Positions 1 to 64,000 of a stretch of DNA of 64,000 nucleotides are shown here, in pieces (the stretch's first letter is position 1; every line of letters starts with the position of its first letter). This DNA comes from a virus (Duplodnaviria > Caudoviricetes), in IMG/VR virus record IMGVR_UViG_3300010885_044304, positions 2,161 through 66,160 of that record. One strand, 5' to 3'. The notes below the pieces were generated by a model. The model was not told the origin of the DNA and did not search any database. It saw nothing but the letters and a program-made list of their open reading frames with translations. The translations under genes were made by a program, and so were the position numbers.

Positions 1-401
1 AGGCTTTCAAATTCAGCCATGAGTTCGTCCAGTTTGTCTTCCAGATCAACCACGCGATCTTCTAATTCTGCGTCGTCCTGGTCGCCATCCATCATGGCAT
101 GGTCTTCCATGTCATGATCTTCATCCATGGAAACACCAGATTCTTCTGTTTCAATATCGCCGATCAGATCTTCTGCCATGTCACCGCCCATGCCTTCCAT
201 GTTGGGATCCATGCCTTCTTCCATTTCTACTTCGTCTTCTTCAAGTTCTTCGTCAGCAGCTTCTTCAAGTTCTTCGTCTGCTGCCATCATTTCTTCATAG
301 ATGGCACGGCTTTTTTCCACAACAATGTCATGGAACAGCTCACGTGCTTTTGCTTCGTCATCATTGATAACGTATTCAATCAGTTGTTCAAACTTATTCA
401 T
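1..401 (-). CDS. Acidic prohead core/scaffolding-type protein, truncated at the window edge
   Basis: Not in the ORF track. Read manually from ATG at 401: MNKFEQLIEYVINDDEAKARELFHDIVVEKSRAIYEEMMAADEELEEAADEELEEDEVEM..., open to position 1. GGAGG SD upstream, very D/E-rich, and downstream of the portal as in T4-like head modules. Confidence 0.7.
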   Translation of the reverse strand, partial: MNKFEQLIEYVINDDEAKARELFHDIVVEKSRAIYEEMMAADEELEEAADEELEEDEVEMEEGMDPNMEGMGGDMAEDLIGDIETEESGVSMDEDHDMEDHAMMDGDQDDAELEDRVVDLEDKLDELMAEFES

Positions 402-432
402 GAGGACCCTCCGATGTAATGGCTCTGTAAGA

Positions 433-438
433 TATTTA
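433..438 (-). promoter_or_regulatory. T4-type late promoter core (TAAATA)
   Basis: TAAATA on the minus strand ~30 nt upstream of the ATG at 401; a gp55-like sigma factor is encoded in the window. Confidence 0.6.
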
Positions 439-526
439 CATACAATGTAATAATCTAGTCACTTAACGGTGGTTTTTTGGTGATTTTGTGTGTTTGTGTC
501 TGTCAGTGACACAAAATCAGTGTGGT

Positions 527-745
527 CTATACCACAGGTTGTGCAGGAGGTGCATACTGTGTTTTGACCTGTTTGAGTTTTTCTTTGAATTCGTATTCTC
601 TCACATCATGCATTTTGCGCAGCTTGTTGAGTTGACGCAAGGTCAGTTTGGTCTTGCGCAGGTCACCCAGACGAGGCTGGGTATTGTCTGCTTGCAAGTC
701 CTGGTAAGCACCAGGCTCACGTTGATAAAGTTCGTTCAAGATCAT
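527..745 (-). CDS. Small hypothetical head-module protein (72 aa)
   Basis: ORF between the portal and prohead core genes, same strand, preceded by a late promoter motif. Confidence 0.75.
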   Translation of the reverse strand: MILNELYQREPGAYQDLQADNTQPRLGDLRKTKLTLRQLNKLRKMHDVREYEFKEKLKQVKTQYAPPAQPVV

Positions 746-750
746 GACAA

Positions 751-758
751 TATTTATG
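751..758 (-). promoter_or_regulatory. Late promoter CATAAATA, 5 nt before the ATG (leaderless)
   Basis: Minus strand reads CATAAATA-TTGTC-ATG(745), with no room for an SD. Confidence 0.65.
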
Positions 759-2547
759 CCGGAGCAGGTGTTGGTGGTGTCACTGCTGCACCAGGTTGTG
801 CACCCACAGCAGGTGCAGGTGCAGCTGCGGTTTCTGCGCCAGGTTCGCCCAGAGTGGCCATTTCTTCACCTGTGGCAATGTCTCCTTCAAAATCTGCAGG
901 ATTTACACCCACACCACGCAGATCACTACCAGTGGTGCCAGCAACTTCAGCTGTGCCACGTTCTTCAGTCCACAGCTGTTCGTTTTCACTAATTTCTTCT
1001 TCGGTCAAGCCCAGGTAACGTTTCAGTAAGAAACGCTTGCTCAAGTAAGGCACCTGTTCCAGGGCAGTGAATGTTGTGACACGAGTGGTATCCAGTTCTG
1101 CTTCTCGGTAGCTGGCAAAGTTTTGTGGTGGATTGAATGCAATACTAAACAGACTTGAATCAATGTTGAAGCCTCTCCAGCGCATAAACATCTTGAATTC
1201 GTCATCCAGCTTTGTTATGATCAAGCGTTGCAAGCGTTCGCAGTACTGGTTAAAACGGTATTCTTGTATGAGTGCTGTGCCCACACGACCGTCTGTCATG
1301 GGACGATCACTGTCATCCGGTCCGGTAGGCAGGTAGCTGGAGGGCACACGCAGGCCGCGGCACATCTTGTTGTTGAAGTATTTCAAGTCATCAATTTCAC
1401 CAAGATTGCTACCGCCTGGCAAAGTTTCTACACTGCTTCCGCGGCCGTCGGCAGTCTGCGGGAAAAAGTAATCTTCGTTGATGGACAAAGGATTGTAGCT
1501 GGAATCCATGATGTGCTGACCGCCACCGGTGTTGCTGGGTATACGTCGCTGATGGATTTCATTTTTAACGCGATCCACAAAGGCCATGGCCATGTGGCTG
1601 GGCATGTTGCCCACATCAATCTTGAATACTCTGCGCTCAGGAGCACGAGCTGTACGATAAATCAACACAGCATCTTCCAAGAGTTCTTTCTGTTTGAACA
1701 CACGGAATATGGTTTCCAGCACACTCATGGAAAAGGGCCAGTAGTAGTCCAGGCCTTCGCTGAGACCCAGATGTATCACATGCTTGGCATCCAGCACAGT
1801 TTCGTTCATGGCAGCACTAAATCTGCTGCCCGAACCGCCTTGTCCGCCGGCACCTGCATTGGGTGCTGAATAGTTGTAGGGTGCTGTATAGCCGCCCGAC
1901 GGTGGTGTTGACTGATAGTCAGTGGTGGTTTTTACTGCAATTGACAAGTTCTGAAAATTGGGATTGATGTCGCGGATCACATACTGCTCAGGCTGTTTGC
2001 CTTCGCTTTCGTTCACAATCACACGTGCCACCTTGCTCATGTCAACCCAGTACATTTCAAATGTTTCTGGATCACGCACAAACACCTGATCACCGTATTT
2101 TAAAGTATTACGAAAGATGCGAAAGATACGTTGATCCAAGCGGTTCAGCTTGACCCACTGCTGCAGTTGCTTTTTGATGATGTCAATTTCGTGATCAGTG
2201 GGTGTGTCGTTGTACTTGACCTGAAACGGCAAGGCATCTGTGGCAGTGGCCTGTGTACAAAACTCTGCTAAAATATCTAAGCATGCATTGATTTCTGAAT
2301 CTGAATCCATGTTTTCATACTGATTGTAGCGTTCAATACGATTAGGATGTCCAGAATATACCTCAGGCAAGCGACTAGCATAGTTGCGATAAGCCACATC
2401 TGCATGTCCACGCATGGGATCTCTACCGTCATTGCGTCCGTATCCTGGCAGGCCGTCGGCACTTTTGCCCGAGAGTGGACTGAGTTCTCCGCCCACATTG
2501 GCCACTTTGAAGTATTTGCGCCAGCCTTTCTTTTCTGTATCTGCCAT
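754..2547 (-). CDS. gp20: Portal vertex protein, T4 gp20 family
   Basis: Hallmark motifs LLEDAVLIYRTARAPERRVFKIDVGNMP, EDYFFPQTADGRGSSVETLPGGSNLGEIDDLKYF and LRVPSSYL. Confidence 0.95.
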   Translation of the reverse strand: MADTEKKGWRKYFKVANVGGELSPLSGKSADGLPGYGRNDGRDPMRGHADVAYRNYASRLPEVYSGHPNRIERYNQYENMDSDSEINACLDILAEFCTQATATDALPFQVKYNDTPTDHEIDIIKKQLQQWVKLNRLDQRIFRIFRNTLKYGDQVFVRDPETFEMYWVDMSKVARVIVNESEGKQPEQYVIRDINPNFQNLSIAVKTTTDYQSTPPSGGYTAPYNYSAPNAGAGGQGGSGSRFSAAMNETVLDAKHVIHLGLSEGLDYYWPFSMSVLETIFRVFKQKELLEDAVLIYRTARAPERRVFKIDVGNMPSHMAMAFVDRVKNEIHQRRIPSNTGGGQHIMDSSYNPLSINEDYFFPQTADGRGSSVETLPGGSNLGEIDDLKYFNNKMCRGLRVPSSYLPTGPDDSDRPMTDGRVGTALIQEYRFNQYCERLQRLIITKLDDEFKMFMRWRGFNIDSSLFSIAFNPPQNFASYREAELDTTRVTTFTALEQVPYLSKRFLLKRYLGLTEEEISENEQLWTEERGTAEVAGTTGSDLRGVGVNPADFEGDIATGEEMATLGEPGAETAAAPAPAVGAQPGAAVTPPTPAPA

Positions 2548-2572
2548 TTAATGATCCTGAATTGCCATCATA

Positions 2573-2578
2573 TACTTA
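2573..2578 (-). promoter_or_regulatory. Late promoter variant TAAGTA for the portal gene
   Basis: CATAAGTA in the 33-nt gap between the tape-measure stop and the portal start; AGGA SD follows. Confidence 0.55.
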
Positions 2579-2580
2579 TG

Positions 2581-5500
2581 TTAGGCCTGGCTTGTTTGCA
2601 AGATTCTGCTCAGCAGGCCATTTTGTGTTTGATTTAGTGTGACCAATTGCTGCAGCATCAGACTGTTTTGCTGGGCCACTGTGGATGGTTGTTGTGGTTG
2701 TTCTGATGTAGTTGCAGCAGGTGCAGCAGGTAACGCAGCAGTGGTACCAGGAGCAGCTGCCACAGGAGTGGGCACACCACTGGGTCCTGCCATGCCACCT
2801 GGTGACAGTGTTCCTGTACCTGTTATACTGGCTACCAAGGCAGGAATATTACCGGACATGACACTGGCTTCACTCTTTCTGTATTTTTCAGTCATCAACT
2901 GATACACTTCGTCCATGCTGCGTTCTTTGCCCTTGTTGAAGTATATTTCAGGATTGGCCTTGGCTGCTGCAGGATCAAACTTGGCAGCACTCTGTGTAGG
3001 GTCACGGTCTTTGGCACCCAAAAATTTGGTAGCTCCGCCTGCACCCAAGAAATGTCCCATGTACAGGTCGGCGCCGCTGACTCCGCGACCCAGATTTTTT
3101 TCCATCTGTGACTTTTGATCTTGCGAAAACTTGGCCATGGCTTCAGTGGATTTGGCAGGATCAAATCTTTCTGCACCTGATCCTTTGCGTCCTGTGACAC
3201 CTTCATAGCTGCTTTCTAAAAATTGAAATAGTCCGCCGGCACTGCTTCGAGTATTTTTGGCTTTGGGATCTCCACCTGACTCCAGCATGGCCACTGTGCG
3301 CATGTAGGTGGTCATGTCTGCACTGCTGGGAGCACGACCGGCAGCGCCACCAGGCACACCTGCCACACTTGGAGCACCGGGTGTGTCACGACCGGCAGCG
3401 CCACCAGGCACACCTGCCACACTTGGAGCACCGGGTGTGCCCGGTTGCCTAGCAGCTCCTGCATAGAATTTGTTGGGGTCGACTCTGGTGCCATCTGGCA
3501 GCTTTATTTCGTGGTGCAGATGCGGCCCAGTGCTCATGCCTGTGTTGCCCACAGTGCCAACCTGTTGACCGGCCTTGACCATGTCACCGGTCTTGATCAT
3601 GGTCTTGTCTAAGTGAGCCAGAATGTGTTTGACACCTGTTATAGTGTCAGTGACCTCAACATAATTGCCGTAGCCCTTGGGATCACTTAGTACCTTGGCC
3701 ATGCCCGAGATGGGGGCCATGACCTTGTCACCAATTTTGCCTGCCAGGTCAACAGCGCCATGCATGGTTTTGCCGTCGTTTCTTATAAAACCACTGGTCT
3801 GGTTCATTTTTTCCAGAGGAGCTACTAGTGTTCCAATCTTGGCAGCCAGTTCTGGACTCACATCAGCAGAAGGTGGATGTGGATGAGCATGATCATGTTC
3901 GGTCAGGGCAGATTGAACTTGTGCTTGACCAGATACAGCAGCACCTGTACCGCTGGGTATGGCACCCATTCGAACAAGTTTTTTGATTTCATCTCTGATT
4001 TCAATCAGTGTGACCTGCACCTTGTTACCAAACACAGGTCCAGAATCCATTGACCCTGCTGCAGCGGGTGTTCCTGCTGTTGCTGTTGTGCCAGTTACTA
4101 ATTTGGCCGCCTGTTTTTCATCGTATTCTCTCTGCCTACGTTGTTCGTTAGTTTCACCTGGAAATCTTGCGTTATAAGCAGCCTGTTTGGCTGCCTGTTT
4201 TTCTGCTGCTGTTTGAGGTGCTGCGCCTGCTGTAGGTATTACTGGTGCTGCGCCTGCTGTAGGTATTACTGGTGCTGCGCCTGCTGTAGGTATTACTGGT
4301 GCTGCGCCTGCTGTAGGTATTACTGGTGCTGCGCCTGCTGCAGGAGTATCAGATGGAATTACAGCGCCACCTGACACAGTGACTTTCTTTACACCTAATT
4401 TATCAGTTAACATGCCTAATAATTTGTTCAATGCACCTGTGAAATTACTCACAGCTTTTGAAGCTTCGGGCATGAAAGTAAAACCTAATGTTTGCATCTG
4501 AATTGCCAACTGTTGCATGTTGCGTTGTGCATCAACTGTGGAATTGGTCAATGCGTCACCGGGACCTTTAATAGTGTTCTCTTGCTCTTTTCTTATTAAT
4601 TGCCCGTTGCGAATTTCCATAGCTGCTGCATCGCCAAGTTCTTTTGTGTGTATACCAACCTGAACACCCAACGATCCCAAATCAGCAGCCAATGGCAAAG
4701 CTTTTGTACTGAGTTGTTTTAAAGTGTTTAAAAATCCACCTGAATCACCTTTGGCAGCCTGATTTAATGTGCCTAAGTCGTTTCCGAATGTGATAGCTCC
4801 CTCTATGCTGGCTTTACTTGTGCCAACAAAACCAGTTACATTATCTTTCAAGGCTTGTGCCATGCCGGGATATTGTTTGGAAATTGCAGCTATATTCAGT
4901 GAATGTTTTTCCATTTCTGCAATGGCATTAGCATCACCGGATGCTTTTACTTTTTCGATGTGCGAACGATATATCAGCTCACTCATTTGCGCATCTTGTT
5001 CTTTCTTTAAGCCTTCTTTGCTGGCACCAGTTAGCCTGCTGAGTTCATCCAGTTCCAAGGCATATTTGTTGGCACCTACTGCTAGCTGTTCGATGCTCTT
5101 GCCCTGTGCCAGACCTAATCTGGTTTGACGTGCAATATAGGAGGCAGTTGTTTCACCAATTTCATCAATGCCAAATCCTAATCTTTGTAAACTGATACCA
5201 AAATCTTTTTGGACCATGCCTGCAGTATCAGCAAATCTTTCTGCTCCTGTACCCACGCTGCCACCAAAGTTGGCCAATGCAGCACTATTTTCTTTGATGG
5301 TGTTGGTATAAGATTTCAACTGCATTCCACTGGTCAGGAATTGTCGTTGCAGTCCGCTCATACCATCAGCAGTGAGACCACCTACTTTGGATAGATCTTG
5401 AAAAGCGTCAGTGGCATTTTGCAACTGACCCAGCATGAATTTAGCGCCTTCGGCTGCTGCCTTGACTGCGCCGCCAAAGAAAGGAATAGTACTAAATGCT

Positions 5501-5943
5501 GCTGCTGCTGCATCAATAATGGGATTTAATTCTTTGAATCCCTGTGCGCCTTCGCCCATGGCTTTTGAAAAGCCACCAATTAGGCCGGCTGTCTTGCCAA
5601 GTCCACTCAAGGCTTGCATGCTGGTATATGTTGCTTTGGCTAAGCCTTCCTCGTTTGCTTTCCGAACTTTCAGTCTCTCTTTCAGAGCCTCATCTTCGGT
5701 GGCACCTCGAGCTCGGGCTGCTCGTACTGCTGCTTCCTCTAAAGCGCGGTTACCGTCAGCACGTATCTTGCTGATTACACCATGTATAGCTTTTTCTTCT
5801 CTTTCTTTAGTGGATAATTTAGGACGATATTGTTCAAAACCCAGTCTGAGTTTTTCCGTTGCTGCCGATGCGTCGAGCAACTCCTTTGTGAAACGCCGTG
5901 TGGCTTCTGCTGCTGCTGCTGCTGCTTCTTCTTCTGGTGTCAT
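2581..5943 (-). CDS. Tape-measure-like protein with C-terminal M23 peptidase and lytic transglycosylase (SLT/lysozyme-like) domains
   Basis: Ala/Gly-rich helical N-terminal ~520 aa; M23 zinc motifs HGAVD and STGPHLHHEI with GYGNYV; SLT motif AMLESGG...SSAGGLFQF...LYMGHFLGAGGA. Confidence 0.8.
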   Translation of the reverse strand: MTPEEEAAAAAAEATRRFTKELLDASAATEKLRLGFEQYRPKLSTKEREEKAIHGVISKIRADGNRALEEAAVRAARARGATEDEALKERLKVRKANEEGLAKATYTSMQALSGLGKTAGLIGGFSKAMGEGAQGFKELNPIIDAAAAAFSTIPFFGGAVKAAAEGAKFMLGQLQNATDAFQDLSKVGGLTADGMSGLQRQFLTSGMQLKSYTNTIKENSAALANFGGSVGTGAERFADTAGMVQKDFGISLQRLGFGIDEIGETTASYIARQTRLGLAQGKSIEQLAVGANKYALELDELSRLTGASKEGLKKEQDAQMSELIYRSHIEKVKASGDANAIAEMEKHSLNIAAISKQYPGMAQALKDNVTGFVGTSKASIEGAITFGNDLGTLNQAAKGDSGGFLNTLKQLSTKALPLAADLGSLGVQVGIHTKELGDAAAMEIRNGQLIRKEQENTIKGPGDALTNSTVDAQRNMQQLAIQMQTLGFTFMPEASKAVSNFTGALNKLLGMLTDKLGVKKVTVSGGAVIPSDTPAAGAAPVIPTAGAAPVIPTAGAAPVIPTAGAAPVIPTAGAAPQTAAEKQAAKQAAYNARFPGETNEQRRQREYDEKQAAKLVTGTTATAGTPAAAGSMDSGPVFGNKVQVTLIEIRDEIKKLVRMGAIPSGTGAAVSGQAQVQSALTEHDHAHPHPPSADVSPELAAKIGTLVAPLEKMNQTSGFIRNDGKTMHGAVDLAGKIGDKVMAPISGMAKVLSDPKGYGNYVEVTDTITGVKHILAHLDKTMIKTGDMVKAGQQVGTVGNTGMSTGPHLHHEIKLPDGTRVDPNKFYAGAARQPGTPGAPSVAGVPGGAAGRDTPGAPSVAGVPGGAAGRAPSSADMTTYMRTVAMLESGGDPKAKNTRSSAGGLFQFLESSYEGVTGRKGSGAERFDPAKSTEAMAKFSQDQKSQMEKNLGRGVSGADLYMGHFLGAGGATKFLGAKDRDPTQSAAKFDPAAAKANPEIYFNKGKERSMDEVYQLMTEKYRKSEASVMSGNIPALVASITGTGTLSPGGMAGPSGVPTPVAAAPGTTAALPAAPAATTSEQPQQPSTVAQQNSLMLQQLVTLNQTQNGLLSRILQTSQA
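3333..3439. repeat. 54-bp tandem duplication, 2 copies, encoding TPGAPSVAGVPGGAAGR
   Basis: Identical copies start at 3333 and 3387, in the linker between the M23 and SLT domains. Confidence 0.9.
4217..4340. repeat. 27-bp perfect tandem repeat, ~4.6 copies, encoding PVIPTAGAA
   Basis: Unit ggtgctgcgcctgctgtaggtattact at 4217, 4244, 4271 and 4298, partial at 4325. Confidence 0.95.
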
Positions 5944-5969
5944 ATTTTCTCAGCCATGCTTTTCCGTGG

Positions 5970-5988
5970 TAAGTATTATGAATATTTA
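5970..5988. promoter_or_regulatory. Two closely spaced late promoters serving divergent genes
   Basis: TAAGTA on + (5970-5975, toward the gp26-like gene) and TAAATA on - (5983-5988, toward the tape measure), 7 nt apart. Confidence 0.6.
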
Positions 5989-6002
5989 CCTAAGGATTTT
6001 CC

Positions 6003-6842
6003 ATGAGTTCTAATCCACTTGCAAAGTTTTTCAGACAACCTGCCATCTACGCACGCCTGCCCAGCGGCGGCAAGAACTGGCCTACGGGCACCATAAACAT
6101 GCCGCCCAACAGTGAACTGCCTATTCTGCCCATGACAGCCATAGACGAAATCACTTATCGCACACCCGATGCCCTGTTCAACGGCGAAGCTGTAACCGGT
6201 GTCATACAAAGTTGTGTACCCAGTATCAAGAATGCCTGGGCAACACCCAGCATTGACTTAGACACTCTATTGGTTGCCATACGTATTGCCAGCTACGGAC
6301 ACGAAATGGAGATTGGCACCAAGTGTCCCAAGTGCGGTGAAGAACACGAATTTGGTCTGGATCTGCGCACAGTGATCGACAATTTCAAGCCTGCAGACTA
6401 TGCAGCAACCTTGAAGAAAGGTGATCTGGAGTTTTATTTCAGACCCTTGAACTACAGGGAAATGACCGAAAACAGTCTCATGCAGTTTGAACAACAGAAA
6501 ACTCTGCAGCAGGTGAACGAAACAGACGGTCTGGAAGAATCTGAAAAGATGACCAGACTCAATGCCATGATGAAAAAACTTGTGGAAGTCACTGTGCGAG
6601 CCATGAGTCAGAGCATAATGGAAATACGTACACCTGATGCAGTGGTGTCAGATCGTGTGCATATTGATCAATTTCTTGCCAACTGTGAGCGTGGTATTTT
6701 CAACAGTGTGAGAGATCATGTGATTGAACTCAGAGAAAAAAGTGAGTTGAAACCGCTAGATCTCACTTGTCCTTCATGTACCAACCAGTATCAACAGACC
6801 TTTACCTTGGACATGGCAAGTTTTTTCGCAGCCGCCTCTTAG
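6003..6842 (+). CDS. gp26: Baseplate hub assembly / tail chaperone protein, T4 gp26-like
   Basis: LPSGG...LPMTAIDE...D.D.LLVAIRIASYG pattern with two CxxC pairs (CPKC, CPSC), ending in SFF; AAGGA SD; adjacent to the tape measure. Confidence 0.75.
   Translation: MSSNPLAKFFRQPAIYARLPSGGKNWPTGTINMPPNSELPILPMTAIDEITYRTPDALFNGEAVTGVIQSCVPSIKNAWATPSIDLDTLLVAIRIASYGHEMEIGTKCPKCGEEHEFGLDLRTVIDNFKPADYAATLKKGDLEFYFRPLNYREMTENSLMQFEQQKTLQQVNETDGLEESEKMTRLNAMMKKLVEVTVRAMSQSIMEIRTPDAVVSDRVHIDQFLANCERGIFNSVRDHVIELREKSELKPLDLTCPSCTNQYQQTFTLDMASFFAAAS
6821..6827 (+). other. Candidate -1 ribosomal frameshift heptamer T-TTT-TTC
   Basis: Codons AGT TTT TTC place an X XXY YYZ heptamer in the correct phase, and the -1 frame is open to 7057. 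Confidence 0.6.
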
Positions 6843-7057
6843 CGTCTGACCCTCAAGAAATTGTCAAGGTGATTGAGGGCATGGATGCGGAGGCCAAAGA
6901 CATCCGTAATGAAAATCTCAAGATGTGTTGGTACATGCGAGGCGGCGTTACCTACAACGAAGTGATGAATCTCAGTCATGAAGAGCGCAAAATGATTGGT
7001 GTCATCATCAAAGAAAATTTGGAAACAACCAAAAAAACTGGACTGAACTTTTTCTAA
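6821..7057 (+). CDS. gp51: gp51-like small hub-assembly domain, probably expressed as a -1 frameshift extension of the gp26-like protein (alternative start ATG 6881)
   Basis: WYMRGGVTYNEVMNLSHEERKMI resembles the short gp51-like proteins that follow gp26 in T4-like phages; overlaps the gp26 end in the -1 frame. Confidence 0.6.
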   Translation, partial: FFRSRLLASDPQEIVKVIEGMDAEAKDIRNENLKMCWYMRGGVTYNEVMNLSHEERKMIGVIIKENLETTKKTGLNFF

Positions 7058-7058
7058 C

Positions 7059-7556
7059 ATGAATTTTGAGCTGGCCCAACAACACATCGAACAGTGGATC
7101 ATGGACTTTGTAGAAAAGCCCAATCCACTGTTAAACAATTGGCCGCCGTGTCCCTATGCCAGGCAGGCCAGACTCAATCAACAGATTGATATTAGACCAG
7201 GTTGTTACAACCCCATAGACGACATAAAACAGGTTGATATGGGAGAATTTGAAGTCGTGGTTTATGTGTATGAGCGTGAACGCTGGTCAGCCAACGAGTT
7301 TAATGAACTGGTAGAAACTGCAAACATATCTTATTTGGCGCAACGAGGTTTGATAGCCTTGGCCGATCACCCCGACGATGTAGAAACTGTGGCAGGTGTG
7401 GTTATGAATCAAGGCACTTATGCTATTGTATTTGTACAGGACTTGGCCAAACTCAATCACTTTGCTCGAATACTGGGTAAAAAAGATTTTTACAAGGATT
7501 GGCCAGATGAATACCTAGATGTATTGTTTGCTGGTCGGATTGATCCTAGACTATGA
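7059..7556 (+). CDS. DUF1415-like protein
   Basis: N-terminal W...FV.....L...PPCPYA and later ADHP motifs recalled from DUF1415. Confidence 0.55.
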   Translation: MNFELAQQHIEQWIMDFVEKPNPLLNNWPPCPYARQARLNQQIDIRPGCYNPIDDIKQVDMGEFEVVVYVYERERWSANEFNELVETANISYLAQRGLIALADHPDDVETVAGVVMNQGTYAIVFVQDLAKLNHFARILGKKDFYKDWPDEYLDVLFAGRIDPRL

Positions 7557-7987
7557 CATACGAATATGCTCGCATAGACCTTGCCAAGACTACATATCAG
7601 GCCACAGTGGCCTGGCAGTATCTACAGGATCCTGACATAGCAGAACTCAATGACATCTACAGAACATACTGTATCTACCGGCACTTTGGGTCAGTAATGC
7701 CAATATTTGACAGTCAGTACCAAGATCCTGACACAGATGTGATCGGCTATTATGATGCAGAACGATTGGTAGCGTTCTCTTTGATCAAACGCTATGATAC
7801 TGAAAATGCACTATGTGCTCAGTTTGCTTGGACATACAGCAAACCCAAGCTGAGATTGGGAATAGAAAGTTTAAAAACAGAATGTGCTATCTATAGAGCG
7901 CGAGGGTTTAGATACCTGTACTTGGATCAAGCACACTTGTACAAGCAAGGCCTAGAAGGCTTTGAACTGTTGGGACCATTACAATAA
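7553..7987 (+). CDS. Aminoacyl-tRNA-protein transferase C-terminal (ATE/Bpt-like GNAT) domain protein
   Basis: GYY...LVAFS...W.Y..PKLRLGIESL..E....R..G..YLYL....YK...GFE matches the ATE_C pattern; ATGA overlap with the upstream gene. Confidence 0.65.
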   Translation: MTYEYARIDLAKTTYQATVAWQYLQDPDIAELNDIYRTYCIYRHFGSVMPIFDSQYQDPDTDVIGYYDAERLVAFSLIKRYDTENALCAQFAWTYSKPKLRLGIESLKTECAIYRARGFRYLYLDQAHLYKQGLEGFELLGPLQ

Positions 7988-7996
7988 AGGACACAA

Positions 7997-8332
7997 ATGG
8001 CAGACATATATCATATTTGGGCAAACAAACAAGGTGACATCACGGATATGGACTGGGTCACCAACATGCGTGGCTTCCTCCAGCAGCTGGTGGACGAGAA
8101 CAAGATGCAATCGTTTAGAATCACAAGATGCAAACTGGGGTTTCGTAGCATATCATCCATGCCAGAGTGGCATATCATGATGGAGTTTGTTGACATGGCT
8201 CAAATGGATAATGCGTTTAAACGTGTTGCTCCACTTGAAGGCGAATTGGAAACCAAACACAAATCATTCAATCAATTTGTTGGTAGTGACATCGAGCATG
8301 CGCTTTTCAGAGATTATCCTGATCAGTTATAA
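7997..8332 (+). CDS. DUF6614-like small alpha/beta protein
   Basis: IYHIW...FL..L.......FRITRCKLGF.....EWHIMMEF..MAQMD.AF...ALFRDYPD pattern; AAGGA SD. Confidence 0.55.
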   Translation: MADIYHIWANKQGDITDMDWVTNMRGFLQQLVDENKMQSFRITRCKLGFRSISSMPEWHIMMEFVDMAQMDNAFKRVAPLEGELETKHKSFNQFVGSDIEHALFRDYPDQL

Positions 8333-8374
8333 GATGAACGCAGTTCATCTGTTGTTTCGCTATCGCTCACAACA
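8332..8374 (+). terminator. Tandem hairpins at the end of the plus-strand operon (possible terminator or DNA hairpin signal)
   Basis: AGATGAAC-GCA-GTTCATCT (8-bp stem), followed by TGTTGT-ttcgctatcgctc-ACAACA. The U-tract is weak. Confidence 0.4.
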
Positions 8375-8409
8375 TTATTTCAAAATCAAGTATTGCTAAA
8401 GAGCAGTTG

Positions 8410-8790
8410 TAAGTATCTCATCTAGAACTATGAGCCACACTTAGCCCGCACAGGGCTAAGAAAATGGTCGACCTCATCTGAGTCTACTTCACCACACTGG
8501 CGTTAGAGCATTACAGAGGCGGTTGTCCGGTACCTCGAGCTCCGTCTTATACAACGGCAGTTTGTACACACACGCAGTCGTATGCACAAGCGCAGGGTTT
8601 TTCTCCCTTCCTTTTTGCTTTGTTTTATCTTTTCAAACAATCAAACCACAGCATTTTGTGATCTTCGTCCTGTTAAGGATAGTGATTGAGTGCTTCTTGC
8701 AGCGAGAAGACTTCCATCCCTGGGACTTTCGTCCAGGTTTAGGGCACCCGATGTAGACTGGTGCTGGTCGTTACTGCCGTTAGTTGCCTG
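8410..8790 (-). ncRNA. Putative large structured non-coding RNA, family not recognised
   Basis: No credible ORF. About ten nested stems on the minus strand, including a GAAA tetraloop hairpin (8719-8737), a 10-bp stem with G-U pairs valid only on the minus strand (8562-8589), a three-way junction (8638-8688) and a candidate pseudoknot. Confidence 0.65.
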
Positions 8791-9219
8791 TTAGATTTTG
8801 TTTTTTATATGTGATCCGTGGATGCGGCACTGGATGTGACCATTATAGTAGTCATCTGATTCCAGCACTCGACGTGAAAATTGTTCACGTGCTTCTACGT
8901 ATGAGCATTCAGATCGTGATTTACAGTAGTATAATATTTCGCGTTTGAAATTGTGTGTGCCTTGCTGATTGATGTCTTCTGTGAGATTGGGAGAGCTGCC
9001 GTAGTATTGTTGCCAGTCTGAGTTGATTTTGCTTCTAATTTTTTTACGTTTTTTAGTGCCATTCTTTAATTTTACTACTTTATACGTGGTCTTTGCAAAC
9101 TTTGCAAGCTTTTTGCCCACATACATCTTGCCGGTTGTAACACAAGTAATCAAGTAGACAAACCCAACACAATCATCGGGAAGTTCAGTAATCTCTTGTC
9201 CACCATAATACCAAGTCAT
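8791..9219 (-). CDS. Stand-alone GIY-YIG (Seg-like) endonuclease with a Lys-rich insertion
   Basis: GFVYLIT...GKMYVGKK, YYGSS, FKREIL, E and YYN motifs. Likely start is ATG 9219 (MTWYY), 5 nt after TAACTA. Confidence 0.85.
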   Translation of the reverse strand: MTWYYGGQEITELPDDCVGFVYLITCVTTGKMYVGKKLAKFAKTTYKVVKLKNGTKKRKKIRSKINSDWQQYYGSSPNLTEDINQQGTHNFKREILYYCKSRSECSYVEAREQFSRRVLESDDYYNGHIQCRIHGSHIKNKI

Positions 9220-9224
9220 ATGCA

Positions 9225-9230
9225 TAGTTA
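9225..9230 (-). promoter_or_regulatory. Late promoter variant TAACTA, 5 nt before the ATG
   Basis: Minus strand reads CATAACTA-TGCAT-ATG(9219). Confidence 0.55.
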
Positions 9231-9257
9231 TGACAGTAGGCCAGCAATGGCATAAAA

Positions 9258-10286
9258 TTACCATTCGGTAACATGATGCATATCTGTTAATTTATCTCTT
9301 GTACATTTTGTAGTGCATTCTAAACTATCAAATTTTAAAAATTCAGTAGACCAATATGAATCACCTATAATATCTGTAAATGTACGATTATTAAGATTAA
9401 ATTGAGTAGATGCCAAATGATGCCATACTGAATTGTGTTCATACCTGTTGGCAGTCCAGCAACAAGGATAAAATTCTCCTTGACTACTTAAAAATACACC
9501 TTTGTTACCAATTAAACAGATACCTGCCTGCTGTGTATTCTTAACAAGATCTTCTGCTCTTTGAAAATAGATTTTCTTTAGTTCCTGCCCTGGCCGTATT
9601 TTAGTTGAAAGTTGATGTTGAGTACGTTCAAATCTATGACTACTAGATACTAATTCAGTTTTGGTAGGTTCTAATAAATCATTCTTGCCATATGCCACAG
9701 GATACTTGCTGCCAAATTTAGTGCTTTTGGTTAATTGATAAAGATCAAAACCCATGCTAGATGCTAACTGTTGCTGGTAGGCAATAAAATCTTGATTAAA
9801 CCTAAATGCAATAGCGGCCCAAACTCGATAGGTAGTATAATTGTTTAAAAAAAATGTTCGAATTCCTTGTTCAATGCTGTACCAATTAGAGTTAACTCTA
9901 TATTGTTCATTGCTAGATTGATCCCATCCGTCAATACTCCAGTTAATTTCGTCATTTTCGTCAAGTGTGAGAGCCAACTCCTTCCACCAAGCAGTAGGCT
10001 TATAACTTCCGTTAGTAATAATAACCAACTGGATCATGGGATTTGTTTGTTTAAGCCAACCGCATATTTCTACAAAGTCCTTGCAATATATAGGATCTCC
10101 GTCGTTACCGCAGAATGTTATTTTTTTAATTTGTTTAACTGTGCTTTCGCCAATTTGTTCTTGAAAAAATTTAAGAGTCAATTGTCGATTCAACAGACTC
10201 TCTGGCAATTCAGCCCTGGGACACCGCGGGCACTTCAGTGTACAAATACTCGATAGTTCTATATGCCAATGATCCCAAGCTATCAC
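9258..10286 (-). CDS. Radical SAM protein with C-terminal SPASM/Twitch-like Cys cluster
   Basis: CTLKCPRC, CGNDGDP, ITNG, SIDG, YPCCW and C-terminal CTTKC; GTG start overlapping the upstream TGA. Confidence 0.85.
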   Translation of the reverse strand: MIAWDHWHIELSSICTLKCPRCPRAELPESLLNRQLTLKFFQEQIGESTVKQIKKITFCGNDGDPIYCKDFVEICGWLKQTNPMIQLVIITNGSYKPTAWWKELALTLDENDEINWSIDGWDQSSNEQYRVNSNWYSIEQGIRTFFLNNYTTYRVWAAIAFRFNQDFIAYQQQLASSMGFDLYQLTKSTKFGSKYPVAYGKNDLLEPTKTELVSSSHRFERTQHQLSTKIRPGQELKKIYFQRAEDLVKNTQQAGICLIGNKGVFLSSQGEFYPCCWTANRYEHNSVWHHLASTQFNLNNRTFTDIIGDSYWSTEFLKFDSLECTTKCTRDKLTDMHHVTEW

Positions 10287-11143
10287 AGTTGAATCTCCCT
10301 TTGCCATTGTGCATTAAAATTTGTTTTTTCTTTGTTGGTAGAACAACTTTTTTTACAAATAAGATTTGGAGTTGCAGTAGTCCATGTGGCTTTTATTAAC
10401 TCGAAGTCAGTGACAAAATTACTTTGTCTATTGCCTAACCAACAGCAGGGACTGACCCGTCCTTGAGCATCTATATAGATACTTTGATCCGCCAAGGCGT
10501 GACAATGTATTGACCCATTATTTTCACTGGGACTATACCATCCCACGGGAAATTCTAATTGATTCGGGAAAGGACGTTTACTGACTTTGGCTCGAAACCA
10601 AGTAAATCCCATGCTACGTGCTAACTGTTCCGCTGCATCAACCTGATTTTGATTGTGCCCAAATACTAACATATCCCAGTGAGCTGGACCGCCTGCATCA
10701 ATAAACGCCTGAGCATTTTTCATTAGCTTAGACCAATTGCAATTAACACGATAAATGTGATTAGTGTCCTGAAGCCCATCAATACTGAATACAACATAAT
10801 CCTGCGGTTGATTCATTATGACAGCAAGATCTTGCCACCACTCAATTCTTTGCAACGCACCATTGGTATTCATCCCCAACACAATATCAGGATTGATACT
10901 TCTGACCCAGCGATAAATTTCTAACGTATGACGTCCAGCAGCTGGATCTCCGTAGTCTCCGCACATGAACATTTTGTCTAAATTTGCAATTTGTTCAATT
11001 GAGAAATGTTGCTGTATTTGATCAACAGTAAGATGATTTTTTTGTGTTTTGTCAAATTCCGTGTCGACCTCTCTTGCACAAGCAGGACAAGCCAACTGGC
11101 AAACATCAGTGGGTTCAACATGTAATACTTTTAATTCACGCAA
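10283..11143 (-). CDS. Radical SAM protein with C-terminal SPASM/Twitch-like Cys cluster
   Basis: CQLACPAC, CGDYGDP, NTNG, FSIDG, SPCCW, CKKSC; tandem paralogue of 9258-10286. Confidence 0.85.
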   Translation of the reverse strand: MRELKVLHVEPTDVCQLACPACAREVDTEFDKTQKNHLTVDQIQQHFSIEQIANLDKMFMCGDYGDPAAGRHTLEIYRWVRSINPDIVLGMNTNGALQRIEWWQDLAVIMNQPQDYVVFSIDGLQDTNHIYRVNCNWSKLMKNAQAFIDAGGPAHWDMLVFGHNQNQVDAAEQLARSMGFTWFRAKVSKRPFPNQLEFPVGWYSPSENNGSIHCHALADQSIYIDAQGRVSPCCWLGNRQSNFVTDFELIKATWTTATPNLICKKSCSTNKEKTNFNAQWQREIQL

Positions 11144-12898
11144 TGTCTACATCCGTATTGTAACTAGTAAAACCGTTTTCTTTGACCACACGCAGAATAT
11201 TTTCCACACGCCCGGCCAGTTCGTCTCTATGACTAACCAACCAGATACTCTTGTGTCTTTCTCTACTCATCTGTTTCAGCAGTGCTAGGCTGTTTTCTAC
11301 GCCTTGTGTGTCTAGTCCACTGTCGATCATTTCGTCAATGAATAACACATTAATGGGTTGATACAGGCTTTCGAACACATCGCGGAAGGCCCAACTCATA
11401 CTTAGTATAAGTCGGTTACGCTCGCCCCTTGACAAGTTATCGAAGTCTAATTCTCTACCCAATTCCTCAATGCTCACAGTAAGATCATTTTGAAATATCA
11501 CTGTATGCGGCAAGCCAATGCGATCCAAATAGTGTGTGAGACGAGCATTTAGATAGCTAAGATTCTGTTCAATGATCTTCTTGCGTATAAAACTGTCTTT
11601 GCTGGTCAGCAACTTGAGTAAGAAGTCTTGATGATCTTGTAGGCGAGTAAGCGAATTCATTGTATCGTAAGTAACTTCCTGGAGTGCTTGATTTTGCATT
11701 TCAGCAATTTGTTCGCCGTAAGGATCTGTTTCTACCGATCGTGTTGTAAGTTCTTTGCGTAGTGCTTCTAAACTGTTGCGATGATTGAGTGCATCTTCTA
11801 GCGTGTCGTAAAATACTTGTGGTTGCAGTCCGGTCTCACCAAGATCTTCTAACTCGTTTTCTAGTTCCATGATTGCAAGACCAGCTAGGTCAACTTCGAC
11901 ACAGGCTTTATCAAATTCATCTTGTTTAGCAGCAATAATGGCGTCGTGATTTTTGTCGTGCAGATCTTGTCCGCAAGCATGACATTTATGATCTACTAAC
12001 GCAGCTAGTTCAGCCGCAATCTTATCAGCATCCTTGCGTTCGCGAGATTCGTCAAGACGAGCTCTGGCCAATGACTTGGTTGCATCGGCAAGTTCTTTAA
12101 CCAGATTGTTATATTCTGTTAGCGCCTTGTGTGCAGCAATTTCTGCATCAATATCAATATGCTCAAGACTGGCAACAGCAGATTCAAGTTTTGCAACATC
12201 CTCTGCTTGCTTAGTGATCCACATTTTTTGTCGTTTACGCAGGCTTTCAATCTGTTCTTCGATACGCTTGTTGGCTTCTTGTACAGCACGAATACGAAAT
12301 TCTTCTTGTGTAATTGAATCTTTTGTTGAACGGTTGAGGTCTTTAATTTTTTCTGCACGTTCACTCAGCATAGTAATACCCAATAGCTGTTCAATAATAG
12401 TACGCTGATCGTTGGCTTTCAAACTAAGGAAAGGTTCGGTATAGGTGTTTAAGGCCAAGATATGCTTGAACATGTCGTGGCTGAGACCCAAAGTGCGTTC
12501 AATTGTGCTTTGTGTTTCTCTTGAATCGCCCTGAGAATCATCTGTGATCTCTTGTTCGAGATTGTTGACATAAAATTTAAGCACATTAGGTTTGCGACCC
12601 CGCTCGAGGCGATACTGTTGTCCAGCAACAGAGAAGTCCAAACTGACCAACATGTTCTTGCCGTTGGTCTTGTTACTAGATTATCTTTGCGTATGTTACT
12701 GAGTGCTGTGCCATACAAGGCATAACTGAGTGCATTAATGATTGTGGTCTTACCTGTACCGTTGCGTGATCCATCGCCACCTAGGTCCAGGTTTTCGCCC
12801 AGCACCAAAGTCAAATCGCGTCGATCAAAGTCAATGCCTTGGGTAGCATTACCCACACTCATAAAATTTCGTACTGTGAGATTTTTAATTTGTATCAT
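11136..12898 (-). CDS. gp46: Recombination endonuclease ATPase subunit (T4 gp46 / SbcC-Rad50 family), split by a 1-nt frameshift near 12673
   Basis: Walker A NGTGKTT in ORF 12449-12898; zinc hook CHAC, signature LSRGE and Walker B LFIDE in ORF 11136-12653. Adding one A restores ...KDNLVNKTNGKNMLV... Confidence 0.9.
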
Positions 12899-13608
12899 AG
12901 TCGTGCGGTAACCATTGGTAGTAAGAAATTTAACATAGATTGATGGTGCTCGGCGGTTGGATGACCAGAATAATTAAATAAGCTTCTGAGATTCCATGAA
13001 AAGTCATAAAAATCTTTGTGGTCAATTAATTTATAAACAGAGTTTATTGATTCTTCAATGTCTAAAATTTGTTGGTCATTGGTATTATCAAATGCATCTA
13101 ATAATCTATCTTTAATTTTAGCATCACTGCTTGAAATGTTTAGTAAATCTAAAATGTCATTATGGTCTGAATCATTGAACATCAAGTATGGAATAGACAA
13201 CGAGCTAAGAAATTTTTGCACCAGCACTATTTGATGTAAAAAATTCCACATGTCATGTAGATAATTACTCCAGTATTTAAATAACAAATGTTGAAACTGT
13301 TTCATTTCTTTAGCCGAATGAAAAACACTGTTGGAAGATGTTGCAGTAATGTCAACTAAAAAATTAGTTTCTCTGCGAACAAACATTTTTCTTGACAAGT
13401 TAACCCAGCCAATGACGACCAATTCTGGGCGGCTGTGGCTGCAATAGTTTATGAGATCAAAAACTATGTGTTGGTTAGACTTTCCTTTGATCGCAACATT
13501 GTTCACTGGCATTTTTAATTTTTCTTCCAACAAAAATGACCAGGCCTGTTTAGTTCGGTCTGACAACTCGTCACCGTAAGTATTACTACCCCCGTCAATA
13601 TAAATCAT
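12895..13608 (-). CDS. SGNH/GDSL-hydrolase-like protein
   Basis: IDGGSNTYG, W..LL, N.A..GKSN and C-terminal GHP; ATGA-coupled at both ends. Confidence 0.65.
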   Translation of the reverse strand: MIYIDGGSNTYGDELSDRTKQAWSFLLEEKLKMPVNNVAIKGKSNQHIVFDLINYCSHSRPELVVIGWVNLSRKMFVRRETNFLVDITATSSNSVFHSAKEMKQFQHLLFKYWSNYLHDMWNFLHQIVLVQKFLSSLSIPYLMFNDSDHNDILDLLNISSSDAKIKDRLLDAFDNTNDQQILDIEESINSVYKLIDHKDFYDFSWNLRSLFNYSGHPTAEHHQSMLNFLLPMVTARL

Positions 13609-14174
13609 ACGCAATTGATCCAGTTAGAAATATTCTGTGCTATAATTTGATTACCCACTTTGTCAAAATGGTTTACATTGCCACGATGTTTTTTAAATAT
13701 GTTGCTGGTATCAAGTGTTAAGTTTGGTAAATTAATACCAGCATGAAAAGTTGGAACTGTAGACATTATAGCTACAATTTTTTCATAAATCAACTGATGT
13801 ATAAATTCAGCATGTTCTAAATCAAAATATTTTTTAAAAAATTTCACTAACAATTGTTGATCTTCGAATGGCGATTGATTTTCTATATCATTATATATTA
13901 AATCACTAGCATAATGCAGTTGGGTATTTTTTAAGTACGGATGATCCTTGATGTATATACGATAAGGACTGGTGTGAAAAATTATCACTCTATCAAACGT
14001 TGACAGCTGAGCTTTTTGTATTTGTAAATAGATTTTATATTGGGAACATCCTGCTTGTGCAAGATTAGTTATATTGTGATTCTTGCTTAGAATCTGAGGC
14101 CACCCTGGATATTCTAAAACACCAGCTGCATTGTAATTGGCAGCAAAACTATCCCCACAAATTAAAATATTCAT
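13605..14174 (-). CDS. SGNH/GDSL-hydrolase-like protein
   Basis: ICGDSFA, WP..L, NLAQAGCS and C-terminal NHF...GN..IA. Confidence 0.65.
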   Translation of the reverse strand: MNILICGDSFAANYNAAGVLEYPGWPQILSKNHNITNLAQAGCSQYKIYLQIQKAQLSTFDRVIIFHTSPYRIYIKDHPYLKNTQLHYASDLIYNDIENQSPFEDQQLLVKFFKKYFDLEHAEFIHQLIYEKIVAIMSTVPTFHAGINLPNLTLDTSNIFKKHRGNVNHFDKVGNQIIAQNISNWINCV

Positions 14175-15187
14175 AGAGTCTGATATATTTGTAATAGAAG
14201 TTTTGGATCATAAAATTCGCTTTCGATGGCAGTAATCTGGTCAGTCACAATTTGGTCTACACTTTCAAATTTAATATCGCCTGGCGCCATGTCAGTCTCT
14301 ACTGAAGAATTTTTATTAGATATCAATGCCATTTCTCTAAGATTATATTGCTGTATAAAAGTGTCTTTGATATAGTTTGCTTCTTCGTAGCTGATTTCAA
14401 TATCCAATTGCACTCGCACATGCATGCGCGGTTGTAACAAATTGGCATGGTTATCGATGATCTGACTTAAATTTAATACACGATACAACGGCTGCCTTGG
14501 CCAAGCATGATATTCTGGATCACTGCCCCATTTAAGTATAGTAGCACCTCGTTGGTCGTCACCGGCGTCGGCAAAGTTATGTGGAAAACAGTTACCAATA
14601 TAGTTGATGTTGCGTTTTTGTTGGCGAAGATGAAAATGGCCGCTGAATACCTGCCCAAAATTTCCAAAGTTGTCTAATTTAAGTTCACCGTGGTCGGGCA
14701 TCTCTACCATGGCATTCATTTTAAAATGTGGAAGTTCAAAATGCCCAAACATATATTTGGCGCTCATCTTTTGAATGCGCTTGTAGTCATCTCCTACTAG
14801 CCAAGGAGCAATAACTACATCGTCTGTGTTTACAAAATCATTGCAAATTTGAATATTTGGTAAATGTCGAGCCCACTCTACGCTGTGAATATCTCTTTTG
14901 TCGCGATAATACAGGTCGTGGTTGCCAGGAATAAAGAAAAATTGATCGAACGCCTGACTTAGTCGTTCCAAGCTACGCAAACTAAAATTCATAGTTTGTA
15001 GGTTTAAACTAGCACGATGATGGTGCCAGTCTCCTAAAAAGAATCCAGTATCGCATCCTTCTTTTTTGGCCAGGTCGATAGCCCACGATACAAACTCTTC
15101 GCAGTCAGAATTATGAACCAAACTGTTTGATTTGAGTCCAAAATGTATGTCGGTAAACAGTATTGCTTTATTGAATAAATTAGCCAT
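14171..15187 (-). CDS. gp47: Recombination endonuclease nuclease subunit (T4 gp47 / SbcD-Mre11 family)
   Basis: Metallophosphoesterase motifs TDIHFG, LGDWHH, PGNHD, GHFE, SGHFH. Start placed at ATG 15187, after the promoter. Confidence 0.92.
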   Translation of the reverse strand: MANLFNKAILFTDIHFGLKSNSLVHNSDCEEFVSWAIDLAKKEGCDTGFFLGDWHHHRASLNLQTMNFSLRSLERLSQAFDQFFFIPGNHDLYYRDKRDIHSVEWARHLPNIQICNDFVNTDDVVIAPWLVGDDYKRIQKMSAKYMFGHFELPHFKMNAMVEMPDHGELKLDNFGNFGQVFSGHFHLRQQKRNINYIGNCFPHNFADAGDDQRGATILKWGSDPEYHAWPRQPLYRVLNLSQIIDNHANLLQPRMHVRVQLDIEISYEEANYIKDTFIQQYNLREMALISNKNSSVETDMAPGDIKFESVDQIVTDQITAIESEFYDPKLLLQIYQTL

Positions 15188-15194
15188 AGTAGAC

Positions 15195-15223
15195 ATTATA
15201 ATGAATTAATAAGTAGAAGTCAA
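15195..15223 (-). promoter_or_regulatory. Sigma70-type promoter TTGACT-N17-TATAAT
   Basis: Near-consensus hexamers with a 17-nt spacer; the gp47 ATG lies 7 nt after the -10 element. Confidence 0.8.
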
Positions 15224-15233
15224 CGTCTCTGAG

Positions 15234-16109
15234 TCAGCAGAATTTTTCCGTTAATGTCTGATAAAGTAGCTCGTGACTTTTTGGCCCAGGATGTAACCCA
15301 TCGGTGCCAATGTCAATTTGCCAGTCTGGCGCATAACAATATTCAGGATACCGTGTATATTGTTCCAAACAACGATGTATCATTGGAGTCAGACCGTCTA
15401 AACTGATCATGTAAAATTGACAATTACATGCTCGAAGATATTGCACGCCGTACTCGATCAAACTGATCTGATCAAACCAGAGCTGTTCATCTGTGGTGGA
15501 CAAGATTATTTCTCGGCTTAAATTTTTCAGCATAACTTCCTGCGGCCAAGTGTTTACTTGTTTTATGGTAAATCGTTCCAGTGTTGTTAATTGCCAAATT
15601 ACTATATCTCCGGGCAGTATATCTGCATGCAACAGTTGACGTAGACTCCACCGGGTGCTGCTGCCACCTTTTGCTACAGTGGTAACTGGCATGTTCAAAG
15701 AATTTCCCAATTTAGTTGAATATAAGTCATTGTTGCTGACACCAACACCCGCACTAAGGCTACAACCAAATATCCACAAAGTAGGACAGCTAGATCTACC
15801 AATAAATTGTTCTGAAAAGGTCATTGGCCCAGGCCGTGTATACCCTATAACAGTATGAGAATCGTAAATTGAATTTAAAAATATTTTTGTTTTTTCAAAC
15901 AGTTCTGCATTGTTGTCAAACCCGTCATTGACAAAAATAAATTTACAACCAACTTTGGCAATTTTCAACAAGTTACTGGCAGAGATATCCGCAAGGCTTG
16001 TATGGAAAACTCTGGAATTTCCAAGATATTGTTCAAAATTATCATTGGTTAATAAAATAGAATCTTTAGCAGCCAAATAGTGAGGACTACTTAGGATAAC
16101 TTCTATCAT
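15234..16109 (-). CDS. SGNH/GDSL-hydrolase-like protein
   Basis: IFGCSLSAGVG, VAKGGSS and C-terminal DGLHPGPKSH. Confidence 0.7.
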   Translation of the reverse strand: MIEVILSSPHYLAAKDSILLTNDNFEQYLGNSRVFHTSLADISASNLLKIAKVGCKFIFVNDGFDNNAELFEKTKIFLNSIYDSHTVIGYTRPGPMTFSEQFIGRSSCPTLWIFGCSLSAGVGVSNNDLYSTKLGNSLNMPVTTVAKGGSSTRWSLRQLLHADILPGDIVIWQLTTLERFTIKQVNTWPQEVMLKNLSREIILSTTDEQLWFDQISLIEYGVQYLRACNCQFYMISLDGLTPMIHRCLEQYTRYPEYCYAPDWQIDIGTDGLHPGPKSHELLYQTLTEKFC

Positions 16110-17050
16110 TCTTCTTCTGACACATTATATGTGTTGGGATCAATGACAGTTACAGGACCAGGCTGCTGATGTGCTCGACCAGAATTCTGTCGAGTCCACG
16201 AAGGATTGAGTCCGTTCATTTCTAAGATATCATCACGAATGTTCTGCATTTTCTTTTCGATGTTTAGAATACGAGTAAAGCTGTTGGTGATGGCAGCAGT
16301 GTAGTAAGCAAATGGGTTTTGACTTTTGGATTCATCAAACTGCAGACCAATCTGGCTCAGTTGTAGCAAGGCCTGTCCACGCATTTCCTCATTGTAGGTG
16401 TAGCCCCGCCAGTTTGAGCGTGTGGCATAGCGTTCACACAGTTTCAAAAACATGCGAGCCAGTTCGGCGGTCATGTCACCGTGGTCACGGCAGTACTCAC
16501 CTGTGACAAGATCTCCTCGCCAGTGACTCTTGCCCACCAGGTACGGTTCTTTTTCTTCTGTGATTCTGTAGTGATAAAAGGGAGGAAAGTTCACACGCAC
16601 ATGAGTGGGATCCAGCACTATCTCATCCACCAGGTCTGCCAGGGGATCTTCTACCAGCTCGTCTAATTCTAAAATTTCCTGCAGTTTTTTCTTTTTTGTT
16701 GTGGCCTTGGGTACTTTTTTGGGAGCCCAAGGTATGTGTTCCCAACAGGTAATCCTAAACACCAGATCTGTGTTGGCAATTTTCTTTTCGTTGTGAACCA
16801 CACCAGTTTCTCGCTTGAGACGATCTGCACGATTGCGCCTGGCTTCTGCTACAGTGCGTTGATTGATTTTATCCAACGACGGCAGAATAATATCATACTG
16901 ATGATCAGTTTTGGGATCTAGATATGTGCAGTATGTGTTCTTGCTTAGATGAATTTGTTTTAGTAAATCTCTGTTGTTGAGATAGTTTACTCGGGGTGGT
17001 GCCTTGGGCGGCAATGCCTTTACTGGTTTAGTTATAGGGGTATCGGACAA
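16106..17050 (-). CDS. gp55: Late-transcription sigma factor, T4 gp55 family
   Basis: NYLNN..LL, NWRGYTY.EEM, FDESKSQNPFAYYT....NSF.R....EKK; TTG start with AAGGAG SD. Confidence 0.9.
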   Translation of the reverse strand: MSDTPITKPVKALPPKAPPRVNYLNNRDLLKQIHLSKNTYCTYLDPKTDHQYDIILPSLDKINQRTVAEARRNRADRLKRETGVVHNEKKIANTDLVFRITCWEHIPWAPKKVPKATTKKKKLQEILELDELVEDPLADLVDEIVLDPTHVRVNFPPFYHYRITEEKEPYLVGKSHWRGDLVTGEYCRDHGDMTAELARMFLKLCERYATRSNWRGYTYNEEMRGQALLQLSQIGLQFDESKSQNPFAYYTAAITNSFTRILNIEKKMQNIRDDILEMNGLNPSWTRQNSGRAHQQPGPVTVIDPNTYNVSEEE

Positions 17051-17069
17051 CCTGGTTCTCCTTGTCGAT

Positions 17070-17103
17070 TACTTAGTATAACAGGTTTGTCGTAAAAAAA
17101 CAA
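17070..17103 (-). promoter_or_regulatory. Sigma70-like promoter (TTGTTT-N17-TATACT) overlapped by a late TAAGTA, upstream of gp55
   Basis: -35 at 17098-17103, -10 at 17075-17080, TAAGTA at 17070-17075. Confidence 0.55.
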
Positions 17104-17115
17104 CTCTTTTTTTAT

Positions 17116-17145
17116 AAAGTTAGCCGTTTTTATCTTCAATAAATA
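17116..17145 (+). promoter_or_regulatory. Late promoter TAAATA with upstream AAAGTTAGCCGTT element
   Basis: TAAATA at 17140-17145 heads the baseplate operon; AGGA SD follows. Confidence 0.65.
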
Positions 17146-17166
17146 CTATATAGGATAACGACAATA

Positions 17167-20100
17167 ATGGCTACTACTCCAATACCGCAGAATAATTCAA
17201 CTGATCCGCAGGTTCCGGGCAACTTTCCTGGTACTTTTCAAAATCCCACGCAGTTGCCTGCGCCTGTTAATCCAGCATCTGATCCGGAAGTGCCACCTCT
17301 GCCTAACGATGTTGATCCAAACTTTATCCCTAACCCAGCACCAGTAGACAACACCATTGACCCAGAAGTACCGCAGCCTGTTGATGACGCACCTCGCAAG
17401 AAAAAATTTGATCCTACACCAGTCAGTCCTGCAGCCAATCCTGAAGTGCCACAGCCTACAGTTGAGCAAAATCTCTTTGTAGATGCTCCTGCAACTGTTA
17501 GTTCGGCAGCTAATCCGCAAATACCACCGCCGCAGGACTTTGGTCAAGACGCCAGAACATCAGATTTTCCACCTGCACAGGACTTTGGTGTCGATCCACA
17601 AGTACCTGCTGCACAGGACTTTGGATCTGATCCACGGATAATAGTACCTGATGCACAAGACTTTGGTGTTGATCCACAAGTACCTGCTGCACAGGATTTT
17701 GGTTCAGATCCACGGATTATAGTACCTGATGCACAAGACTTTGGTGTTGATCCACAAGTGCCAGAACCGCCTATTGTACAAAACTACTTTACTGATGCAA
17801 CCACGGTTGTCCCTGCTGGCAACACTGGGTTCGACGATTTTTATGGCGAACAAACCTATACAGTTAATTACACAGGAACTGCTGATGCTGTACCCGCCGG
17901 CGACACTGGGTTTGACGATTTTTATGGCGAACAAACATACACAGCTAATTTTACAGGAACAGCTGATGCTAGACCTGTTTTTCCCGCAGCTAATCCACAG
18001 GTGCCTAATATATTTTCATCTATAGGTTCACTGCTATCCAGTCTTTTTGGAATTAGACCAACACCGGTATCACCCGCAGCAAATCCACAAGTAGCACAAG
18101 CTTTTCCCGTGCCAGCTCCGACGGTGTTTACGCCAACTCCTATACCGCCTGTTTCCAATCCGCAAGTGGCACAACCACCTATAGTGCAAAACTTCTTTAC
18201 TGATAGAACTCCTACACCTGTTGTGCCAGCAGCAAATCCACAAGTGCCTCCGGCACAAGACTTTGGATCAGAACCTCCTATCGGATTACCACCGCCGCAG
18301 GACTTTGGATCTGATCCACAAATAGGTTTGCCTCCGGCACAAGACTTTGGTTCTGAACCACCAATAGTAGTTCCAGCAGCACAGGATTATGGATCAGATC
18401 CACAGATAGGTTTGCCTCCGGCACAAGACTTTGGGTCTGAACCACCAATAGTAGTTCCACCAGCCCAAGATTATGGATCTGATCCACAGATAGGTTTGCC
18501 GCCGGCACAAGAGTTTAGCGGCCGCAAAAGGGCCGATCCCGACATTGTTGATTCGCCTACAGAGCCAGCAGTACAGGCACAAACTAATACACGGATTGAT
18601 GGCCCTGTTAATCAAACACTATTACAACAATCAAATCCTGCTGTGGCCACTGATTATAAATCTTATGTGGTAGACACACAAAACAAAATTGTAGAGCAAC
18701 AGACTCGAGAGCTAGAAGTAACACAAGGTTTTCCTGCTAGCGAAAATCAAATTGCTGTCATTAACGGTGAAGCATTTGGCACTGCCACAATTGCAGCTAA
18801 TGTGAGATTTAAAAATCAGATTGAATCAGCAGACGCAGCGCAGTCAGTACCGGCTAACACTCCACCGCCAACTATTGCGCCAGCGGACGTAAATGTTCCA
18901 GCTCTGCCTAACGATGCGGATCCAAACTTTATTTCCAATCCTGGACCAGTTGATAATACCATTGACCCTGAGGTACCTAGTTCAGCTAATACCAGAGTGG
19001 AAAATGTCAATCAAACTGAGTTTGCACAAAAAGATCCCACAGTAGCACAACAATATACCGCCTTTAAAAATGAAACTGCTGCACAACTTACCGCCCAGCG
19101 CATAGCCGAACGCGAAGCAGTAGAAGGTGGTCCAATATCAGTCAGTGAGCAAGTACAAATTGCTGCACGCTCTGAAATAGACGCAACTGCAGATGCTAAC
19201 TTTAGATATCAAGATCAAATTGAAGCTGCCGGGGCGGGTACAGTAGTACCTGCAGATACACCGCCGCCTACTGTAACTGCTCCTGCTGTATCTACTGAAT
19301 CTGATCCCCAAGTGGTTGTCCCTCCCACACGCATTGCATCAGTGTCAACAGAAACATTATTACAAAACGATCCAGAAACTGCACAAGAGTACACTGCCTT
19401 TAAAAACGAAACTGCTGCACAGCTTACTGAACAACGCATAGCTGAGGCAGAAGCAGCGGAAGGCGGTGCTATATCAGTCAGTGCGCAGGTGGAAATTGCT
19501 CGTCGATCAGAAAGAGACGCAACTACAGATGCCAACATTAGATATCAAGATCAAATTCAAGCTGCTGGGGCTGCAACTGTAGTACCTGCAGACACTCCGC
19601 CACCAACAGTAATTCCACCTGCACAGGACTTTGGTACTGATCCACAAGTACCTGCTGCGCAGGACTTTGGTGTTGATCCACCAATTGTAGTTCCTGCAGC
19701 ACAAGACTTTGGAGTTGACCCACAAGTTCCTGCTGCACAGGACTTCGGATCAGATCCACCAATTGTAGTTCCTGCAGCACAGGACTTTGGTACTGATCCA
19801 CAGATAGGATTACCGCCAGCACAGGATTTTGGTTCAGAACCTCCTCTGCGAGCTCCAGCTCCTCCGTCACCCTCACCTTATGAAAGATTTATAGCTGAAG
19901 AAAATGCTGCAACAGATGCTGCTCAAGCAGAAGCTACTGCCAGATTCAACGCACAGTTTGATGTTGTTACAGAAGATCCACAAGTACCACTGGCACAAGA
20001 TTTTGGTTCAGAACCACCTATAGAATTTCCTGCAGCACAGGACTTTGGAGTTGATCCACAGATAGGATTACCGCCAGCACAGGATTTTGGTTCAGAACCA

Positions 20101-21414
20101 CCTATAGAATTTCCTGCAGCACAGGACTTTGGTGTTGATCCACAAGCACAAGACTTTGGCACTGATGCGGATTTTAATATAGGAGAATTCCAATCTGAGC
20201 CTGTAGACATACCTACTATTGATACAGGATACGATGACTTTTACGGCAACCAAGAAGATGTAGGTGAATTCCAAGCAGAACCAGAACTTGTGGCCGATGC
20301 ACAAGACTATGGCGTTGACGATGCAGATCCGCTAGGTGATTTTATAGGAGATCTGCAATCTGAACCTGACACCGGAGACGGGGAGTCGGCCGGCTTTGGA
20401 AATTTCTTTGGAGACGTTGCAGCCGGTGCAGGCGGCCTACTTAAATCATTTGCCGGAGCTGTCAGTGGTGCCGTAGATCCGCAGGCCAATTCTTCACAGC
20501 AGTCTGCCCTAGATTCCATCAGTGGATTGATAAAATCAGCAATCAAAACTCCCAATCAATTGGCAGCAGAACGCCAGGCCGCTGCCAAAGCTCAGGCCAA
20601 AGCACAAGCACAAGTCAATGCACAACGCAAACAGGCCAACGAAGGCGACTGGCGTGTGCGACTGCGCTTGGCCGGTGGTGCTGATTATCTGTACAAGGCC
20701 AAAGGCGCCAATGGGAAATCAGCAGCAGGTATCTTGGAACCCTTGGCAGTGACCGACGGAGTTATATTTCCCTACACTCCGCAAATTACCACACAGTACA
20801 CAGCCAAGTACAACCCCTATGAGCTGACGCACAGCAACTACAGGGGGTATTTTTATCAATCTTCTGCGGTCAACGAAATCAACCTGGTGGCAACATTTAC
20901 AGCACAGGACACCAGCGAAGCTAACTATTTGTTGGCAGTGATACACTTTTTCCGTAGTGTGACCAAGATGTTTTACGGACAAGACGATGCCAGCAAACGT
21001 GGTGCTCCACCACCCTTGGTGTTTCTACAGGGTCTTGGTGAATACCAATTTAACCTGCATCCATGTGTGGTACAAAGTTTCAACTATGTGCTGCCAAATG
21101 ATTGTGATTACATCAGAGCCAACAGTGTAAATTTTAATGGAAACAATTTGCTGCAGCGTAGAGATCGTGAAAACTTGCCTATTGACTATGTAAATTCTGT
21201 CAGCAGCAGACTCAGCAATGCTGGATTGACCAAGGGTGGTCTCAACACTCCACCTGCTCCGCCCACATTGGGAACCAACAGCCCAACCTATGTACCGACC
21301 AAGATGGAAATGACCCTGGTCCTGTTACCCATGCAGACACGCAGTCAGATCAGTCAGCAGTTCAGCCTCAAGCAGTTTGCAAATGGGGATCTAATCAGAG
21401 GAGGATTTTGGTAA
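17167..21414 (+). CDS. Baseplate / tail-tube-initiator-like protein with a ~1150-aa Pro/Asp-rich repetitive N-terminus
   Basis: Globular C-terminal domain (DWRVRL...GVIFPYTP...THSNY...FTAQ...FFRSVTKMFYG...GAPPP...PCVV.SF) directly upstream of gp53, the usual tube-initiator position. Confidence 0.7.
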   Translation: MATTPIPQNNSTDPQVPGNFPGTFQNPTQLPAPVNPASDPEVPPLPNDVDPNFIPNPAPVDNTIDPEVPQPVDDAPRKKKFDPTPVSPAANPEVPQPTVEQNLFVDAPATVSSAANPQIPPPQDFGQDARTSDFPPAQDFGVDPQVPAAQDFGSDPRIIVPDAQDFGVDPQVPAAQDFGSDPRIIVPDAQDFGVDPQVPEPPIVQNYFTDATTVVPAGNTGFDDFYGEQTYTVNYTGTADAVPAGDTGFDDFYGEQTYTANFTGTADARPVFPAANPQVPNIFSSIGSLLSSLFGIRPTPVSPAANPQVAQAFPVPAPTVFTPTPIPPVSNPQVAQPPIVQNFFTDRTPTPVVPAANPQVPPAQDFGSEPPIGLPPPQDFGSDPQIGLPPAQDFGSEPPIVVPAAQDYGSDPQIGLPPAQDFGSEPPIVVPPAQDYGSDPQIGLPPAQEFSGRKRADPDIVDSPTEPAVQAQTNTRIDGPVNQTLLQQSNPAVATDYKSYVVDTQNKIVEQQTRELEVTQGFPASENQIAVINGEAFGTATIAANVRFKNQIESADAAQSVPANTPPPTIAPADVNVPALPNDADPNFISNPGPVDNTIDPEVPSSANTRVENVNQTEFAQKDPTVAQQYTAFKNETAAQLTAQRIAEREAVEGGPISVSEQVQIAARSEIDATADANFRYQDQIEAAGAGTVVPADTPPPTVTAPAVSTESDPQVVVPPTRIASVSTETLLQNDPETAQEYTAFKNETAAQLTEQRIAEAEAAEGGAISVSAQVEIARRSERDATTDANIRYQDQIQAAGAATVVPADTPPPTVIPPAQDFGTDPQVPAAQDFGVDPPIVVPAAQDFGVDPQVPAAQDFGSDPPIVVPAAQDFGTDPQIGLPPAQDFGSEPPLRAPAPPSPSPYERFIAEENAATDAAQAEATARFNAQFDVVTEDPQVPLAQDFGSEPPIEFPAAQDFGVDPQIGLPPAQDFGSEPPIEFPAAQDFGVDPQAQDFGTDADFNIGEFQSEPVDIPTIDTGYDDFYGNQEDVGEFQAEPELVADAQDYGVDDADPLGDFIGDLQSEPDTGDGESAGFGNFFGDVAAGAGGLLKSFAGAVSGAVDPQANSSQQSALDSISGLIKSAIKTPNQLAAERQAAAKAQAKAQAQVNAQRKQANEGDWRVRLRLAGGADYLYKAKGANGKSAAGILEPLAVTDGVIFPYTPQITTQYTAKYNPYELTHSNYRGYFYQSSAVNEINLVATFTAQDTSEANYLLAVIHFFRSVTKMFYGQDDASKRGAPPPLVFLQGLGEYQFNLHPCVVQSFNYVLPNDCDYIRANSVNFNGNNLLQRRDRENLPIDYVNSVSSRLSNAGLTKGGLNTPPAPPTLGTNSPTYVPTKMEMTLVLLPMQTRSQISQQFSLKQFANGDLIRGGFW
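17530..20312 (+). repeat. About 24 copies of the coding motif AQD(F/Y)G(S/V/T)(D/E)P in four clusters, plus three ~95-aa repeats
   Basis: Counted in the translation; DNA units mostly 36 or 42 bp with synonymous variation. Confidence 0.9.
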
Positions 21415-21713
21415 TGGCCTCATACAGTTCTTCTAGTCCCTATTTTGAAACCAGCTACACACAATTTTACCTTGATGTTCTGGTAGATCGTCCTATTCCC
21501 AAAGAATCAGACGACAACCTTTTCATAATCACGCAGACATATCAATATCGTCCAGATCTCTTGGCCTTTGACCTGTACGATGATGCAGGATTATGGTGGG
21601 TATTTTATCAGCGCAACCCAAATACCTTGACAGCTCCACCCTGGGACTTTGCCACCGGAGTAGAAATTTACATACCCAAGATAACAACCATACGTAATGT
21701 ATTAGGATCTTGA
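21414..21713 (+). CDS. gp53: Baseplate wedge protein, T4 gp53-like (LysM-like)
   Basis: YQYRPDLLAFDLYDDAGLWWVF..RN motif; TAATG overlap with the upstream gene. Confidence 0.8.
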   Translation: MASYSSSSPYFETSYTQFYLDVLVDRPIPKESDDNLFIITQTYQYRPDLLAFDLYDDAGLWWVFYQRNPNTLTAPPWDFATGVEIYIPKITTIRNVLGS

Positions 21714-21716
21714 TCT

Positions 21717-24700
21717 ATGGCCACTGTAGCTGAACTAACTCAACAACGTGCTTCGCTAAGGCGCGACCTTGGTTTTCTTGAACAAGAATTAGCAAGACTT
21801 CAAGCAGGGCAAGGCAGTCCACGTGCAATTCGTGATGCGCAAGCTGCAGTGGCCGATACTCGTGCAGAGATAGGCCAAAATCAACTGGCGTTGGCACAGG
21901 CCACTGCTGCTGAAAAGCCCACAGACAGTGCTGGTGCCCAAGTAATAAATGATCAGACAGCACAGGCCAACACAGCCAATACACAACGTCCTGAGCAGCC
22001 GCCTGCTGTACAAACACCCGGGGGTCGAGTTACTCCTGCCTTGGCCACCACAACTCCAACCAATGTGACAAGAACCTTGACTTCTTCTGAAGATTCTGGC
22101 ACCAATGCTGCTGAACGCAAGATAACAAACACACAGTCTACTCCACCCAACACAGCTCAGCCATCAGTGGACCCAGTAGATGCCCGTGGCAGTGCCACTG
22201 GATTGGTGCAAGGCGGCGGCATCAAACCTGGTGGAACTCCTGGTATTGGCGCAGGCGGCGATGACAAGGCAACTGCCATAAGAAATCGACTGACACAGAT
22301 TTATTCAGGTAAAAATCTACAAATTACTCCGCAGCCCAATGCACTAGACAAATACTCGTCCTACACCTACACCATCAGCATTTATATCATGAAGCCTGAT
22401 GATTATCGTCGTATAATCAAGAACAAAAAGGTCAGTATTCCCGGCAGCAATCTCTTGATACAGAGTGGTGGCATGCCCTACACATCTGCTACCCCTACTC
22501 CTTCCAGTGCAGGTGTGCCAACGTCAGCAGCAGAAATTGATACCACCCGATCACGAACATCAGCAGCTGGTCGCAACCAGTTCTTTCCCTTGGATTTCTA
22601 CATAGATAATGTAAAAATGACAGGACTGCAGCCTGGCAAAGGAACCAACAGTTCGCACAACATCACACAACTCAGCTTCAAGATCATTGAGCCCAACGGC
22701 ATCAGCCTGTTGGATAATCTGTATCAGGCCTGTGAACAGTATGTGGGCAAGAAACAAAACTATGCCAGCCAAAACTACTTGATGATCATAAGATTTTTTG
22801 GCTACGATGAAAAAGGCATGCTGGTCAAGGCCTTCAACGGCAACACCTTGACAGATTCTCGATCCACAATTGAAAAATACATTCCTTTTCAATTCACCGG
22901 CATCAAATTCAAAGTGGCCAACAACCTTACCGAGTACAACTGTGAATGTGTGTGTCCACAAAACAATGTGAGTTCAGGACAGATGCGTGGAGTTATCCCC
23001 TACAACATAGAAATACAAGCATCTACACTGAAAGAACTGTTTAATGGACCCGGCAGCAAGGCAGGCACACAGCCCACTGCTGCAAGAGGTGCCGCGCCGC
23101 TGCCTCCAGATGGCAGAGAAATTACCAGTTCGGAAGTGGATGATTTTGGTGGCAGCACTGTACCAACTCCACCAGCAGCGCCTCAGAAAGGTGATGCTGC
23201 TCCCAAGCCTCTTGTGACCAACGGACTGGTCACTGCCTTGAACAAATTTCAACAAGAGCAAAAACAAAAAGGCATTACAAGTGAAGCAGATGTATATGAC
23301 ATAGTGTTTCTTGATACTATCATAGCCAGTGCTAGCACCAAGCCACCCGATGACTTCAATCTCAAAGTAACTGGCAGTGTTCCGCCTGCCACTGCCAATC
23401 AACAACTGAATCCTGCAACCAATAGTGTACAGACCAACACACAGACCAAACCAGCCACTGCAGGCACCAGCATAATTCAATTTATTGATCAGGCTGTGCG
23501 CAACAGTTCTTATATCTACAAACAGCAGACCAAGATTCCCAAGACCAATTCGCAGACAGGCAAGTTGGAAGATGTTCCCAATGGCACTCCTGCACAGGTA
23601 GTGGGTTGGTATCGAATTGGTCTGCAGGCTGAACCTCTCAAGTATGATGAAAAACGCAGAGATTATGCCTACAAGATAACCTATAGTATTGCACCTTATT
23701 TGGTCAACGATCTCAAGAGCAACTATTTCCCGCAGACCAAATTCAGAGGCACACACAAAAAATACAACTATTGGTTCACAGGTGAAAATAATTCAGTCTT
23801 GAGTTTTGAACAAGATTTCAATTATCTTTATTATATTGTGATGAATTCAAACACGCCACCCAAGGGTGTAAATGATCTGGACTATAGAGAAGAAGCCAAA
23901 CGTGCGTTCCAAACCAGAAGCAATGAAAGTGACCAAGGTCAAGAAGGCAAGACCAATGAACCTGCTGCCAATGCAGCTGATCTCTTGTACAGTCCAGCAG
24001 ATCTGGCTCGTGCCAGAATTTCTATAATTGGAGATCCTGCCTGGATTGCTCAAGGTGAAACCTGGGCAGGCATCAGTGGGCAAAATCTCCAGGCAGGGCC
24101 ATTCTTTCCTGATGGTACAATCAACACAGAAATTGAAGAACCCTTGTTTGAAATTGCCTGGAACAAACCAGTGGACTACAGCTTGACAACTGGCCTTATG
24201 AATCCCAATCAACGCAAGGCAGGTGCCAACGCTGTGGAAACTCTGGGTCCTGGTCCATCACAAAGCTATGTGTATCGTGCAGTCAGTGTTACTAGTAATT
24301 TTAGTCAAGGCAAATTCACACAAGATCTGGAAGGTGTAATAGTACTGTTCCCTTCCACTGCCATAAAGAAAAATGAAGAAGTTGGATTGGCAGCAGATGT
24401 AGAATTAGAATTGCCAAAAGCAGTTGACACCGAAGTGTTGACAATACCACCGGCTGGTGCTGCTGTAAACCGTGCAGGTGGCATTAATCAAACCAATGCA
24501 GGTGGTGCTGCCACCAGCGTGACACGCCGATTAAGAACCACACCCCCTCCGGGTGCCAAACCTGGAGATCCTGGGACAGGACTAAAATCACGTCCAGTGC
24601 AAACACCTACCACGGCACCTACCAGACAAGGCATCAATGACACTGCACCAGGTCGTTTGCAAAATTTACCTCCCACCAGTGGAGGCCAACCAGTAAATGA

Positions 24701-24779
24701 TCAAAGAACATTGACAGCTCAAGATCCCAATGTTGCCACTACACGTAGGGCCAACCAAAACGGAGCAATTGAAAGATAA
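21717..24779 (+). CDS. Baseplate hub protein (gp27-like position) with low-complexity termini
   Basis: Lies between gp53 and gp5; ARISIIGDPAWI and VYRAVSVTSNFSQGKFTQDLEG are typical of hub C-terminal barrels. Confidence 0.65.
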   Translation: MATVAELTQQRASLRRDLGFLEQELARLQAGQGSPRAIRDAQAAVADTRAEIGQNQLALAQATAAEKPTDSAGAQVINDQTAQANTANTQRPEQPPAVQTPGGRVTPALATTTPTNVTRTLTSSEDSGTNAAERKITNTQSTPPNTAQPSVDPVDARGSATGLVQGGGIKPGGTPGIGAGGDDKATAIRNRLTQIYSGKNLQITPQPNALDKYSSYTYTISIYIMKPDDYRRIIKNKKVSIPGSNLLIQSGGMPYTSATPTPSSAGVPTSAAEIDTTRSRTSAAGRNQFFPLDFYIDNVKMTGLQPGKGTNSSHNITQLSFKIIEPNGISLLDNLYQACEQYVGKKQNYASQNYLMIIRFFGYDEKGMLVKAFNGNTLTDSRSTIEKYIPFQFTGIKFKVANNLTEYNCECVCPQNNVSSGQMRGVIPYNIEIQASTLKELFNGPGSKAGTQPTAARGAAPLPPDGREITSSEVDDFGGSTVPTPPAAPQKGDAAPKPLVTNGLVTALNKFQQEQKQKGITSEADVYDIVFLDTIIASASTKPPDDFNLKVTGSVPPATANQQLNPATNSVQTNTQTKPATAGTSIIQFIDQAVRNSSYIYKQQTKIPKTNSQTGKLEDVPNGTPAQVVGWYRIGLQAEPLKYDEKRRDYAYKITYSIAPYLVNDLKSNYFPQTKFRGTHKKYNYWFTGENNSVLSFEQDFNYLYYIVMNSNTPPKGVNDLDYREEAKRAFQTRSNESDQGQEGKTNEPAANAADLLYSPADLARARISIIGDPAWIAQGETWAGISGQNLQAGPFFPDGTINTEIEEPLFEIAWNKPVDYSLTTGLMNPNQRKAGANAVETLGPGPSQSYVYRAVSVTSNFSQGKFTQDLEGVIVLFPSTAIKKNEEVGLAADVELELPKAVDTEVLTIPPAGAAVNRAGGINQTNAGGAATSVTRRLRTTPPPGAKPGDPGTGLKSRPVQTPTTAPTRQGINDTAPGRLQNLPPTSGGQPVNDQRTLTAQDPNVATTRRANQNGAIER

Positions 24780-27601
24780 TGGCAGATAATGTACAACGCA
24801 GTCGTGGACGTGGCAAAGGATACAAGTTTGACCGTGGCGGCAACCCAACAGAATTTGGTCCGTTTATTGGCGAAGTAACCAACAACGTAGACGTTACTCG
24901 GTCAGGCCGCCTGCAGGTCTATATTGAACAGTTTGGTGGTGACAATCCACAAGACAAAAGCTTGTGGCGTACTGTGAGTTATGTTCCGCCATTCTATGGG
25001 GCAGTCAACCAGACAGGCACCAATCAAGGGGCAGGAACCTATGTGGGCAATCCGCAAAGCTATGGCATGTGGTTTACTCCGCCTGACATTGGTACGCTTG
25101 TTATCTGTTTCTTTGTGGCAGGTGATCCCAATCAAGGCTACTATTTAGGTTGTGTGCCTGATCCTGGCATCAGTCACATGGTACCTGCTGTGGGAGCTTC
25201 TGCACAATTTGAACTGGGCAACGACAAACAGAAAGAATACTACAAGAATGTCAAACAGTTGCCCGTAACTGAAATCAACGCTGACAATTCTGCCATAGAA
25301 GAAAATCCCAAGTACTTTGATCAGAAAAAACCAGTGCATGGATATGTTGCTGGTGTGATGTTGCAACAGGGTCTGATTGCAGATGCACAGCGTGGCCCCA
25401 TAACCAGCAACAGCCAACGCGAAAGTCCCAGCAGCACTTATGGCATCAGTACGCCAGGTCGCCCTGTATTTCAAGGTGGTTTAAAGGACGACGATGTCAA
25501 AAAGAAGATAACAGCCGGCAACGGACAAGGCTCTAAATTAGCTGATGTCAAGGTCACTGCACGACGTGGTGGACACAGTTTTGTCATGGATGATGGCAAC
25601 TTAGAAGGCAAAGATAATTTGGTGCGTATACGTACCAGCAACGGCCACCAGATTACCATGAGTGATGATGGCAACTTCTTTTTTATCATACATGCCAACG
25701 GACAAAGTTGGGTTGAATTAGGCAGTGAAGGTACTATAGATCTGTTCAGTACCAATTCTGTAAACATACGCACTCAAGGCGAAATCAATCTGCATGCAGA
25801 CAAAGCCATCAACATGTACAGTGATGACAGCATCAATATCAAGAGCAGATCTATAAAGATAAATGCAGTAGAATCGTTTGAATTGGCCAGCAAAACCAAT
25901 CTCAGTATCTACAGTGAAAGTGATATTGGTATTGGTGCCGACGGCATACTAAACCTCAAAAGCAAATCAGGTGCCTGGAACAGTGGTGATAGTCTGGCTC
26001 TAAAAGGACAAACTATCAATCTCAATGGCCCAGGAGGAGCAGGATCATTTACCAAGCCTGCTCTGCTGAAAGATCTTGAACTGCCTGATGTGGCCTGGGT
26101 GGATGGCACAGGGTGGAAAGTTGAACCCAAAAAGATAAAAACAATTGCTACCCGTGCACCTACTCACCAACCTTATCCTTATCAAAACAAAGGTGTAGAA
26201 GTAAAATCATCAGTGACAGAATTCACAGGTGAAAAAGGTGCAGAAGGTGGTGGTGCAGGTAGTGGTGCAGGATTTGGTGGATTCAGTGGTATACCCAGTA
26301 TACCTGCCATTGTGCCTCCGGCAATATCAGGATCAATTGCCACAGCAGTGGGATCTGCTGGCACAGCACTCAACAATGCCACAACAGCACTCAGTGCGTC
26401 AGTTGCCACAGCTACATCTGCAGTGGGCACTGCTGTGAGTGGAGTGACATCTGCTGTTAGCGGGGTAGTGGCTGGAGTAAGCCAAGCAGTGGGCAGTGTC
26501 ACAGCAGCTGCTGCTGGTGCAGTAAGCGGAGTAACAGCAGCAGTGGGCGGAGTAGTTGCTCAGGTAGGTACTGCTCTTGCTCCAGTGACAGCAGCAATAA
26601 ATCAAGTGGTATCATTGCCGGTGAATGCTGGTCTGTTGTTGAAACAGATTCCGGCCATTAGAAGTATTGGCAGCCTGAATCCTGCGCAGGTCACCGGCAT
26701 GCTGGCTTCTACAGCATTGGCAGTGGGTCAGACAGCATCACAGATCAGCAACGGCAAAGGTGTTGGCGTATTTGGATTTAGTCCTGTGCAGTTGGAACAA
26801 GTGGGTTTGATCAAGCCTGGCACCATTGCTAAATTTGGGGCAGTTGCTCCAAATCTTACCAGCTTCTTGGCCAGTCCTACCATTTGGACAGGCAAGAGCG
26901 GTGTCAGCAATCTCAGTGGCCTGTTGAACAATCCCAATCTGCAAAATCGTCTGCAACAGGATCTCATGCAGCAGGGTCTCACACAACTACGTAAAACTGG
27001 CATAGTGAAAGGATTGGAGTCTGTGCCACAATTGGCAGGCCTGGTCAATAGTGCAGTGCAGTTTGGACCAGCTGCTGTGGTCAACTGGGCCAAGGGACAG
27101 GCCAACGCTGCCATAGTGAATCAAATCAGCAAGGTTTTCAAGAACAGTGAGTTTGCCAGTATCCTAAGCAATGCTGTGAATATTTTTGTAGGCATTCAAG
27201 GACAACGACCTGTCAAAATTGCCGGCATTATTGACACAGTAAATCGTGCACCTATCAACACTGCTGTGGTGGATGTGATTGGCAATGCCAAGGTACAGCC
27301 TCCCAATTACCGGACAATCAGTATTGACATTACAAAAGGTCAACAAGAAGTAAGAACAGCAGCATTCAATCAGGCCATGTCCGAAGGCAACAGTGAAAGG
27401 GAAGCAGCACGTATTGGCGCAGCAGCTGGCAACGAGTATGGAGCAGCAGAACTGGCCAAGGTTGATTTGGGATCTGGAACCAATACTACTACCACTACAC
27501 CAACAACTGGCATCCAGTCACAAGCTCAGATTGATGCAGAAATTGCTGCAGAAGCAAAGTTAGTTGCCAACAAAAATGTCTTGGGTAGACTAACCAGATA
27601 A
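24779..27601 (+). CDS. gp5: Baseplate central spike (gp5/VgrG OB-fold plus beta-helix) with a long C-terminal extension
   Basis: D.TRSGRLQVYI, GMWFTPPDIGTLVICFF, GH...MDD, RIRTSNGHQI.M.D followed by beta-helix repeats. Confidence 0.8.
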   Translation: MADNVQRSRGRGKGYKFDRGGNPTEFGPFIGEVTNNVDVTRSGRLQVYIEQFGGDNPQDKSLWRTVSYVPPFYGAVNQTGTNQGAGTYVGNPQSYGMWFTPPDIGTLVICFFVAGDPNQGYYLGCVPDPGISHMVPAVGASAQFELGNDKQKEYYKNVKQLPVTEINADNSAIEENPKYFDQKKPVHGYVAGVMLQQGLIADAQRGPITSNSQRESPSSTYGISTPGRPVFQGGLKDDDVKKKITAGNGQGSKLADVKVTARRGGHSFVMDDGNLEGKDNLVRIRTSNGHQITMSDDGNFFFIIHANGQSWVELGSEGTIDLFSTNSVNIRTQGEINLHADKAINMYSDDSINIKSRSIKINAVESFELASKTNLSIYSESDIGIGADGILNLKSKSGAWNSGDSLALKGQTINLNGPGGAGSFTKPALLKDLELPDVAWVDGTGWKVEPKKIKTIATRAPTHQPYPYQNKGVEVKSSVTEFTGEKGAEGGGAGSGAGFGGFSGIPSIPAIVPPAISGSIATAVGSAGTALNNATTALSASVATATSAVGTAVSGVTSAVSGVVAGVSQAVGSVTAAAAGAVSGVTAAVGGVVAQVGTALAPVTAAINQVVSLPVNAGLLLKQIPAIRSIGSLNPAQVTGMLASTALAVGQTASQISNGKGVGVFGFSPVQLEQVGLIKPGTIAKFGAVAPNLTSFLASPTIWTGKSGVSNLSGLLNNPNLQNRLQQDLMQQGLTQLRKTGIVKGLESVPQLAGLVNSAVQFGPAAVVNWAKGQANAAIVNQISKVFKNSEFASILSNAVNIFVGIQGQRPVKIAGIIDTVNRAPINTAVVDVIGNAKVQPPNYRTISIDITKGQQEVRTAAFNQAMSEGNSEREAARIGAAAGNEYGAAELAKVDLGSGTNTTTTTPTTGIQSQAQIDAEIAAEAKLVANKNVLGRLTR

Positions 27602-27620
27602 TAGCTCACAGCCACAAGGA

Positions 27621-27626
27621 TAAGTA
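27621..27626 (+). promoter_or_regulatory. Late promoter variant TAAGTA, 5 nt before the ATG
   Basis: TAAGTA-TTTGT-ATG(27632). An AAGGA just upstream could also act as an SD on read-through mRNA. Confidence 0.55.
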
Positions 27627-27631
27627 TTTGT

Positions 27632-28006
27632 ATGACCACATTTATTGGATTTAACACCATCAATCAGTACAAGAAGTTTACCTTGTTGGACTTTGAATTG
27701 ATCAAACGCGACCTGTCAAATGCCCTGAACATACAACAGGGAGAACTGCCAGGCCGCCCAGAATATGGCACCACTATCTGGAGTTTTGTGTTTGAAAATC
27801 AAAGCACAGAAACTGAACAGGCCATGATTACAGAGCTTCAGCGTGTAGCTGGTGGCGACCCCAGAATTGTTGTGCAGGATGTACAGATATATCCGCAAGA
27901 CAACGGTATCAGAATAGAAATGTTTGTACAGGTAGTGGGCAGCAGCACAGCAGAAAGACTGGCAATATTCTTTGATCAAGTATCACGTAGAGCCAGCTAC
28001 ATCTAA
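27632..28006 (+). CDS. gp25: Baseplate wedge subunit, gp25 family
   Basis: IKRDL.N.L....GE...RPEYGT.IW..VFE...DPRI motif. Confidence 0.9.
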   Translation: MTTFIGFNTINQYKKFTLLDFELIKRDLSNALNIQQGELPGRPEYGTTIWSFVFENQSTETEQAMITELQRVAGGDPRIVVQDVQIYPQDNGIRIEMFVQVVGSSTAERLAIFFDQVSRRASYI

Positions 28007-28035
28007 AAGTACGCGGTTATTAAATGCCATAAATA
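28006..28035 (+). promoter_or_regulatory. Late promoter CATAAATA with upstream AAAGTACGCGGTT element
   Basis: TAAATA at 28030-28035, upstream of gp6. Confidence 0.65.
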
Positions 28036-28054
28036 ATAGACTACAAGAGACACT

Positions 28055-31000
28055 ATGGCCAAGACTGCACGACAAACAGCAATATTTGGAGTTGAAGACT
28101 GGAAGCGTCTGTATCAGACCTACCGCGAAGCTGACTTTCAAAGCTATGATTTTGAGACCCTTCGCAAGAGTTTTATAGATTATCTGCGTTTGTACTATCC
28201 TGAGACATTCAATGACTACATTGAATCGTCAGAATTTATTGCTATCCTGGATGTCATGGCATTCATGGGTCAGGCCCTGGCCTTTCGCAATGATCTCAAT
28301 GCCAGAGAAAACTTCTTAGACACAGCAGAACGACGTGACAGTGTGGTCAGATTGGCCAACCTGGTCAGTTACACACCCAAGCGCAATCAGGCATCACAGG
28401 GCTTTCTCAAGGTGTTTGCAGTGACCACCACAGAAAGCATAACAGACTTCAATGGTGTGAATTTATCAAATGTCACAGTAAACTGGAACGATCCCACCAA
28501 CGAAAACTGGCAAGAACAATTTATCTACATCATCAATGCTGCCTTGATTGACAGCCAGAAAATTGGACGTCCTGGCAACAGACAAGACATATTGGGTATT
28601 CGCACTGACGAATACACAATCAATTTTATTCCAAATTTTTTGCCTGTGATACCCTACACTGCCACCATTGACGGAATCAACATGCCGTTTGAAGTCATAA
28701 GCGGAACCAGCCAGGGTCGAGATTATGTGTATGAACCTGCACCCAAACCCAGTAGTGCCTTTAACATACTGTTTCGTAATGATCAACTGGGATTTGGATC
28801 TGGTAACACAGGATTTTTCTTCTTGTTCAAGCAAGGTGTACTGCAGGATCAAGACTTTAATCTCACTGAAGCCATTCCCAATCGCACAGTCAACATCAAT
28901 ATAGAAGGTGTCAACAACGAAGACTATTGGCTGTATCAATTGGATGACATAGGATCTATTGCCAGCGAGTGGTTGTTTACTGAAAACATATATTCTGCTG
29001 CTGTAGAACAGTTGGCCCCTAACCAACGCAAGATCTACAGTATCACCAGTCGCGTGAATGATCAGATCACTCTCACATTTGGCGATGGTGTTTTTGCAGA
29101 AACTCCTGTGGGCACTTTTCGCAATTATGTGCGTGCCAGCAACGGCCTGCAGTACATCATCAACACAGAAGAAATGCAAAGTGTGGTCATCCCCATCAGC
29201 TATATCAGCAGATATGGTCGAATAGAAACTGCTACCTTTACCTGTGGCATCACTAATCCTGTTTCAAATGCTCAGCCGCGTGAAACCATACAGGAAATCA
29301 AACAACGTGCACCTGCACGGTATTACACACAGAACAGAATGGTCAACGGCGAGGACTACAACAACTTTCCGTTTACTCAATACAACAATATTCTCAAGAG
29401 TAAGGCTGTTGCACGTTCAGCAACAGGTACCACTCGTTACATTGATCTCAATGACATAACTGGCAAATATTCCAGCACCAACATCTTTGCCAGCGACGGC
29501 CTGTTGTATAAGGAAAATCTTCTGCCCAGCTTTCAATTTGACTGGTTCAACCGCAATGACATTGTGGATGTGATCACCAACAGTGTGGAACCTTTATTGA
29601 CAGATCGCAGCATGTTGCAGTTTTATTATGCCAATTTTCCACGACCCAGTCTGTCTGTTATTGATCTGGCCTGGAATCAAAGCACCACCATGGTGAATGA
29701 AACCTCTGGATATTTTTACAACACAAACTCTCTGGCACCGCAGTTTATTGGCAGTTATGCCAGCAACAATGCCAAGTATATTACACCAGGCAGTTTGATC
29801 AAATTTGTTCCGCCCACAGGTTACTATTTTGATGCTAATAATCGCCTGGTGCTTGGTACTCCTACTCGTGCAGACGAAAAACTTGAAATTTGGGCCACAA
29901 TATCTGTTGTGGTTTTAGATGGAACAAATACAGGTCTTGGTAATTTGACAGATGGCACAGGACCAGTTGGCATCAATACTTTTGTGCCCACCGGAGCACT
30001 GGCTGAATTGGTAATTCCCAAGTTTGTAGATGATCTTCCTTTCAGCCTTGAACAACAGATAATACAACAAATAGAACTGTCGCGTGACTTTGGCCTAGGT
30101 TACGACAACCTGACCAGCACATGGTACTTGATAACCAGTACCAATTTGAATACAACCAGTGAATTTGGCCTCAGCAACGCTCAAAATACAGCAGGACTGA
30201 ATCTTGACGCATCTTGGTTGGTCAGTTTCTCTACTCCCACAGACCCTGCCAACTACACTGTGATTTCTCGTGCCCTGGACTATATTTTTGCCAGCGTAAT
30301 TGAAACCAGATTTTTCTTTGATGGTAGTGAAAAAGTATATGACAGCAGAACAGGCAAGATAATCAGTGACTTTGTAAATGTATTAAAGACCAACAGTTTA
30401 CCAGACTCCAATTTCCCATTGCCCAGTGATGTCGTAATGGAGATCATTGCCCAACCAGTAGAAAGCGACGGCTATGTCAATGACTATAAGGTTGTGGTCA
30501 GCTATCGCGACAGTGACGGTGACGGAGTGGCTGACAATCCAGACTTCTTTGATGAAATTGTTGATCCCAATATAAACCCCAATGCCAAATTGGTATTTCT
30601 GCAACTGGTCACAGACTTCGACGATTTAGAACGCTTCCTGCCAGTGGCACCAGGAGTTGTCAACAGCAGTTATGCAACAAAAAATGCACTTGAACTGGTC
30701 AAAAGTGAATTTGTAAATGGTCAAGTGTTTTATGCCTATAGTGAACAGAAATTTTTTACGTTGCTGATTCAAAATATCGACGGTGTATTAACTCGCAGCT
30801 TGATTGAACAGTTTGATTTTATCAGCCGTGTAGGTCGACAAAGCCTGTACTTTCAGTATCGTCACAACAGTCCTTTGACCAATGTGATCGATCCAGGTGT
30901 GACCAACATCATAGATTTATACATTTTGAATCAAGAATATTACACTGCCTATCAAAACTACATCAAGGACACCACAGGTTCTGTGCCAGAACCAACGCAG

Positions 31001-31600
31001 CCCACAATTAGTCAATTGACTACAGCCTACAGCGGATTAAATGACTACAAGATGATCTCAGATAACATGGTTCTAAATTCAGTTGTGTTCAAACCCTTGT
31101 TTGGTGCAAAGGCAGCCCCTGAACTACAGGCTGCCATCAAGGTTGTGCCTGCTCCCAATACCACTGCTTCTGCCAGTGAAATAAAGAGCCAGGTCATCAC
31201 CTACATTAACGATTATTTTACCATTGACAAGTGGGACTTTGGTGACAGTTTCTTCTTTTCAGAATTGGCAGCTTATCTGCATGAAAAATTAGGCAGCATC
31301 ATCAGTTCAGTTGTTATTGTTCCATACAATCCATTGAAGTCATTTGGCGACCTGTATGAAATACGTTCGGCCCCCAATGAAATTTTTGTCAGTGCTGCCA
31401 CGGTGGCAGATGTTGAAATTATCACAGCTCTTACGCAAAGCAATATAAGAAGTCAAACACCTGTGTCTGGCCTTTATCCTGTGGCCATGGGTCAAGGCAC
31501 AGCCGGAAGGTCAGCCAGCAGCACTGTGACTACCGCCACCACAAACGCCAGTACTGGCGGAAGTGGCAGCAGTGGTACCAGCGGCGGAGGTGGTTACTAA
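28055..31600 (+). CDS. gp6: Baseplate wedge subunit, T4 gp6 family
   Basis: DFETLR..FIDYL, ENFLDTAERRDSV..LA....Y.P, FGDG.F...P, ET..EIK..AP..Y.TQNRMV..EDY. Confidence 0.9.
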   Translation: MAKTARQTAIFGVEDWKRLYQTYREADFQSYDFETLRKSFIDYLRLYYPETFNDYIESSEFIAILDVMAFMGQALAFRNDLNARENFLDTAERRDSVVRLANLVSYTPKRNQASQGFLKVFAVTTTESITDFNGVNLSNVTVNWNDPTNENWQEQFIYIINAALIDSQKIGRPGNRQDILGIRTDEYTINFIPNFLPVIPYTATIDGINMPFEVISGTSQGRDYVYEPAPKPSSAFNILFRNDQLGFGSGNTGFFFLFKQGVLQDQDFNLTEAIPNRTVNINIEGVNNEDYWLYQLDDIGSIASEWLFTENIYSAAVEQLAPNQRKIYSITSRVNDQITLTFGDGVFAETPVGTFRNYVRASNGLQYIINTEEMQSVVIPISYISRYGRIETATFTCGITNPVSNAQPRETIQEIKQRAPARYYTQNRMVNGEDYNNFPFTQYNNILKSKAVARSATGTTRYIDLNDITGKYSSTNIFASDGLLYKENLLPSFQFDWFNRNDIVDVITNSVEPLLTDRSMLQFYYANFPRPSLSVIDLAWNQSTTMVNETSGYFYNTNSLAPQFIGSYASNNAKYITPGSLIKFVPPTGYYFDANNRLVLGTPTRADEKLEIWATISVVVLDGTNTGLGNLTDGTGPVGINTFVPTGALAELVIPKFVDDLPFSLEQQIIQQIELSRDFGLGYDNLTSTWYLITSTNLNTTSEFGLSNAQNTAGLNLDASWLVSFSTPTDPANYTVISRALDYIFASVIETRFFFDGSEKVYDSRTGKIISDFVNVLKTNSLPDSNFPLPSDVVMEIIAQPVESDGYVNDYKVVVSYRDSDGDGVADNPDFFDEIVDPNINPNAKLVFLQLVTDFDDLERFLPVAPGVVNSSYATKNALELVKSEFVNGQVFYAYSEQKFFTLLIQNIDGVLTRSLIEQFDFISRVGRQSLYFQYRHNSPLTNVIDPGVTNIIDLYILNQEYYTAYQNYIKDTTGSVPEPTQPTISQLTTAYSGLNDYKMISDNMVLNSVVFKPLFGAKAAPELQAAIKVVPAPNTTASASEIKSQVITYINDYFTIDKWDFGDSFFFSELAAYLHEKLGSIISSVVIVPYNPLKSFGDLYEIRSAPNEIFVSAATVADVEIITALTQSNIRSQTPVSGLYPVAMGQGTAGRSASSTVTTATTNASTGGSGSSGTSGGGGY

Positions 31601-34600
31601 TGGCTACACGTCGTACTGTAGATCTACTGCCAGAGATATTTAGAACTGATGTAAATCGTCAGTTTCTGGCAGCCACTCTTGATCAACTGACACAAGAACC
31701 AAACTTGAAACGTACACAAGGGTATGTGGGTCGTCGTTATGGTCCAGGTGTAAATCCTGCCGACAATTATGTTGTCGAACCTACTGCCGATCGATATGCT
31801 TATCAACTTGAACCAGGCGTGGCCTTTCTCAAACCAGAAACCAACACTGCTATAGACGCTATCACTTATCCTGGCATGATCGATGCACTGAATCTTCAAG
31901 GTGCCATTACCACCAGACAGGATAGCTTGTTTGAAAGTGAATATTATGCCTGGGATCCATTTTGCGACTTTGACAAGTTTACCAACTATAGTCAATACTA
32001 TTGGCTGTCGCAGGGACCAGAGTCAGTTGACATCTTTGCCACAGCAGTGGCTACCAGTGATGCTTGGGAAATAACACGAGGTACTCTTGACTATACTTTC
32101 AGTGATGTAGCTGGTGGCAATCCAACCATAACATTGGTACGAGGCGGCAACTATACTTTTGATGTAAATCAAGTTGGATTCAACTTTTGGATACAGGCAG
32201 TTCCTGGAGTCAACGGCACCATGCCTGCTACTCCCAACATTAGCAGTCGTGACGTTTTAGGAGTAACCAACAACGGTCGAGATCAAGGTACTGTTTCATT
32301 TGATGTGCCATTGACTTCAGCACAAAATTTTTATTATTCTTTGCCCAGTTTTGGTTCAGTAGATTTGGTCACAAATTTAGTGTTTGAACAGATTGATGGT
32401 GTGAGTGTGGCTGACTTTTTTGATACCTATCCTACAGGCATAGATGGTATTACTGATCTCGAAGGTCGCACATTGATCTTTACAAACACCAGTTTTGATC
32501 CAATTAATCTCTATAATGTTTGGCAGATCGAATATGATCTTACCAATCCACTTGATCCAGTTATACAGTTAAACAGTATTTTAACAGTGTCCAATCTCAA
32601 TAAGTGCACTATCAGTTTTGGCACTGTGTATGCAAGTACGCAATGGTACAAAAATGCATCAGGATATTTTGAACAAGTTCCTTTGTTGACAGCTGTGTTG
32701 GACACCTTGTATTATCAAGACAGTCAAAATCCTGCATTGTATGGACGTATCAAATTGATTGATCCAGGTAATGAATTGTTCATAGACGTTGAAGAAATAA
32801 TTGGCGCCAAAAATTACACTAGTCCCAATGGTGTTGTTTTTACCAATGGTCTTAAGGTGCAATTTCGTGGCACATCAAATCCACCACAGTTTCAAAATCT
32901 TGAATACTATGTAGAAGGAGTAGGCACAGGACCAGGACTGGATTCCAGAGTGGGCTTTATCGATGGTGAAGCCTACTACGGTGCTTTCCATGTGCATCAA
33001 GGTCAAAAAATGACTGGCAGTTTACATGTGGATACTTTTCATCAATTTATCTATGACACAGTGGCAGAAAGCCTGTTGAATGAAGGTGCAGGTGGTCCTG
33101 CAGGTGCACCATTATCTGCTACTCCAGTGGCAGGAGCTACCACAGGCAATGGAATCAAATTGTTACCTGTGACAGAATTTGTCACACCGGAAACCTATAC
33201 CAAAAGCGAAACTATTCCGTACGACAGCACCAGCTATGATTCCACACCATTTGATGCCAATCTAAATGCCCCGTTAGTACAAGACTATATCACAATAAAT
33301 CGTGCCAGTCAAGACCGTAATGCTTGGTCACGCAGTAACCGTTGGTTTCACGTGGATGTGATACGTGCCACAGCTGAATACAACAACCAAGACCTGGTGG
33401 TTGACAACAATCTCAGAGCAAAACGTCCCATCATTGAATTCCGTGCCAATCTCAATCTGTACAATTTTGGCACACAAGGCAAGACACCTGTGAACATTGT
33501 GGACTTCAATCTCACTGATGCATTCAGTCAGATCAACGGAGAAATAAGTTACGCTACAGATGGATTTGCATTGGCCACAGGCACCAGAATTATTTTTGCT
33601 GCCGACACAGATCCTGATGTGCGCAACAACATATGGCAGGTGCAATTTATTGATCCAACCAATACTGGAAATTTTGTTATTGACTTGATTCCTGCGCCAG
33701 ATGGTGAAATACTCACTAATCAAACAGTGGTGGCCTTGAGTGGCAACACACAACAAGGTTTAAGCTATTGGTTCAACGGATTGGATTGGATTGCAGCACA
33801 ACAAAAGACTAGAGTGAACCAACCGCCCCTGTTTGACGTGTTTGACTCAAATGGTATCAGTCTAGGTGATGCTGTAGTGTATCCCAGTAGCACGTTTGCT
33901 GGCAGCAAACTGTTTGGTTATGCTCCGGGCACAGGTGCCACACGTGATGTGTACCTGGGATTTAGTTTACAGTATCTCAACATTGACAATGTGGGCGACA
34001 TTGTGTTTGAAAATTTCTTATATACCGACACCTTTTTGTTTGTGCAAGACAATGTGAGTCAGACACAACTGATCAGCCAAGGGTTTATACGTCAATATAT
34101 TGATAGGGTCAGCTTCAGCAACCTGATTGGATGGCAGGATGCTGCTGCACCTAATCTCAGTCGTCAGTCGTTCAGTTTTGTGTATACTGCTGCACCCTTG
34201 GTACTGGACATTGCCATCAATGATGACTCAATATATCCTCCACTGCAGATATTTGCGGAAGGTGTCTATCTTGACCCTGACAACTACAGTTACACAACAA
34301 CAGAAAATTCCACAACCATTACTATCCTTCGAAACTTGGTCAGTGGAACAGTGATTGAAGTAGAAGCTCTCAGCAACCAAGCAAGTTCGGCGGGTTTTTA
34401 CCAAGTGCCACTGAACTTAGAAAACAATCCTCTAAATGAAAACAGCACTATCTTTACCCTGGGCACAATTCGTACACACTACGAAAGCATCGGACAAAAC
34501 TTACGAACCATACAAGGACCTATTGTAGGTGCAAACAACACACGTGACCTGGGTAACCTGATCAAGTATGGCAACGTTATTGTGCAACATTCTGCTCCGT

Positions 34601-37600
34601 TGGCCTTGACTGGCACCTTCCTGCGTCAACAGCAGTTTGAATTGTTCAATTCCATTGGATACAACAGCAGAGAATACAACAAGTACAAGGCCTTGTTGTT
34701 GGATTTGGCTGCCAAGGGTGACTTTGAAAATCTTACACCCACACAGGTGCTAGATAATGTGTTGCAAGAAATTAGTTTGGGACGCAGTGACATTAGTCCA
34801 TTCTATTGGAGCGACATGTTGCCCAGTGGAGAAGTCTACACCACAACCACCACAACCTACACAATTATAAGTTCACCTGTGTTTGATCTCTTAAACACCT
34901 ACAATTTTTCCGCATCAAATTATCAAGGTTTGTTGGTGTATCTGAATGATCAACTGTTGACTCTAAATTATCAATATGTGGTCAGCACAGATTCTCCCAC
35001 ACTGACCATTACTGTGCCCTTGACCACAGGGGACATTGTTAAAATTCGCGAGTATCCTATCACTTATGGCAGTTATGTGCCTAATACTCCCACCAAGATG
35101 GGTCTATATCCTGCCTTTAGACCAGAGATATATCTGGATACAACTTATGTAAATCCAACCTTGGTCATACGAGGACACGATGGAAGTATCACAGTGGCGT
35201 TTACTGATTATCGTGATCAGGTGTTGTTGGAGTTTGAAAAAAGAATCTTTAACAATCTCAAGATAGCCAGTGACATTCCATTGAACTACACAGATGTGGC
35301 ACCTGGACAATTCAGAACCACAGACTATACACTGGAACAAGTGAATCAAATACTTGTTGAAGATTTCTTGAGTTGGGTTGGATGGAACAAGTTGGATTAT
35401 ACCACACAGTCTTACGTTTCCAATGATCCCTTTACCTACAACTACAGCCAATCAGCTAATCGACTGTCAGGCAAACCATCACTGGGTGCCTGGCGTGGCA
35501 TTTACAATTATTTCTATGACACTTACACACCTGATTCTACTCCGTGGCAAATGTTGGGCCTGAGTCAAAAACCTGCCTGGTGGGACAGTGAATACAGTGC
35601 TGGACCATACACCAGTGGCAACACTGTTCTATGGGATGACTTGGCAGCTGGTATCATAAGAGAGCCTGGAAACGTCCGCGTTGACAGCAGATATATCCGT
35701 CCAGAACTGCTACAAGTATTACCAGTCGACAGCGAAGGACAACTGTTAGATCCCCTGCAAACTACAATTGGCAACTATGATGCCACCAGTTTCAAACGCA
35801 ATTGGGTATTTGGTGACGACGGCCCTGTGGAAAATGCTTGGCGTACATCAAGTTCGTGGCCGTTTGCTGTGATGCGTCTGTTGGCTCTGACCAAGCCAGC
35901 CAACTTTTTTAGTTTGTTTGCTGATCGAGATCGTTATGTCTACAATGATGCATTGGAACAATATCTGTGGGATGGACGTTATCGCATTGATGCCAAAAAA
36001 TTGACACCTTTGTACGGCAACAACGTCAGTAAAGCCAGTTATATAAACTGGATCATTGATTACAATCGTCAATTGGGTATCAATTCAACTGATGTACTGA
36101 CCTCTACTCTAAACAACATTGATGTGAGATTATGCTGGCGCATGGCCGGATTCAGTGGAAAAAATTACTTGAAGGTCTATACTGAACGTGCCACTCCTGA
36201 CAGCACCAATACCAGTTTGATTTTGCCAGATGAAAGTTATCAATTGTTGTTGTACAAGAACCAACCTTTTGAACAACTGACCTACAGTTCAGTTGTGGTG
36301 CAAAAAACTGATACTGGCTATTCAGTTTTTGGCTACAGTGCGTTGGATCCATATTTTAATATATTAGTATCTCGTCCCAGTGGCAATTTTGTAAATCTTT
36401 CTGACAATCAAAATGTCATAAGAGTATCGCTGGACCACAGTACAAATGTGGCACGAGTGCCTTATGGATTTGTGTTTACCAATATAGGTGGTGTAGTTGA
36501 CTTCTTGGTCAGCTATGGTGCATTGTTGCAAAATCAAGGTTTTGTGTTTGAGAATCGCGAAAACGGTTATGTTTTAAATTGGTTACAAATGGCACAGGAG
36601 TTCTTGTACTGGACTAATCAAGGATGGGGCACAGGATCCATTATAAATTTAAACCCTGCTGCCACCAGTATCAGTATTGAGCGTCCAACTGCTGTAGTTG
36701 ATAATCTCAATATCTACAGTCCAGAAAATATCATCTTGAATCAAAATCGACAACCACTGAAAACAGGTGACCTGGTGGTGGATCGGATTGAGAACCTGTT
36801 TCGTGTAACAACCCTGTCCACAAACACTATAAATTTTTTAAACATCAGATTCACTCAGTACGAACACATGATGGTGTTGGACAACCGCAGCATTTTTGCT
36901 GACTTGCTTTATCAACCAGTAACCGGTGCACGTCAAAGCCGTGTGTTTATTTCGGGTTGGCTCAGTGGCAACTGGAACGGCACAGTAAACGCTCCAGGCT
37001 TTGTGTTGAACCAAGACAACATAGTGGAATGGTTACCTACTCGCAAGTATGCCAAGGGTGAAATAGTACTGTTCAAAAATGAGTATTGGGCAGCCAGTAC
37101 AATCATTCAACCCAGTCAAAAATTCAATTACAACCTCTGGATAAAGAGTGATTACAATGAAATACAAACTGGACTGTTACCCAATGCAGCCAATGCATCA
37201 GACCAATTGGCCACAGCTTACAGTGTGTACAACGCCAATTTGGAAACTGAAGTAGATCTGTTCAGCTATGGTTTGATTGGCTTCCGTCCTCGCCAGTACA
37301 TGCAGGCCTTAAATCTGGATGACGTGAGTCAGGTCAACCTGTATCAACAATTTTTGGGAACCAAGGGCACAATTCGCAGTGCAGAATTGTTTAGTCTTGC
37401 AAATCTTGGCAAGGAAGTTGCTGAATACAACATCAACGAATTCTGGGCTATCCTACGCAGTCAATATGGCGCTACCGCCAACCGAAGTTATGTAGAACTG
37501 TTGTTGAACGAAGCAAACTTGCACAGTAACCCTAGCCTGATTCAAGTTGTTCAAACAGGACAAACTTCTGAAGCAGATCAGACCGTGTTGGTGCAGAACA

Positions 37601-40600
37601 TTTGGAAATCCTCTACCAAGATTAACAACCCTAACATTTTGCCTGTTACCACTAGCTTGCCCACTGATGTTGGTTTGCCTGTGGCAGGTTATGTAAATCT
37701 TGACGACGTGGATATTACACTTTTTGATTTTGATGCAGCGCAGATAGCAGGAGCAGTTACTCTAAATCAGATTGGTATGAATACCACTGTGTGGTTTGCC
37801 AAGGTCAACAATTATGATTGGGGGATATTCAGAACTGAAATGGTTCCTGCAAATGTAATTTCCATGTCAGATAATCTGAATGGTCGCAGCCAGATGAGAT
37901 TCAACAGACCTCACAAACTGTCGATAGGCGATTTGATTATAGTAAACTATTTTGATCCTGTAATCAACGGTGTGTACCGTGTGTTGTTTGTGGTTGATCT
38001 GCAGTCAATTTTGGTTGAGTTTAGCTTCACTGGCTTTCAAGCAGAGGTTCTGGGAAATGGTATTGCCTTTAGACTTCAAACTGCCAGAGTAGCACAGCCC
38101 TCTGACATAATCACCTTGCCATATGCCAAACAACTGGAGCCTGGTGCACGAGTTTGGGTAGACAGCAACGCATCTGGATTTTGGCAGGTGCTGGAAAAAA
38201 CTGAACCCTTTAGTACACAGGTAGAAATTGGACCAGTTGAACGCAGTGGTAACTCACAATTTGGTTTTGCATTAAGTCAAGGCTTCCAGAATCTCAGTGC
38301 ATTGGTTGGTGCTCCAGGATACAATGCCAACGAAGCTGCAACTGCTCCCGGTGCCTTGTATACCTATGTAAAAACTTTTGCAGATGTATACAATGAAAAC
38401 AGTATTTTACAGCTAGGAACCACAGATACAGCTGGTTATGGCAATGCAGTTGACATGGGCGATCAGCAGTGGGCCATTGTGGGTGCCAGTGCCAGCGACA
38501 GCGGTGCTGGATATGCTGCGGTAATTTATCGCAATCCTGCCAGCCCAGTGTTTGAGCAATGGCAATTATTGGCCATTCCTGCAGGCGACCAAATAACAGT
38601 CGCAGATGAGTTTGGATACTCTGTTACAATGAGCCTGGATGAGCGGTGGCTATATGTAGGCGCCCCAGGCGGCAATACAGTGTACGCCTACAATCGTATA
38701 GATGTTCAAGACCAATCAGTTGAATACATATCAGTACAGGGACAAACTGCCTATCAATTCAGTAATAACATAATAATTGATGATGGCAGTCAGATCATTG
38801 TCAGCGTTGACAATATCGTTCTGACCTACACAACAGATTACACTGCCACATCAACCACTTTGAATCTAAATGCTGCTGTACCAGAAAATTCTGTTGTCAG
38901 CATTGTTCGTCGCAAAACATTGCAAACCATAAGTGATGGATCAACAGCAGCTTTTGATTTGTCATCTTTGTACGCAGTCACAGATGTCTACAGTGTAACA
39001 GTATATGCCAATGGAATATTGCTACGTCCAGAAACAGATTACACACTCGCTGGATCTACTGTGACGTTGTTGTCTGTGCCTTTGGTAGATACTGCTATTG
39101 TTTTCCGTGCTGGCACATATTATTCGTTGGTTGCAGATTTAACAGCATCCGTTGGTGATTCGACTAATGCAGAATTTGGACACAGTATTACCACAACCAC
39201 TACTGGACGCAAGTTACTGGCCGGAAGTCCTAATACAGTAGTTGATGATGGTGAAACAACATATTCAAATGCTGGCAAAACTTTTGTATTTGACAGAAGT
39301 GTGCAACGTTTTCAAGTCACAGATGCCAGTGTGCTATCCTATACCACCGAACAAGCATTGGTTTCACCAACTGCAGTGTTCCTGAACACAGTTTATCAGT
39401 TAAATCAGGTGGGCAACATTGGTGGAACCTATACCATCAGTGGCAATACCATCACGTTCACCGCTGCACTGGCAGTGGGAGATATTATTGAGGTTGAAAC
39501 AAACAATTTCATTCAAGAACAAATACTGACATCAACCAACATCAACACCGGCAACAAGTATGGATATCGTGTGGATCAGTGCATAAACGACTGCAGTCTT
39601 TATATCAGTAGTCCTTATATTGACCTGCTTAAACCACAGGCTGGTCAAGTTGAAGTAGTGATCAATCAAGCCAGGGCGTTTGGAACTATTACCAGTACCA
39701 TTGCCAACCCTGTGCTGACTGCAGGCAACCACCTGCGTATCAACAATTATTTTGTGGAGATTACTGGAACCACTGTGGCGCAACTGGCCTTAGACATAAA
39801 CTCTGCAGCTATTCCTAATGCACAGGCCGCGGTCACTGCTGATCTTGAACTTGTTGGTGATGCCAGCACTAAGATTTTTGATGTGGGATCAATCTATTCG
39901 GTGGCCACTGCCTATACCCCTGTAGTTCTAATTGATGATGTATTAAAAGTTCTAAACACAGACTACACCTACAACAATATCACCAAACAGATAACATTCT
40001 CTACAGCTCCAGACATTGGTGCCATAATCACTGTGGTATCAGGCCGCTTGACCATAGAAGTCAAGAATCAACTATCAGCTGTGCCACTTGACAAGCTGCA
40101 GGTTGATGATGGAACAGGAACACTGTTTGCTGATCTTGGCCTACAGGCATATGTATATCAACAAACTATCACTGCACCAAATCAACAAGACTTTGCTCAT
40201 TTTGGGGAAAGTACATTCATCAGCGAAGACACAGTAACACTCTTGGTGGGCGCACCCAACGGTACTCCCATCAGCTCTGTTACCTTTGATCAAGCAGCAA
40301 CCACATTTGATGCCGAAAGCACAAATTTTATTGATACTATACCCAATGCAGGTGTGGTCTACACTTATGATGCTCTGCGTCCAGTCAATTGGTCAGTGAC
40401 CAATCCTGTGCAGTTTGTGTTTGGACAACAGATAATTCCGTTGCAAGACAGCCAAACTTCAGATTTATATGGCGCAGCACTGGATTACACCACTGGCACA
40501 CTGTTGATTGGGTCACCCGGGTTTGACGCCGGCGACAGTCAGGTGGGATATGGTTCGGTTACAAAACTGCAAAACAACAGCAACTTGCCTGCTTGGCAAC

Positions 40601-43600
40601 AAATTCGTGTTCAGCAACCAAGTGTTGATGTAAACTTGCTGAATACCATATACATGTATGATCAGGTCAGTGGATTACCCAAACAGTATTTTGATTATTT
40701 CAACCCCAGTCAAGGACGTTTGTTGGGTGCCGTGGCACAAAATCTTGATTTTACAGGTGCTGTTGATCCTGCTGCCTACAATGTTGGCCCTGTCAACAAT
40801 TATGGCGCACATTGGGGTCAGGAACATGTGGGACAAATTTGGTGGAACACATCGCGTGCCCGCTTTATCAACACCAATCAAGATGACGTGGTCTATGACA
40901 GCCGCCGCTGGGGACAACTGTTTCCAGGCAGCACAGTTGAAATTTATCAATGGATAGCCAGTGATGTTCCGCCTGTAAATTATACAGGACCTGGTCTGGC
41001 ACTGGACGTCAACCGATACACCATCAACAACACATTGAACTCACAAGGTATTGTGGGTATTGAATACTATTTCTGGGTCACTGGACTGGACACAGTGGAT
41101 AGTGCCAGAAACAAAACACTCAGCATCAACACACTGACACAGTACATTGAATCACCCAAAAGCAGTGGCATCAGCTATCTGGCACCAATCAACGCCAGCA
41201 CCTTTGCCATCTACAACGGAACTGAGTACATCAGTGCGCAGGACACCGTACTACACATAGAATATGACCAGCAGCTTAATGATGCAGCAGTACACGTGGA
41301 GTATCAGTTGATTGCACAGGATCGCGCTGACGGATTCTTGGTTGATGCTCTGTATGTCAAGCTGCAGGACAGTTTCTGCGGCATAGATGCTGTTGGTCGC
41401 CCAGTGCCAGATCCTTTCCTGTTTCCCAGTCAGCAGTACGGCGTGCAAGCCCGGCCGCGTCAGAGCATGTTTATCAACAGATTCTTGGCATTGCAGAACT
41501 ACTTAGAGAGCACAAATACTATTCTGGCACAGTTTCCCATAAGCGAAACTCGCAGTTTCAGTTTGTTAAACAGCAGAGAACCAGAACCAGGTCCTGGATC
41601 CGGAGCATGGAACATTCGTGTTGCCAACTACGAAGAACTTACTTTTCAAGACCTATCAACTGTGCCCTTGGGCTATCAATACCTGGTAGGCAGTGACAGC
41701 AACTATCGCGGATTATGGACAATTTATCAAGTGATATCAGGTACTGCACCAGGATCCAAGACACTGTTGCTGGTGCGTGTGCAAAATTACGATACCAGTT
41801 TGTACTGGAACTACATCAACTGGTATGCACCCACTTATGATCCTGCAACCAAACTCACTGCCACTGTGCCAAACTACAGTGCCTTGGAAACACTCACAGT
41901 GGTCAACGGTGCTGCAGTCGAAGTCACAGCCAACAGTCAAGGCAAACAGGAAATTTATCAATACAACAACGGTACCTGGACCAGAGTAGGCCTACAGGAC
42001 GGCACAATTCAATTTCAACAACGTCTGTGGGATTACACAATAGACTCGGGCCGTTTTGGATTTGACGTCGAAGTGTTTGACGCTCAGTTTTTTGATCAAG
42101 AACCTGTAATTGAAACACGCAAAATTATTCAGGCCATCAATCAGGAACTCATGACGGACGAGCTGTTGATTGAGCGCAATCGCCTGTTGATCTTGATGTT
42201 TAACTATATCCTCAGCGAACAGATTGCTCCAGATTGGCTGACCAAAACCAGTCTGATTGATGTGGATCATGTGATACGAGAACTGGTTCCTTATCAGATC
42301 TATCGCCGCGACAATCAGGATTTTGTACTGAACTACATACAAGAAGTCAAGCCATATCATGTGCAGATTCGCGAATTCAATTTGATCTACAAGGGACTGG
42401 ACACATATCAAGGCACAGTAAATGATTTTGATTTGCCAGCCTATTGGGATCCAGCTCAAGACTTGTTTATCAGTCCAATTCTGGACAACATAGGCAATGT
42501 CAGTACCACCAGTAGTGTACCTAGTACCAGTGGTGTTTGGCAGACCTTGCCATGGAATCAGTGGTATCAGAACTATCTGCTGCAGATTGAATCAGTCACG
42601 GTGGCCGAAGGAGGTACTGGTTATACCACAGCTCCTGAGGTAGTGATAACAGGCACAGCAGTGACTCCTGCTGTGATGACCGCTGTGGTCGACAGTGCAG
42701 GTCAGGTCATCAGAATTGACGTCAACGATCCTGGTGCAGGATATTCTACCACAGCTGTGCTGACACTAGTGGGTGGCAACGGAACAGGCGCTCGCGCTGT
42801 TGCAGTTATGAGCAATGGTCTGGTACGCAACTTCTTGACCACAATCAAGTATGATCGCTATCAATATCAAACCACCATTGTGGATTGGCAGGCCAATGTC
42901 AGCTACGACAATGGCACACTGGTGCGATATGCCAACAAAGTCTGGAGTGCCACAAACAGTGACAGCAGTGCAATAGAAAGCCTGGTATTTGATCCTGATC
43001 AATGGACTGTAGTACCAGCCGAAGATCTCAGTGGTGTTGATCGCACCATGGGATATTATGTGCCAACCCCCAATGAGCCCGGATTAGACCTGGCACAACT
43101 GATATCCGGAGTTGACTATCCGGGAGTACAGGTAGATGCCCCAGACTTCAATCAAAATACCGGATTTGATGTGGGCAACTTTGATATCAATACATTTGAC
43201 AACATCAGTTTTGGGCCAGAAGGCCGTCCCACATATGATCCTGCCATACTGGATGCCATCTACGAGAGCGAATTCACAGATCCTTACCTGGGAACTCTGC
43301 CCACTTCCATAAATGTGGATGGTGGAGAGTTTGTAGACACATATAGCAGTCATGCACCAGAAGAACTGGTGCCAGGCGCCATGTTTGACACCTTGGACAT
43401 GCGAGTGTTTACATCGCCAGGAGCAGATTGGACCGGTGATGGCCATGGCTTTCCCTTACAAATAATCAAATACACCTACAGTGCCAGCACTGCCGACTAC
43501 AGTTTTGCAGGTTTGGTGGATTATCCTGTGGCTATACAAGTGTGGAATCAAACGCAAGGCGTAGAGCTGTTGCTGACTACAACAGATGGTTCGTCATTGT

Positions 43601-45432
43601 TTTTTACTGGTGACTATACCATAGACTGGATTGACCAAAACATCAGTTTTTTGGCAGGTATTACAGCAGGTGATGTAGTGGTCATTGCTGCTTATGCCTT
43701 GGGTGGTGGCAATCAACTGTACACCAATAGCTACAATGGTGCAGATGTTGGCAACACTGTGATTTTGCCAATCAAGTTTGGTCTAATAGAAAGCGTTGCA
43801 GTATTTGTCAACGGCGAAAATGTGACTACCTTTACTTCAGCTGCCTTCAACACCTTTAGCACAGTGATTACATTTGGCACAGTGTATACTACCTCTGACT
43901 CGATCACTGTGACTGCATTAGGCTTCAGCTCAACCGGTGAAAATTACAGTTGGAGTGTGCCACAAACTGAATTGTTTATAGCAGATGGTTCGTCATTGTC
44001 TTTTACTCTGTCCAACAGCTTAGAAGGCACTAACCCTGCCAATGTGATTGTTGAGAAGAATGGCATCAGAGCCAGACCCGCAGAAGGTGTTGAATACCTC
44101 AGCGACGGATCAAGTCTGCAGTATTTTTGTCCTGATCGTGGTGGTTACAGCCCGGCTACGGTGTCAGCTAGTGAAGTAGCAGTGTACATTGATGGACAAC
44201 CATTGATATTGGGTGCGGACTATGTACTTGATGTCTGGGATGGCACATCTGCCAGCAGAACTGTGACCTTGGCTGAACTGCCAGCAACAGGATCAACTGT
44301 GTTGATTTCAGTCAGCACTGCTGCTCAATACTATATCAGCGGTGATACTGTGATATGGAACGCCACAGGACCACTACAACCTATTGCAGGCGACATCATA
44401 AGTGTGACCACATTCAACGACACTGATCAACAAAATATCTTGACCCAGGCGTTTGCTGGTCCAACCAGTCAAGGCATCACAGTAGCGGAAGGATACGATG
44501 AAACTGTATACGATTTGGCCACAGTGTCAGGCACATCTGGTTCGTTTGATTTCAGTGTAGGTGACACAATTCAGACCAACACCTTTGACACAGGCCGTAT
44601 CATCACAGATCCGTCAAGATTGTTGGTAACACTGGATGGTTTTGTTTTGTTTGTAGATTCAGGATTTACTGTCACTGGGTCTGTGGTAACAATTACAGGC
44701 CCTGTGATCAACAATGCAAACATTGTGGCCATTACCAGTTTTACTCAGAGCGTGGTACCAGGCGCAATTGCTTTCCGCATTTTTCAAGACATGCGCGGTC
44801 TCCAAAGCACTTACCGTATCACCAGTGCCACAACCACTGCAGTGGCCAACGCAGTTGGTGCAACAGATGATATGATTTATGTGGATAATGCTGCTGCCTT
44901 GAGCGAACCCAACTTGCCATTGGGCATCTTTGGTTTGATAACCATCAACGGCGAGCGTATCACATATCGCAACAGAGACACTGCCAACAACACTGTCAGT
45001 GGTCTGCGTCGAGGCACAGCAGGTACAGGTGCAACCGATCATGCTGCAGACAGCGCAGTGTATGATATTGGTCGAGGCAACCTGTTGCCCGCAGAATATC
45101 AAAACTACGTGGTATCACAAGACTTCTTGGCTAACGGAACAATCACATCTTTTGTGGCCACTGATATCAGCATTATTGGGTTGGATAGTACAGAATTGGC
45201 AGATGCTGTGGAAGTTTATGTGGGTGGAATTCTACAGCTGGGTGGGTATGTGATTGACACAGCAGATCCTGTAAATGTAGTATTTGATGTTGCACCTACA
45301 CAAAATTATCAAGTTACTATTTTGGTGAGAAGAGCCCTAAGCTGGTATGAACCTGGACCAACAACACCCAGCAATGGTATTGCACTACAAGAACAAACCA
45401 CCGAGGCAGCAAGGTTTATCCGTGGCGAATAA
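31600..45432 (+). CDS. Giant 4610-aa virion / baseplate wedge protein (gp7-like position) with a beta-propeller and repeated beta-rich modules
   Basis: Single 13.8-kb ORF coupled to gp6 (TAATG); LYQQFLGTKGT and YIQEVKPYHVQIR wedge-like motifs; FG-GAP-like blades; V(Y/F).NG......DY repeats. Confidence 0.8.
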   Translation: MATRRTVDLLPEIFRTDVNRQFLAATLDQLTQEPNLKRTQGYVGRRYGPGVNPADNYVVEPTADRYAYQLEPGVAFLKPETNTAIDAITYPGMIDALNLQGAITTRQDSLFESEYYAWDPFCDFDKFTNYSQYYWLSQGPESVDIFATAVATSDAWEITRGTLDYTFSDVAGGNPTITLVRGGNYTFDVNQVGFNFWIQAVPGVNGTMPATPNISSRDVLGVTNNGRDQGTVSFDVPLTSAQNFYYSLPSFGSVDLVTNLVFEQIDGVSVADFFDTYPTGIDGITDLEGRTLIFTNTSFDPINLYNVWQIEYDLTNPLDPVIQLNSILTVSNLNKCTISFGTVYASTQWYKNASGYFEQVPLLTAVLDTLYYQDSQNPALYGRIKLIDPGNELFIDVEEIIGAKNYTSPNGVVFTNGLKVQFRGTSNPPQFQNLEYYVEGVGTGPGLDSRVGFIDGEAYYGAFHVHQGQKMTGSLHVDTFHQFIYDTVAESLLNEGAGGPAGAPLSATPVAGATTGNGIKLLPVTEFVTPETYTKSETIPYDSTSYDSTPFDANLNAPLVQDYITINRASQDRNAWSRSNRWFHVDVIRATAEYNNQDLVVDNNLRAKRPIIEFRANLNLYNFGTQGKTPVNIVDFNLTDAFSQINGEISYATDGFALATGTRIIFAADTDPDVRNNIWQVQFIDPTNTGNFVIDLIPAPDGEILTNQTVVALSGNTQQGLSYWFNGLDWIAAQQKTRVNQPPLFDVFDSNGISLGDAVVYPSSTFAGSKLFGYAPGTGATRDVYLGFSLQYLNIDNVGDIVFENFLYTDTFLFVQDNVSQTQLISQGFIRQYIDRVSFSNLIGWQDAAAPNLSRQSFSFVYTAAPLVLDIAINDDSIYPPLQIFAEGVYLDPDNYSYTTTENSTTITILRNLVSGTVIEVEALSNQASSAGFYQVPLNLENNPLNENSTIFTLGTIRTHYESIGQNLRTIQGPIVGANNTRDLGNLIKYGNVIVQHSAPLALTGTFLRQQQFELFNSIGYNSREYNKYKALLLDLAAKGDFENLTPTQVLDNVLQEISLGRSDISPFYWSDMLPSGEVYTTTTTTYTIISSPVFDLLNTYNFSASNYQGLLVYLNDQLLTLNYQYVVSTDSPTLTITVPLTTGDIVKIREYPITYGSYVPNTPTKMGLYPAFRPEIYLDTTYVNPTLVIRGHDGSITVAFTDYRDQVLLEFEKRIFNNLKIASDIPLNYTDVAPGQFRTTDYTLEQVNQILVEDFLSWVGWNKLDYTTQSYVSNDPFTYNYSQSANRLSGKPSLGAWRGIYNYFYDTYTPDSTPWQMLGLSQKPAWWDSEYSAGPYTSGNTVLWDDLAAGIIREPGNVRVDSRYIRPELLQVLPVDSEGQLLDPLQTTIGNYDATSFKRNWVFGDDGPVENAWRTSSSWPFAVMRLLALTKPANFFSLFADRDRYVYNDALEQYLWDGRYRIDAKKLTPLYGNNVSKASYINWIIDYNRQLGINSTDVLTSTLNNIDVRLCWRMAGFSGKNYLKVYTERATPDSTNTSLILPDESYQLLLYKNQPFEQLTYSSVVVQKTDTGYSVFGYSALDPYFNILVSRPSGNFVNLSDNQNVIRVSLDHSTNVARVPYGFVFTNIGGVVDFLVSYGALLQNQGFVFENRENGYVLNWLQMAQEFLYWTNQGWGTGSIINLNPAATSISIERPTAVVDNLNIYSPENIILNQNRQPLKTGDLVVDRIENLFRVTTLSTNTINFLNIRFTQYEHMMVLDNRSIFADLLYQPVTGARQSRVFISGWLSGNWNGTVNAPGFVLNQDNIVEWLPTRKYAKGEIVLFKNEYWAASTIIQPSQKFNYNLWIKSDYNEIQTGLLPNAANASDQLATAYSVYNANLETEVDLFSYGLIGFRPRQYMQALNLDDVSQVNLYQQFLGTKGTIRSAELFSLANLGKEVAEYNINEFWAILRSQYGATANRSYVELLLNEANLHSNPSLIQVVQTGQTSEADQTVLVQNIWKSSTKINNPNILPVTTSLPTDVGLPVAGYVNLDDVDITLFDFDAAQIAGAVTLNQIGMNTTVWFAKVNNYDWGIFRTEMVPANVISMSDNLNGRSQMRFNRPHKLSIGDLIIVNYFDPVINGVYRVLFVVDLQSILVEFSFTGFQAEVLGNGIAFRLQTARVAQPSDIITLPYAKQLEPGARVWVDSNASGFWQVLEKTEPFSTQVEIGPVERSGNSQFGFALSQGFQNLSALVGAPGYNANEAATAPGALYTYVKTFADVYNENSILQLGTTDTAGYGNAVDMGDQQWAIVGASASDSGAGYAAVIYRNPASPVFEQWQLLAIPAGDQITVADEFGYSVTMSLDERWLYVGAPGGNTVYAYNRIDVQDQSVEYISVQGQTAYQFSNNIIIDDGSQIIVSVDNIVLTYTTDYTATSTTLNLNAAVPENSVVSIVRRKTLQTISDGSTAAFDLSSLYAVTDVYSVTVYANGILLRPETDYTLAGSTVTLLSVPLVDTAIVFRAGTYYSLVADLTASVGDSTNAEFGHSITTTTTGRKLLAGSPNTVVDDGETTYSNAGKTFVFDRSVQRFQVTDASVLSYTTEQALVSPTAVFLNTVYQLNQVGNIGGTYTISGNTITFTAALAVGDIIEVETNNFIQEQILTSTNINTGNKYGYRVDQCINDCSLYISSPYIDLLKPQAGQVEVVINQARAFGTITSTIANPVLTAGNHLRINNYFVEITGTTVAQLALDINSAAIPNAQAAVTADLELVGDASTKIFDVGSIYSVATAYTPVVLIDDVLKVLNTDYTYNNITKQITFSTAPDIGAIITVVSGRLTIEVKNQLSAVPLDKLQVDDGTGTLFADLGLQAYVYQQTITAPNQQDFAHFGESTFISEDTVTLLVGAPNGTPISSVTFDQAATTFDAESTNFIDTIPNAGVVYTYDALRPVNWSVTNPVQFVFGQQIIPLQDSQTSDLYGAALDYTTGTLLIGSPGFDAGDSQVGYGSVTKLQNNSNLPAWQQIRVQQPSVDVNLLNTIYMYDQVSGLPKQYFDYFNPSQGRLLGAVAQNLDFTGAVDPAAYNVGPVNNYGAHWGQEHVGQIWWNTSRARFINTNQDDVVYDSRRWGQLFPGSTVEIYQWIASDVPPVNYTGPGLALDVNRYTINNTLNSQGIVGIEYYFWVTGLDTVDSARNKTLSINTLTQYIESPKSSGISYLAPINASTFAIYNGTEYISAQDTVLHIEYDQQLNDAAVHVEYQLIAQDRADGFLVDALYVKLQDSFCGIDAVGRPVPDPFLFPSQQYGVQARPRQSMFINRFLALQNYLESTNTILAQFPISETRSFSLLNSREPEPGPGSGAWNIRVANYEELTFQDLSTVPLGYQYLVGSDSNYRGLWTIYQVISGTAPGSKTLLLVRVQNYDTSLYWNYINWYAPTYDPATKLTATVPNYSALETLTVVNGAAVEVTANSQGKQEIYQYNNGTWTRVGLQDGTIQFQQRLWDYTIDSGRFGFDVEVFDAQFFDQEPVIETRKIIQAINQELMTDELLIERNRLLILMFNYILSEQIAPDWLTKTSLIDVDHVIRELVPYQIYRRDNQDFVLNYIQEVKPYHVQIREFNLIYKGLDTYQGTVNDFDLPAYWDPAQDLFISPILDNIGNVSTTSSVPSTSGVWQTLPWNQWYQNYLLQIESVTVAEGGTGYTTAPEVVITGTAVTPAVMTAVVDSAGQVIRIDVNDPGAGYSTTAVLTLVGGNGTGARAVAVMSNGLVRNFLTTIKYDRYQYQTTIVDWQANVSYDNGTLVRYANKVWSATNSDSSAIESLVFDPDQWTVVPAEDLSGVDRTMGYYVPTPNEPGLDLAQLISGVDYPGVQVDAPDFNQNTGFDVGNFDINTFDNISFGPEGRPTYDPAILDAIYESEFTDPYLGTLPTSINVDGGEFVDTYSSHAPEELVPGAMFDTLDMRVFTSPGADWTGDGHGFPLQIIKYTYSASTADYSFAGLVDYPVAIQVWNQTQGVELLLTTTDGSSLFFTGDYTIDWIDQNISFLAGITAGDVVVIAAYALGGGNQLYTNSYNGADVGNTVILPIKFGLIESVAVFVNGENVTTFTSAAFNTFSTVITFGTVYTTSDSITVTALGFSSTGENYSWSVPQTELFIADGSSLSFTLSNSLEGTNPANVIVEKNGIRARPAEGVEYLSDGSSLQYFCPDRGGYSPATVSASEVAVYIDGQPLILGADYVLDVWDGTSASRTVTLAELPATGSTVLISVSTAAQYYISGDTVIWNATGPLQPIAGDIISVTTFNDTDQQNILTQAFAGPTSQGITVAEGYDETVYDLATVSGTSGSFDFSVGDTIQTNTFDTGRIITDPSRLLVTLDGFVLFVDSGFTVTGSVVTITGPVINNANIVAITSFTQSVVPGAIAFRIFQDMRGLQSTYRITSATTTAVANAVGATDDMIYVDNAAALSEPNLPLGIFGLITINGERITYRNRDTANNTVSGLRRGTAGTGATDHAADSAVYDIGRGNLLPAEYQNYVVSQDFLANGTITSFVATDISIIGLDSTELADAVEVYVGGILQLGGYVIDTADPVNVVFDVAPTQNYQVTILVRRALSWYEPGPTTPSNGIALQEQTTEAARFIRGE

Positions 45433-45438
45433 TCAAGG

Positions 45439-45444
45439 TAAATA
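45439..45444 (+). promoter_or_regulatory. Late promoter TAAATA, 5 nt before the ATG
   Basis: TAAATA-ATCAC-ATG(45450). Confidence 0.65.
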
Positions 45445-45449
45445 ATCAC

Positions 45450-45602
45450 ATGAATGCACAATTAGAAAATTTGTCAAAAATGCAAACGCCCCTGACTCCC
45501 ACGGTCAATAAGCCCACGGAATCTGGGTCATTTTCTGTGGAATCTCATGTGAAAATTTTTGATCCAAACACCAAACAAGTGTATGTGGAGAAGCGAGCAT
45601 GA
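45450..45602 (+). CDS. 50-aa small protein missed by the ORF track
   Basis: MNAQLENLSKMQTPLTPTVNKPTESGSFSVESHVKIFDPNTKQVYVEKRA; late promoter upstream and ATGA overlap with the next gene. Confidence 0.7.
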   Translation: MNAQLENLSKMQTPLTPTVNKPTESGSFSVESHVKIFDPNTKQVYVEKRA

Positions 45603-46204
45603 TGTCGTTGGGGACTGTAATGGTTGAGGGATTTTTAAAAATCCACGACCCAAATTCAAAAGAAGTGTTTGTCGACAAACACAATGCCATACACTATGAG
45701 AATATCAGTATTGCCTTGGCAGAAAGCATAGCCAACAAGAACATTGGATACATCTATGCCATGGCCTTTGGCAATGGCGGCAGCAGTGTAGATCCCACAG
45801 GTGTTATCACATATCTTCCACCTAATGTGACAGGTCAAAATGCTGACTTGTATAACCAGACTTATATCAAGGTGGTGGACGGAAATAGTCCTGCCAATAC
45901 AGATCCTACTCGCAATAATTTAACAGTTTTGCATACTTCGGGCAAGGTTTATACCGATGTTTTAGTCACTTGTTTGTTGGATTATGGCGAACCTGCAGGA
46001 CAACAGGCCTTTGACAACAGCACCAATTTCAACGGTGAATTTGTGTTTGACGAATTGGGGTTAAAAACCTGGGAAGGATCTGCAGATGATCTCATGCTGA
46101 TTACACATGTGATTTTCCATCCTGTTCAAAAGAGTCTGAACAGACAGATTCAAATAGATTATACTGTGCGTATTCAGACCTTGACCAATTTGAGCACAGC
46201 ATAA
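45599..46204 (+). CDS. Baseplate / tail structural protein
   Basis: MAFGNGG...FDELGL...LITHVIFHPVQKS.NR.IQIDYTVRI; lies between the wedge and fibre genes. Confidence 0.65.
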   Translation: MMSLGTVMVEGFLKIHDPNSKEVFVDKHNAIHYENISIALAESIANKNIGYIYAMAFGNGGSSVDPTGVITYLPPNVTGQNADLYNQTYIKVVDGNSPANTDPTRNNLTVLHTSGKVYTDVLVTCLLDYGEPAGQQAFDNSTNFNGEFVFDELGLKTWEGSADDLMLITHVIFHPVQKSLNRQIQIDYTVRIQTLTNLSTA

Positions 46205-46232
46205 ATATGGGTACAAAATACTTGCATAAATA
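46202..46232 (+). promoter_or_regulatory. Tandem late promoters (CATAAATA x2)
   Basis: TAAATA at 46202-46207 and 46227-46232; GGAG SD before ATG 46252. Confidence 0.65.
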
Positions 46233-46251
46233 CTAAGGACGGAGTCTAAAA

Positions 46252-47610
46252 ATGGCGTACACAATAAATTTAACAGATGGCAGCATATTTGCTACTGTAT
46301 CAGACGGAACTATCAACACTAGTTCAAGCATGATCTTGGTTGGTAAAAACTATGCTGGATATGGTGAATTTCTTGATGAAAACTTCATCCACTTGCTGGA
46401 AAACGGTAGCAATACCAGTGCACCAGGTGCACCACTGACAGGACAGTTATGGTGGGATTCTGCTAATGACTTGATGAAAGTTTATACAGGCACAGCCTTT
46501 AAAACTATTAGTGCTGCCACTGCCAGTGCTACAGCTCCTACTGGCAACGTCACTGGCGATATCTGGTTTGACACCACCAACCAACAGCTGAAAGTGTGGA
46601 ATGGCTCTGCGTTTATTTTGGTAGGACCTGCTAGTTCTTCTGGTCAAGGCACAAGCGGTGCCATCGTTAATACCATTGAAGATAACGTTGGCAATGATCA
46701 TGTTGTAATTCAGATGTTTGTGGCCAATACCATTGTCAGCATGGTGTCTAAGGATTCCTCATTTACACCTGCAGTTGGCATTGCTGGATTTGCCACAATT
46801 GATCCAGGTATACAGATGAGCACTGCAGTGACCAACGCTCAGTTCGTGGGCACAGCTGCCAATGCTTCTTTGTTGGATGGACTGGACAGCACTTCATTCT
46901 TGCGTAGTGATGCTAGCGACACTACCTCGGGTACCCTGGGCATTATCAACGATTCCGGACTCACAGTTGGACTGGATCAAGATGCAAAAATCAGTGTTAC
47001 TCTGGCCACATCAGCTGTGAATATTCAAAACCAAACACAGGATGCCAACATCAATATTCAGGTCAACGACGGCGGCGTAACAACAACAGCCTTGTTTGTT
47101 GACGGCTCAACAGCATTGGTTGGCGTCAAAGGCATTACAAATCTTGGCTCCAATGGTGCCGGCAACATTGGCAGTTCTGCTACATTTTTTAATACAATAT
47201 TTGCCACAGCCACCACAGCCTTGTATGCAGACGTTGCAGAACGTTTTGCAGCAGATGTAGAAATGTTACCAGGCACAGTGGTCGAACTGGGTGGCACAGC
47301 TGAAATTACCAAAAGTGTTGATGAACTAAGTGAAAATGTTTTTGGAGTCATAAGTACCAGAGCTGCTTATCTGATGAACGCTGGTGCAGGAACAGATTCA
47401 ACCCATCCTCCTATCGCAATGACAGGTCGTGTGCCAGTTAGAGTAACAGGTTCAATCTGCAAAGGTGATCGATTGGTTGCAGCAGGCGACGGCCTGGCTC
47501 GCGCAGCTCGCCCAGGCGAAGCCACAGCATTCAACACAATAGGTCGTTCATTGGAAGCCAAAGAATCAGAAACAGTTGGCATTATTGAAGCAATTGTGAC
47601 CATCAATTAA
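46252..47610 (+). CDS. Tail fibre / baseplate protein with a C-terminal autoproteolytic chaperone-like (peptidase G2/IMC) domain
   Basis: LVGKNYAGYGE..ENFIHLLEN, repeated G.(L/I)W(W/F)D....LKV, LDGLDSTSFLRSD, and C-terminal YADVAE...PGTVV...GVIS...IAMTGRVPV.V.G...KGD.L. Confidence 0.75.
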   Translation: MAYTINLTDGSIFATVSDGTINTSSSMILVGKNYAGYGEFLDENFIHLLENGSNTSAPGAPLTGQLWWDSANDLMKVYTGTAFKTISAATASATAPTGNVTGDIWFDTTNQQLKVWNGSAFILVGPASSSGQGTSGAIVNTIEDNVGNDHVVIQMFVANTIVSMVSKDSSFTPAVGIAGFATIDPGIQMSTAVTNAQFVGTAANASLLDGLDSTSFLRSDASDTTSGTLGIINDSGLTVGLDQDAKISVTLATSAVNIQNQTQDANINIQVNDGGVTTTALFVDGSTALVGVKGITNLGSNGAGNIGSSATFFNTIFATATTALYADVAERFAADVEMLPGTVVELGGTAEITKSVDELSENVFGVISTRAAYLMNAGAGTDSTHPPIAMTGRVPVRVTGSICKGDRLVAAGDGLARAARPGEATAFNTIGRSLEAKESETVGIIEAIVTIN

Positions 47611-47623
47611 TTGGAATAGCGAC

Positions 47624-48583
47624 ATGACTTATACAGCAGGCGGATTGATACAGGCCATAGACTACAATACATTTGCACAGGGCGGAGCTGCTCCTGACGA
47701 TAACGTTGCCAACATCAACACTGTTTGGGGTACAGGTACTTTGGATAAAGGATGGGGCCAGTCTACTACACTGTCGACTGTGGCAGCAGCAGGTACTGTG
47801 ACAGCAACACAATTTTCCAACTTGTTTACCCGGTTTACTAGTATTGCAAATCAGACTAATACCACGGTCACAGCTGTGACCAACCCCACTGTGGGTCAAA
47901 CCATTGATGCCAAAGCCAACTTTTCTGCCAACTTGTCCTCATGTTTTACCAATCGCAACAACGCAGCAGGCGTAGGATCTACCATTACCCTTAACGGTGT
48001 GGCCACTCGTTTAACAGCGTGGCTGACAGCATGTACAGCAACACATACCATCACCTTTGCTGACGCCAACTCTGCACGGTATTTCTTTAATGCCGGCGGT
48101 CGTATTACCATAGCCGGTGCCAGATCTGGTGGCACTGTCAATTCTAAAAACACATCCTGGACTGATTTGCTTACAGCATGTGGCACCATAAACATAACCA
48201 CAGGCACCAGTACACAAGTCATTGCAGCTGCTAATTTTACCGGAACTACAAAAACAGGTGGATCTGGCACACCAACAACCTTGTTGACAACAACTGGATT
48301 TTACGACCTTACCACAAGTAACCAAGAAGTTTTTAAACAATTTGGCTCCACATATTTGTACACCACAAACTTTGTCAGCATCAATATCTTGGCCAACGCA
48401 GCAGCAGGATCAGCAACCACAATTACCATAACAGTGCGGTTTGATGATTCTCATGTGCTGAGCACAGACGAAAATGTCGACGGCACACTGACCAGCACTG
48501 TAACACTGGTGCAACCATCAACTACCTATTTGACCAACACTTGGGGAACACCCACAATTTCAAGCAGCATAACTGGCAGTTAA
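47624..48583 (+). CDS. Thr-rich virion structural / fibre-associated protein
   Basis: GWGQ...V.A.Q and TITF.....ARYFFNAGG.I...W..L motifs; very T/S/G/A-rich; last gene of the structural operon. Confidence 0.65.
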   Translation: MTYTAGGLIQAIDYNTFAQGGAAPDDNVANINTVWGTGTLDKGWGQSTTLSTVAAAGTVTATQFSNLFTRFTSIANQTNTTVTAVTNPTVGQTIDAKANFSANLSSCFTNRNNAAGVGSTITLNGVATRLTAWLTACTATHTITFADANSARYFFNAGGRITIAGARSGGTVNSKNTSWTDLLTACGTINITTGTSTQVIAAANFTGTTKTGGSGTPTTLLTTTGFYDLTTSNQEVFKQFGSTYLYTTNFVSINILANAAAGSATTITITVRFDDSHVLSTDENVDGTLTSTVTLVQPSTTYLTNTWGTPTISSSITGS

Positions 48584-48591
48584 AAATCTAC

Positions 48592-48617
48592 ATTCTGGCA
48601 AGTGATCTTGCCAGAAT
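48592..48617 (+). terminator. Hairpin ending the structural operon
   Basis: Perfect 11-bp stem ATTCTGGCAAG-TGAT-CTTGCCAGAAT just after the stop at 48583, followed by a T-rich tract. Confidence 0.65.
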
Positions 48618-48619
48618 CG

Positions 48620-48648
48620 TTTACTAATTTCAAAAAAATCATTACAAT
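48620..48648 (+). promoter_or_regulatory. Sigma70-type promoter TTTACT-N17-TACAAT heading the modification cluster
   Basis: 17-nt spacer; ATG 48656 lies 7 nt after the -10 element and has no SD. Confidence 0.6.
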
Positions 48649-48655
48649 AGTTACT

Positions 48656-48955
48656 ATGTCAGATATAGTCACACGAATCCGCACACGGTTTGATCACGCC
48701 GCTGCAAAGAAAACTTTGCAAGAAAAATATGAATCCAAGATGCTGTTTGCACATGCAGGCGGCATGTTTCGATCCACTCCAGATACAATAACTTTTCTAA
48801 GTCTGTATGATGACAAAGATATTGTTCTCCTTGACGTTTATCATACTCCTGTCAAGGTAAATGCTGCCGACCTCAAACATGAAATGCAACAAAGATGGCA
48901 GGAGCAAATGAACGACTGGCTGGTAGAATGGTCACAAATGCAACAACAACGATGA
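48656..48955 (+). CDS. Hypothetical protein (99 aa)
   Basis: ORF from ATG 48656 (MSDIVTRIR...), coupled by ATGA to the next gene. Confidence 0.7.
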   Translation: MSDIVTRIRTRFDHAAAKKTLQEKYESKMLFAHAGGMFRSTPDTITFLSLYDDKDIVLLDVYHTPVKVNAADLKHEMQQRWQEQMNDWLVEWSQMQQQR

Positions 48956-49767
48956 CAAAAGGTATCATAATTTATGCTTTTAACAACGAAAGCATAGATT
49001 ACTTTGGCCAAGCAGTATGGTGTGCAGATCGTGTGAATCGTTATTTGGATTTACCAGTCACCATAGTGACTGATTTAGGCAGCATCAGAGACAGAAAAAC
49101 CACACACTCGGTTGTGTTCTCTATAGCAGAATCTGGTGGCTATAGAGTTTTCAATCCAAGTGTGACCAATCAAGCAGACACATGGTACAACGGTAATAGA
49201 TTTCAAAGTTTTGAACTTTCGCCCTACGACCAAACAATAGTGCTTGATAGCGACTATGTGGTATGCAGCAATCAGCTACAGACCCTATTTGATTTGAATC
49301 TTCGGGTCACTGCCATGAAGCATGTGTATGACATCACTGGCCGCGATGGATTTAGACCCTATCAAAGTATATCAAATGCCACAGGACTACATCACTACTG
49401 GGCAACTGTGTTGTATTTTGATAGAAGCCAGACAGCCAAAGATTTCTTTGTGCTAATGGACATGATTAAAAAAAATTACACACACTATTCAAATATATAC
49501 AAATTTAGAACATCACCCTTTCGCAATGATTTTGCTGTAAGTATTGCTTTGAATACAATATACGGACACATACCCAACGCTGTACCGGTTATACCCTGGA
49601 AAATGGCCAATGTTTTCAATGACGTTGGAATTCGGACTCATGATCAAGAAACATTTGAACTTGCATACCAAGTAGGACCAGAAAAAACTTGGCGTAAAAT
49701 TACTGTCAAAGATCAAGATTTTCATTTTATGAATAAATTTGATTTGGCCAAGATATATGAAAATTGA
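48952..49767 (+). CDS. GT-A-fold glycosyltransferase-like protein
   Basis: SPYDQTIVLDSDY (DxD), WATVLYF, RNDFAVSIA, HFMNK. Confidence 0.6.
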   Translation: MTKGIIIYAFNNESIDYFGQAVWCADRVNRYLDLPVTIVTDLGSIRDRKTTHSVVFSIAESGGYRVFNPSVTNQADTWYNGNRFQSFELSPYDQTIVLDSDYVVCSNQLQTLFDLNLRVTAMKHVYDITGRDGFRPYQSISNATGLHHYWATVLYFDRSQTAKDFFVLMDMIKKNYTHYSNIYKFRTSPFRNDFAVSIALNTIYGHIPNAVPVIPWKMANVFNDVGIRTHDQETFELAYQVGPEKTWRKITVKDQDFHFMNKFDLAKIYEN

Positions 49768-50563
49768 AGATGAACGTGGCTATCTTGTGGTAGCGCAAAA
49801 TAACAATGACACTGATTATATTGTCTGCGCCGAAACTTTGGCAAAAAGTATTAAATTGGTTGAGCCTGACGCAAAAATTTGTCTACTCACAGATGTTTTG
49901 ATCGATAACAAAGTTTTTGACTATGTAAAAACTTTTCCGTTTGGTGATCAGGCCAAGGACACAACTTGGAAATTGCACAATGATTGGCAATGTTTTTATG
50001 CCAGCCCCTTCAGAGAAACAATTAAGTTAGAAGCTGACATGATTATCCCGCACAGTATTAAACATTGGTTTGATATTTGTAGCGCCAAAGATCTTGTGTG
50101 CACAATTGGTGCCAGGAATTTTCATAATCGTCGGTCCAGTTCCAGAACATATAGAAAGATTTTTGATGAAAACAATTTGCCTGATGTATATAATGCAATA
50201 ACTTATTGGAAACTGAGTGCCAATGCCAAGAATTTTTTTGACACAGTGCGCGATATATTTACAAACTGGGAAGTTGCAATGTCTGCATTAAAATTTGGAG
50301 CAGGACAGACATTAAATACTGATCTTGCTTATGCTATTGCTTTAGATTTATTGGGTAAAGACCAATTTACACTGCCAGGATCAGTGCCTGGTCTGATACA
50401 CATGAAGTCTTCTATCAATGGTAATGAATCAGAAGATTGGACCAAAGAATTGATATGGGAATTAAATCGTGGATCGTTGCGCATCAACACAGTTGAACAA
50501 TTGTGGCCATTTCATTATCATATAAAATCATTTGCAAAGACTTTACAAGAACACTATGGATGA
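49757..50563 (+). CDS. GT-A-fold glycosyltransferase-like protein, paralogue of the previous gene
   Basis: Y...A..LA.SIK, SPFRETIKLEADM, TDLAYAIA, HMK, FHYH.K. Confidence 0.6.
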   Translation: MKIEDERGYLVVAQNNNDTDYIVCAETLAKSIKLVEPDAKICLLTDVLIDNKVFDYVKTFPFGDQAKDTTWKLHNDWQCFYASPFRETIKLEADMIIPHSIKHWFDICSAKDLVCTIGARNFHNRRSSSRTYRKIFDENNLPDVYNAITYWKLSANAKNFFDTVRDIFTNWEVAMSALKFGAGQTLNTDLAYAIALDLLGKDQFTLPGSVPGLIHMKSSINGNESEDWTKELIWELNRGSLRINTVEQLWPFHYHIKSFAKTLQEHYG

Positions 50564-50885
50564 ATTTCTCAAAGCGTGGAACCAAATAAATTGGTCACGT
50601 CCTGTGATTGAATACAAGATATACTATGATACTGAATCAGGTAATATACTTGATTATACCACAGACAATTTACCAGGCACATATATAGTGATTGATAAAC
50701 ACACATTTTATTGCCATAGATTTGACATAAGAATTCGAGACGGAAAAATGATAGAAATTCGAAACAAAGTTGGAAAATTACGTCCAGATGTCAACGGAAC
50801 TCCGTGTCATCCCAGTGACATTACTATTATTACAGATAAAACACCAGCGGTATTTTGGAAGACTCACACATATGACAACATTTGA
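50556..50885 (+). CDS. Hypothetical protein (109 aa)
   Basis: Overlapping ORF within the operon, ATG 50556. Confidence 0.65.
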   Translation: MDEFLKAWNQINWSRPVIEYKIYYDTESGNILDYTTDNLPGTYIVIDKHTFYCHRFDIRIRDGKMIEIRNKVGKLRPDVNGTPCHPSDITIITDKTPAVFWKTHTYDNI

Positions 50886-51795
50886 TATAGCAGATTTAGA
50901 TACAATTTATTTGAGTTATGATGAATCACAAAAAGAAGAATTCTGGGTCAAGATCAAAAACATGGTGCCCTGGGCCAAGCGGGTGGACAGCGTCAAAGGC
51001 TCGGATGCAGCGCACAAAGCAGCAGCAGCGGCCAGCAATACCGAAAGATTTATTCTTATCGATGGTGATAATCTTCCTGATCCTGGTTTCTTTAATCTCC
51101 AGCTCACCCTGGATGATGGGAATAGGGATTGTGTTTTTCGCTGGCGTGCTCGCAACCATGTTAACGGACTAATGTACGGCAATGGTGGTATGAGTTGTTG
51201 GACCCGAGACTTTGCCAACAACATGCGTACACACGAAAACACAGACGGCAGAGATGAAACTAATGTAGAGTTTTGTTTTGATCCCAAGTATATTGCCATG
51301 CACGATTGCTATAGCACAACATACCCTAACGGATCCCCTTTTCAAGCCTGGCGAGCAGGCTTTAGAGAAGGCGTTAAGATGTGTTTGAATCAAGGACGCC
51401 GGCCCAGTGTAAGCGAGTTTAAAGAACTTGTACATCGCCGCAACTTGGATCACTTGACTATATGGCACAATGTAGGCGCAGATGTAGAGAATGGCATGTG
51501 GGCGGTATTTGGTTCTAGACTAGGAACATACAAGACCATGCTAACAGATTGGGATTACACAGAAGTACAGGACTTTGATAAGTTAGCAGAACTCTGGGAA
51601 GAACATGGTGATACAGGTCCTACATGGCGAGCAGAAGAACTTGAAAAATCATTGCGAATACAACTTGACTTGCCTATGAATCTTTTTACACAAGAACAAA
51701 GTCGTTTCTTCAAGCACCACTATCGTAGCAATTGGCACAATCGTGGTATTATGACAACAGAGATGGCAGTGATACGTGGCCAAGAAGGCTGGTGA
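50872..51795 (+). CDS. Glycosyltransferase-like protein (GT-A, DGD motif)
   Basis: YLSYDE, RVD.VKG..AAH, FILIDGDN, NGLMYGNGG, AWRAGFREGVK. Confidence 0.6.
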   Translation: MTTFDIADLDTIYLSYDESQKEEFWVKIKNMVPWAKRVDSVKGSDAAHKAAAAASNTERFILIDGDNLPDPGFFNLQLTLDDGNRDCVFRWRARNHVNGLMYGNGGMSCWTRDFANNMRTHENTDGRDETNVEFCFDPKYIAMHDCYSTTYPNGSPFQAWRAGFREGVKMCLNQGRRPSVSEFKELVHRRNLDHLTIWHNVGADVENGMWAVFGSRLGTYKTMLTDWDYTEVQDFDKLAELWEEHGDTGPTWRAEELEKSLRIQLDLPMNLFTQEQSRFFKHHYRSNWHNRGIMTTEMAVIRGQEGW

Positions 51796-51796
51796 C

Positions 51797-52441
51797 ATGA
51801 TTGATTATAATAGGCCCTGGCATGTATTAGATATTGATATTTCTAATGCTGTTCGTACTGATTTAGATTTTGATCAATTGCTTGAGAAATCAGGAGCTGT
51901 TGATAAATCAATATTTTTGTGGAATTTCACCGACGAGTCGTTGACTGAACTTTTTGATCCGCAATGGCTGGTATATATTAAGTCATTGGGATTTGAAATT
52001 CGCAACACATTATTATTTTATCGAGCACCTGACTATATTCATCCATTGGCGCATATTGATTATGTAGGAACTGCAAACCCGGTACCTGCTGTCTATGCAT
52101 TAAATTTTGTAATTGACACAGAAGACGATAGTAGCATGGTCTGGTTCCGTCATAATAAGAAATCTGGGATGATGAAAACAGATGCTGACTTTAGCAATCC
52201 ACAGAACCATTATGAATTTTGGCCAATGGATCAATTAGTTGGATGTGAAATTGATCGTAGGTGTATCGGCCAACAATTAACTCTAATTAGCACTGGTACT
52301 GCACACAATATTATCATGGGTAAAAAACCTCGCTGGGCCGTAAGTATCCGATTGGTACGTAATAACCAGATAAACAACTGGGCAGATGCAGTAAATTGTT
52401 TCTCTCCTTGGATTAAACAAAAAGGAAAAATTGATGATTGA
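51797..52441 (+). CDS. Cupin / 2OG-Fe(II) oxygenase-like protein
   Basis: HID...HNI...RW.VSIR (HxD...H...R pattern). Confidence 0.55.
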   Translation: MIDYNRPWHVLDIDISNAVRTDLDFDQLLEKSGAVDKSIFLWNFTDESLTELFDPQWLVYIKSLGFEIRNTLLFYRAPDYIHPLAHIDYVGTANPVPAVYALNFVIDTEDDSSMVWFRHNKKSGMMKTDADFSNPQNHYEFWPMDQLVGCEIDRRCIGQQLTLISTGTAHNIIMGKKPRWAVSIRLVRNNQINNWADAVNCFSPWIKQKGKIDD

Positions 52442-53060
52442 TTATAATAAGCCGTGGCATACTTTAAATATCAGTATGGATAATGCACTGAATCCTAATT
52501 TTGATGCTGAAAAATTTAGAGCACAAACTGATCAAGCTGGTAAACCGCTTGGCATATGGTCTTTCCGTGACACGGAAATGCTACAAATTCTCAACAAAGA
52601 GTGGCTTGACTATTTGGCTAATGAAGGAATCGAAGTAAATTCTTTTATGATATTTTATAGAGATGCTCATTTAGTATATCCAGAAGCACATGTAGATATT
52701 TTATGGCACAGCGACCTTCCGAATATTTTTGGAATCAATTGGGTATTTTCCCCAAACGACGATAGTTATATGACCTGGTATGATGTGCCATACGAATCTG
52801 GGACGTCAGAATTAACTCCTGTTAATACCAAATATGTATACTGGAAGCTTGAAGATGTCAAAGATAAAGAATTGGCAAGACATACCATTGGCAACAAATT
52901 GACCATGGTCAGAACTGGTATAGCACACAATGTCATTGTCAATACACAACCACGGTGGGTCATCAGTCTTAGATCCAAAGTTGTCGGCAACCCAAATTAT
53001 ACTGACTGGAATAGTGCAGTTGATTATTATGCGAAAACTCTCAATCTAATTGAATCATGA
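52434..53060 (+). CDS. Cupin / 2OG-Fe(II) oxygenase-like protein, tandem paralogue
   Basis: HVD...HNV...RW.ISLR; both paralogues begin MIDYN(R/K)PWH. Confidence 0.55.
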   Translation: MIDYNKPWHTLNISMDNALNPNFDAEKFRAQTDQAGKPLGIWSFRDTEMLQILNKEWLDYLANEGIEVNSFMIFYRDAHLVYPEAHVDILWHSDLPNIFGINWVFSPNDDSYMTWYDVPYESGTSELTPVNTKYVYWKLEDVKDKELARHTIGNKLTMVRTGIAHNVIVNTQPRWVISLRSKVVGNPNYTDWNSAVDYYAKTLNLIES

Positions 53061-53704
53061 TACTGGCCAATAGGGATACAATCAGACTTATCGGTTTCTT
53101 AGAGTCAACTATAACACAAGAAGCTAAATTTTTTATATCTGCTGAGTTTACTGGTAAGATTGAAATTATATCTCCTCAAGACTTTATAAAGTCAGATCAT
53201 AAAGATGAGTATTCTTATCTTATAGCATTTACTTTAGACGAAACATTGCGTCGTCAAATTATCAACATCATTGATAAAGAAAATTTGGATTGCATCATTT
53301 ATATTCACCCTAGTGTAGTTCGATATTATAATGATGCGTCTGTAAGAGAACATGTAGGAATTGGAAGTTTTATATTAGCGTTTTCATCAATGCTAATAGG
53401 TTCAAAACTTGGTAAACATTGTATCGTTGAAACATATTGTCTGATATCACATTATGTTAATATAGATGATAATGTACAGTTACACAGTGGAGTTATGATC
53501 GCCGGAAGGACTAATATAGGAAAAAATTGTATGTTTAATTTTAAAGCATCTGTTCTTAATTCCTTAAATATTGGCAGCGATGTTGAATTAGGCGCAGCAA
53601 GTTGTATTACAAAAGACACACTAATGCCAGGAAAATACGTTGGATCTCCCGCCAGGCGAATTGGTGACCGAACAAAATTTATTGAGACATTGAAACATGC
53701 ATAA
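53057..53704 (+). CDS. Hexapeptide-repeat sugar acetyltransferase (NeuD/PglD-like)
   Basis: IHPSV, left-handed beta-helix repeats, ISHYVNI, GA.S.ITKD....YVGSPAR. Confidence 0.8.
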   Translation: MILANRDTIRLIGFLESTITQEAKFFISAEFTGKIEIISPQDFIKSDHKDEYSYLIAFTLDETLRRQIINIIDKENLDCIIYIHPSVVRYYNDASVREHVGIGSFILAFSSMLIGSKLGKHCIVETYCLISHYVNIDDNVQLHSGVMIAGRTNIGKNCMFNFKASVLNSLNIGSDVELGAASCITKDTLMPGKYVGSPARRIGDRTKFIETLKHA

Positions 53705-54383
53705 AATTTGGCCATTGGGACAAGTCCTAGGAGATTTACAACGTCCAGAACTGTCGCTATTAAAAAAATCCGGATATTCCTGGAAGGATCCTTACGACAT
53801 AGTAGATATGTTCGAAGAAAAAGTTGCTAAATTTGCTGGCGCAAAATTTGGAATCGCAATTGATTGCTGTAGCCATGGACTGTTTCTTTGTTTAAAATAT
53901 TTCAATGCCACAGGGTCTATCACCATTCCCAGTCGCACTTATGTTTCTGTCCCTATGCAGATACAGCATGCCGGATGCGTACCAAAATTAGTAGATATGA
54001 AATGGACTGGACGTTATCGTTTGGATCCATATCCAATATGGGACGGTGCAGTACGCTGGCAAGAAAATATGTATACTGATGGATTACATGTAGTATCTTT
54101 TCAAATTAAAAAACGTATTCCTATTGGTCGCGGAGGAATGATTTTGACTAACGACGAGGATGCAGCTAAATGGCTACGCAAGGCAAGACATGACGGTAGA
54201 GATCTAAAAATCTCCTATGCTGCTGATGATTTTGCATTCTCCGGTTGGCACTATTACATGACTCCAGAGGATGCCGCTCGAGGAATATTGTTAATGGATG
54301 CCATTCCGGGCAGCTATCCGGATTCCGGCAATCACCAAACATATATAGATTTGTCAGCAAAACGTATATTAAATGATAATTGA
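53697..54383 (+). CDS. Short DegT/DnrJ/EryC1/StrS-family PLP aminotransferase
   Basis: FEEKVAKFAG, P..TYVSVP, DGA, SFQIKK.IPIGRGGMILTND (PLP-lysine motif); only 228 aa. Confidence 0.8.
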   Translation: MHKIWPLGQVLGDLQRPELSLLKKSGYSWKDPYDIVDMFEEKVAKFAGAKFGIAIDCCSHGLFLCLKYFNATGSITIPSRTYVSVPMQIQHAGCVPKLVDMKWTGRYRLDPYPIWDGAVRWQENMYTDGLHVVSFQIKKRIPIGRGGMILTNDEDAAKWLRKARHDGRDLKISYAADDFAFSGWHYYMTPEDAARGILLMDAIPGSYPDSGNHQTYIDLSAKRILNDN

Positions 54384-55428
54384 TATTCAACGTTATTGGG
54401 GCGAGAGGGAAATTTACTACCCGGGAGAGCTAAGTTCTAAAATTATACACAGTATGCAAACGGACGGTTGGGTAGTATTACGATCTAAAGAAATACGCGG
54501 CGCCGAACTTAGTGGGCTTTACTCTTTTCTGGACCAGTTGCGAAGTTACTGGAAATGGGATATTAACAATATTACCTTAGAAACTGGCAATTTGTACGAT
54601 GTATTTTTAAATCAATCACGTTATCCTGTTAGGTTATCTCTATTGTCAGAACCTCTGATTAATACCTGTACTGACATAATCGAACATCGTCCGTGGAATA
54701 AAGAAAAAACTTACGGTATGTTTATCGGCCGGGCTAATGTAACACGTATTCGTGCTGCACATAGGCATAAGAATTTTGAGTTTCGCGAGCAAGGGTTAAC
54801 TAGTTTTAACCACGATATGGATTATTATACTGATCCATATTATTTGTTAGAATATTTGCAGCAGACTAATCAACCAATCTCGGAAATTAATGATATCAGA
54901 CCTTACAGCGACATTGGTCCAGTGCAAACACCTCCCATCACTCATCAATTTTCGGGCAAGGAGTGGAATAAAGTTTATGAAAAAATTGCTATAGAAATAG
55001 TATTAGAAACAGCCGAAGACGAGGGAGTATTTTCTATGACAGAAAAAATTCTAAGACCAATACTTTATAAAAGGCCATTTTTGTTAATTGCAGGCCGCGG
55101 AGTTATTAATGATATCTGGAAAAAATTTGATAGTTTTTCTAAAGAAACAAAATTTGCTCCGCCTGGCACTTTAAAATTTTTCGAAAATGTAATTCCGATT
55201 GAATACGATTCTGATGGCGGAATACACAGAGTTGATTATGCATTTGATATATTACACATGCTAATTAGAACTAAAAAAATCAATACTATATTAGAAGACT
55301 GTCATGCCGATATCGAACACAATTATCAATATATGATGCAGTACATTCAAAATATCAAAGAATATAAAACACAATATAAACAAATGCTCGATCTTCCCAG
55401 TTGGAGAAAACCACAATTCGATGAATAA
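54373..55428 (+). CDS. Hypothetical protein with a glycosyltransferase-like (GT10-type) C-terminal motif
   Basis: EIVLET.....MTEKILRPILYKRPFL motif shared with 57746-58867. Confidence 0.5.
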   Translation: MIIDIQRYWGEREIYYPGELSSKIIHSMQTDGWVVLRSKEIRGAELSGLYSFLDQLRSYWKWDINNITLETGNLYDVFLNQSRYPVRLSLLSEPLINTCTDIIEHRPWNKEKTYGMFIGRANVTRIRAAHRHKNFEFREQGLTSFNHDMDYYTDPYYLLEYLQQTNQPISEINDIRPYSDIGPVQTPPITHQFSGKEWNKVYEKIAIEIVLETAEDEGVFSMTEKILRPILYKRPFLLIAGRGVINDIWKKFDSFSKETKFAPPGTLKFFENVIPIEYDSDGGIHRVDYAFDILHMLIRTKKINTILEDCHADIEHNYQYMMQYIQNIKEYKTQYKQMLDLPSWRKPQFDE

Positions 55429-56812
55429 CAATAACTCAGATAATAAAAGCAATTTTATGAGTGCAGCAGAAGACATGAAGGACAAGTTAGGTCCTGCACT
55501 GTGCTTGGCTAAATGGCAACAAGTAAGTTTACACTTGCCAACTGGTCTTAACAACAGTTGCTATCATCCGCCTTTGCATGCTATAGATGCTACTGTGTTA
55601 AAAGATAATCCAGGCGCATTGCATAACACAGCACACAAGAAGCAACAGCGTGTTATGATGTTAAAAAATGAAAAACCATCTGAATGTAGCTACTGTTGGA
55701 ATATTGAAAAACACGGCGAACTGAGCGATAGACATTACAGATCAGGTGAGCCTTGGGCAGCAGAATTATACGACTTGATTAAAAACAGTACCGGAGATGA
55801 AGACGTTGTACCTAGTTATGTTGAAGTTAATTTTAATCACGCTTGTAATCTTAAATGTAGTTATTGTAGTCCACAATTCAGCAGCTCGTGGCAACAAGAA
55901 GTTGACCGCTGGGGTGGTTATCCTACTAGCACTACTCACAATGATCCTGGCCACTTTACTGGCCGTAATAGACCAATTCCTGCTAGAGATGATAATCCAT
56001 ACGTTGACGCCTTCTGGGCCTGGTGGCCCACGCTTTATCCCCGCTTAAAACATTTTCGTATGACCGGCGGCGAGCCATTGATGGACAAGAACACATACAA
56101 GGTATTTGACTATGTGCTAGCATTACCTAAACCCGATTTGCATTTGAATGTGACCAGTAACTTTAGTGTAGAGCCTGAGTTGTTTGAAAAGTACTTGGGT
56201 TATGTAAAACAGTTATGCAGCACCAATATCGAACACTTTATGCAGTACGTTAGTCTGGATACCGGAAACACTTCACAGGCTGAATATATTCGATCTGGCC
56301 TCTGTGGAACACGGTTACAAAACTATGTATACCGTTACTTGGAAGAAGTACCATATCGCAACAGCCTAACGTTTATTATTACAATGAACAATTTAAGTGT
56401 AACAGGAATACAATCATTACTATCATACATTTTAAACCTACGTGAGCATCATAGCTCGACATACCAGCGTGTTTGGTTTGACACTCCATTGCTGAGACAA
56501 CCTGCTTGGCAAAGTCTGCAGATACTGCCACCTGCGTATGCAGACAAGCTAGAAGCAGTTGCAGACTGGATGGAACAGCATATGGAAACACCGGCGCGTC
56601 CCTTTAAGGGATTCAAAGACTACGAAGTACAGCGGATGCGACGTGACATTGCATGGATGAGAGAAGGCACTGATAACTTAGAACAAAAGAAGGCAGACTT
56701 CTATCGTTTCTTTAGCGAGCATGATCGTCGCCGTGGAACAGACTTTTTAAAAACATTCCCAGAAATGAAAACATTTTGGCAGGAGTGCGAATATCATGCA
56801 CATAATTCTTAA
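55421..56812 (+). CDS. Twitch-domain radical SAM protein
   Basis: N-terminal CLAKW..SCYH..CSYCW; CNLKCSYC; TGGEPL. Confidence 0.88.
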   Translation: MNNNNSDNKSNFMSAAEDMKDKLGPALCLAKWQQVSLHLPTGLNNSCYHPPLHAIDATVLKDNPGALHNTAHKKQQRVMMLKNEKPSECSYCWNIEKHGELSDRHYRSGEPWAAELYDLIKNSTGDEDVVPSYVEVNFNHACNLKCSYCSPQFSSSWQQEVDRWGGYPTSTTHNDPGHFTGRNRPIPARDDNPYVDAFWAWWPTLYPRLKHFRMTGGEPLMDKNTYKVFDYVLALPKPDLHLNVTSNFSVEPELFEKYLGYVKQLCSTNIEHFMQYVSLDTGNTSQAEYIRSGLCGTRLQNYVYRYLEEVPYRNSLTFIITMNNLSVTGIQSLLSYILNLREHHSSTYQRVWFDTPLLRQPAWQSLQILPPAYADKLEAVADWMEQHMETPARPFKGFKDYEVQRMRRDIAWMREGTDNLEQKKADFYRFFSEHDRRRGTDFLKTFPEMKTFWQECEYHAHNS

Positions 56813-57752
56813 TAATGATTCATTATTAGATTATTTTCCAGGAGTAAAAAACAAAGATTTATTGTTGTTCCACCATAGTAGTGTACCTGGTAATTTTACT
56901 GTATTTGACCCTTATACATTTTTAAATCGTGATTCTGATATGTTACTGGTAACTTCAGGAGACAGTTGGACCTGGGGTATGGATCTTGCAGGACATAGCG
57001 ACCTTGATCAATTTGACGTTAACGATTGGGAAATAACCAATGGAATTATTTCAAATATTAATAACGACAGATTAACAAAAGTATTTGGTAATCTAGTAAG
57101 CAAAACAATTAATAGTGACTGGTTAAATTTGTCAATACCTGGGCACGGTAATTTTCACATGGCTGAATTAATTAATCATCTAGCAAATTTAATTCCAAAA
57201 TTGCACTACAAAAAGATTTATGTTGTTTGCACACTAACTGAAGTGGGACGTTGGTTTAATACCGAAGATGATTTATTTTTAGATCATAATAAACTAATGG
57301 ATCTAGTAGAATCTACCGGTAATGTAAATGATTTACTGGCTGAGTTAAATCGATTAGCGTTGAATCAGATTATTAACAACGTTGGTAAGTTTGATCATGT
57401 TACATTGCTAGTAGGCACTAATTTTGTCGATCCTGTGGGATTTGAAAATTTAAAACCAGTTCAAATTTTAAAAACTCCTTGGTATCAATTATTAGACATT
57501 TCTTATGACCATCCATTTTACATGTCGTACGGTTTGGGATTATCTAACTTTATAAGAGCTGTTGATGACGGTATGGTCCCAAAAAAATTACAATCTATCT
57601 TTAAAAAGTGGATAATGGATTCATTGCTGCAATGCGACCAGTTTGACAAACAGATCAGAGATTCAATATATTTTTCAAACAACAGTCATCATCCTATCGC
57701 AGCTGGACATACAATCTGGGCTGATTATGTTACTGGGCATATAATATGCTGA
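56796..57752 (+). CDS. SGNH/GDSL-hydrolase-like protein
   Basis: TSGDSWTWG, NLSIPGHGN and C-terminal HHP...GH.IWA. Confidence 0.65.
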   Translation: MHIILNNDSLLDYFPGVKNKDLLLFHHSSVPGNFTVFDPYTFLNRDSDMLLVTSGDSWTWGMDLAGHSDLDQFDVNDWEITNGIISNINNDRLTKVFGNLVSKTINSDWLNLSIPGHGNFHMAELINHLANLIPKLHYKKIYVVCTLTEVGRWFNTEDDLFLDHNKLMDLVESTGNVNDLLAELNRLALNQIINNVGKFDHVTLLVGTNFVDPVGFENLKPVQILKTPWYQLLDISYDHPFYMSYGLGLSNFIRAVDDGMVPKKLQSIFKKWIMDSLLQCDQFDKQIRDSIYFSNNSHHPIAAGHTIWADYVTGHIIC

Positions 57753-58867
57753 TTTATATTGACGAACGCTGCGAAGTTCATGATTTATTACTGCCAATTG
57801 CGTCTGGTGATTTTGTTGATTTTGAGTCTACAACAATTGTGCCCGGTGCTGTATATGTAATTGGGCGTGACACAATGGTGCGATCAAGTGTTAAAATACG
57901 CAACACAGTTGAAACAAACGTGGCACACATAGTATTTTCAAATCCAGCCGAAGGCGCCACTACTATGCTGGGGCAATTTGAAAGATTCCCTACAAGAGAT
58001 TTAATAGAATCTGGAAAAATTTTAGTGTTAACTGGTGGTGATCTTCCAGATAATTATCGTTATTTTCAGTTTGAAAATTTCTGTCAACGCATGACAAATT
58101 TTGAAGAAAATATTTCATGCATGTCTCGCACTGATGAAATATACAACAAGATTCAAAAACCCTATACCTTTTTATTTTTAAATGGACGTATGCGACCGCA
58201 TCGTAAATGGTTATTACTTAAACTAGCTGATTTAAATCTGTTGGATCGCAGTTTGTACACCAACTTAGATAACAAAAATGCCCCCAACAGAGAACTAACA
58301 TACACAGTAGAAGGTCAGGATCTCATGGCACGGGCAGAACCATTGCAATATTTGCCCAGCCATTACGAAGTAGATCTTTACAAGGATTATATTGGTAAAC
58401 ACAGCAATGAAACCAATGTTAAAATGACTCTGTTTAACAACGAGTGGGGCGAAGCATACATCAAACCTGATCCTTACATTGACACTTATTTTAGTTTAGT
58501 AACCGAAACTGTATTTTCTGGTACAAATAGTTTCAGGACAGAAAAGATTTGGAAACCCATTATGATGGGCCATCCGTGGGTAGCAGTTGCTAATAAAGGT
58601 TTTTATCAAGACTTACACAACATGGGCTTTCGGACTTTTGGCAATATAATAGACGAAAGTTTTGATCAAATTGATAATCCGCAAGATCGAATTGAACGTA
58701 TTAGTCAAGTGGTAAAGAACCTATGTACTAGCAATTTAATACAATTTATGTTACAATGTAAAGATACCTGTAAATATAACCAGCAGGTAATGCTTGATTA
58801 TCAAGAACGTCTGGTATCAAAATTCCCTCAGCAGTTTGTTGACTTTTTAAGAGAACAAACCCAATGA
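57746..58867 (+). CDS. Hypothetical protein with a glycosyltransferase-like (GT10-type) C-terminal motif
   Basis: FLFLNGR.RPHR, FSLVTET...RTEKIWKPI..GHPW, L...GFRTF...IDESFD. Confidence 0.55.
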   Translation: MLIYIDERCEVHDLLLPIASGDFVDFESTTIVPGAVYVIGRDTMVRSSVKIRNTVETNVAHIVFSNPAEGATTMLGQFERFPTRDLIESGKILVLTGGDLPDNYRYFQFENFCQRMTNFEENISCMSRTDEIYNKIQKPYTFLFLNGRMRPHRKWLLLKLADLNLLDRSLYTNLDNKNAPNRELTYTVEGQDLMARAEPLQYLPSHYEVDLYKDYIGKHSNETNVKMTLFNNEWGEAYIKPDPYIDTYFSLVTETVFSGTNSFRTEKIWKPIMMGHPWVAVANKGFYQDLHNMGFRTFGNIIDESFDQIDNPQDRIERISQVVKNLCTSNLIQFMLQCKDTCKYNQQVMLDYQERLVSKFPQQFVDFLREQTQ

Positions 58868-58894
58868 AGCATTTAAAACTTCTGGATACATAAT

Positions 58895-59788
58895 ATGAAC
58901 AAAGATTTTATACACATGGGGGTAGTTGAATTTTACATTACAAATGTGTGTAATCTCACGTGCCAGGGTTGTAATAGATTTAACAATTATAAATTTAGCG
59001 GATTTCAAAAGTGGACAGATCTCGAATCTGTTTATACCAAATGGGCAGAACAGCTAAGACTTACAGGTATTGGAATATTAGGTGGCGAACCTTTATTGAA
59101 TCCTGAGTATATGCTTTGGTTGCAGGGCCTGCGTAATCTTTGGCCTAATTCCACTATTACAACCACTACCAATGGATATCGTCTTAATCAGGTTAAAGGT
59201 TTATATGATTATATGCTGGCCCATAAAACAAATACATTTTTATCTGTGGGTATACATAACAAAAAAAGCAAATCTTTAATAATGGATAATATTGAAAAGT
59301 TTTTAACAGGACCCATCCACTATGAATTTGATTCTAAAAACCAGTATCGTGTGCATATGATATTAACAGACGCTAACGGTGTCCAACTCAAAGTTGAGCA
59401 TAATTGGTGGTTCCATCAAGGTGCATTAGTTAAAGATTCTGAAACAGGAAAGTTTAGTCTACATCAAAGCGATCCTGCTAAAGCACACGATATTTGTCAT
59501 AGTAAATATTGCCACCATTTTATGGACGGAAAATTATACAAGTGCGGAGCAGTTGCGTTATTTCCAGAATTTGATACACAACATAATCTGCAATTGACTG
59601 CCGAGGATCGCGAATTAATGAATTCCTACAGTCCATTGACCGCTGCGGATAGCATTGAAACAAAACGAGAATTTATAAAAAATCTTCCTAATAGTATACC
59701 GCAATGTAAATTTTGTCCGGAACAGTATCATGGAGATCAAATTTTTGCAGAAGAAAAACGAGTAGTCTTTAAAAGAAACATTCAATGA
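58895..59788 (+). CDS. Radical SAM protein
   Basis: CNLTCQGC, LGGEPLL, TTNG, GKLYKC, CKFCP. Confidence 0.85.
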   Translation: MNKDFIHMGVVEFYITNVCNLTCQGCNRFNNYKFSGFQKWTDLESVYTKWAEQLRLTGIGILGGEPLLNPEYMLWLQGLRNLWPNSTITTTTNGYRLNQVKGLYDYMLAHKTNTFLSVGIHNKKSKSLIMDNIEKFLTGPIHYEFDSKNQYRVHMILTDANGVQLKVEHNWWFHQGALVKDSETGKFSLHQSDPAKAHDICHSKYCHHFMDGKLYKCGAVALFPEFDTQHNLQLTAEDRELMNSYSPLTAADSIETKREFIKNLPNSIPQCKFCPEQYHGDQIFAEEKRVVFKRNIQ

Positions 59789-60480
59789 AATACATATTTG
59801 CCGGAGACAGCTGGGCCACAAAGGCTTATACTCCAGAAAACAAAAATATCAATCAGTTGCTGCCAAATGATGTGAGGCTGGCCGATTTTTGGGGTCTACC
59901 ATATTCTCATCAGTTTTCATTGGGATTAAGTAATTTAGAAGTTATGGATAAAATAGCCCGGCACCATAACAACAATTTACCTATTGTTTGGATCTACACT
60001 GAACCTTGTAGGGACTATAACAGAATCACCGGGCGAGATGAATTTGAATGGCTAACTAGCGAAAAAACTTTTGAAATACGGAAAGATATTGATTGCATAG
60101 TATTAGAAACTATTAAAAAAACAATTAAAAATCCAATTGCACTAATTGGAGGGCTATCTGACATTAATACAGAATATGCATTAAGCCTGGGATATGAAGT
60201 TTTGCATCCGAGCTGGCAAAGTTGGATAGCAAAAAAACTAAATTCAAAATGGTTTCAATTTGGTTGGGGAGCCAGTGACGTGGGTTGGAGAATGGATTAT
60301 CATAATGTTAAACCAAGCCGTGAAGCTATATTTGCCTGGGATGATCAAATTAAAGAATGGTGCTGGTGGGAAGAACAGGGATATTTTTGTCGAGAACATC
60401 CTAGTATGCGGGCACATGAAGAATTTGCTGAATTTATGAAATTAAATGTGTTACAGTGGATAAATTGCTATTATGAATGA
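59785..60480 (+). CDS. SGNH/GDSL-hydrolase-like protein
   Basis: FAGDSW, GLSN and C-terminal EHP...AH..FA. Confidence 0.6.
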   Translation: MKYIFAGDSWATKAYTPENKNINQLLPNDVRLADFWGLPYSHQFSLGLSNLEVMDKIARHHNNNLPIVWIYTEPCRDYNRITGRDEFEWLTSEKTFEIRKDIDCIVLETIKKTIKNPIALIGGLSDINTEYALSLGYEVLHPSWQSWIAKKLNSKWFQFGWGASDVGWRMDYHNVKPSREAIFAWDDQIKEWCWWEEQGYFCREHPSMRAHEEFAEFMKLNVLQWINCYYE

Positions 60481-61810
60481 TTTAGAATTTAAACAAACAG
60501 TGCTTGACACTATTAGTCCCAGCTTCTGCGCGGCCAAATGGTACAACGCTACTATCTGGCTAGGCTCCGGTATGACCACTAGCTGTCATCACCCGCCTGC
60601 ACACAAAGTTGAAGTAGTTGATCTTATGACCAATCCTAAAGCACTGCATAACACAGCACAGAAGAAACAAGATCGTGCAGATATGCAAGCAGGAAATCGT
60701 CCTAAGGGGTGCGAATACTGTTGGAAGATTGAAGACATGGGGCGTGATGCTATTAGTGACCGTGTATATAAAAGTAAAATTTATCCTATAGAGGCCTTGC
60801 ATAAAGCTGCCAACACTCCTGCAACTAATGACGTTGATCTCAAAACCCTTGAGATATCTTTTGATCGCACCTGCAATTTTGCTTGTAGTTATTGCAACCC
60901 TGCTTTTAGTAGCACTTGGGTCAATGATATCAAGCGCAATGGGCCCTACATCGGCCTTAGATCCGATGGCAGGAATCATTTTACTCACACTCACGATAGC
61001 AGTCAACTTTATAGCTTTGGGGAACGCAATCCTTATGTGGATGCATTTTTTGCCTGGTGGGAATCTGACCTCCATAGAACACTTCAGGAACTTAGAATAA
61101 CAGGCGGCGAACCCTTGATGTCCGGCTATACATGGAAACTAATTGATTGGTTTAAAACCAATCAAGGCCGCAGTCAGACTAAGTTAGCAATAAACAGCAA
61201 CTTGGGTATGACACGAGAAAAACTATCAGACTTTGTTGAGCGTGTAAAAGACATTCCACATTTAGAAATTTATACCAGCAACGAAGCAGTAAATGGTGCC
61301 GCTGCATACATTCGAGACGGATTAGACTACAACTTATGGATGCACAATGTACAAGAATTACTTGAGCAGGATAGTATTAAAGCCATGCATTTTATGTGTA
61401 CCATCAATGCCCTGTGCCTAACTACATTACCTAATTTCTTATCGCAATTAATGGACCTAAAACAAACATATGGTCGAGAGCGTGTCAGCTTTACACTTAA
61501 CATCCTACGTTTTCCTAGTTTCCAGAGCCCGTTAATTTTTCCAAATGACTTGCGTACACAATTTAAGAACAATTTACAGGACTGGCTTGATACACATCGG
61601 GTTCATCCGTTAATGCACGAGCACGAAATTAATCACCTGCAGAGACTAATTGATTATTTAGATGTAGTTAAAACTCCTCATAGCGAAACATTTGATATGC
61701 CCAGTTTATTAAATGACTTTAAGAAATTCTATACACAGTACGACCAACGCCGTGATAAGAACTTTACACAGGCATTTCCTATATTAGAAGAATGGTACAA
61801 TGGCCTATAA
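60473..61810 (+). CDS. Twitch-domain radical SAM protein, paralogue of 55421-56812
   Basis: CAAKW..SCHH..CEYCW; CNFACSYC; TGGEPL. Confidence 0.88.
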   Translation: MNDLEFKQTVLDTISPSFCAAKWYNATIWLGSGMTTSCHHPPAHKVEVVDLMTNPKALHNTAQKKQDRADMQAGNRPKGCEYCWKIEDMGRDAISDRVYKSKIYPIEALHKAANTPATNDVDLKTLEISFDRTCNFACSYCNPAFSSTWVNDIKRNGPYIGLRSDGRNHFTHTHDSSQLYSFGERNPYVDAFFAWWESDLHRTLQELRITGGEPLMSGYTWKLIDWFKTNQGRSQTKLAINSNLGMTREKLSDFVERVKDIPHLEIYTSNEAVNGAAAYIRDGLDYNLWMHNVQELLEQDSIKAMHFMCTINALCLTTLPNFLSQLMDLKQTYGRERVSFTLNILRFPSFQSPLIFPNDLRTQFKNNLQDWLDTHRVHPLMHEHEINHLQRLIDYLDVVKTPHSETFDMPSLLNDFKKFYTQYDQRRDKNFTQAFPILEEWYNGL

Positions 61811-63086
61811 TTATAACAGCACTGATCCAATAAAGATTCGAGTAGAAAACTTAACCGATCGTCAACGATTCCTACTAACAGAAAGTAAAACATTCTGTAT
61901 GTATCCTTGGATACACCTACATGCATACCCTACAGGTGAAGCATATCCTTGCTGTCATGCTGAAATGGCTGTGGGTCCTGTTGGTAACTGTCACCGGGAT
62001 AGTCTTAAAACAATTGCCAACAGCGAAGGTATGCGTACACTACGCAACAACATGCTGACAGAAACAAAGAGTGCAGCCTGCACACGTTGCTACGAGCAAG
62101 AAGAATCGGGATTCTTTAGTGGCAGACAAAGTGCCAACAAGCATCACGGACATCACATTGAAGAAACTTATGCAACAAATCCAGATGGTAGTGTTGATAA
62201 CTTTACTATGACATATTGGGACATTCGTTTCAGCAACTTGTGCAATCTTAAATGTCGTAGCTGCGGGCATATCTTTTCTAGTCAATGGTACCAAGATCAA
62301 GCCAAACTAGCCGGACCAGACTGGGCCAGTAAACATAAGGTATTAAACATTGCCGGCCGACATAAAACCGACATGTGGGAACAGCTACAACCGCATCTAG
62401 ACTATGTAGAACAGATTTACTTTGCCGGTGGCGAACCTCTTATCATGGAAGAGCATTACCTAATCCTGGAAGAACTAGAGCGTCGTGGTCGGTTTGATGT
62501 ACGATTAATATACAATACAAACTTTACAGATGTCAGACTTAAGAACCGATTAGTATTTGATTATTGGAAAAAGTTTGATAGTGTTAGTGTAGGGGCAAGT
62601 CTTGATGATATGGGACCGCGTGCTGAATACATAAGAAAAGGCACTACCTGGTATGAAGTAGAAGCTAACAGAATCGCAATGATGGAAATTTGTCCCCAGA
62701 TTGATTTCTATATTAGCCCTACGCTGAGTATCATGAACGCATTGAGCTTGCCTGCATTTCATAAAAACTGGGTCGAACGTGGCCTAATACGTGCCCAAGA
62801 TCTCAATGTAAATATATTACAAGACCCTGCATACTATCGTATAGATATTGCACCTCCTGAATATAAGCAACATATACAGGAAACATTTGAACAGCATATT
62901 GAATGGCTACGCCCGTATGACCAGCTAAACCGTGCCACCGTGGGATTTGAAAGTGCAATCAAGTTTATGAATGCCACTGATAATCAACACTTGCTCGGTA
63001 AGTTCTGGCACAAGACACACGAACTAGATGCTATAAGAAATGAAAATATACTAGATGTAATACCAGAATTGGCAGCACTAAAATGA
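61800..63086 (+). CDS. Twitch-domain radical SAM protein
   Basis: CMYPW..YPCC..CTRC; CNLKCRSC; AGGEPL. Confidence 0.88.
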   Translation: MAYNYNSTDPIKIRVENLTDRQRFLLTESKTFCMYPWIHLHAYPTGEAYPCCHAEMAVGPVGNCHRDSLKTIANSEGMRTLRNNMLTETKSAACTRCYEQEESGFFSGRQSANKHHGHHIEETYATNPDGSVDNFTMTYWDIRFSNLCNLKCRSCGHIFSSQWYQDQAKLAGPDWASKHKVLNIAGRHKTDMWEQLQPHLDYVEQIYFAGGEPLIMEEHYLILEELERRGRFDVRLIYNTNFTDVRLKNRLVFDYWKKFDSVSVGASLDDMGPRAEYIRKGTTWYEVEANRIAMMEICPQIDFYISPTLSIMNALSLPAFHKNWVERGLIRAQDLNVNILQDPAYYRIDIAPPEYKQHIQETFEQHIEWLRPYDQLNRATVGFESAIKFMNATDNQHLLGKFWHKTHELDAIRNENILDVIPELAALK

Positions 63087-64000
63087 AAATACCACACGAA
63101 AAGTTTTGTGTACTACCTTGGGTTAGTTTAGAAACTAGTCCTATTGGTACAGTACGACCATGCTGCCTAGCAGAAGAAGAAATTACGGATGTAAATGGCA
63201 ACAAGTTCGACTTGTCTAAGTCTGCAGAGTTAGCTGACATACAAGACAGCAACTATATGCGAGGCCTCAGAAAACAATTTCTACGAGCAGAACAACCTGC
63301 AACGTGTAAGAAGTGCTGGAGCGAAGAAGATGCTGGCCGTACCAGTAAGCGTATGCATACCTTGAACAGACTAAAACACATGATACCAGATTCTGAATGG
63401 ACACAAGATCCTAAACCACTTATGTTTCTTGATCTGAAACTAGGTAATATCTGTAATCTTAAGTGTCGCATTTGCGGATCTTGGAGTAGCAGTACGTTTG
63501 CAGTAGAAGAAATAGAGTTTACCCCTATCGCACAAAAGAAAACAGGACTGCATTATCAAATGCTCAAGCAAGGTGCGTGGGCTAGAGATAATCCGGACTT
63601 CTGGGACGAGATAAACAGCATGTCAGACCAGATACGCTACATAGAATTTACAGGTGGCGAGCCCTTTATGATACGGGAACACTTTCAATTCTTAGAACGT
63701 ATTGTAGAAATGGGTATTGCTGGGCAAGTTGAAATACACTATAACACCAACGGTACTCAATATCCAGACAATGCAGAAGATATTTGGCAACATTTTAAAA
63801 CAGTAGAGATTGCATTTAGCGTTGATGATGTGGGCCCTAGATTTGAATACCAACGTGCTAACGCTGTATGGTCAGAGGTAGAACATAACATTGCTCGATT
63901 TATGGCCATGCGTGATCGTCATCGTCATATACAATTACAAGTATGCATTACTGTGAATGTGTTTAATGTCATGTATCTGGAAGATGTTGCAAACTGGGCA
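63083..64000 (+). CDS. Twitch-domain radical SAM protein, truncated at the window edge
   Basis: Not in the ORF track. Read manually: MKIPHEKFCVLPW...RPCC...CKKCW...GNICNLKCRICG...FTGGEPF; ATGA overlap with the previous gene. Confidence 0.85.
   Translation, partial: MKIPHEKFCVLPWVSLETSPIGTVRPCCLAEEEITDVNGNKFDLSKSAELADIQDSNYMRGLRKQFLRAEQPATCKKCWSEEDAGRTSKRMHTLNRLKHMIPDSEWTQDPKPLMFLDLKLGNICNLKCRICGSWSSSTFAVEEIEFTPIAQKKTGLHYQMLKQGAWARDNPDFWDEINSMSDQIRYIEFTGGEPFMIREHFQFLERIVEMGIAGQVEIHYNTNGTQYPDNAEDIWQHFKTVEIAFSVDDVGPRFEYQRANAVWSEVEHNIARFMAMRDRHRHIQLQVCITVNVFNVMYLEDVANWA

What the first reader, a model, noticed from the sequence alone, without database searches (positions are those of the whole stretch)
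8410..9230. Stand-alone GIY-YIG nuclease followed immediately by a ~400-nt highly structured RNA: candidate nuclease-RNA system
Seen: the 460-nt gap after the GIY-YIG stop is by far the longest non-coding stretch in the window, and it folds extensively on the nuclease strand. Elements: GGGUGC/GCACUC (8744-8749 with 8688-8693) enclosing CCUGGAC-GAAA-GUCC(C)AGG and CUUCU/AGAAG; a three-way junction closed by CAAUCA/UGAUUG (8638-8688); AGGG/CCCU; a 10-bp stem UUGUGCAUAC/GUGUGUACAA whose G-U pairs work only on the minus strand; its loop ACUGCGU can pair with ACG(C)CAGU at 8496-8503 (pseudoknot); GAGG-UAC-CGG-ACAA-CCG-CCUC inside GAGC/GCUC; and an 8-bp hairpin (8440-8460) flanked by two YAGAUGAG motifs. 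Known: homing GIY-YIG enzymes usually carry a C-terminal DNA-binding region, whereas this 142-aa protein lacks one and has a very basic insertion (KTTYKVVKLKNGTKKRKKIRSK). TnpB/IscB show the layout of a nuclease gene with an adjacent RNA. Inference: protein and RNA, co-transcribed from the late promoter at 9225, form an RNP (guide, scaffold, packaging or origin RNA). I do not recognise the RNA family.
Basis: partly seen in the sequence, partly recalled or inferred. Interest (0 to 1): 0.85.

Follow-up and report, generated by a model that had tools for sequence, protein, structure and literature searches.

The report
Large structured phage RNA beside nuclease
A freshwater T4-like giant phage carries, right after a small conserved nuclease gene, a 360 to 440 base heavily folded non-coding RNA whose first third is a known orphan RNA family and whose function is still unknown.

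Summary
The central observation holds. Window 8333-8790 is the longest ORF-free stretch. On the minus strand it encodes a non-coding RNA of about 360 nt or more with 14 helices and 3 pseudoknots. On 44 relatives, 90.3% of cells pair against 36-43% in slid controls, and 58 of 79 pairs show compensatory changes.

The RNA is not wholly new. Positions 8635-8769 match Rfam RF01718, Polynucleobacter-1 RNA, at 111 bits against a cut-off of 37. That family has no known function. The model covers only the 5' third.

The 3' two thirds are not in Rfam. They hold a conserved pseudoknotted core and two 13-nt direct repeats flanking a hairpin. The repeats agree at four variable positions in 119 of 119 sequences, despite at least 48 changes on a tree. 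I cannot explain this.

The 142-aa GIY-YIG gene sits upstream in 101 of 112 RNA-bearing loci. But its relatives in 4 of 4 cultured phages checked lack the RNA, and two loci have the RNA without it. A nuclease-RNA particle is possible but not shown. The "late promoter at 9225" was not found.

The parts
8791..9219 (-). Stand-alone GIY-YIG nuclease-domain protein, 142 aa (SegE-type domain, no DNA-binding domain)
   Evidence: Pfam PF19835, E 6e-33, profile 1-123 of 123. PHROG 447, E 1.4e-37. AF2 model pLDDT 85. The four best VIA matches are all GIY-YIG nucleases; I-TevI catalytic domain is best at Z 7.5, rmsd 2.5 over 77 residues. Mean column identity is 81% over 28 relatives.
8783..8790 (-). Short motif (C)AGGCAA(C) just after the stop codon, 12-20 nt before the RNA's first helix; role unknown (5' end, processing site or part of the RNA)
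   Evidence: Seen by eye in most of the 23 upstream regions printed, including L138 and L095 where the upstream gene differs. It is weak or absent in L102, L013, L019, L049 and L146. No statistics were done.
8635..8769 (-). 5' domain = Rfam RF01718 Polynucleobacter-1 RNA. My labels: helices P1-P6 plus a 3-bp pseudoknot PK0 (8767-8769 with 8756-8758)
   Evidence: cmscan 111 bits against gathering 37, E 3e-23, model positions 1-141 of 141. Helices are 74-100% paired with compensatory changes. One copy per genome.
8609..8634 (-). A-rich linker between the two domains
   Evidence: Read from the sequence and alignment A1. Variable in length; no pairs assigned.
8562..8608 (-). P7 hairpin (8594-8608) and 10-bp hairpin P8 (8562-8589). 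The P8 loop (8573-8578) forms pseudoknot PK1 with 8496-8502
   Evidence: All 10 of 10 P8 pairs and all 6 of 6 PK1 pairs have changes on both sides; PK1 is 93% paired. P7 exists in two length forms, so only 60% of cells pair in this alignment.
8505..8557 (-). Conserved pseudoknotted core: P9 (8551-8557 with 8520-8526) crosses P10 (8539-8543 with 8505-8509) and P11 (8533-8535 with 8517-8519). It holds the near-invariant 17-mer at 8518-8534
   Evidence: Strongest covariation in the RNA, top mutual-information pairs 8542-8506, 8541-8507 and 8553-8524. P9 is 97.7%, P10 90.5% and P11 100% paired. The core is kept in variant B RNAs.
8471..8495 (-). Unit 1: GUGG (8492-8495), variable 8 nt (8484-8491), twin element m1 (8471-8483)
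8440..8460 (-). Hairpin P13 between the twin elements (8 bp)
   Evidence: 90.3% paired; 3 pairs with changes on both sides. Replaced by other stable hairpins in variants B and C.
8415..8439 (-). Unit 2: UGUGG (8435-8439), variable 7-8 nt (8428-8434), twin element m2 (8415-8427)
   Evidence: m2 agrees with m1 at four variable positions in 119 of 119 sequences. The GUGR-to-UCU spacer is 8 nt in 130 of 146 modules.
8332..8373 (-). Possible 3' extension: hairpin 8351-8373 (stem, GA/GAA internal loop, 2 bp, 4-nt loop), then hairpin 8332-8350, which reads as a terminator for the convergent + strand gene
   Evidence: The hairpin shape recurs after m2 in many relatives, seen by eye, with one covarying pair 8366-8359. 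The terminator-like site is on the + strand. Whether the RNA reaches this far is not known.

Best explanation
The stretch is a gene for a large, compactly folded non-coding RNA of a clade of uncultured freshwater T4-like giant phages. Related complete genomes are 344-347 kb.

Where it sits. It lies at the 3' end of the minus-strand unit: gp55-like sigma, gp47-like, gp46-like, radical-SAM genes, GIY-YIG. It abuts convergent structural genes, so no gene lies downstream on its strand. It is therefore not a 5' leader.

How it is built.
- The 5' third is the orphan Rfam family Polynucleobacter-1. This part is exchangeable: related phages carry other 5' domains.
- The constant part is the 3' region. 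It has a pseudoknotted core followed by two single-stranded 13-nt elements, each preceded by GUGR and about 8 variable bases, on either side of a hairpin.

How I think it works (inferred, not shown). The RNA acts in trans. The folded body presents the two elements as twin recognition sites for one and the same partner. The two elements differ from each other only by transitions (CUC against UCU, G against A). Both could therefore pair with one G/U-containing strand, so I lean to a nucleic-acid partner. That would make the RNA a twin-seed regulator or a decoy. A dimeric protein is not excluded.

The GIY-YIG gene is its constant neighbour and probably shares its transcript. It is not shown to be its partner.
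For: SHOWN
- RF01718 match at 111 bits.
- 79 pairs are 90.3% paired against 36-43% in slid controls; 58 pairs have compensatory changes; 0 of 500 shuffles reach any measure.
- No conserved reading frame: the longest sense ORFs have a median of 38 aa and scattered starts in 119 sequences.
- One copy per genome.
- Genes downstream are convergent.
- The 5' domain is exchangeable. RF01718 is absent from the whole of a 100%-complete variant-B genome that keeps the core and the twin elements. Rfam finds nothing in variant B or C loci.
- Twin elements: 119 of 119 agree at each of four variable positions, with at least 19, 7, 11 and 11 changes on a tree built from the rest of the RNA.
- The neighbouring CUC/UCU difference is always kept, which argues against gene conversion.
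- A twin-motif pattern hits 0 times in 1.19 Mb of unrelated DNA and once in the window.
- No stems close the elements, so they are probably single-stranded.
- RNA-library contigs from four lake or freshwater runs of four studies cover the RNA. Three contigs cross the stop codon into it. This is weak support, because DNA may be present in such libraries.

INFERRED
- Action in trans, a common partner, and the wobble argument.
Against: - No partner was found. There is no complementary third site in the RNA.
- The one U/G-rich stretch near 8631-8641 that can pair with both elements does not co-vary and is partly used in helix P4.
- In two complete genomes and one partial genome the 13-nt motif, read with wobble, occurs only at the two elements, with no reverse-complement copy.
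- If the partner paired through U, changes of A to G would need no matching change in the second element. The strict agreement is therefore not really explained.
- RNA ends, abundance and stability are unknown, because only assembled contigs were available.
- Very tight linkage to the nuclease gene fits the RNP rival as well.
Confidence: 0.5

Rival explanations
1. Nuclease-RNA particle. The 142-aa GIY-YIG protein has no DNA-binding domain. It binds this RNA, which would guide it, scaffold it or hold it in check. The twin elements and the variable 8-mers would be the specificity part.
For: - Adjacency on one strand in 101 of 112 RNA-bearing loci (8 of the other 11 are cut short), usually 6-85 nt apart. 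Conversely the RNA follows the gene in 74 of 80 loci.
- The protein is only a nuclease domain with a basic beta-hairpin.
- It is more conserved than its gp46-like neighbour, for example 75% against 51% in L036, with 81% mean column identity. That is unlike a selfish homing enzyme.
- In L138 a different nuclease (PDDEXK_15, E 5.6e-30) sits in the same place, 20 nt before the RNA.
- RNA-library contigs bridge the stop codon.
Against: - All these loci also share gene order, so linkage may be synteny.
- Homologues in 4 of 4 cultured T4-like phage genomes have no RF01718 match and no nhmmer match. Three have little or no space after the gene: 28 nt, an overlapping gene, or an abutting convergent gene. 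Melnitz has a 148-nt gap.
- L167 has the RNA with no nuclease within 1.6 kb upstream.
- An ORF is inserted between gene and RNA in several loci.
- The variable letters share less information with GIY-YIG residues (at most 0.40 bit) than with gp46-like residues (up to 0.72 bit).
- The protein is nearly invariant while the elements changed at least 48 times.
- No target for a guide was found.
Confidence: 0.2
2. DNA-level reading. The conserved RNA gene is a landmark beside which free-standing nuclease genes settle, as homing endonucleases do in T4. The direct repeats would act as DNA, as a cleavage, recombination or replication site.
For: - Two unrelated nuclease families occupy the same slot, GIY-YIG and PDDEXK_15.
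- The slot accepts other insertions: radical-SAM genes before the gene, ORFs after it.
- Strict identity of two direct repeats is what a recombination or iteron-like site would need.
Against: - The GIY-YIG gene is near-universal and highly conserved in the clade, not sporadic.
- It has no DNA-binding domain.
- The surrounding sequence shows RNA-type covariation with G-U pairs on one strand only.
- The CUC/UCU difference is wobble-neutral only in RNA.
- No contig joins m1 to m2 (table 5).
- No GC-skew turn lies here.
- In a complete genome with terminal repeats the locus is at 195.6 of 346.9 kb, far from the ends.
Confidence: 0.1
3. Self-processing RNA or ribozyme. The pseudoknotted core cuts, or directs cutting, at the two identical elements and releases the roughly 56-nt hairpin piece.
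For: - A compact, highly conserved multi-pseudoknot core.
- Two identical sites in single-stranded context flank a hairpin.
Against: - No ribozyme family matched, even at E up to 10.
- No internal guide complementary to the elements was found.
- Contigs cross both elements (records 4 and 13), although contigs cannot show ends.
Confidence: 0.07
4. Cis-acting element only: a 3' UTR that ends or stabilises the operon mRNA, or, as Weinberg et al. tentatively labelled the motif in 2010, a 5' cis-regulator.
For: - It sits at the end of a transcription unit facing convergent genes.
- Table 1 of PMC2864571 marks the motif 'cis-reg? y' (passages read).
Against: - In the window no same-strand gene follows. 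The only ORF there, 45 aa at 8503-8640, overlaps covarying helices and is not conserved.
- About 360 nt with three pseudoknots and co-varying twin elements is far more than an end structure needs.
- L167 has the RNA behind an opposite-strand gene.
Confidence: 0.08

Closest known systems
Polynucleobacter-1 RNA motif (Rfam RF01718; Weinberg et al. 2010, PMC2864571)
   Same: Window 8635-8769(-) matches the whole model at three times the gathering score. The habitat fits: the paper's table lists 'Burkholderiales, fresh water/estuary'.
   Different: The model covers only the 5' 135 nt of an RNA of 360 nt or more. Here it is phage-borne, follows a gene rather than preceding one, and is replaced by other 5' domains in sister phages. 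The one full-text search found only this paper.
Large orphan structured RNAs often found in phages or prophages (GOLLD, ROOL, HEARO, OLE) - recalled, not tested
   Same: Size of several hundred nt, many covarying helices and pseudoknots, phage association, no known function when found.
   Different: No Rfam match to any of them at E up to 10 over 8200-9300. The twin co-varying direct repeats are not a feature I know from those RNAs.
IscB/TnpB with their omega/re-RNAs (RNA-guided nucleases with an adjacent RNA)
   Same: A small nuclease gene next to a conserved structured RNA on the same strand.
   Different: The nuclease is GIY-YIG, not RuvC/HNH. The protein family exists without the RNA. No guide-target match was found. 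The locus is a fixed syntenic site in a phage, not a mobile element.
I-TevI / T4 Seg homing endonucleases and T4 endonuclease II (DenA)
   Same: GIY-YIG fold: Z 7.5 to the I-TevI catalytic domain and 4.3 to T4 EndoII. Pfam SegE-type domain. EndoII is likewise a small stand-alone GIY-YIG enzyme (134-residue chain). In Bellamy the gene follows nrdA and nrdB; that this is where T4 has denA is recalled.
   Different: No DNA-binding domain as in I-TevI or Seg. No sequence match to any solved chain at E below 0.09. Near-universal and highly conserved in the clade rather than sporadic. Orthology to denA is not shown.
Small RNAs with repeated identical recognition sites (duplicated seeds; CsrB/RsmZ-type protein sponges) - recalled
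   Same: Two copies of one short single-stranded motif on a structured RNA, one next to a terminal hairpin.
   Different: The motif is not the GGA of CsrA sites in 50 of 119 sequences, which have AGA. No target or protein is known.

Membership tests
Rfam RF01718 Polynucleobacter-1 RNA | Covariance-model score above the curated gathering score over the full model | tested here: met
   111 bits against 37, E 3.2e-23, model positions 1-141 of 141, minus strand.
Rfam RF01718 Polynucleobacter-1 RNA | Model helices kept by compensatory changes in relatives | tested here: met
   P1 99%, P3 92%, P4 99% and P6 86-100% paired, with changes on both sides; P2 74%.
Rfam RF01718 Polynucleobacter-1 RNA | Position upstream of a coding region (the authors' tentative cis-regulatory label) | tested here: not met
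   No same-strand gene follows. The next genes are convergent. The 45-aa ORF inside the RNA is not conserved.
GIY-YIG nucleases (Pfam PF19835 SegE_GIY-YIG) | Profile match above the cut-off | tested here: met
   114.1 bits against 25, E 6e-33.
GIY-YIG nucleases (Pfam PF19835 SegE_GIY-YIG) | GIY-YIG fold | tested here: met
   The four best VIA matches are GIY-YIG enzymes: Z 7.5, 5.9, 4.9 and 4.3. Foldseek alone gave no match at E 0.001 or below.
GIY-YIG nucleases (Pfam PF19835 SegE_GIY-YIG) | Catalytic Tyr (GIY), Tyr (YIG), Arg, Glu, Asn | tested here: inconclusive
   Y22, Y33, E104, E109 and N126 are invariant in 28 sequences. Their mapping onto I-TevI catalytic residues rests on my recall, not on a residue-level superposition.
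Free-standing homing endonucleases (T4 Seg type) | C-terminal DNA-binding domain joined to the nuclease domain | tested here: not met
   142 aa; the Pfam domain spans residues 18-144 of the 157-aa ORF and nothing else matches.
Free-standing homing endonucleases (T4 Seg type) | Sporadic presence among close relatives | tested here: not met
   Present upstream of the RNA in 101 of 112 RNA-bearing loci; 8 of the other 11 are cut short upstream. 81% mean column identity.
RNA-guided nuclease systems (IscB/TnpB type) | Nuclease gene with an adjacent conserved structured RNA | tested here: met
RNA-guided nuclease systems (IscB/TnpB type) | RuvC (and HNH) nuclease | tested here: not met
   Only a GIY-YIG domain.
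RNA-guided nuclease systems (IscB/TnpB type) | A variable guide at one RNA end that matches a target | tested here: inconclusive
   Variable 8-mers and co-varying twin elements exist at the 3' end. No matching site was found in two complete genomes and one partial genome. Host genomes are unknown.
RNA-guided nuclease systems (IscB/TnpB type) | RNA accompanies the protein across the protein family | tested here: not met
   0 of 4 cultured phage genomes with a homologue have the RNA.
Physical RNP of this protein and this RNA | Direct binding | not testable with these tools
   The complex predictor takes proteins only. No RIP data.

The most novel reading that the evidence does not exclude
The RNA and the domain-only GIY-YIG nuclease form a new kind of nuclease-RNA particle. 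The twin 13-nt elements, with their adjacent variable 8-mers, would be a programmable double recognition module that aims or gates the nuclease. This would be the first RNA-directed GIY-YIG enzyme. The swap to a PDDEXK nuclease in one phage would then be a change of effector on the same RNA.
Probability: 0.12. Interest if true: 0.9.

Novelty: new variant of a known kind. Interest (0 to 1): 0.62.

Why it matters
- Large, intricately folded RNAs of unknown function are rare, and past examples have led to new biochemistry.
- This work turns a 135-nt orphan Rfam motif of unclear origin into a defined gene of giant freshwater T4-like phages. It triples the gene's length and shows which part is constant (core plus twin elements) and which is exchangeable (the Rfam part).
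- The twin elements show an unusual signature. Two direct repeats changed together at least 48 times without one discordant case in 119 sequences. That points to a shared partner and gives a sharp experimental handle: mutate one copy, then both.
- If the partner is the neighbouring nuclease, it would be a new class of RNA-dependent nuclease. If it is a host molecule, it would be a new phage take-over device.

Tried and rejected
SEARCHES THAT FOUND NOTHING USEFUL
- blastn of 8300-9300 against cultured phages: no match.
- tRNA/tmRNA scan of the window: none.
- The other Rfam rows at E up to 10 score 13-16 bits against cut-offs of 38-75; I take them as chance.
- PDB sequence search: nothing below E 0.09. 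Foldseek against PDB: nothing at E 0.001 or below.
None has the RNA by nhmmer, so all look like chance matches. This does not show absence from bacteria.
- GC skew: no feature at the locus.
- The core of the window's own twin elements, searched as an 11-nt motif with one mismatch allowed, is not enriched elsewhere in the window: 6 matches against 7.2 expected. My first pattern was mis-typed and hit only m2.

STRUCTURAL IDEAS FOR THE TWIN ELEMENTS THAT FAILED
- A helix between the two variable 8-mers: real -1.02 against cross-paired -0.83 kcal/mol, p 0.92. It exists only in one sub-clade, by eye.
- A helix between var1 and the stretch after m1: p 0.18.
- Stems closing either element into a loop: mean 2.10 against 1.92 bp, and 1.76 against 1.80 bp.
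- A complementary third site in the RNA: none by mutual information or by independent contrasts. Changes in the P7 loop track the elements loosely and look phylogenetic.
- Pairing of m1 with m2, or an m2 palindrome: it fits some letters but does not require the agreement seen (by hand).
- Co-evolution with GIY-YIG residues: none beyond phylogeny.

READINGS CONSIDERED AND DROPPED (from the sequences)
- Translational bypass, as in T4 gene 60, with take-off and landing codons. The letters read as a sense codon plus UGA or UAA. But no ORF leads in (an in-frame TGA lies four codons upstream in the window), and the landing site is again followed by a stop.
- Mini-ORFs from the GUG. Many relatives have an in-frame UAA inside the 8-mer.
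- CsrA sites. 50 of 119 sequences have AGA, not GGA.
- K-turn or box C/D. The GA is lost in some haplotypes.
- A hammerhead in the hairpin at 8351-8373. The core is incomplete and Rfam gives no hit.
- The GAAAGUCC in P2, which resembles RNase P CR-I. It is not conserved in relatives.
- The GIY-YIG replacing Mre11. A gp47/SbcD-like gene is present at 14171-15196.

RNA RUNS
- 16 runs from 13 studies hold part of the stretch, 11 of them on record as RNA, with word shares of 0.05-0.30.
- Only assembled contigs could be laid, so starts, ends, strand and level are unknown.
- There is no cover beyond 9228, and no contig joins m1 to m2. I draw no conclusion from either.

NOT USED OR NOT AVAILABLE
- Complex prediction was not used, because it takes proteins only.
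- The supplements of PMC2864571, which describe the motif, could not be read.
Full report
WHAT IS THERE

The window is part of a 66,160-base IMG/VR virus record rated 19% complete. Its genes are T4-like. They include a baseplate hub at 6003-6842 and, on the minus strand, in this order:
- a gp55-like late sigma factor (16106-17050);
- a gp47/SbcD-like gene (14171-15196);
- a gp46/SbcC-like gene;
- two radical-SAM genes (9258-11143);
- the ORF 8791-9219.

Related contigs reach 343,632 bases (99% complete) and 346,856 bases (100% complete, with terminal repeats), so this is a clade of giant T4-like phages. Downstream of 8791 the next genes (DUF6614, 7997-8332, and others) are on the plus strand, that is, convergent. 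With ORFs of 80 aa or more, 8333-8790 is the longest internal ORF-free stretch at 458 nt; the next is 166 nt.

THE PROTEIN

The ORF from the ATG at 9219 gives 142 aa, and relatives match residues 1-142.
- It is a GIY-YIG domain and nothing else: Pfam PF19835 SegE_GIY-YIG, E 6e-33, profile 1-123 of 123; PHROG 447, E 1.4e-37, which carries the odd label 'NAD synthetase'.
- An AlphaFold model from 28 relatives has pLDDT 85.
- Against about 48,000 solved chains the four best matches are all GIY-YIG nucleases: I-TevI catalytic domain Z 7.5, PD-T4-3 5.9, UvrC N-domain 4.9, T4 endonuclease II 4.3.
- Y22, Y33, E104, E109 and N126 are invariant in 28 sequences, and mean column identity is 81%.
It is part of the family profile, not an insertion.

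The family is widespread. tblastn finds it in 454 cultured phage records, all below 60% identity. They are mainly cyanomyoviruses, plus Methylophilales phage Melnitz (48.5%, the closest), Sinorhizobium phiM12-like phages, Acidovorax ACP17 and others.

THE RNA

Rfam places 8635-8769 on the minus strand in RF01718, Polynucleobacter-1 RNA, at 111 bits against a gathering score of 37, over the full model. The only paper my one full-text search found is Weinberg et al. 2010. Its Table 1 rates the motif:
- 'RNA? y' (probably);
- 'cis-reg? y' (probably);
- 'switch? ?' (ambiguous);
- taxa 'Burkholderiales, fresh water/estuary'.
I read passages only. The supplement that discusses the motif was closed.

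The motif is only the 5' third of what is conserved. An nhmmer profile built from the window's 8400-8775 finds homologous sequence over about 365 nt. On an alignment of 44 sequences with median identity about 60%, I drew a structure of 79 pairs. The labels P1-P13, PK0 and PK1 are mine. The counts are:
- 90.3% of cells pair, against 36.5-43.2% when the 3' partners are slid by 1-3 columns;
- 58 pairs have changes on both sides;
- the covariation score is 0.425, against at most 0.091 when slid;
- 0 of 500 shuffles reach any measure.

Three helices are pseudoknots:
- PK0: 8767-8769 with 8756-8758.
- PK1: the loop of the 10-bp hairpin, 8573-8578, with 8496-8502.
- P9: 8551-8557 with 8520-8526. It crosses P10 and P11 and contains a near-invariant 17-mer.

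No reading frame is conserved. The longest sense-strand ORFs have a median of 38 aa and start at scattered places in 119 sequences.

By energy alone the fold is only modestly better than shuffles: z -2.19 on the minus strand and -1.33 on the plus strand.

- GGGUGC/GCACUC has no covariation and is 75% paired.
- The CGG/CCG hairpin is invariant and overlaps the covarying P9.

THE TWIN ELEMENTS

After PK1 the RNA has two similar units on either side of hairpin P13:
- Unit 1: GUGG, 8 variable bases, then m1 (8471-8483).
- Unit 2: UGUGG, 7-8 variable bases, then m2 (8415-8427).

In a mutual-information scan of 119 distinct sequences, most top pairs are Watson-Crick partners. Several, though, are identity pairs 56 nt apart.

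At four variable positions the two elements carry the same letter in 119 of 119 sequences. On a tree built from the rest of the RNA these positions changed at least 19, 7, 11 and 11 times.

The three letters just before are always CUC in m1 and UCU in m2, and position 12 is mostly G against A. The copies therefore differ only by transitions. A conversion tract that always spares the neighbouring three bases is unlikely, so selection for identity is the better reading.

I found no reason for it inside the RNA or the phage:
- No complementary third site.
- No closing stems.
- No helix between the variable 8-mers.
- No link to GIY-YIG residues beyond phylogeny.
- In two complete genomes and one partial genome, no further copy or reverse complement of the 13-mer read with wobble.

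A pattern that asks for the twin arrangement hits 0 times in 1.19 Mb of unrelated bacterial DNA, 0 times in the four cultured-phage loci and once in the window.

VARIANTS

Some sister phages have another RNA after the same gene.
- Variant B (L014, L015, L034, L047, L055, L067, L071) keeps the core 17-mer and the twin elements around a different hairpin, but has another 5' domain.
- Variant C (L026, L028, L029, L031) keeps the twin arrangement only.
- Rfam finds nothing in these loci.
- RF01718 is absent from the whole 100%-complete variant-B genome. Three variant-A records have one copy each.

So the Rfam domain is exchangeable and the 3' module is the constant part.

LINKAGE TO THE NUCLEASE

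Loci picked by the protein. One search found 584 relatives and kept the best 80, at 67-97% identity.
- 69 have the RNA by nhmmer.
- 5 more have variant RNAs.
- 5 loci end within 282 nt of the gene.
- 1 (L072) has an ORF after the gene and then ends.

Loci picked by the RNA's 17-mer.
- 112 have the RNA.
- In 101 the gene lies upstream on the same strand.
- 8 are cut short upstream.
- L111 has only 563 nt upstream. It is from the same contig as L019, where the gene lies about 1,050 nt before the RNA.
- L138 has a PDDEXK_15 nuclease instead, ending 20 nt before the RNA.
- L167 has no nuclease within 1.6 kb.
The two sets share some contigs, so they are not independent.

All these phages also share gene order, so the linkage may be synteny. 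In the cultured phages Melnitz, phiM12, Bellamy and ACP17 the homologue has no such RNA:
- Three have little or no space after the gene: a 28-nt gap, an overlapping gene followed by tRNA genes, or an abutting convergent gene. Melnitz has a 148-nt gap.
- There is no RF01718 match in 0 of 4 whole genomes.
- There is no nhmmer match.

EXPRESSION

Sixteen public runs hold part of the stretch; 11 are RNA libraries from lake or freshwater samples. In the four I laid, contigs cover the RNA, the nuclease gene and the convergent gene. Three contigs cross the stop codon: 8513-8822, 8661-8944 and 8748-8973. This fits co-transcription, but contigs show neither ends nor strand, and DNA may be present.

There is no TATAAATA in the window and no sigma-70-like site on the minus strand between 9219 and 9260.

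VERDICT

- The object is a member of a known orphan RNA family, but in a much larger form than the family model describes. It belongs to giant freshwater T4-like phages.
- Most likely it is a trans-acting structured RNA whose business end is the twin-element module. This is inferred, with confidence about 0.5.
- An RNP with the neighbouring GIY-YIG nuclease remains a live but unproven rival (about 0.2).
- The strict co-variation of the two direct repeats is unexplained and is the most interesting lead.

Noticed in passing
window 11139-12898 (-): The gp46/SbcC-like gene is in two frames. Residues 1-79 of an intact 592-aa homologue (L138) match 12898-12668, and residues 78-591 match 12674-11139 in another frame. 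This could be a frameshift, an assembly error or a programmed shift.
   Followed up: partly
window 9258-11143 (-) and loci L001-L080: Zero to two radical-SAM genes lie between the gp46-like gene and the GIY-YIG gene, and the number varies among close relatives. The slot is a variable-gene hotspot.
   Followed up: partly
L138:8819-9385: A 188-aa PDDEXK_15 phage endonuclease (E 5.6e-30) takes the place of the GIY-YIG gene, ending 20 nt before the same RNA.
   Followed up: partly
L026/L028/L029/L031 and L014/L015/L034/L047/L055/L067/L071, downstream of the GIY-YIG gene: Variant RNAs with other 5' domains and no Rfam match keep the twin elements. They look like unnamed relatives of RF01718-bearing RNAs.
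   Followed up: partly
window 8351-8373 (-): A hairpin with a GA/GAA internal loop, a 2-bp stem and a 4-nt loop recurs after the RNA in many relatives. It superficially resembles a hammerhead core but is incomplete.
   Followed up: no
whole window: No TATAAATA in 64 kb (2.5 expected by chance), although a gp55-like late sigma factor is encoded at 16106-17050. Late promoters of this clade may differ from T4's.
   Followed up: no
window 8790 (table 4): RNA-library contigs of relatives carry 23 extra bases just after the GIY-YIG stop codon, at the site of the (C)AGGCAA(C) motif.
   Followed up: no
L201 (Synechococcus phage Bellamy) 2971-5253: In this cyanophage the homologous GIY-YIG gene follows nrdA and nrdB and is followed by a cluster of tRNA genes. 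This is a different stable-RNA neighbourhood for the same protein family.
   Followed up: no
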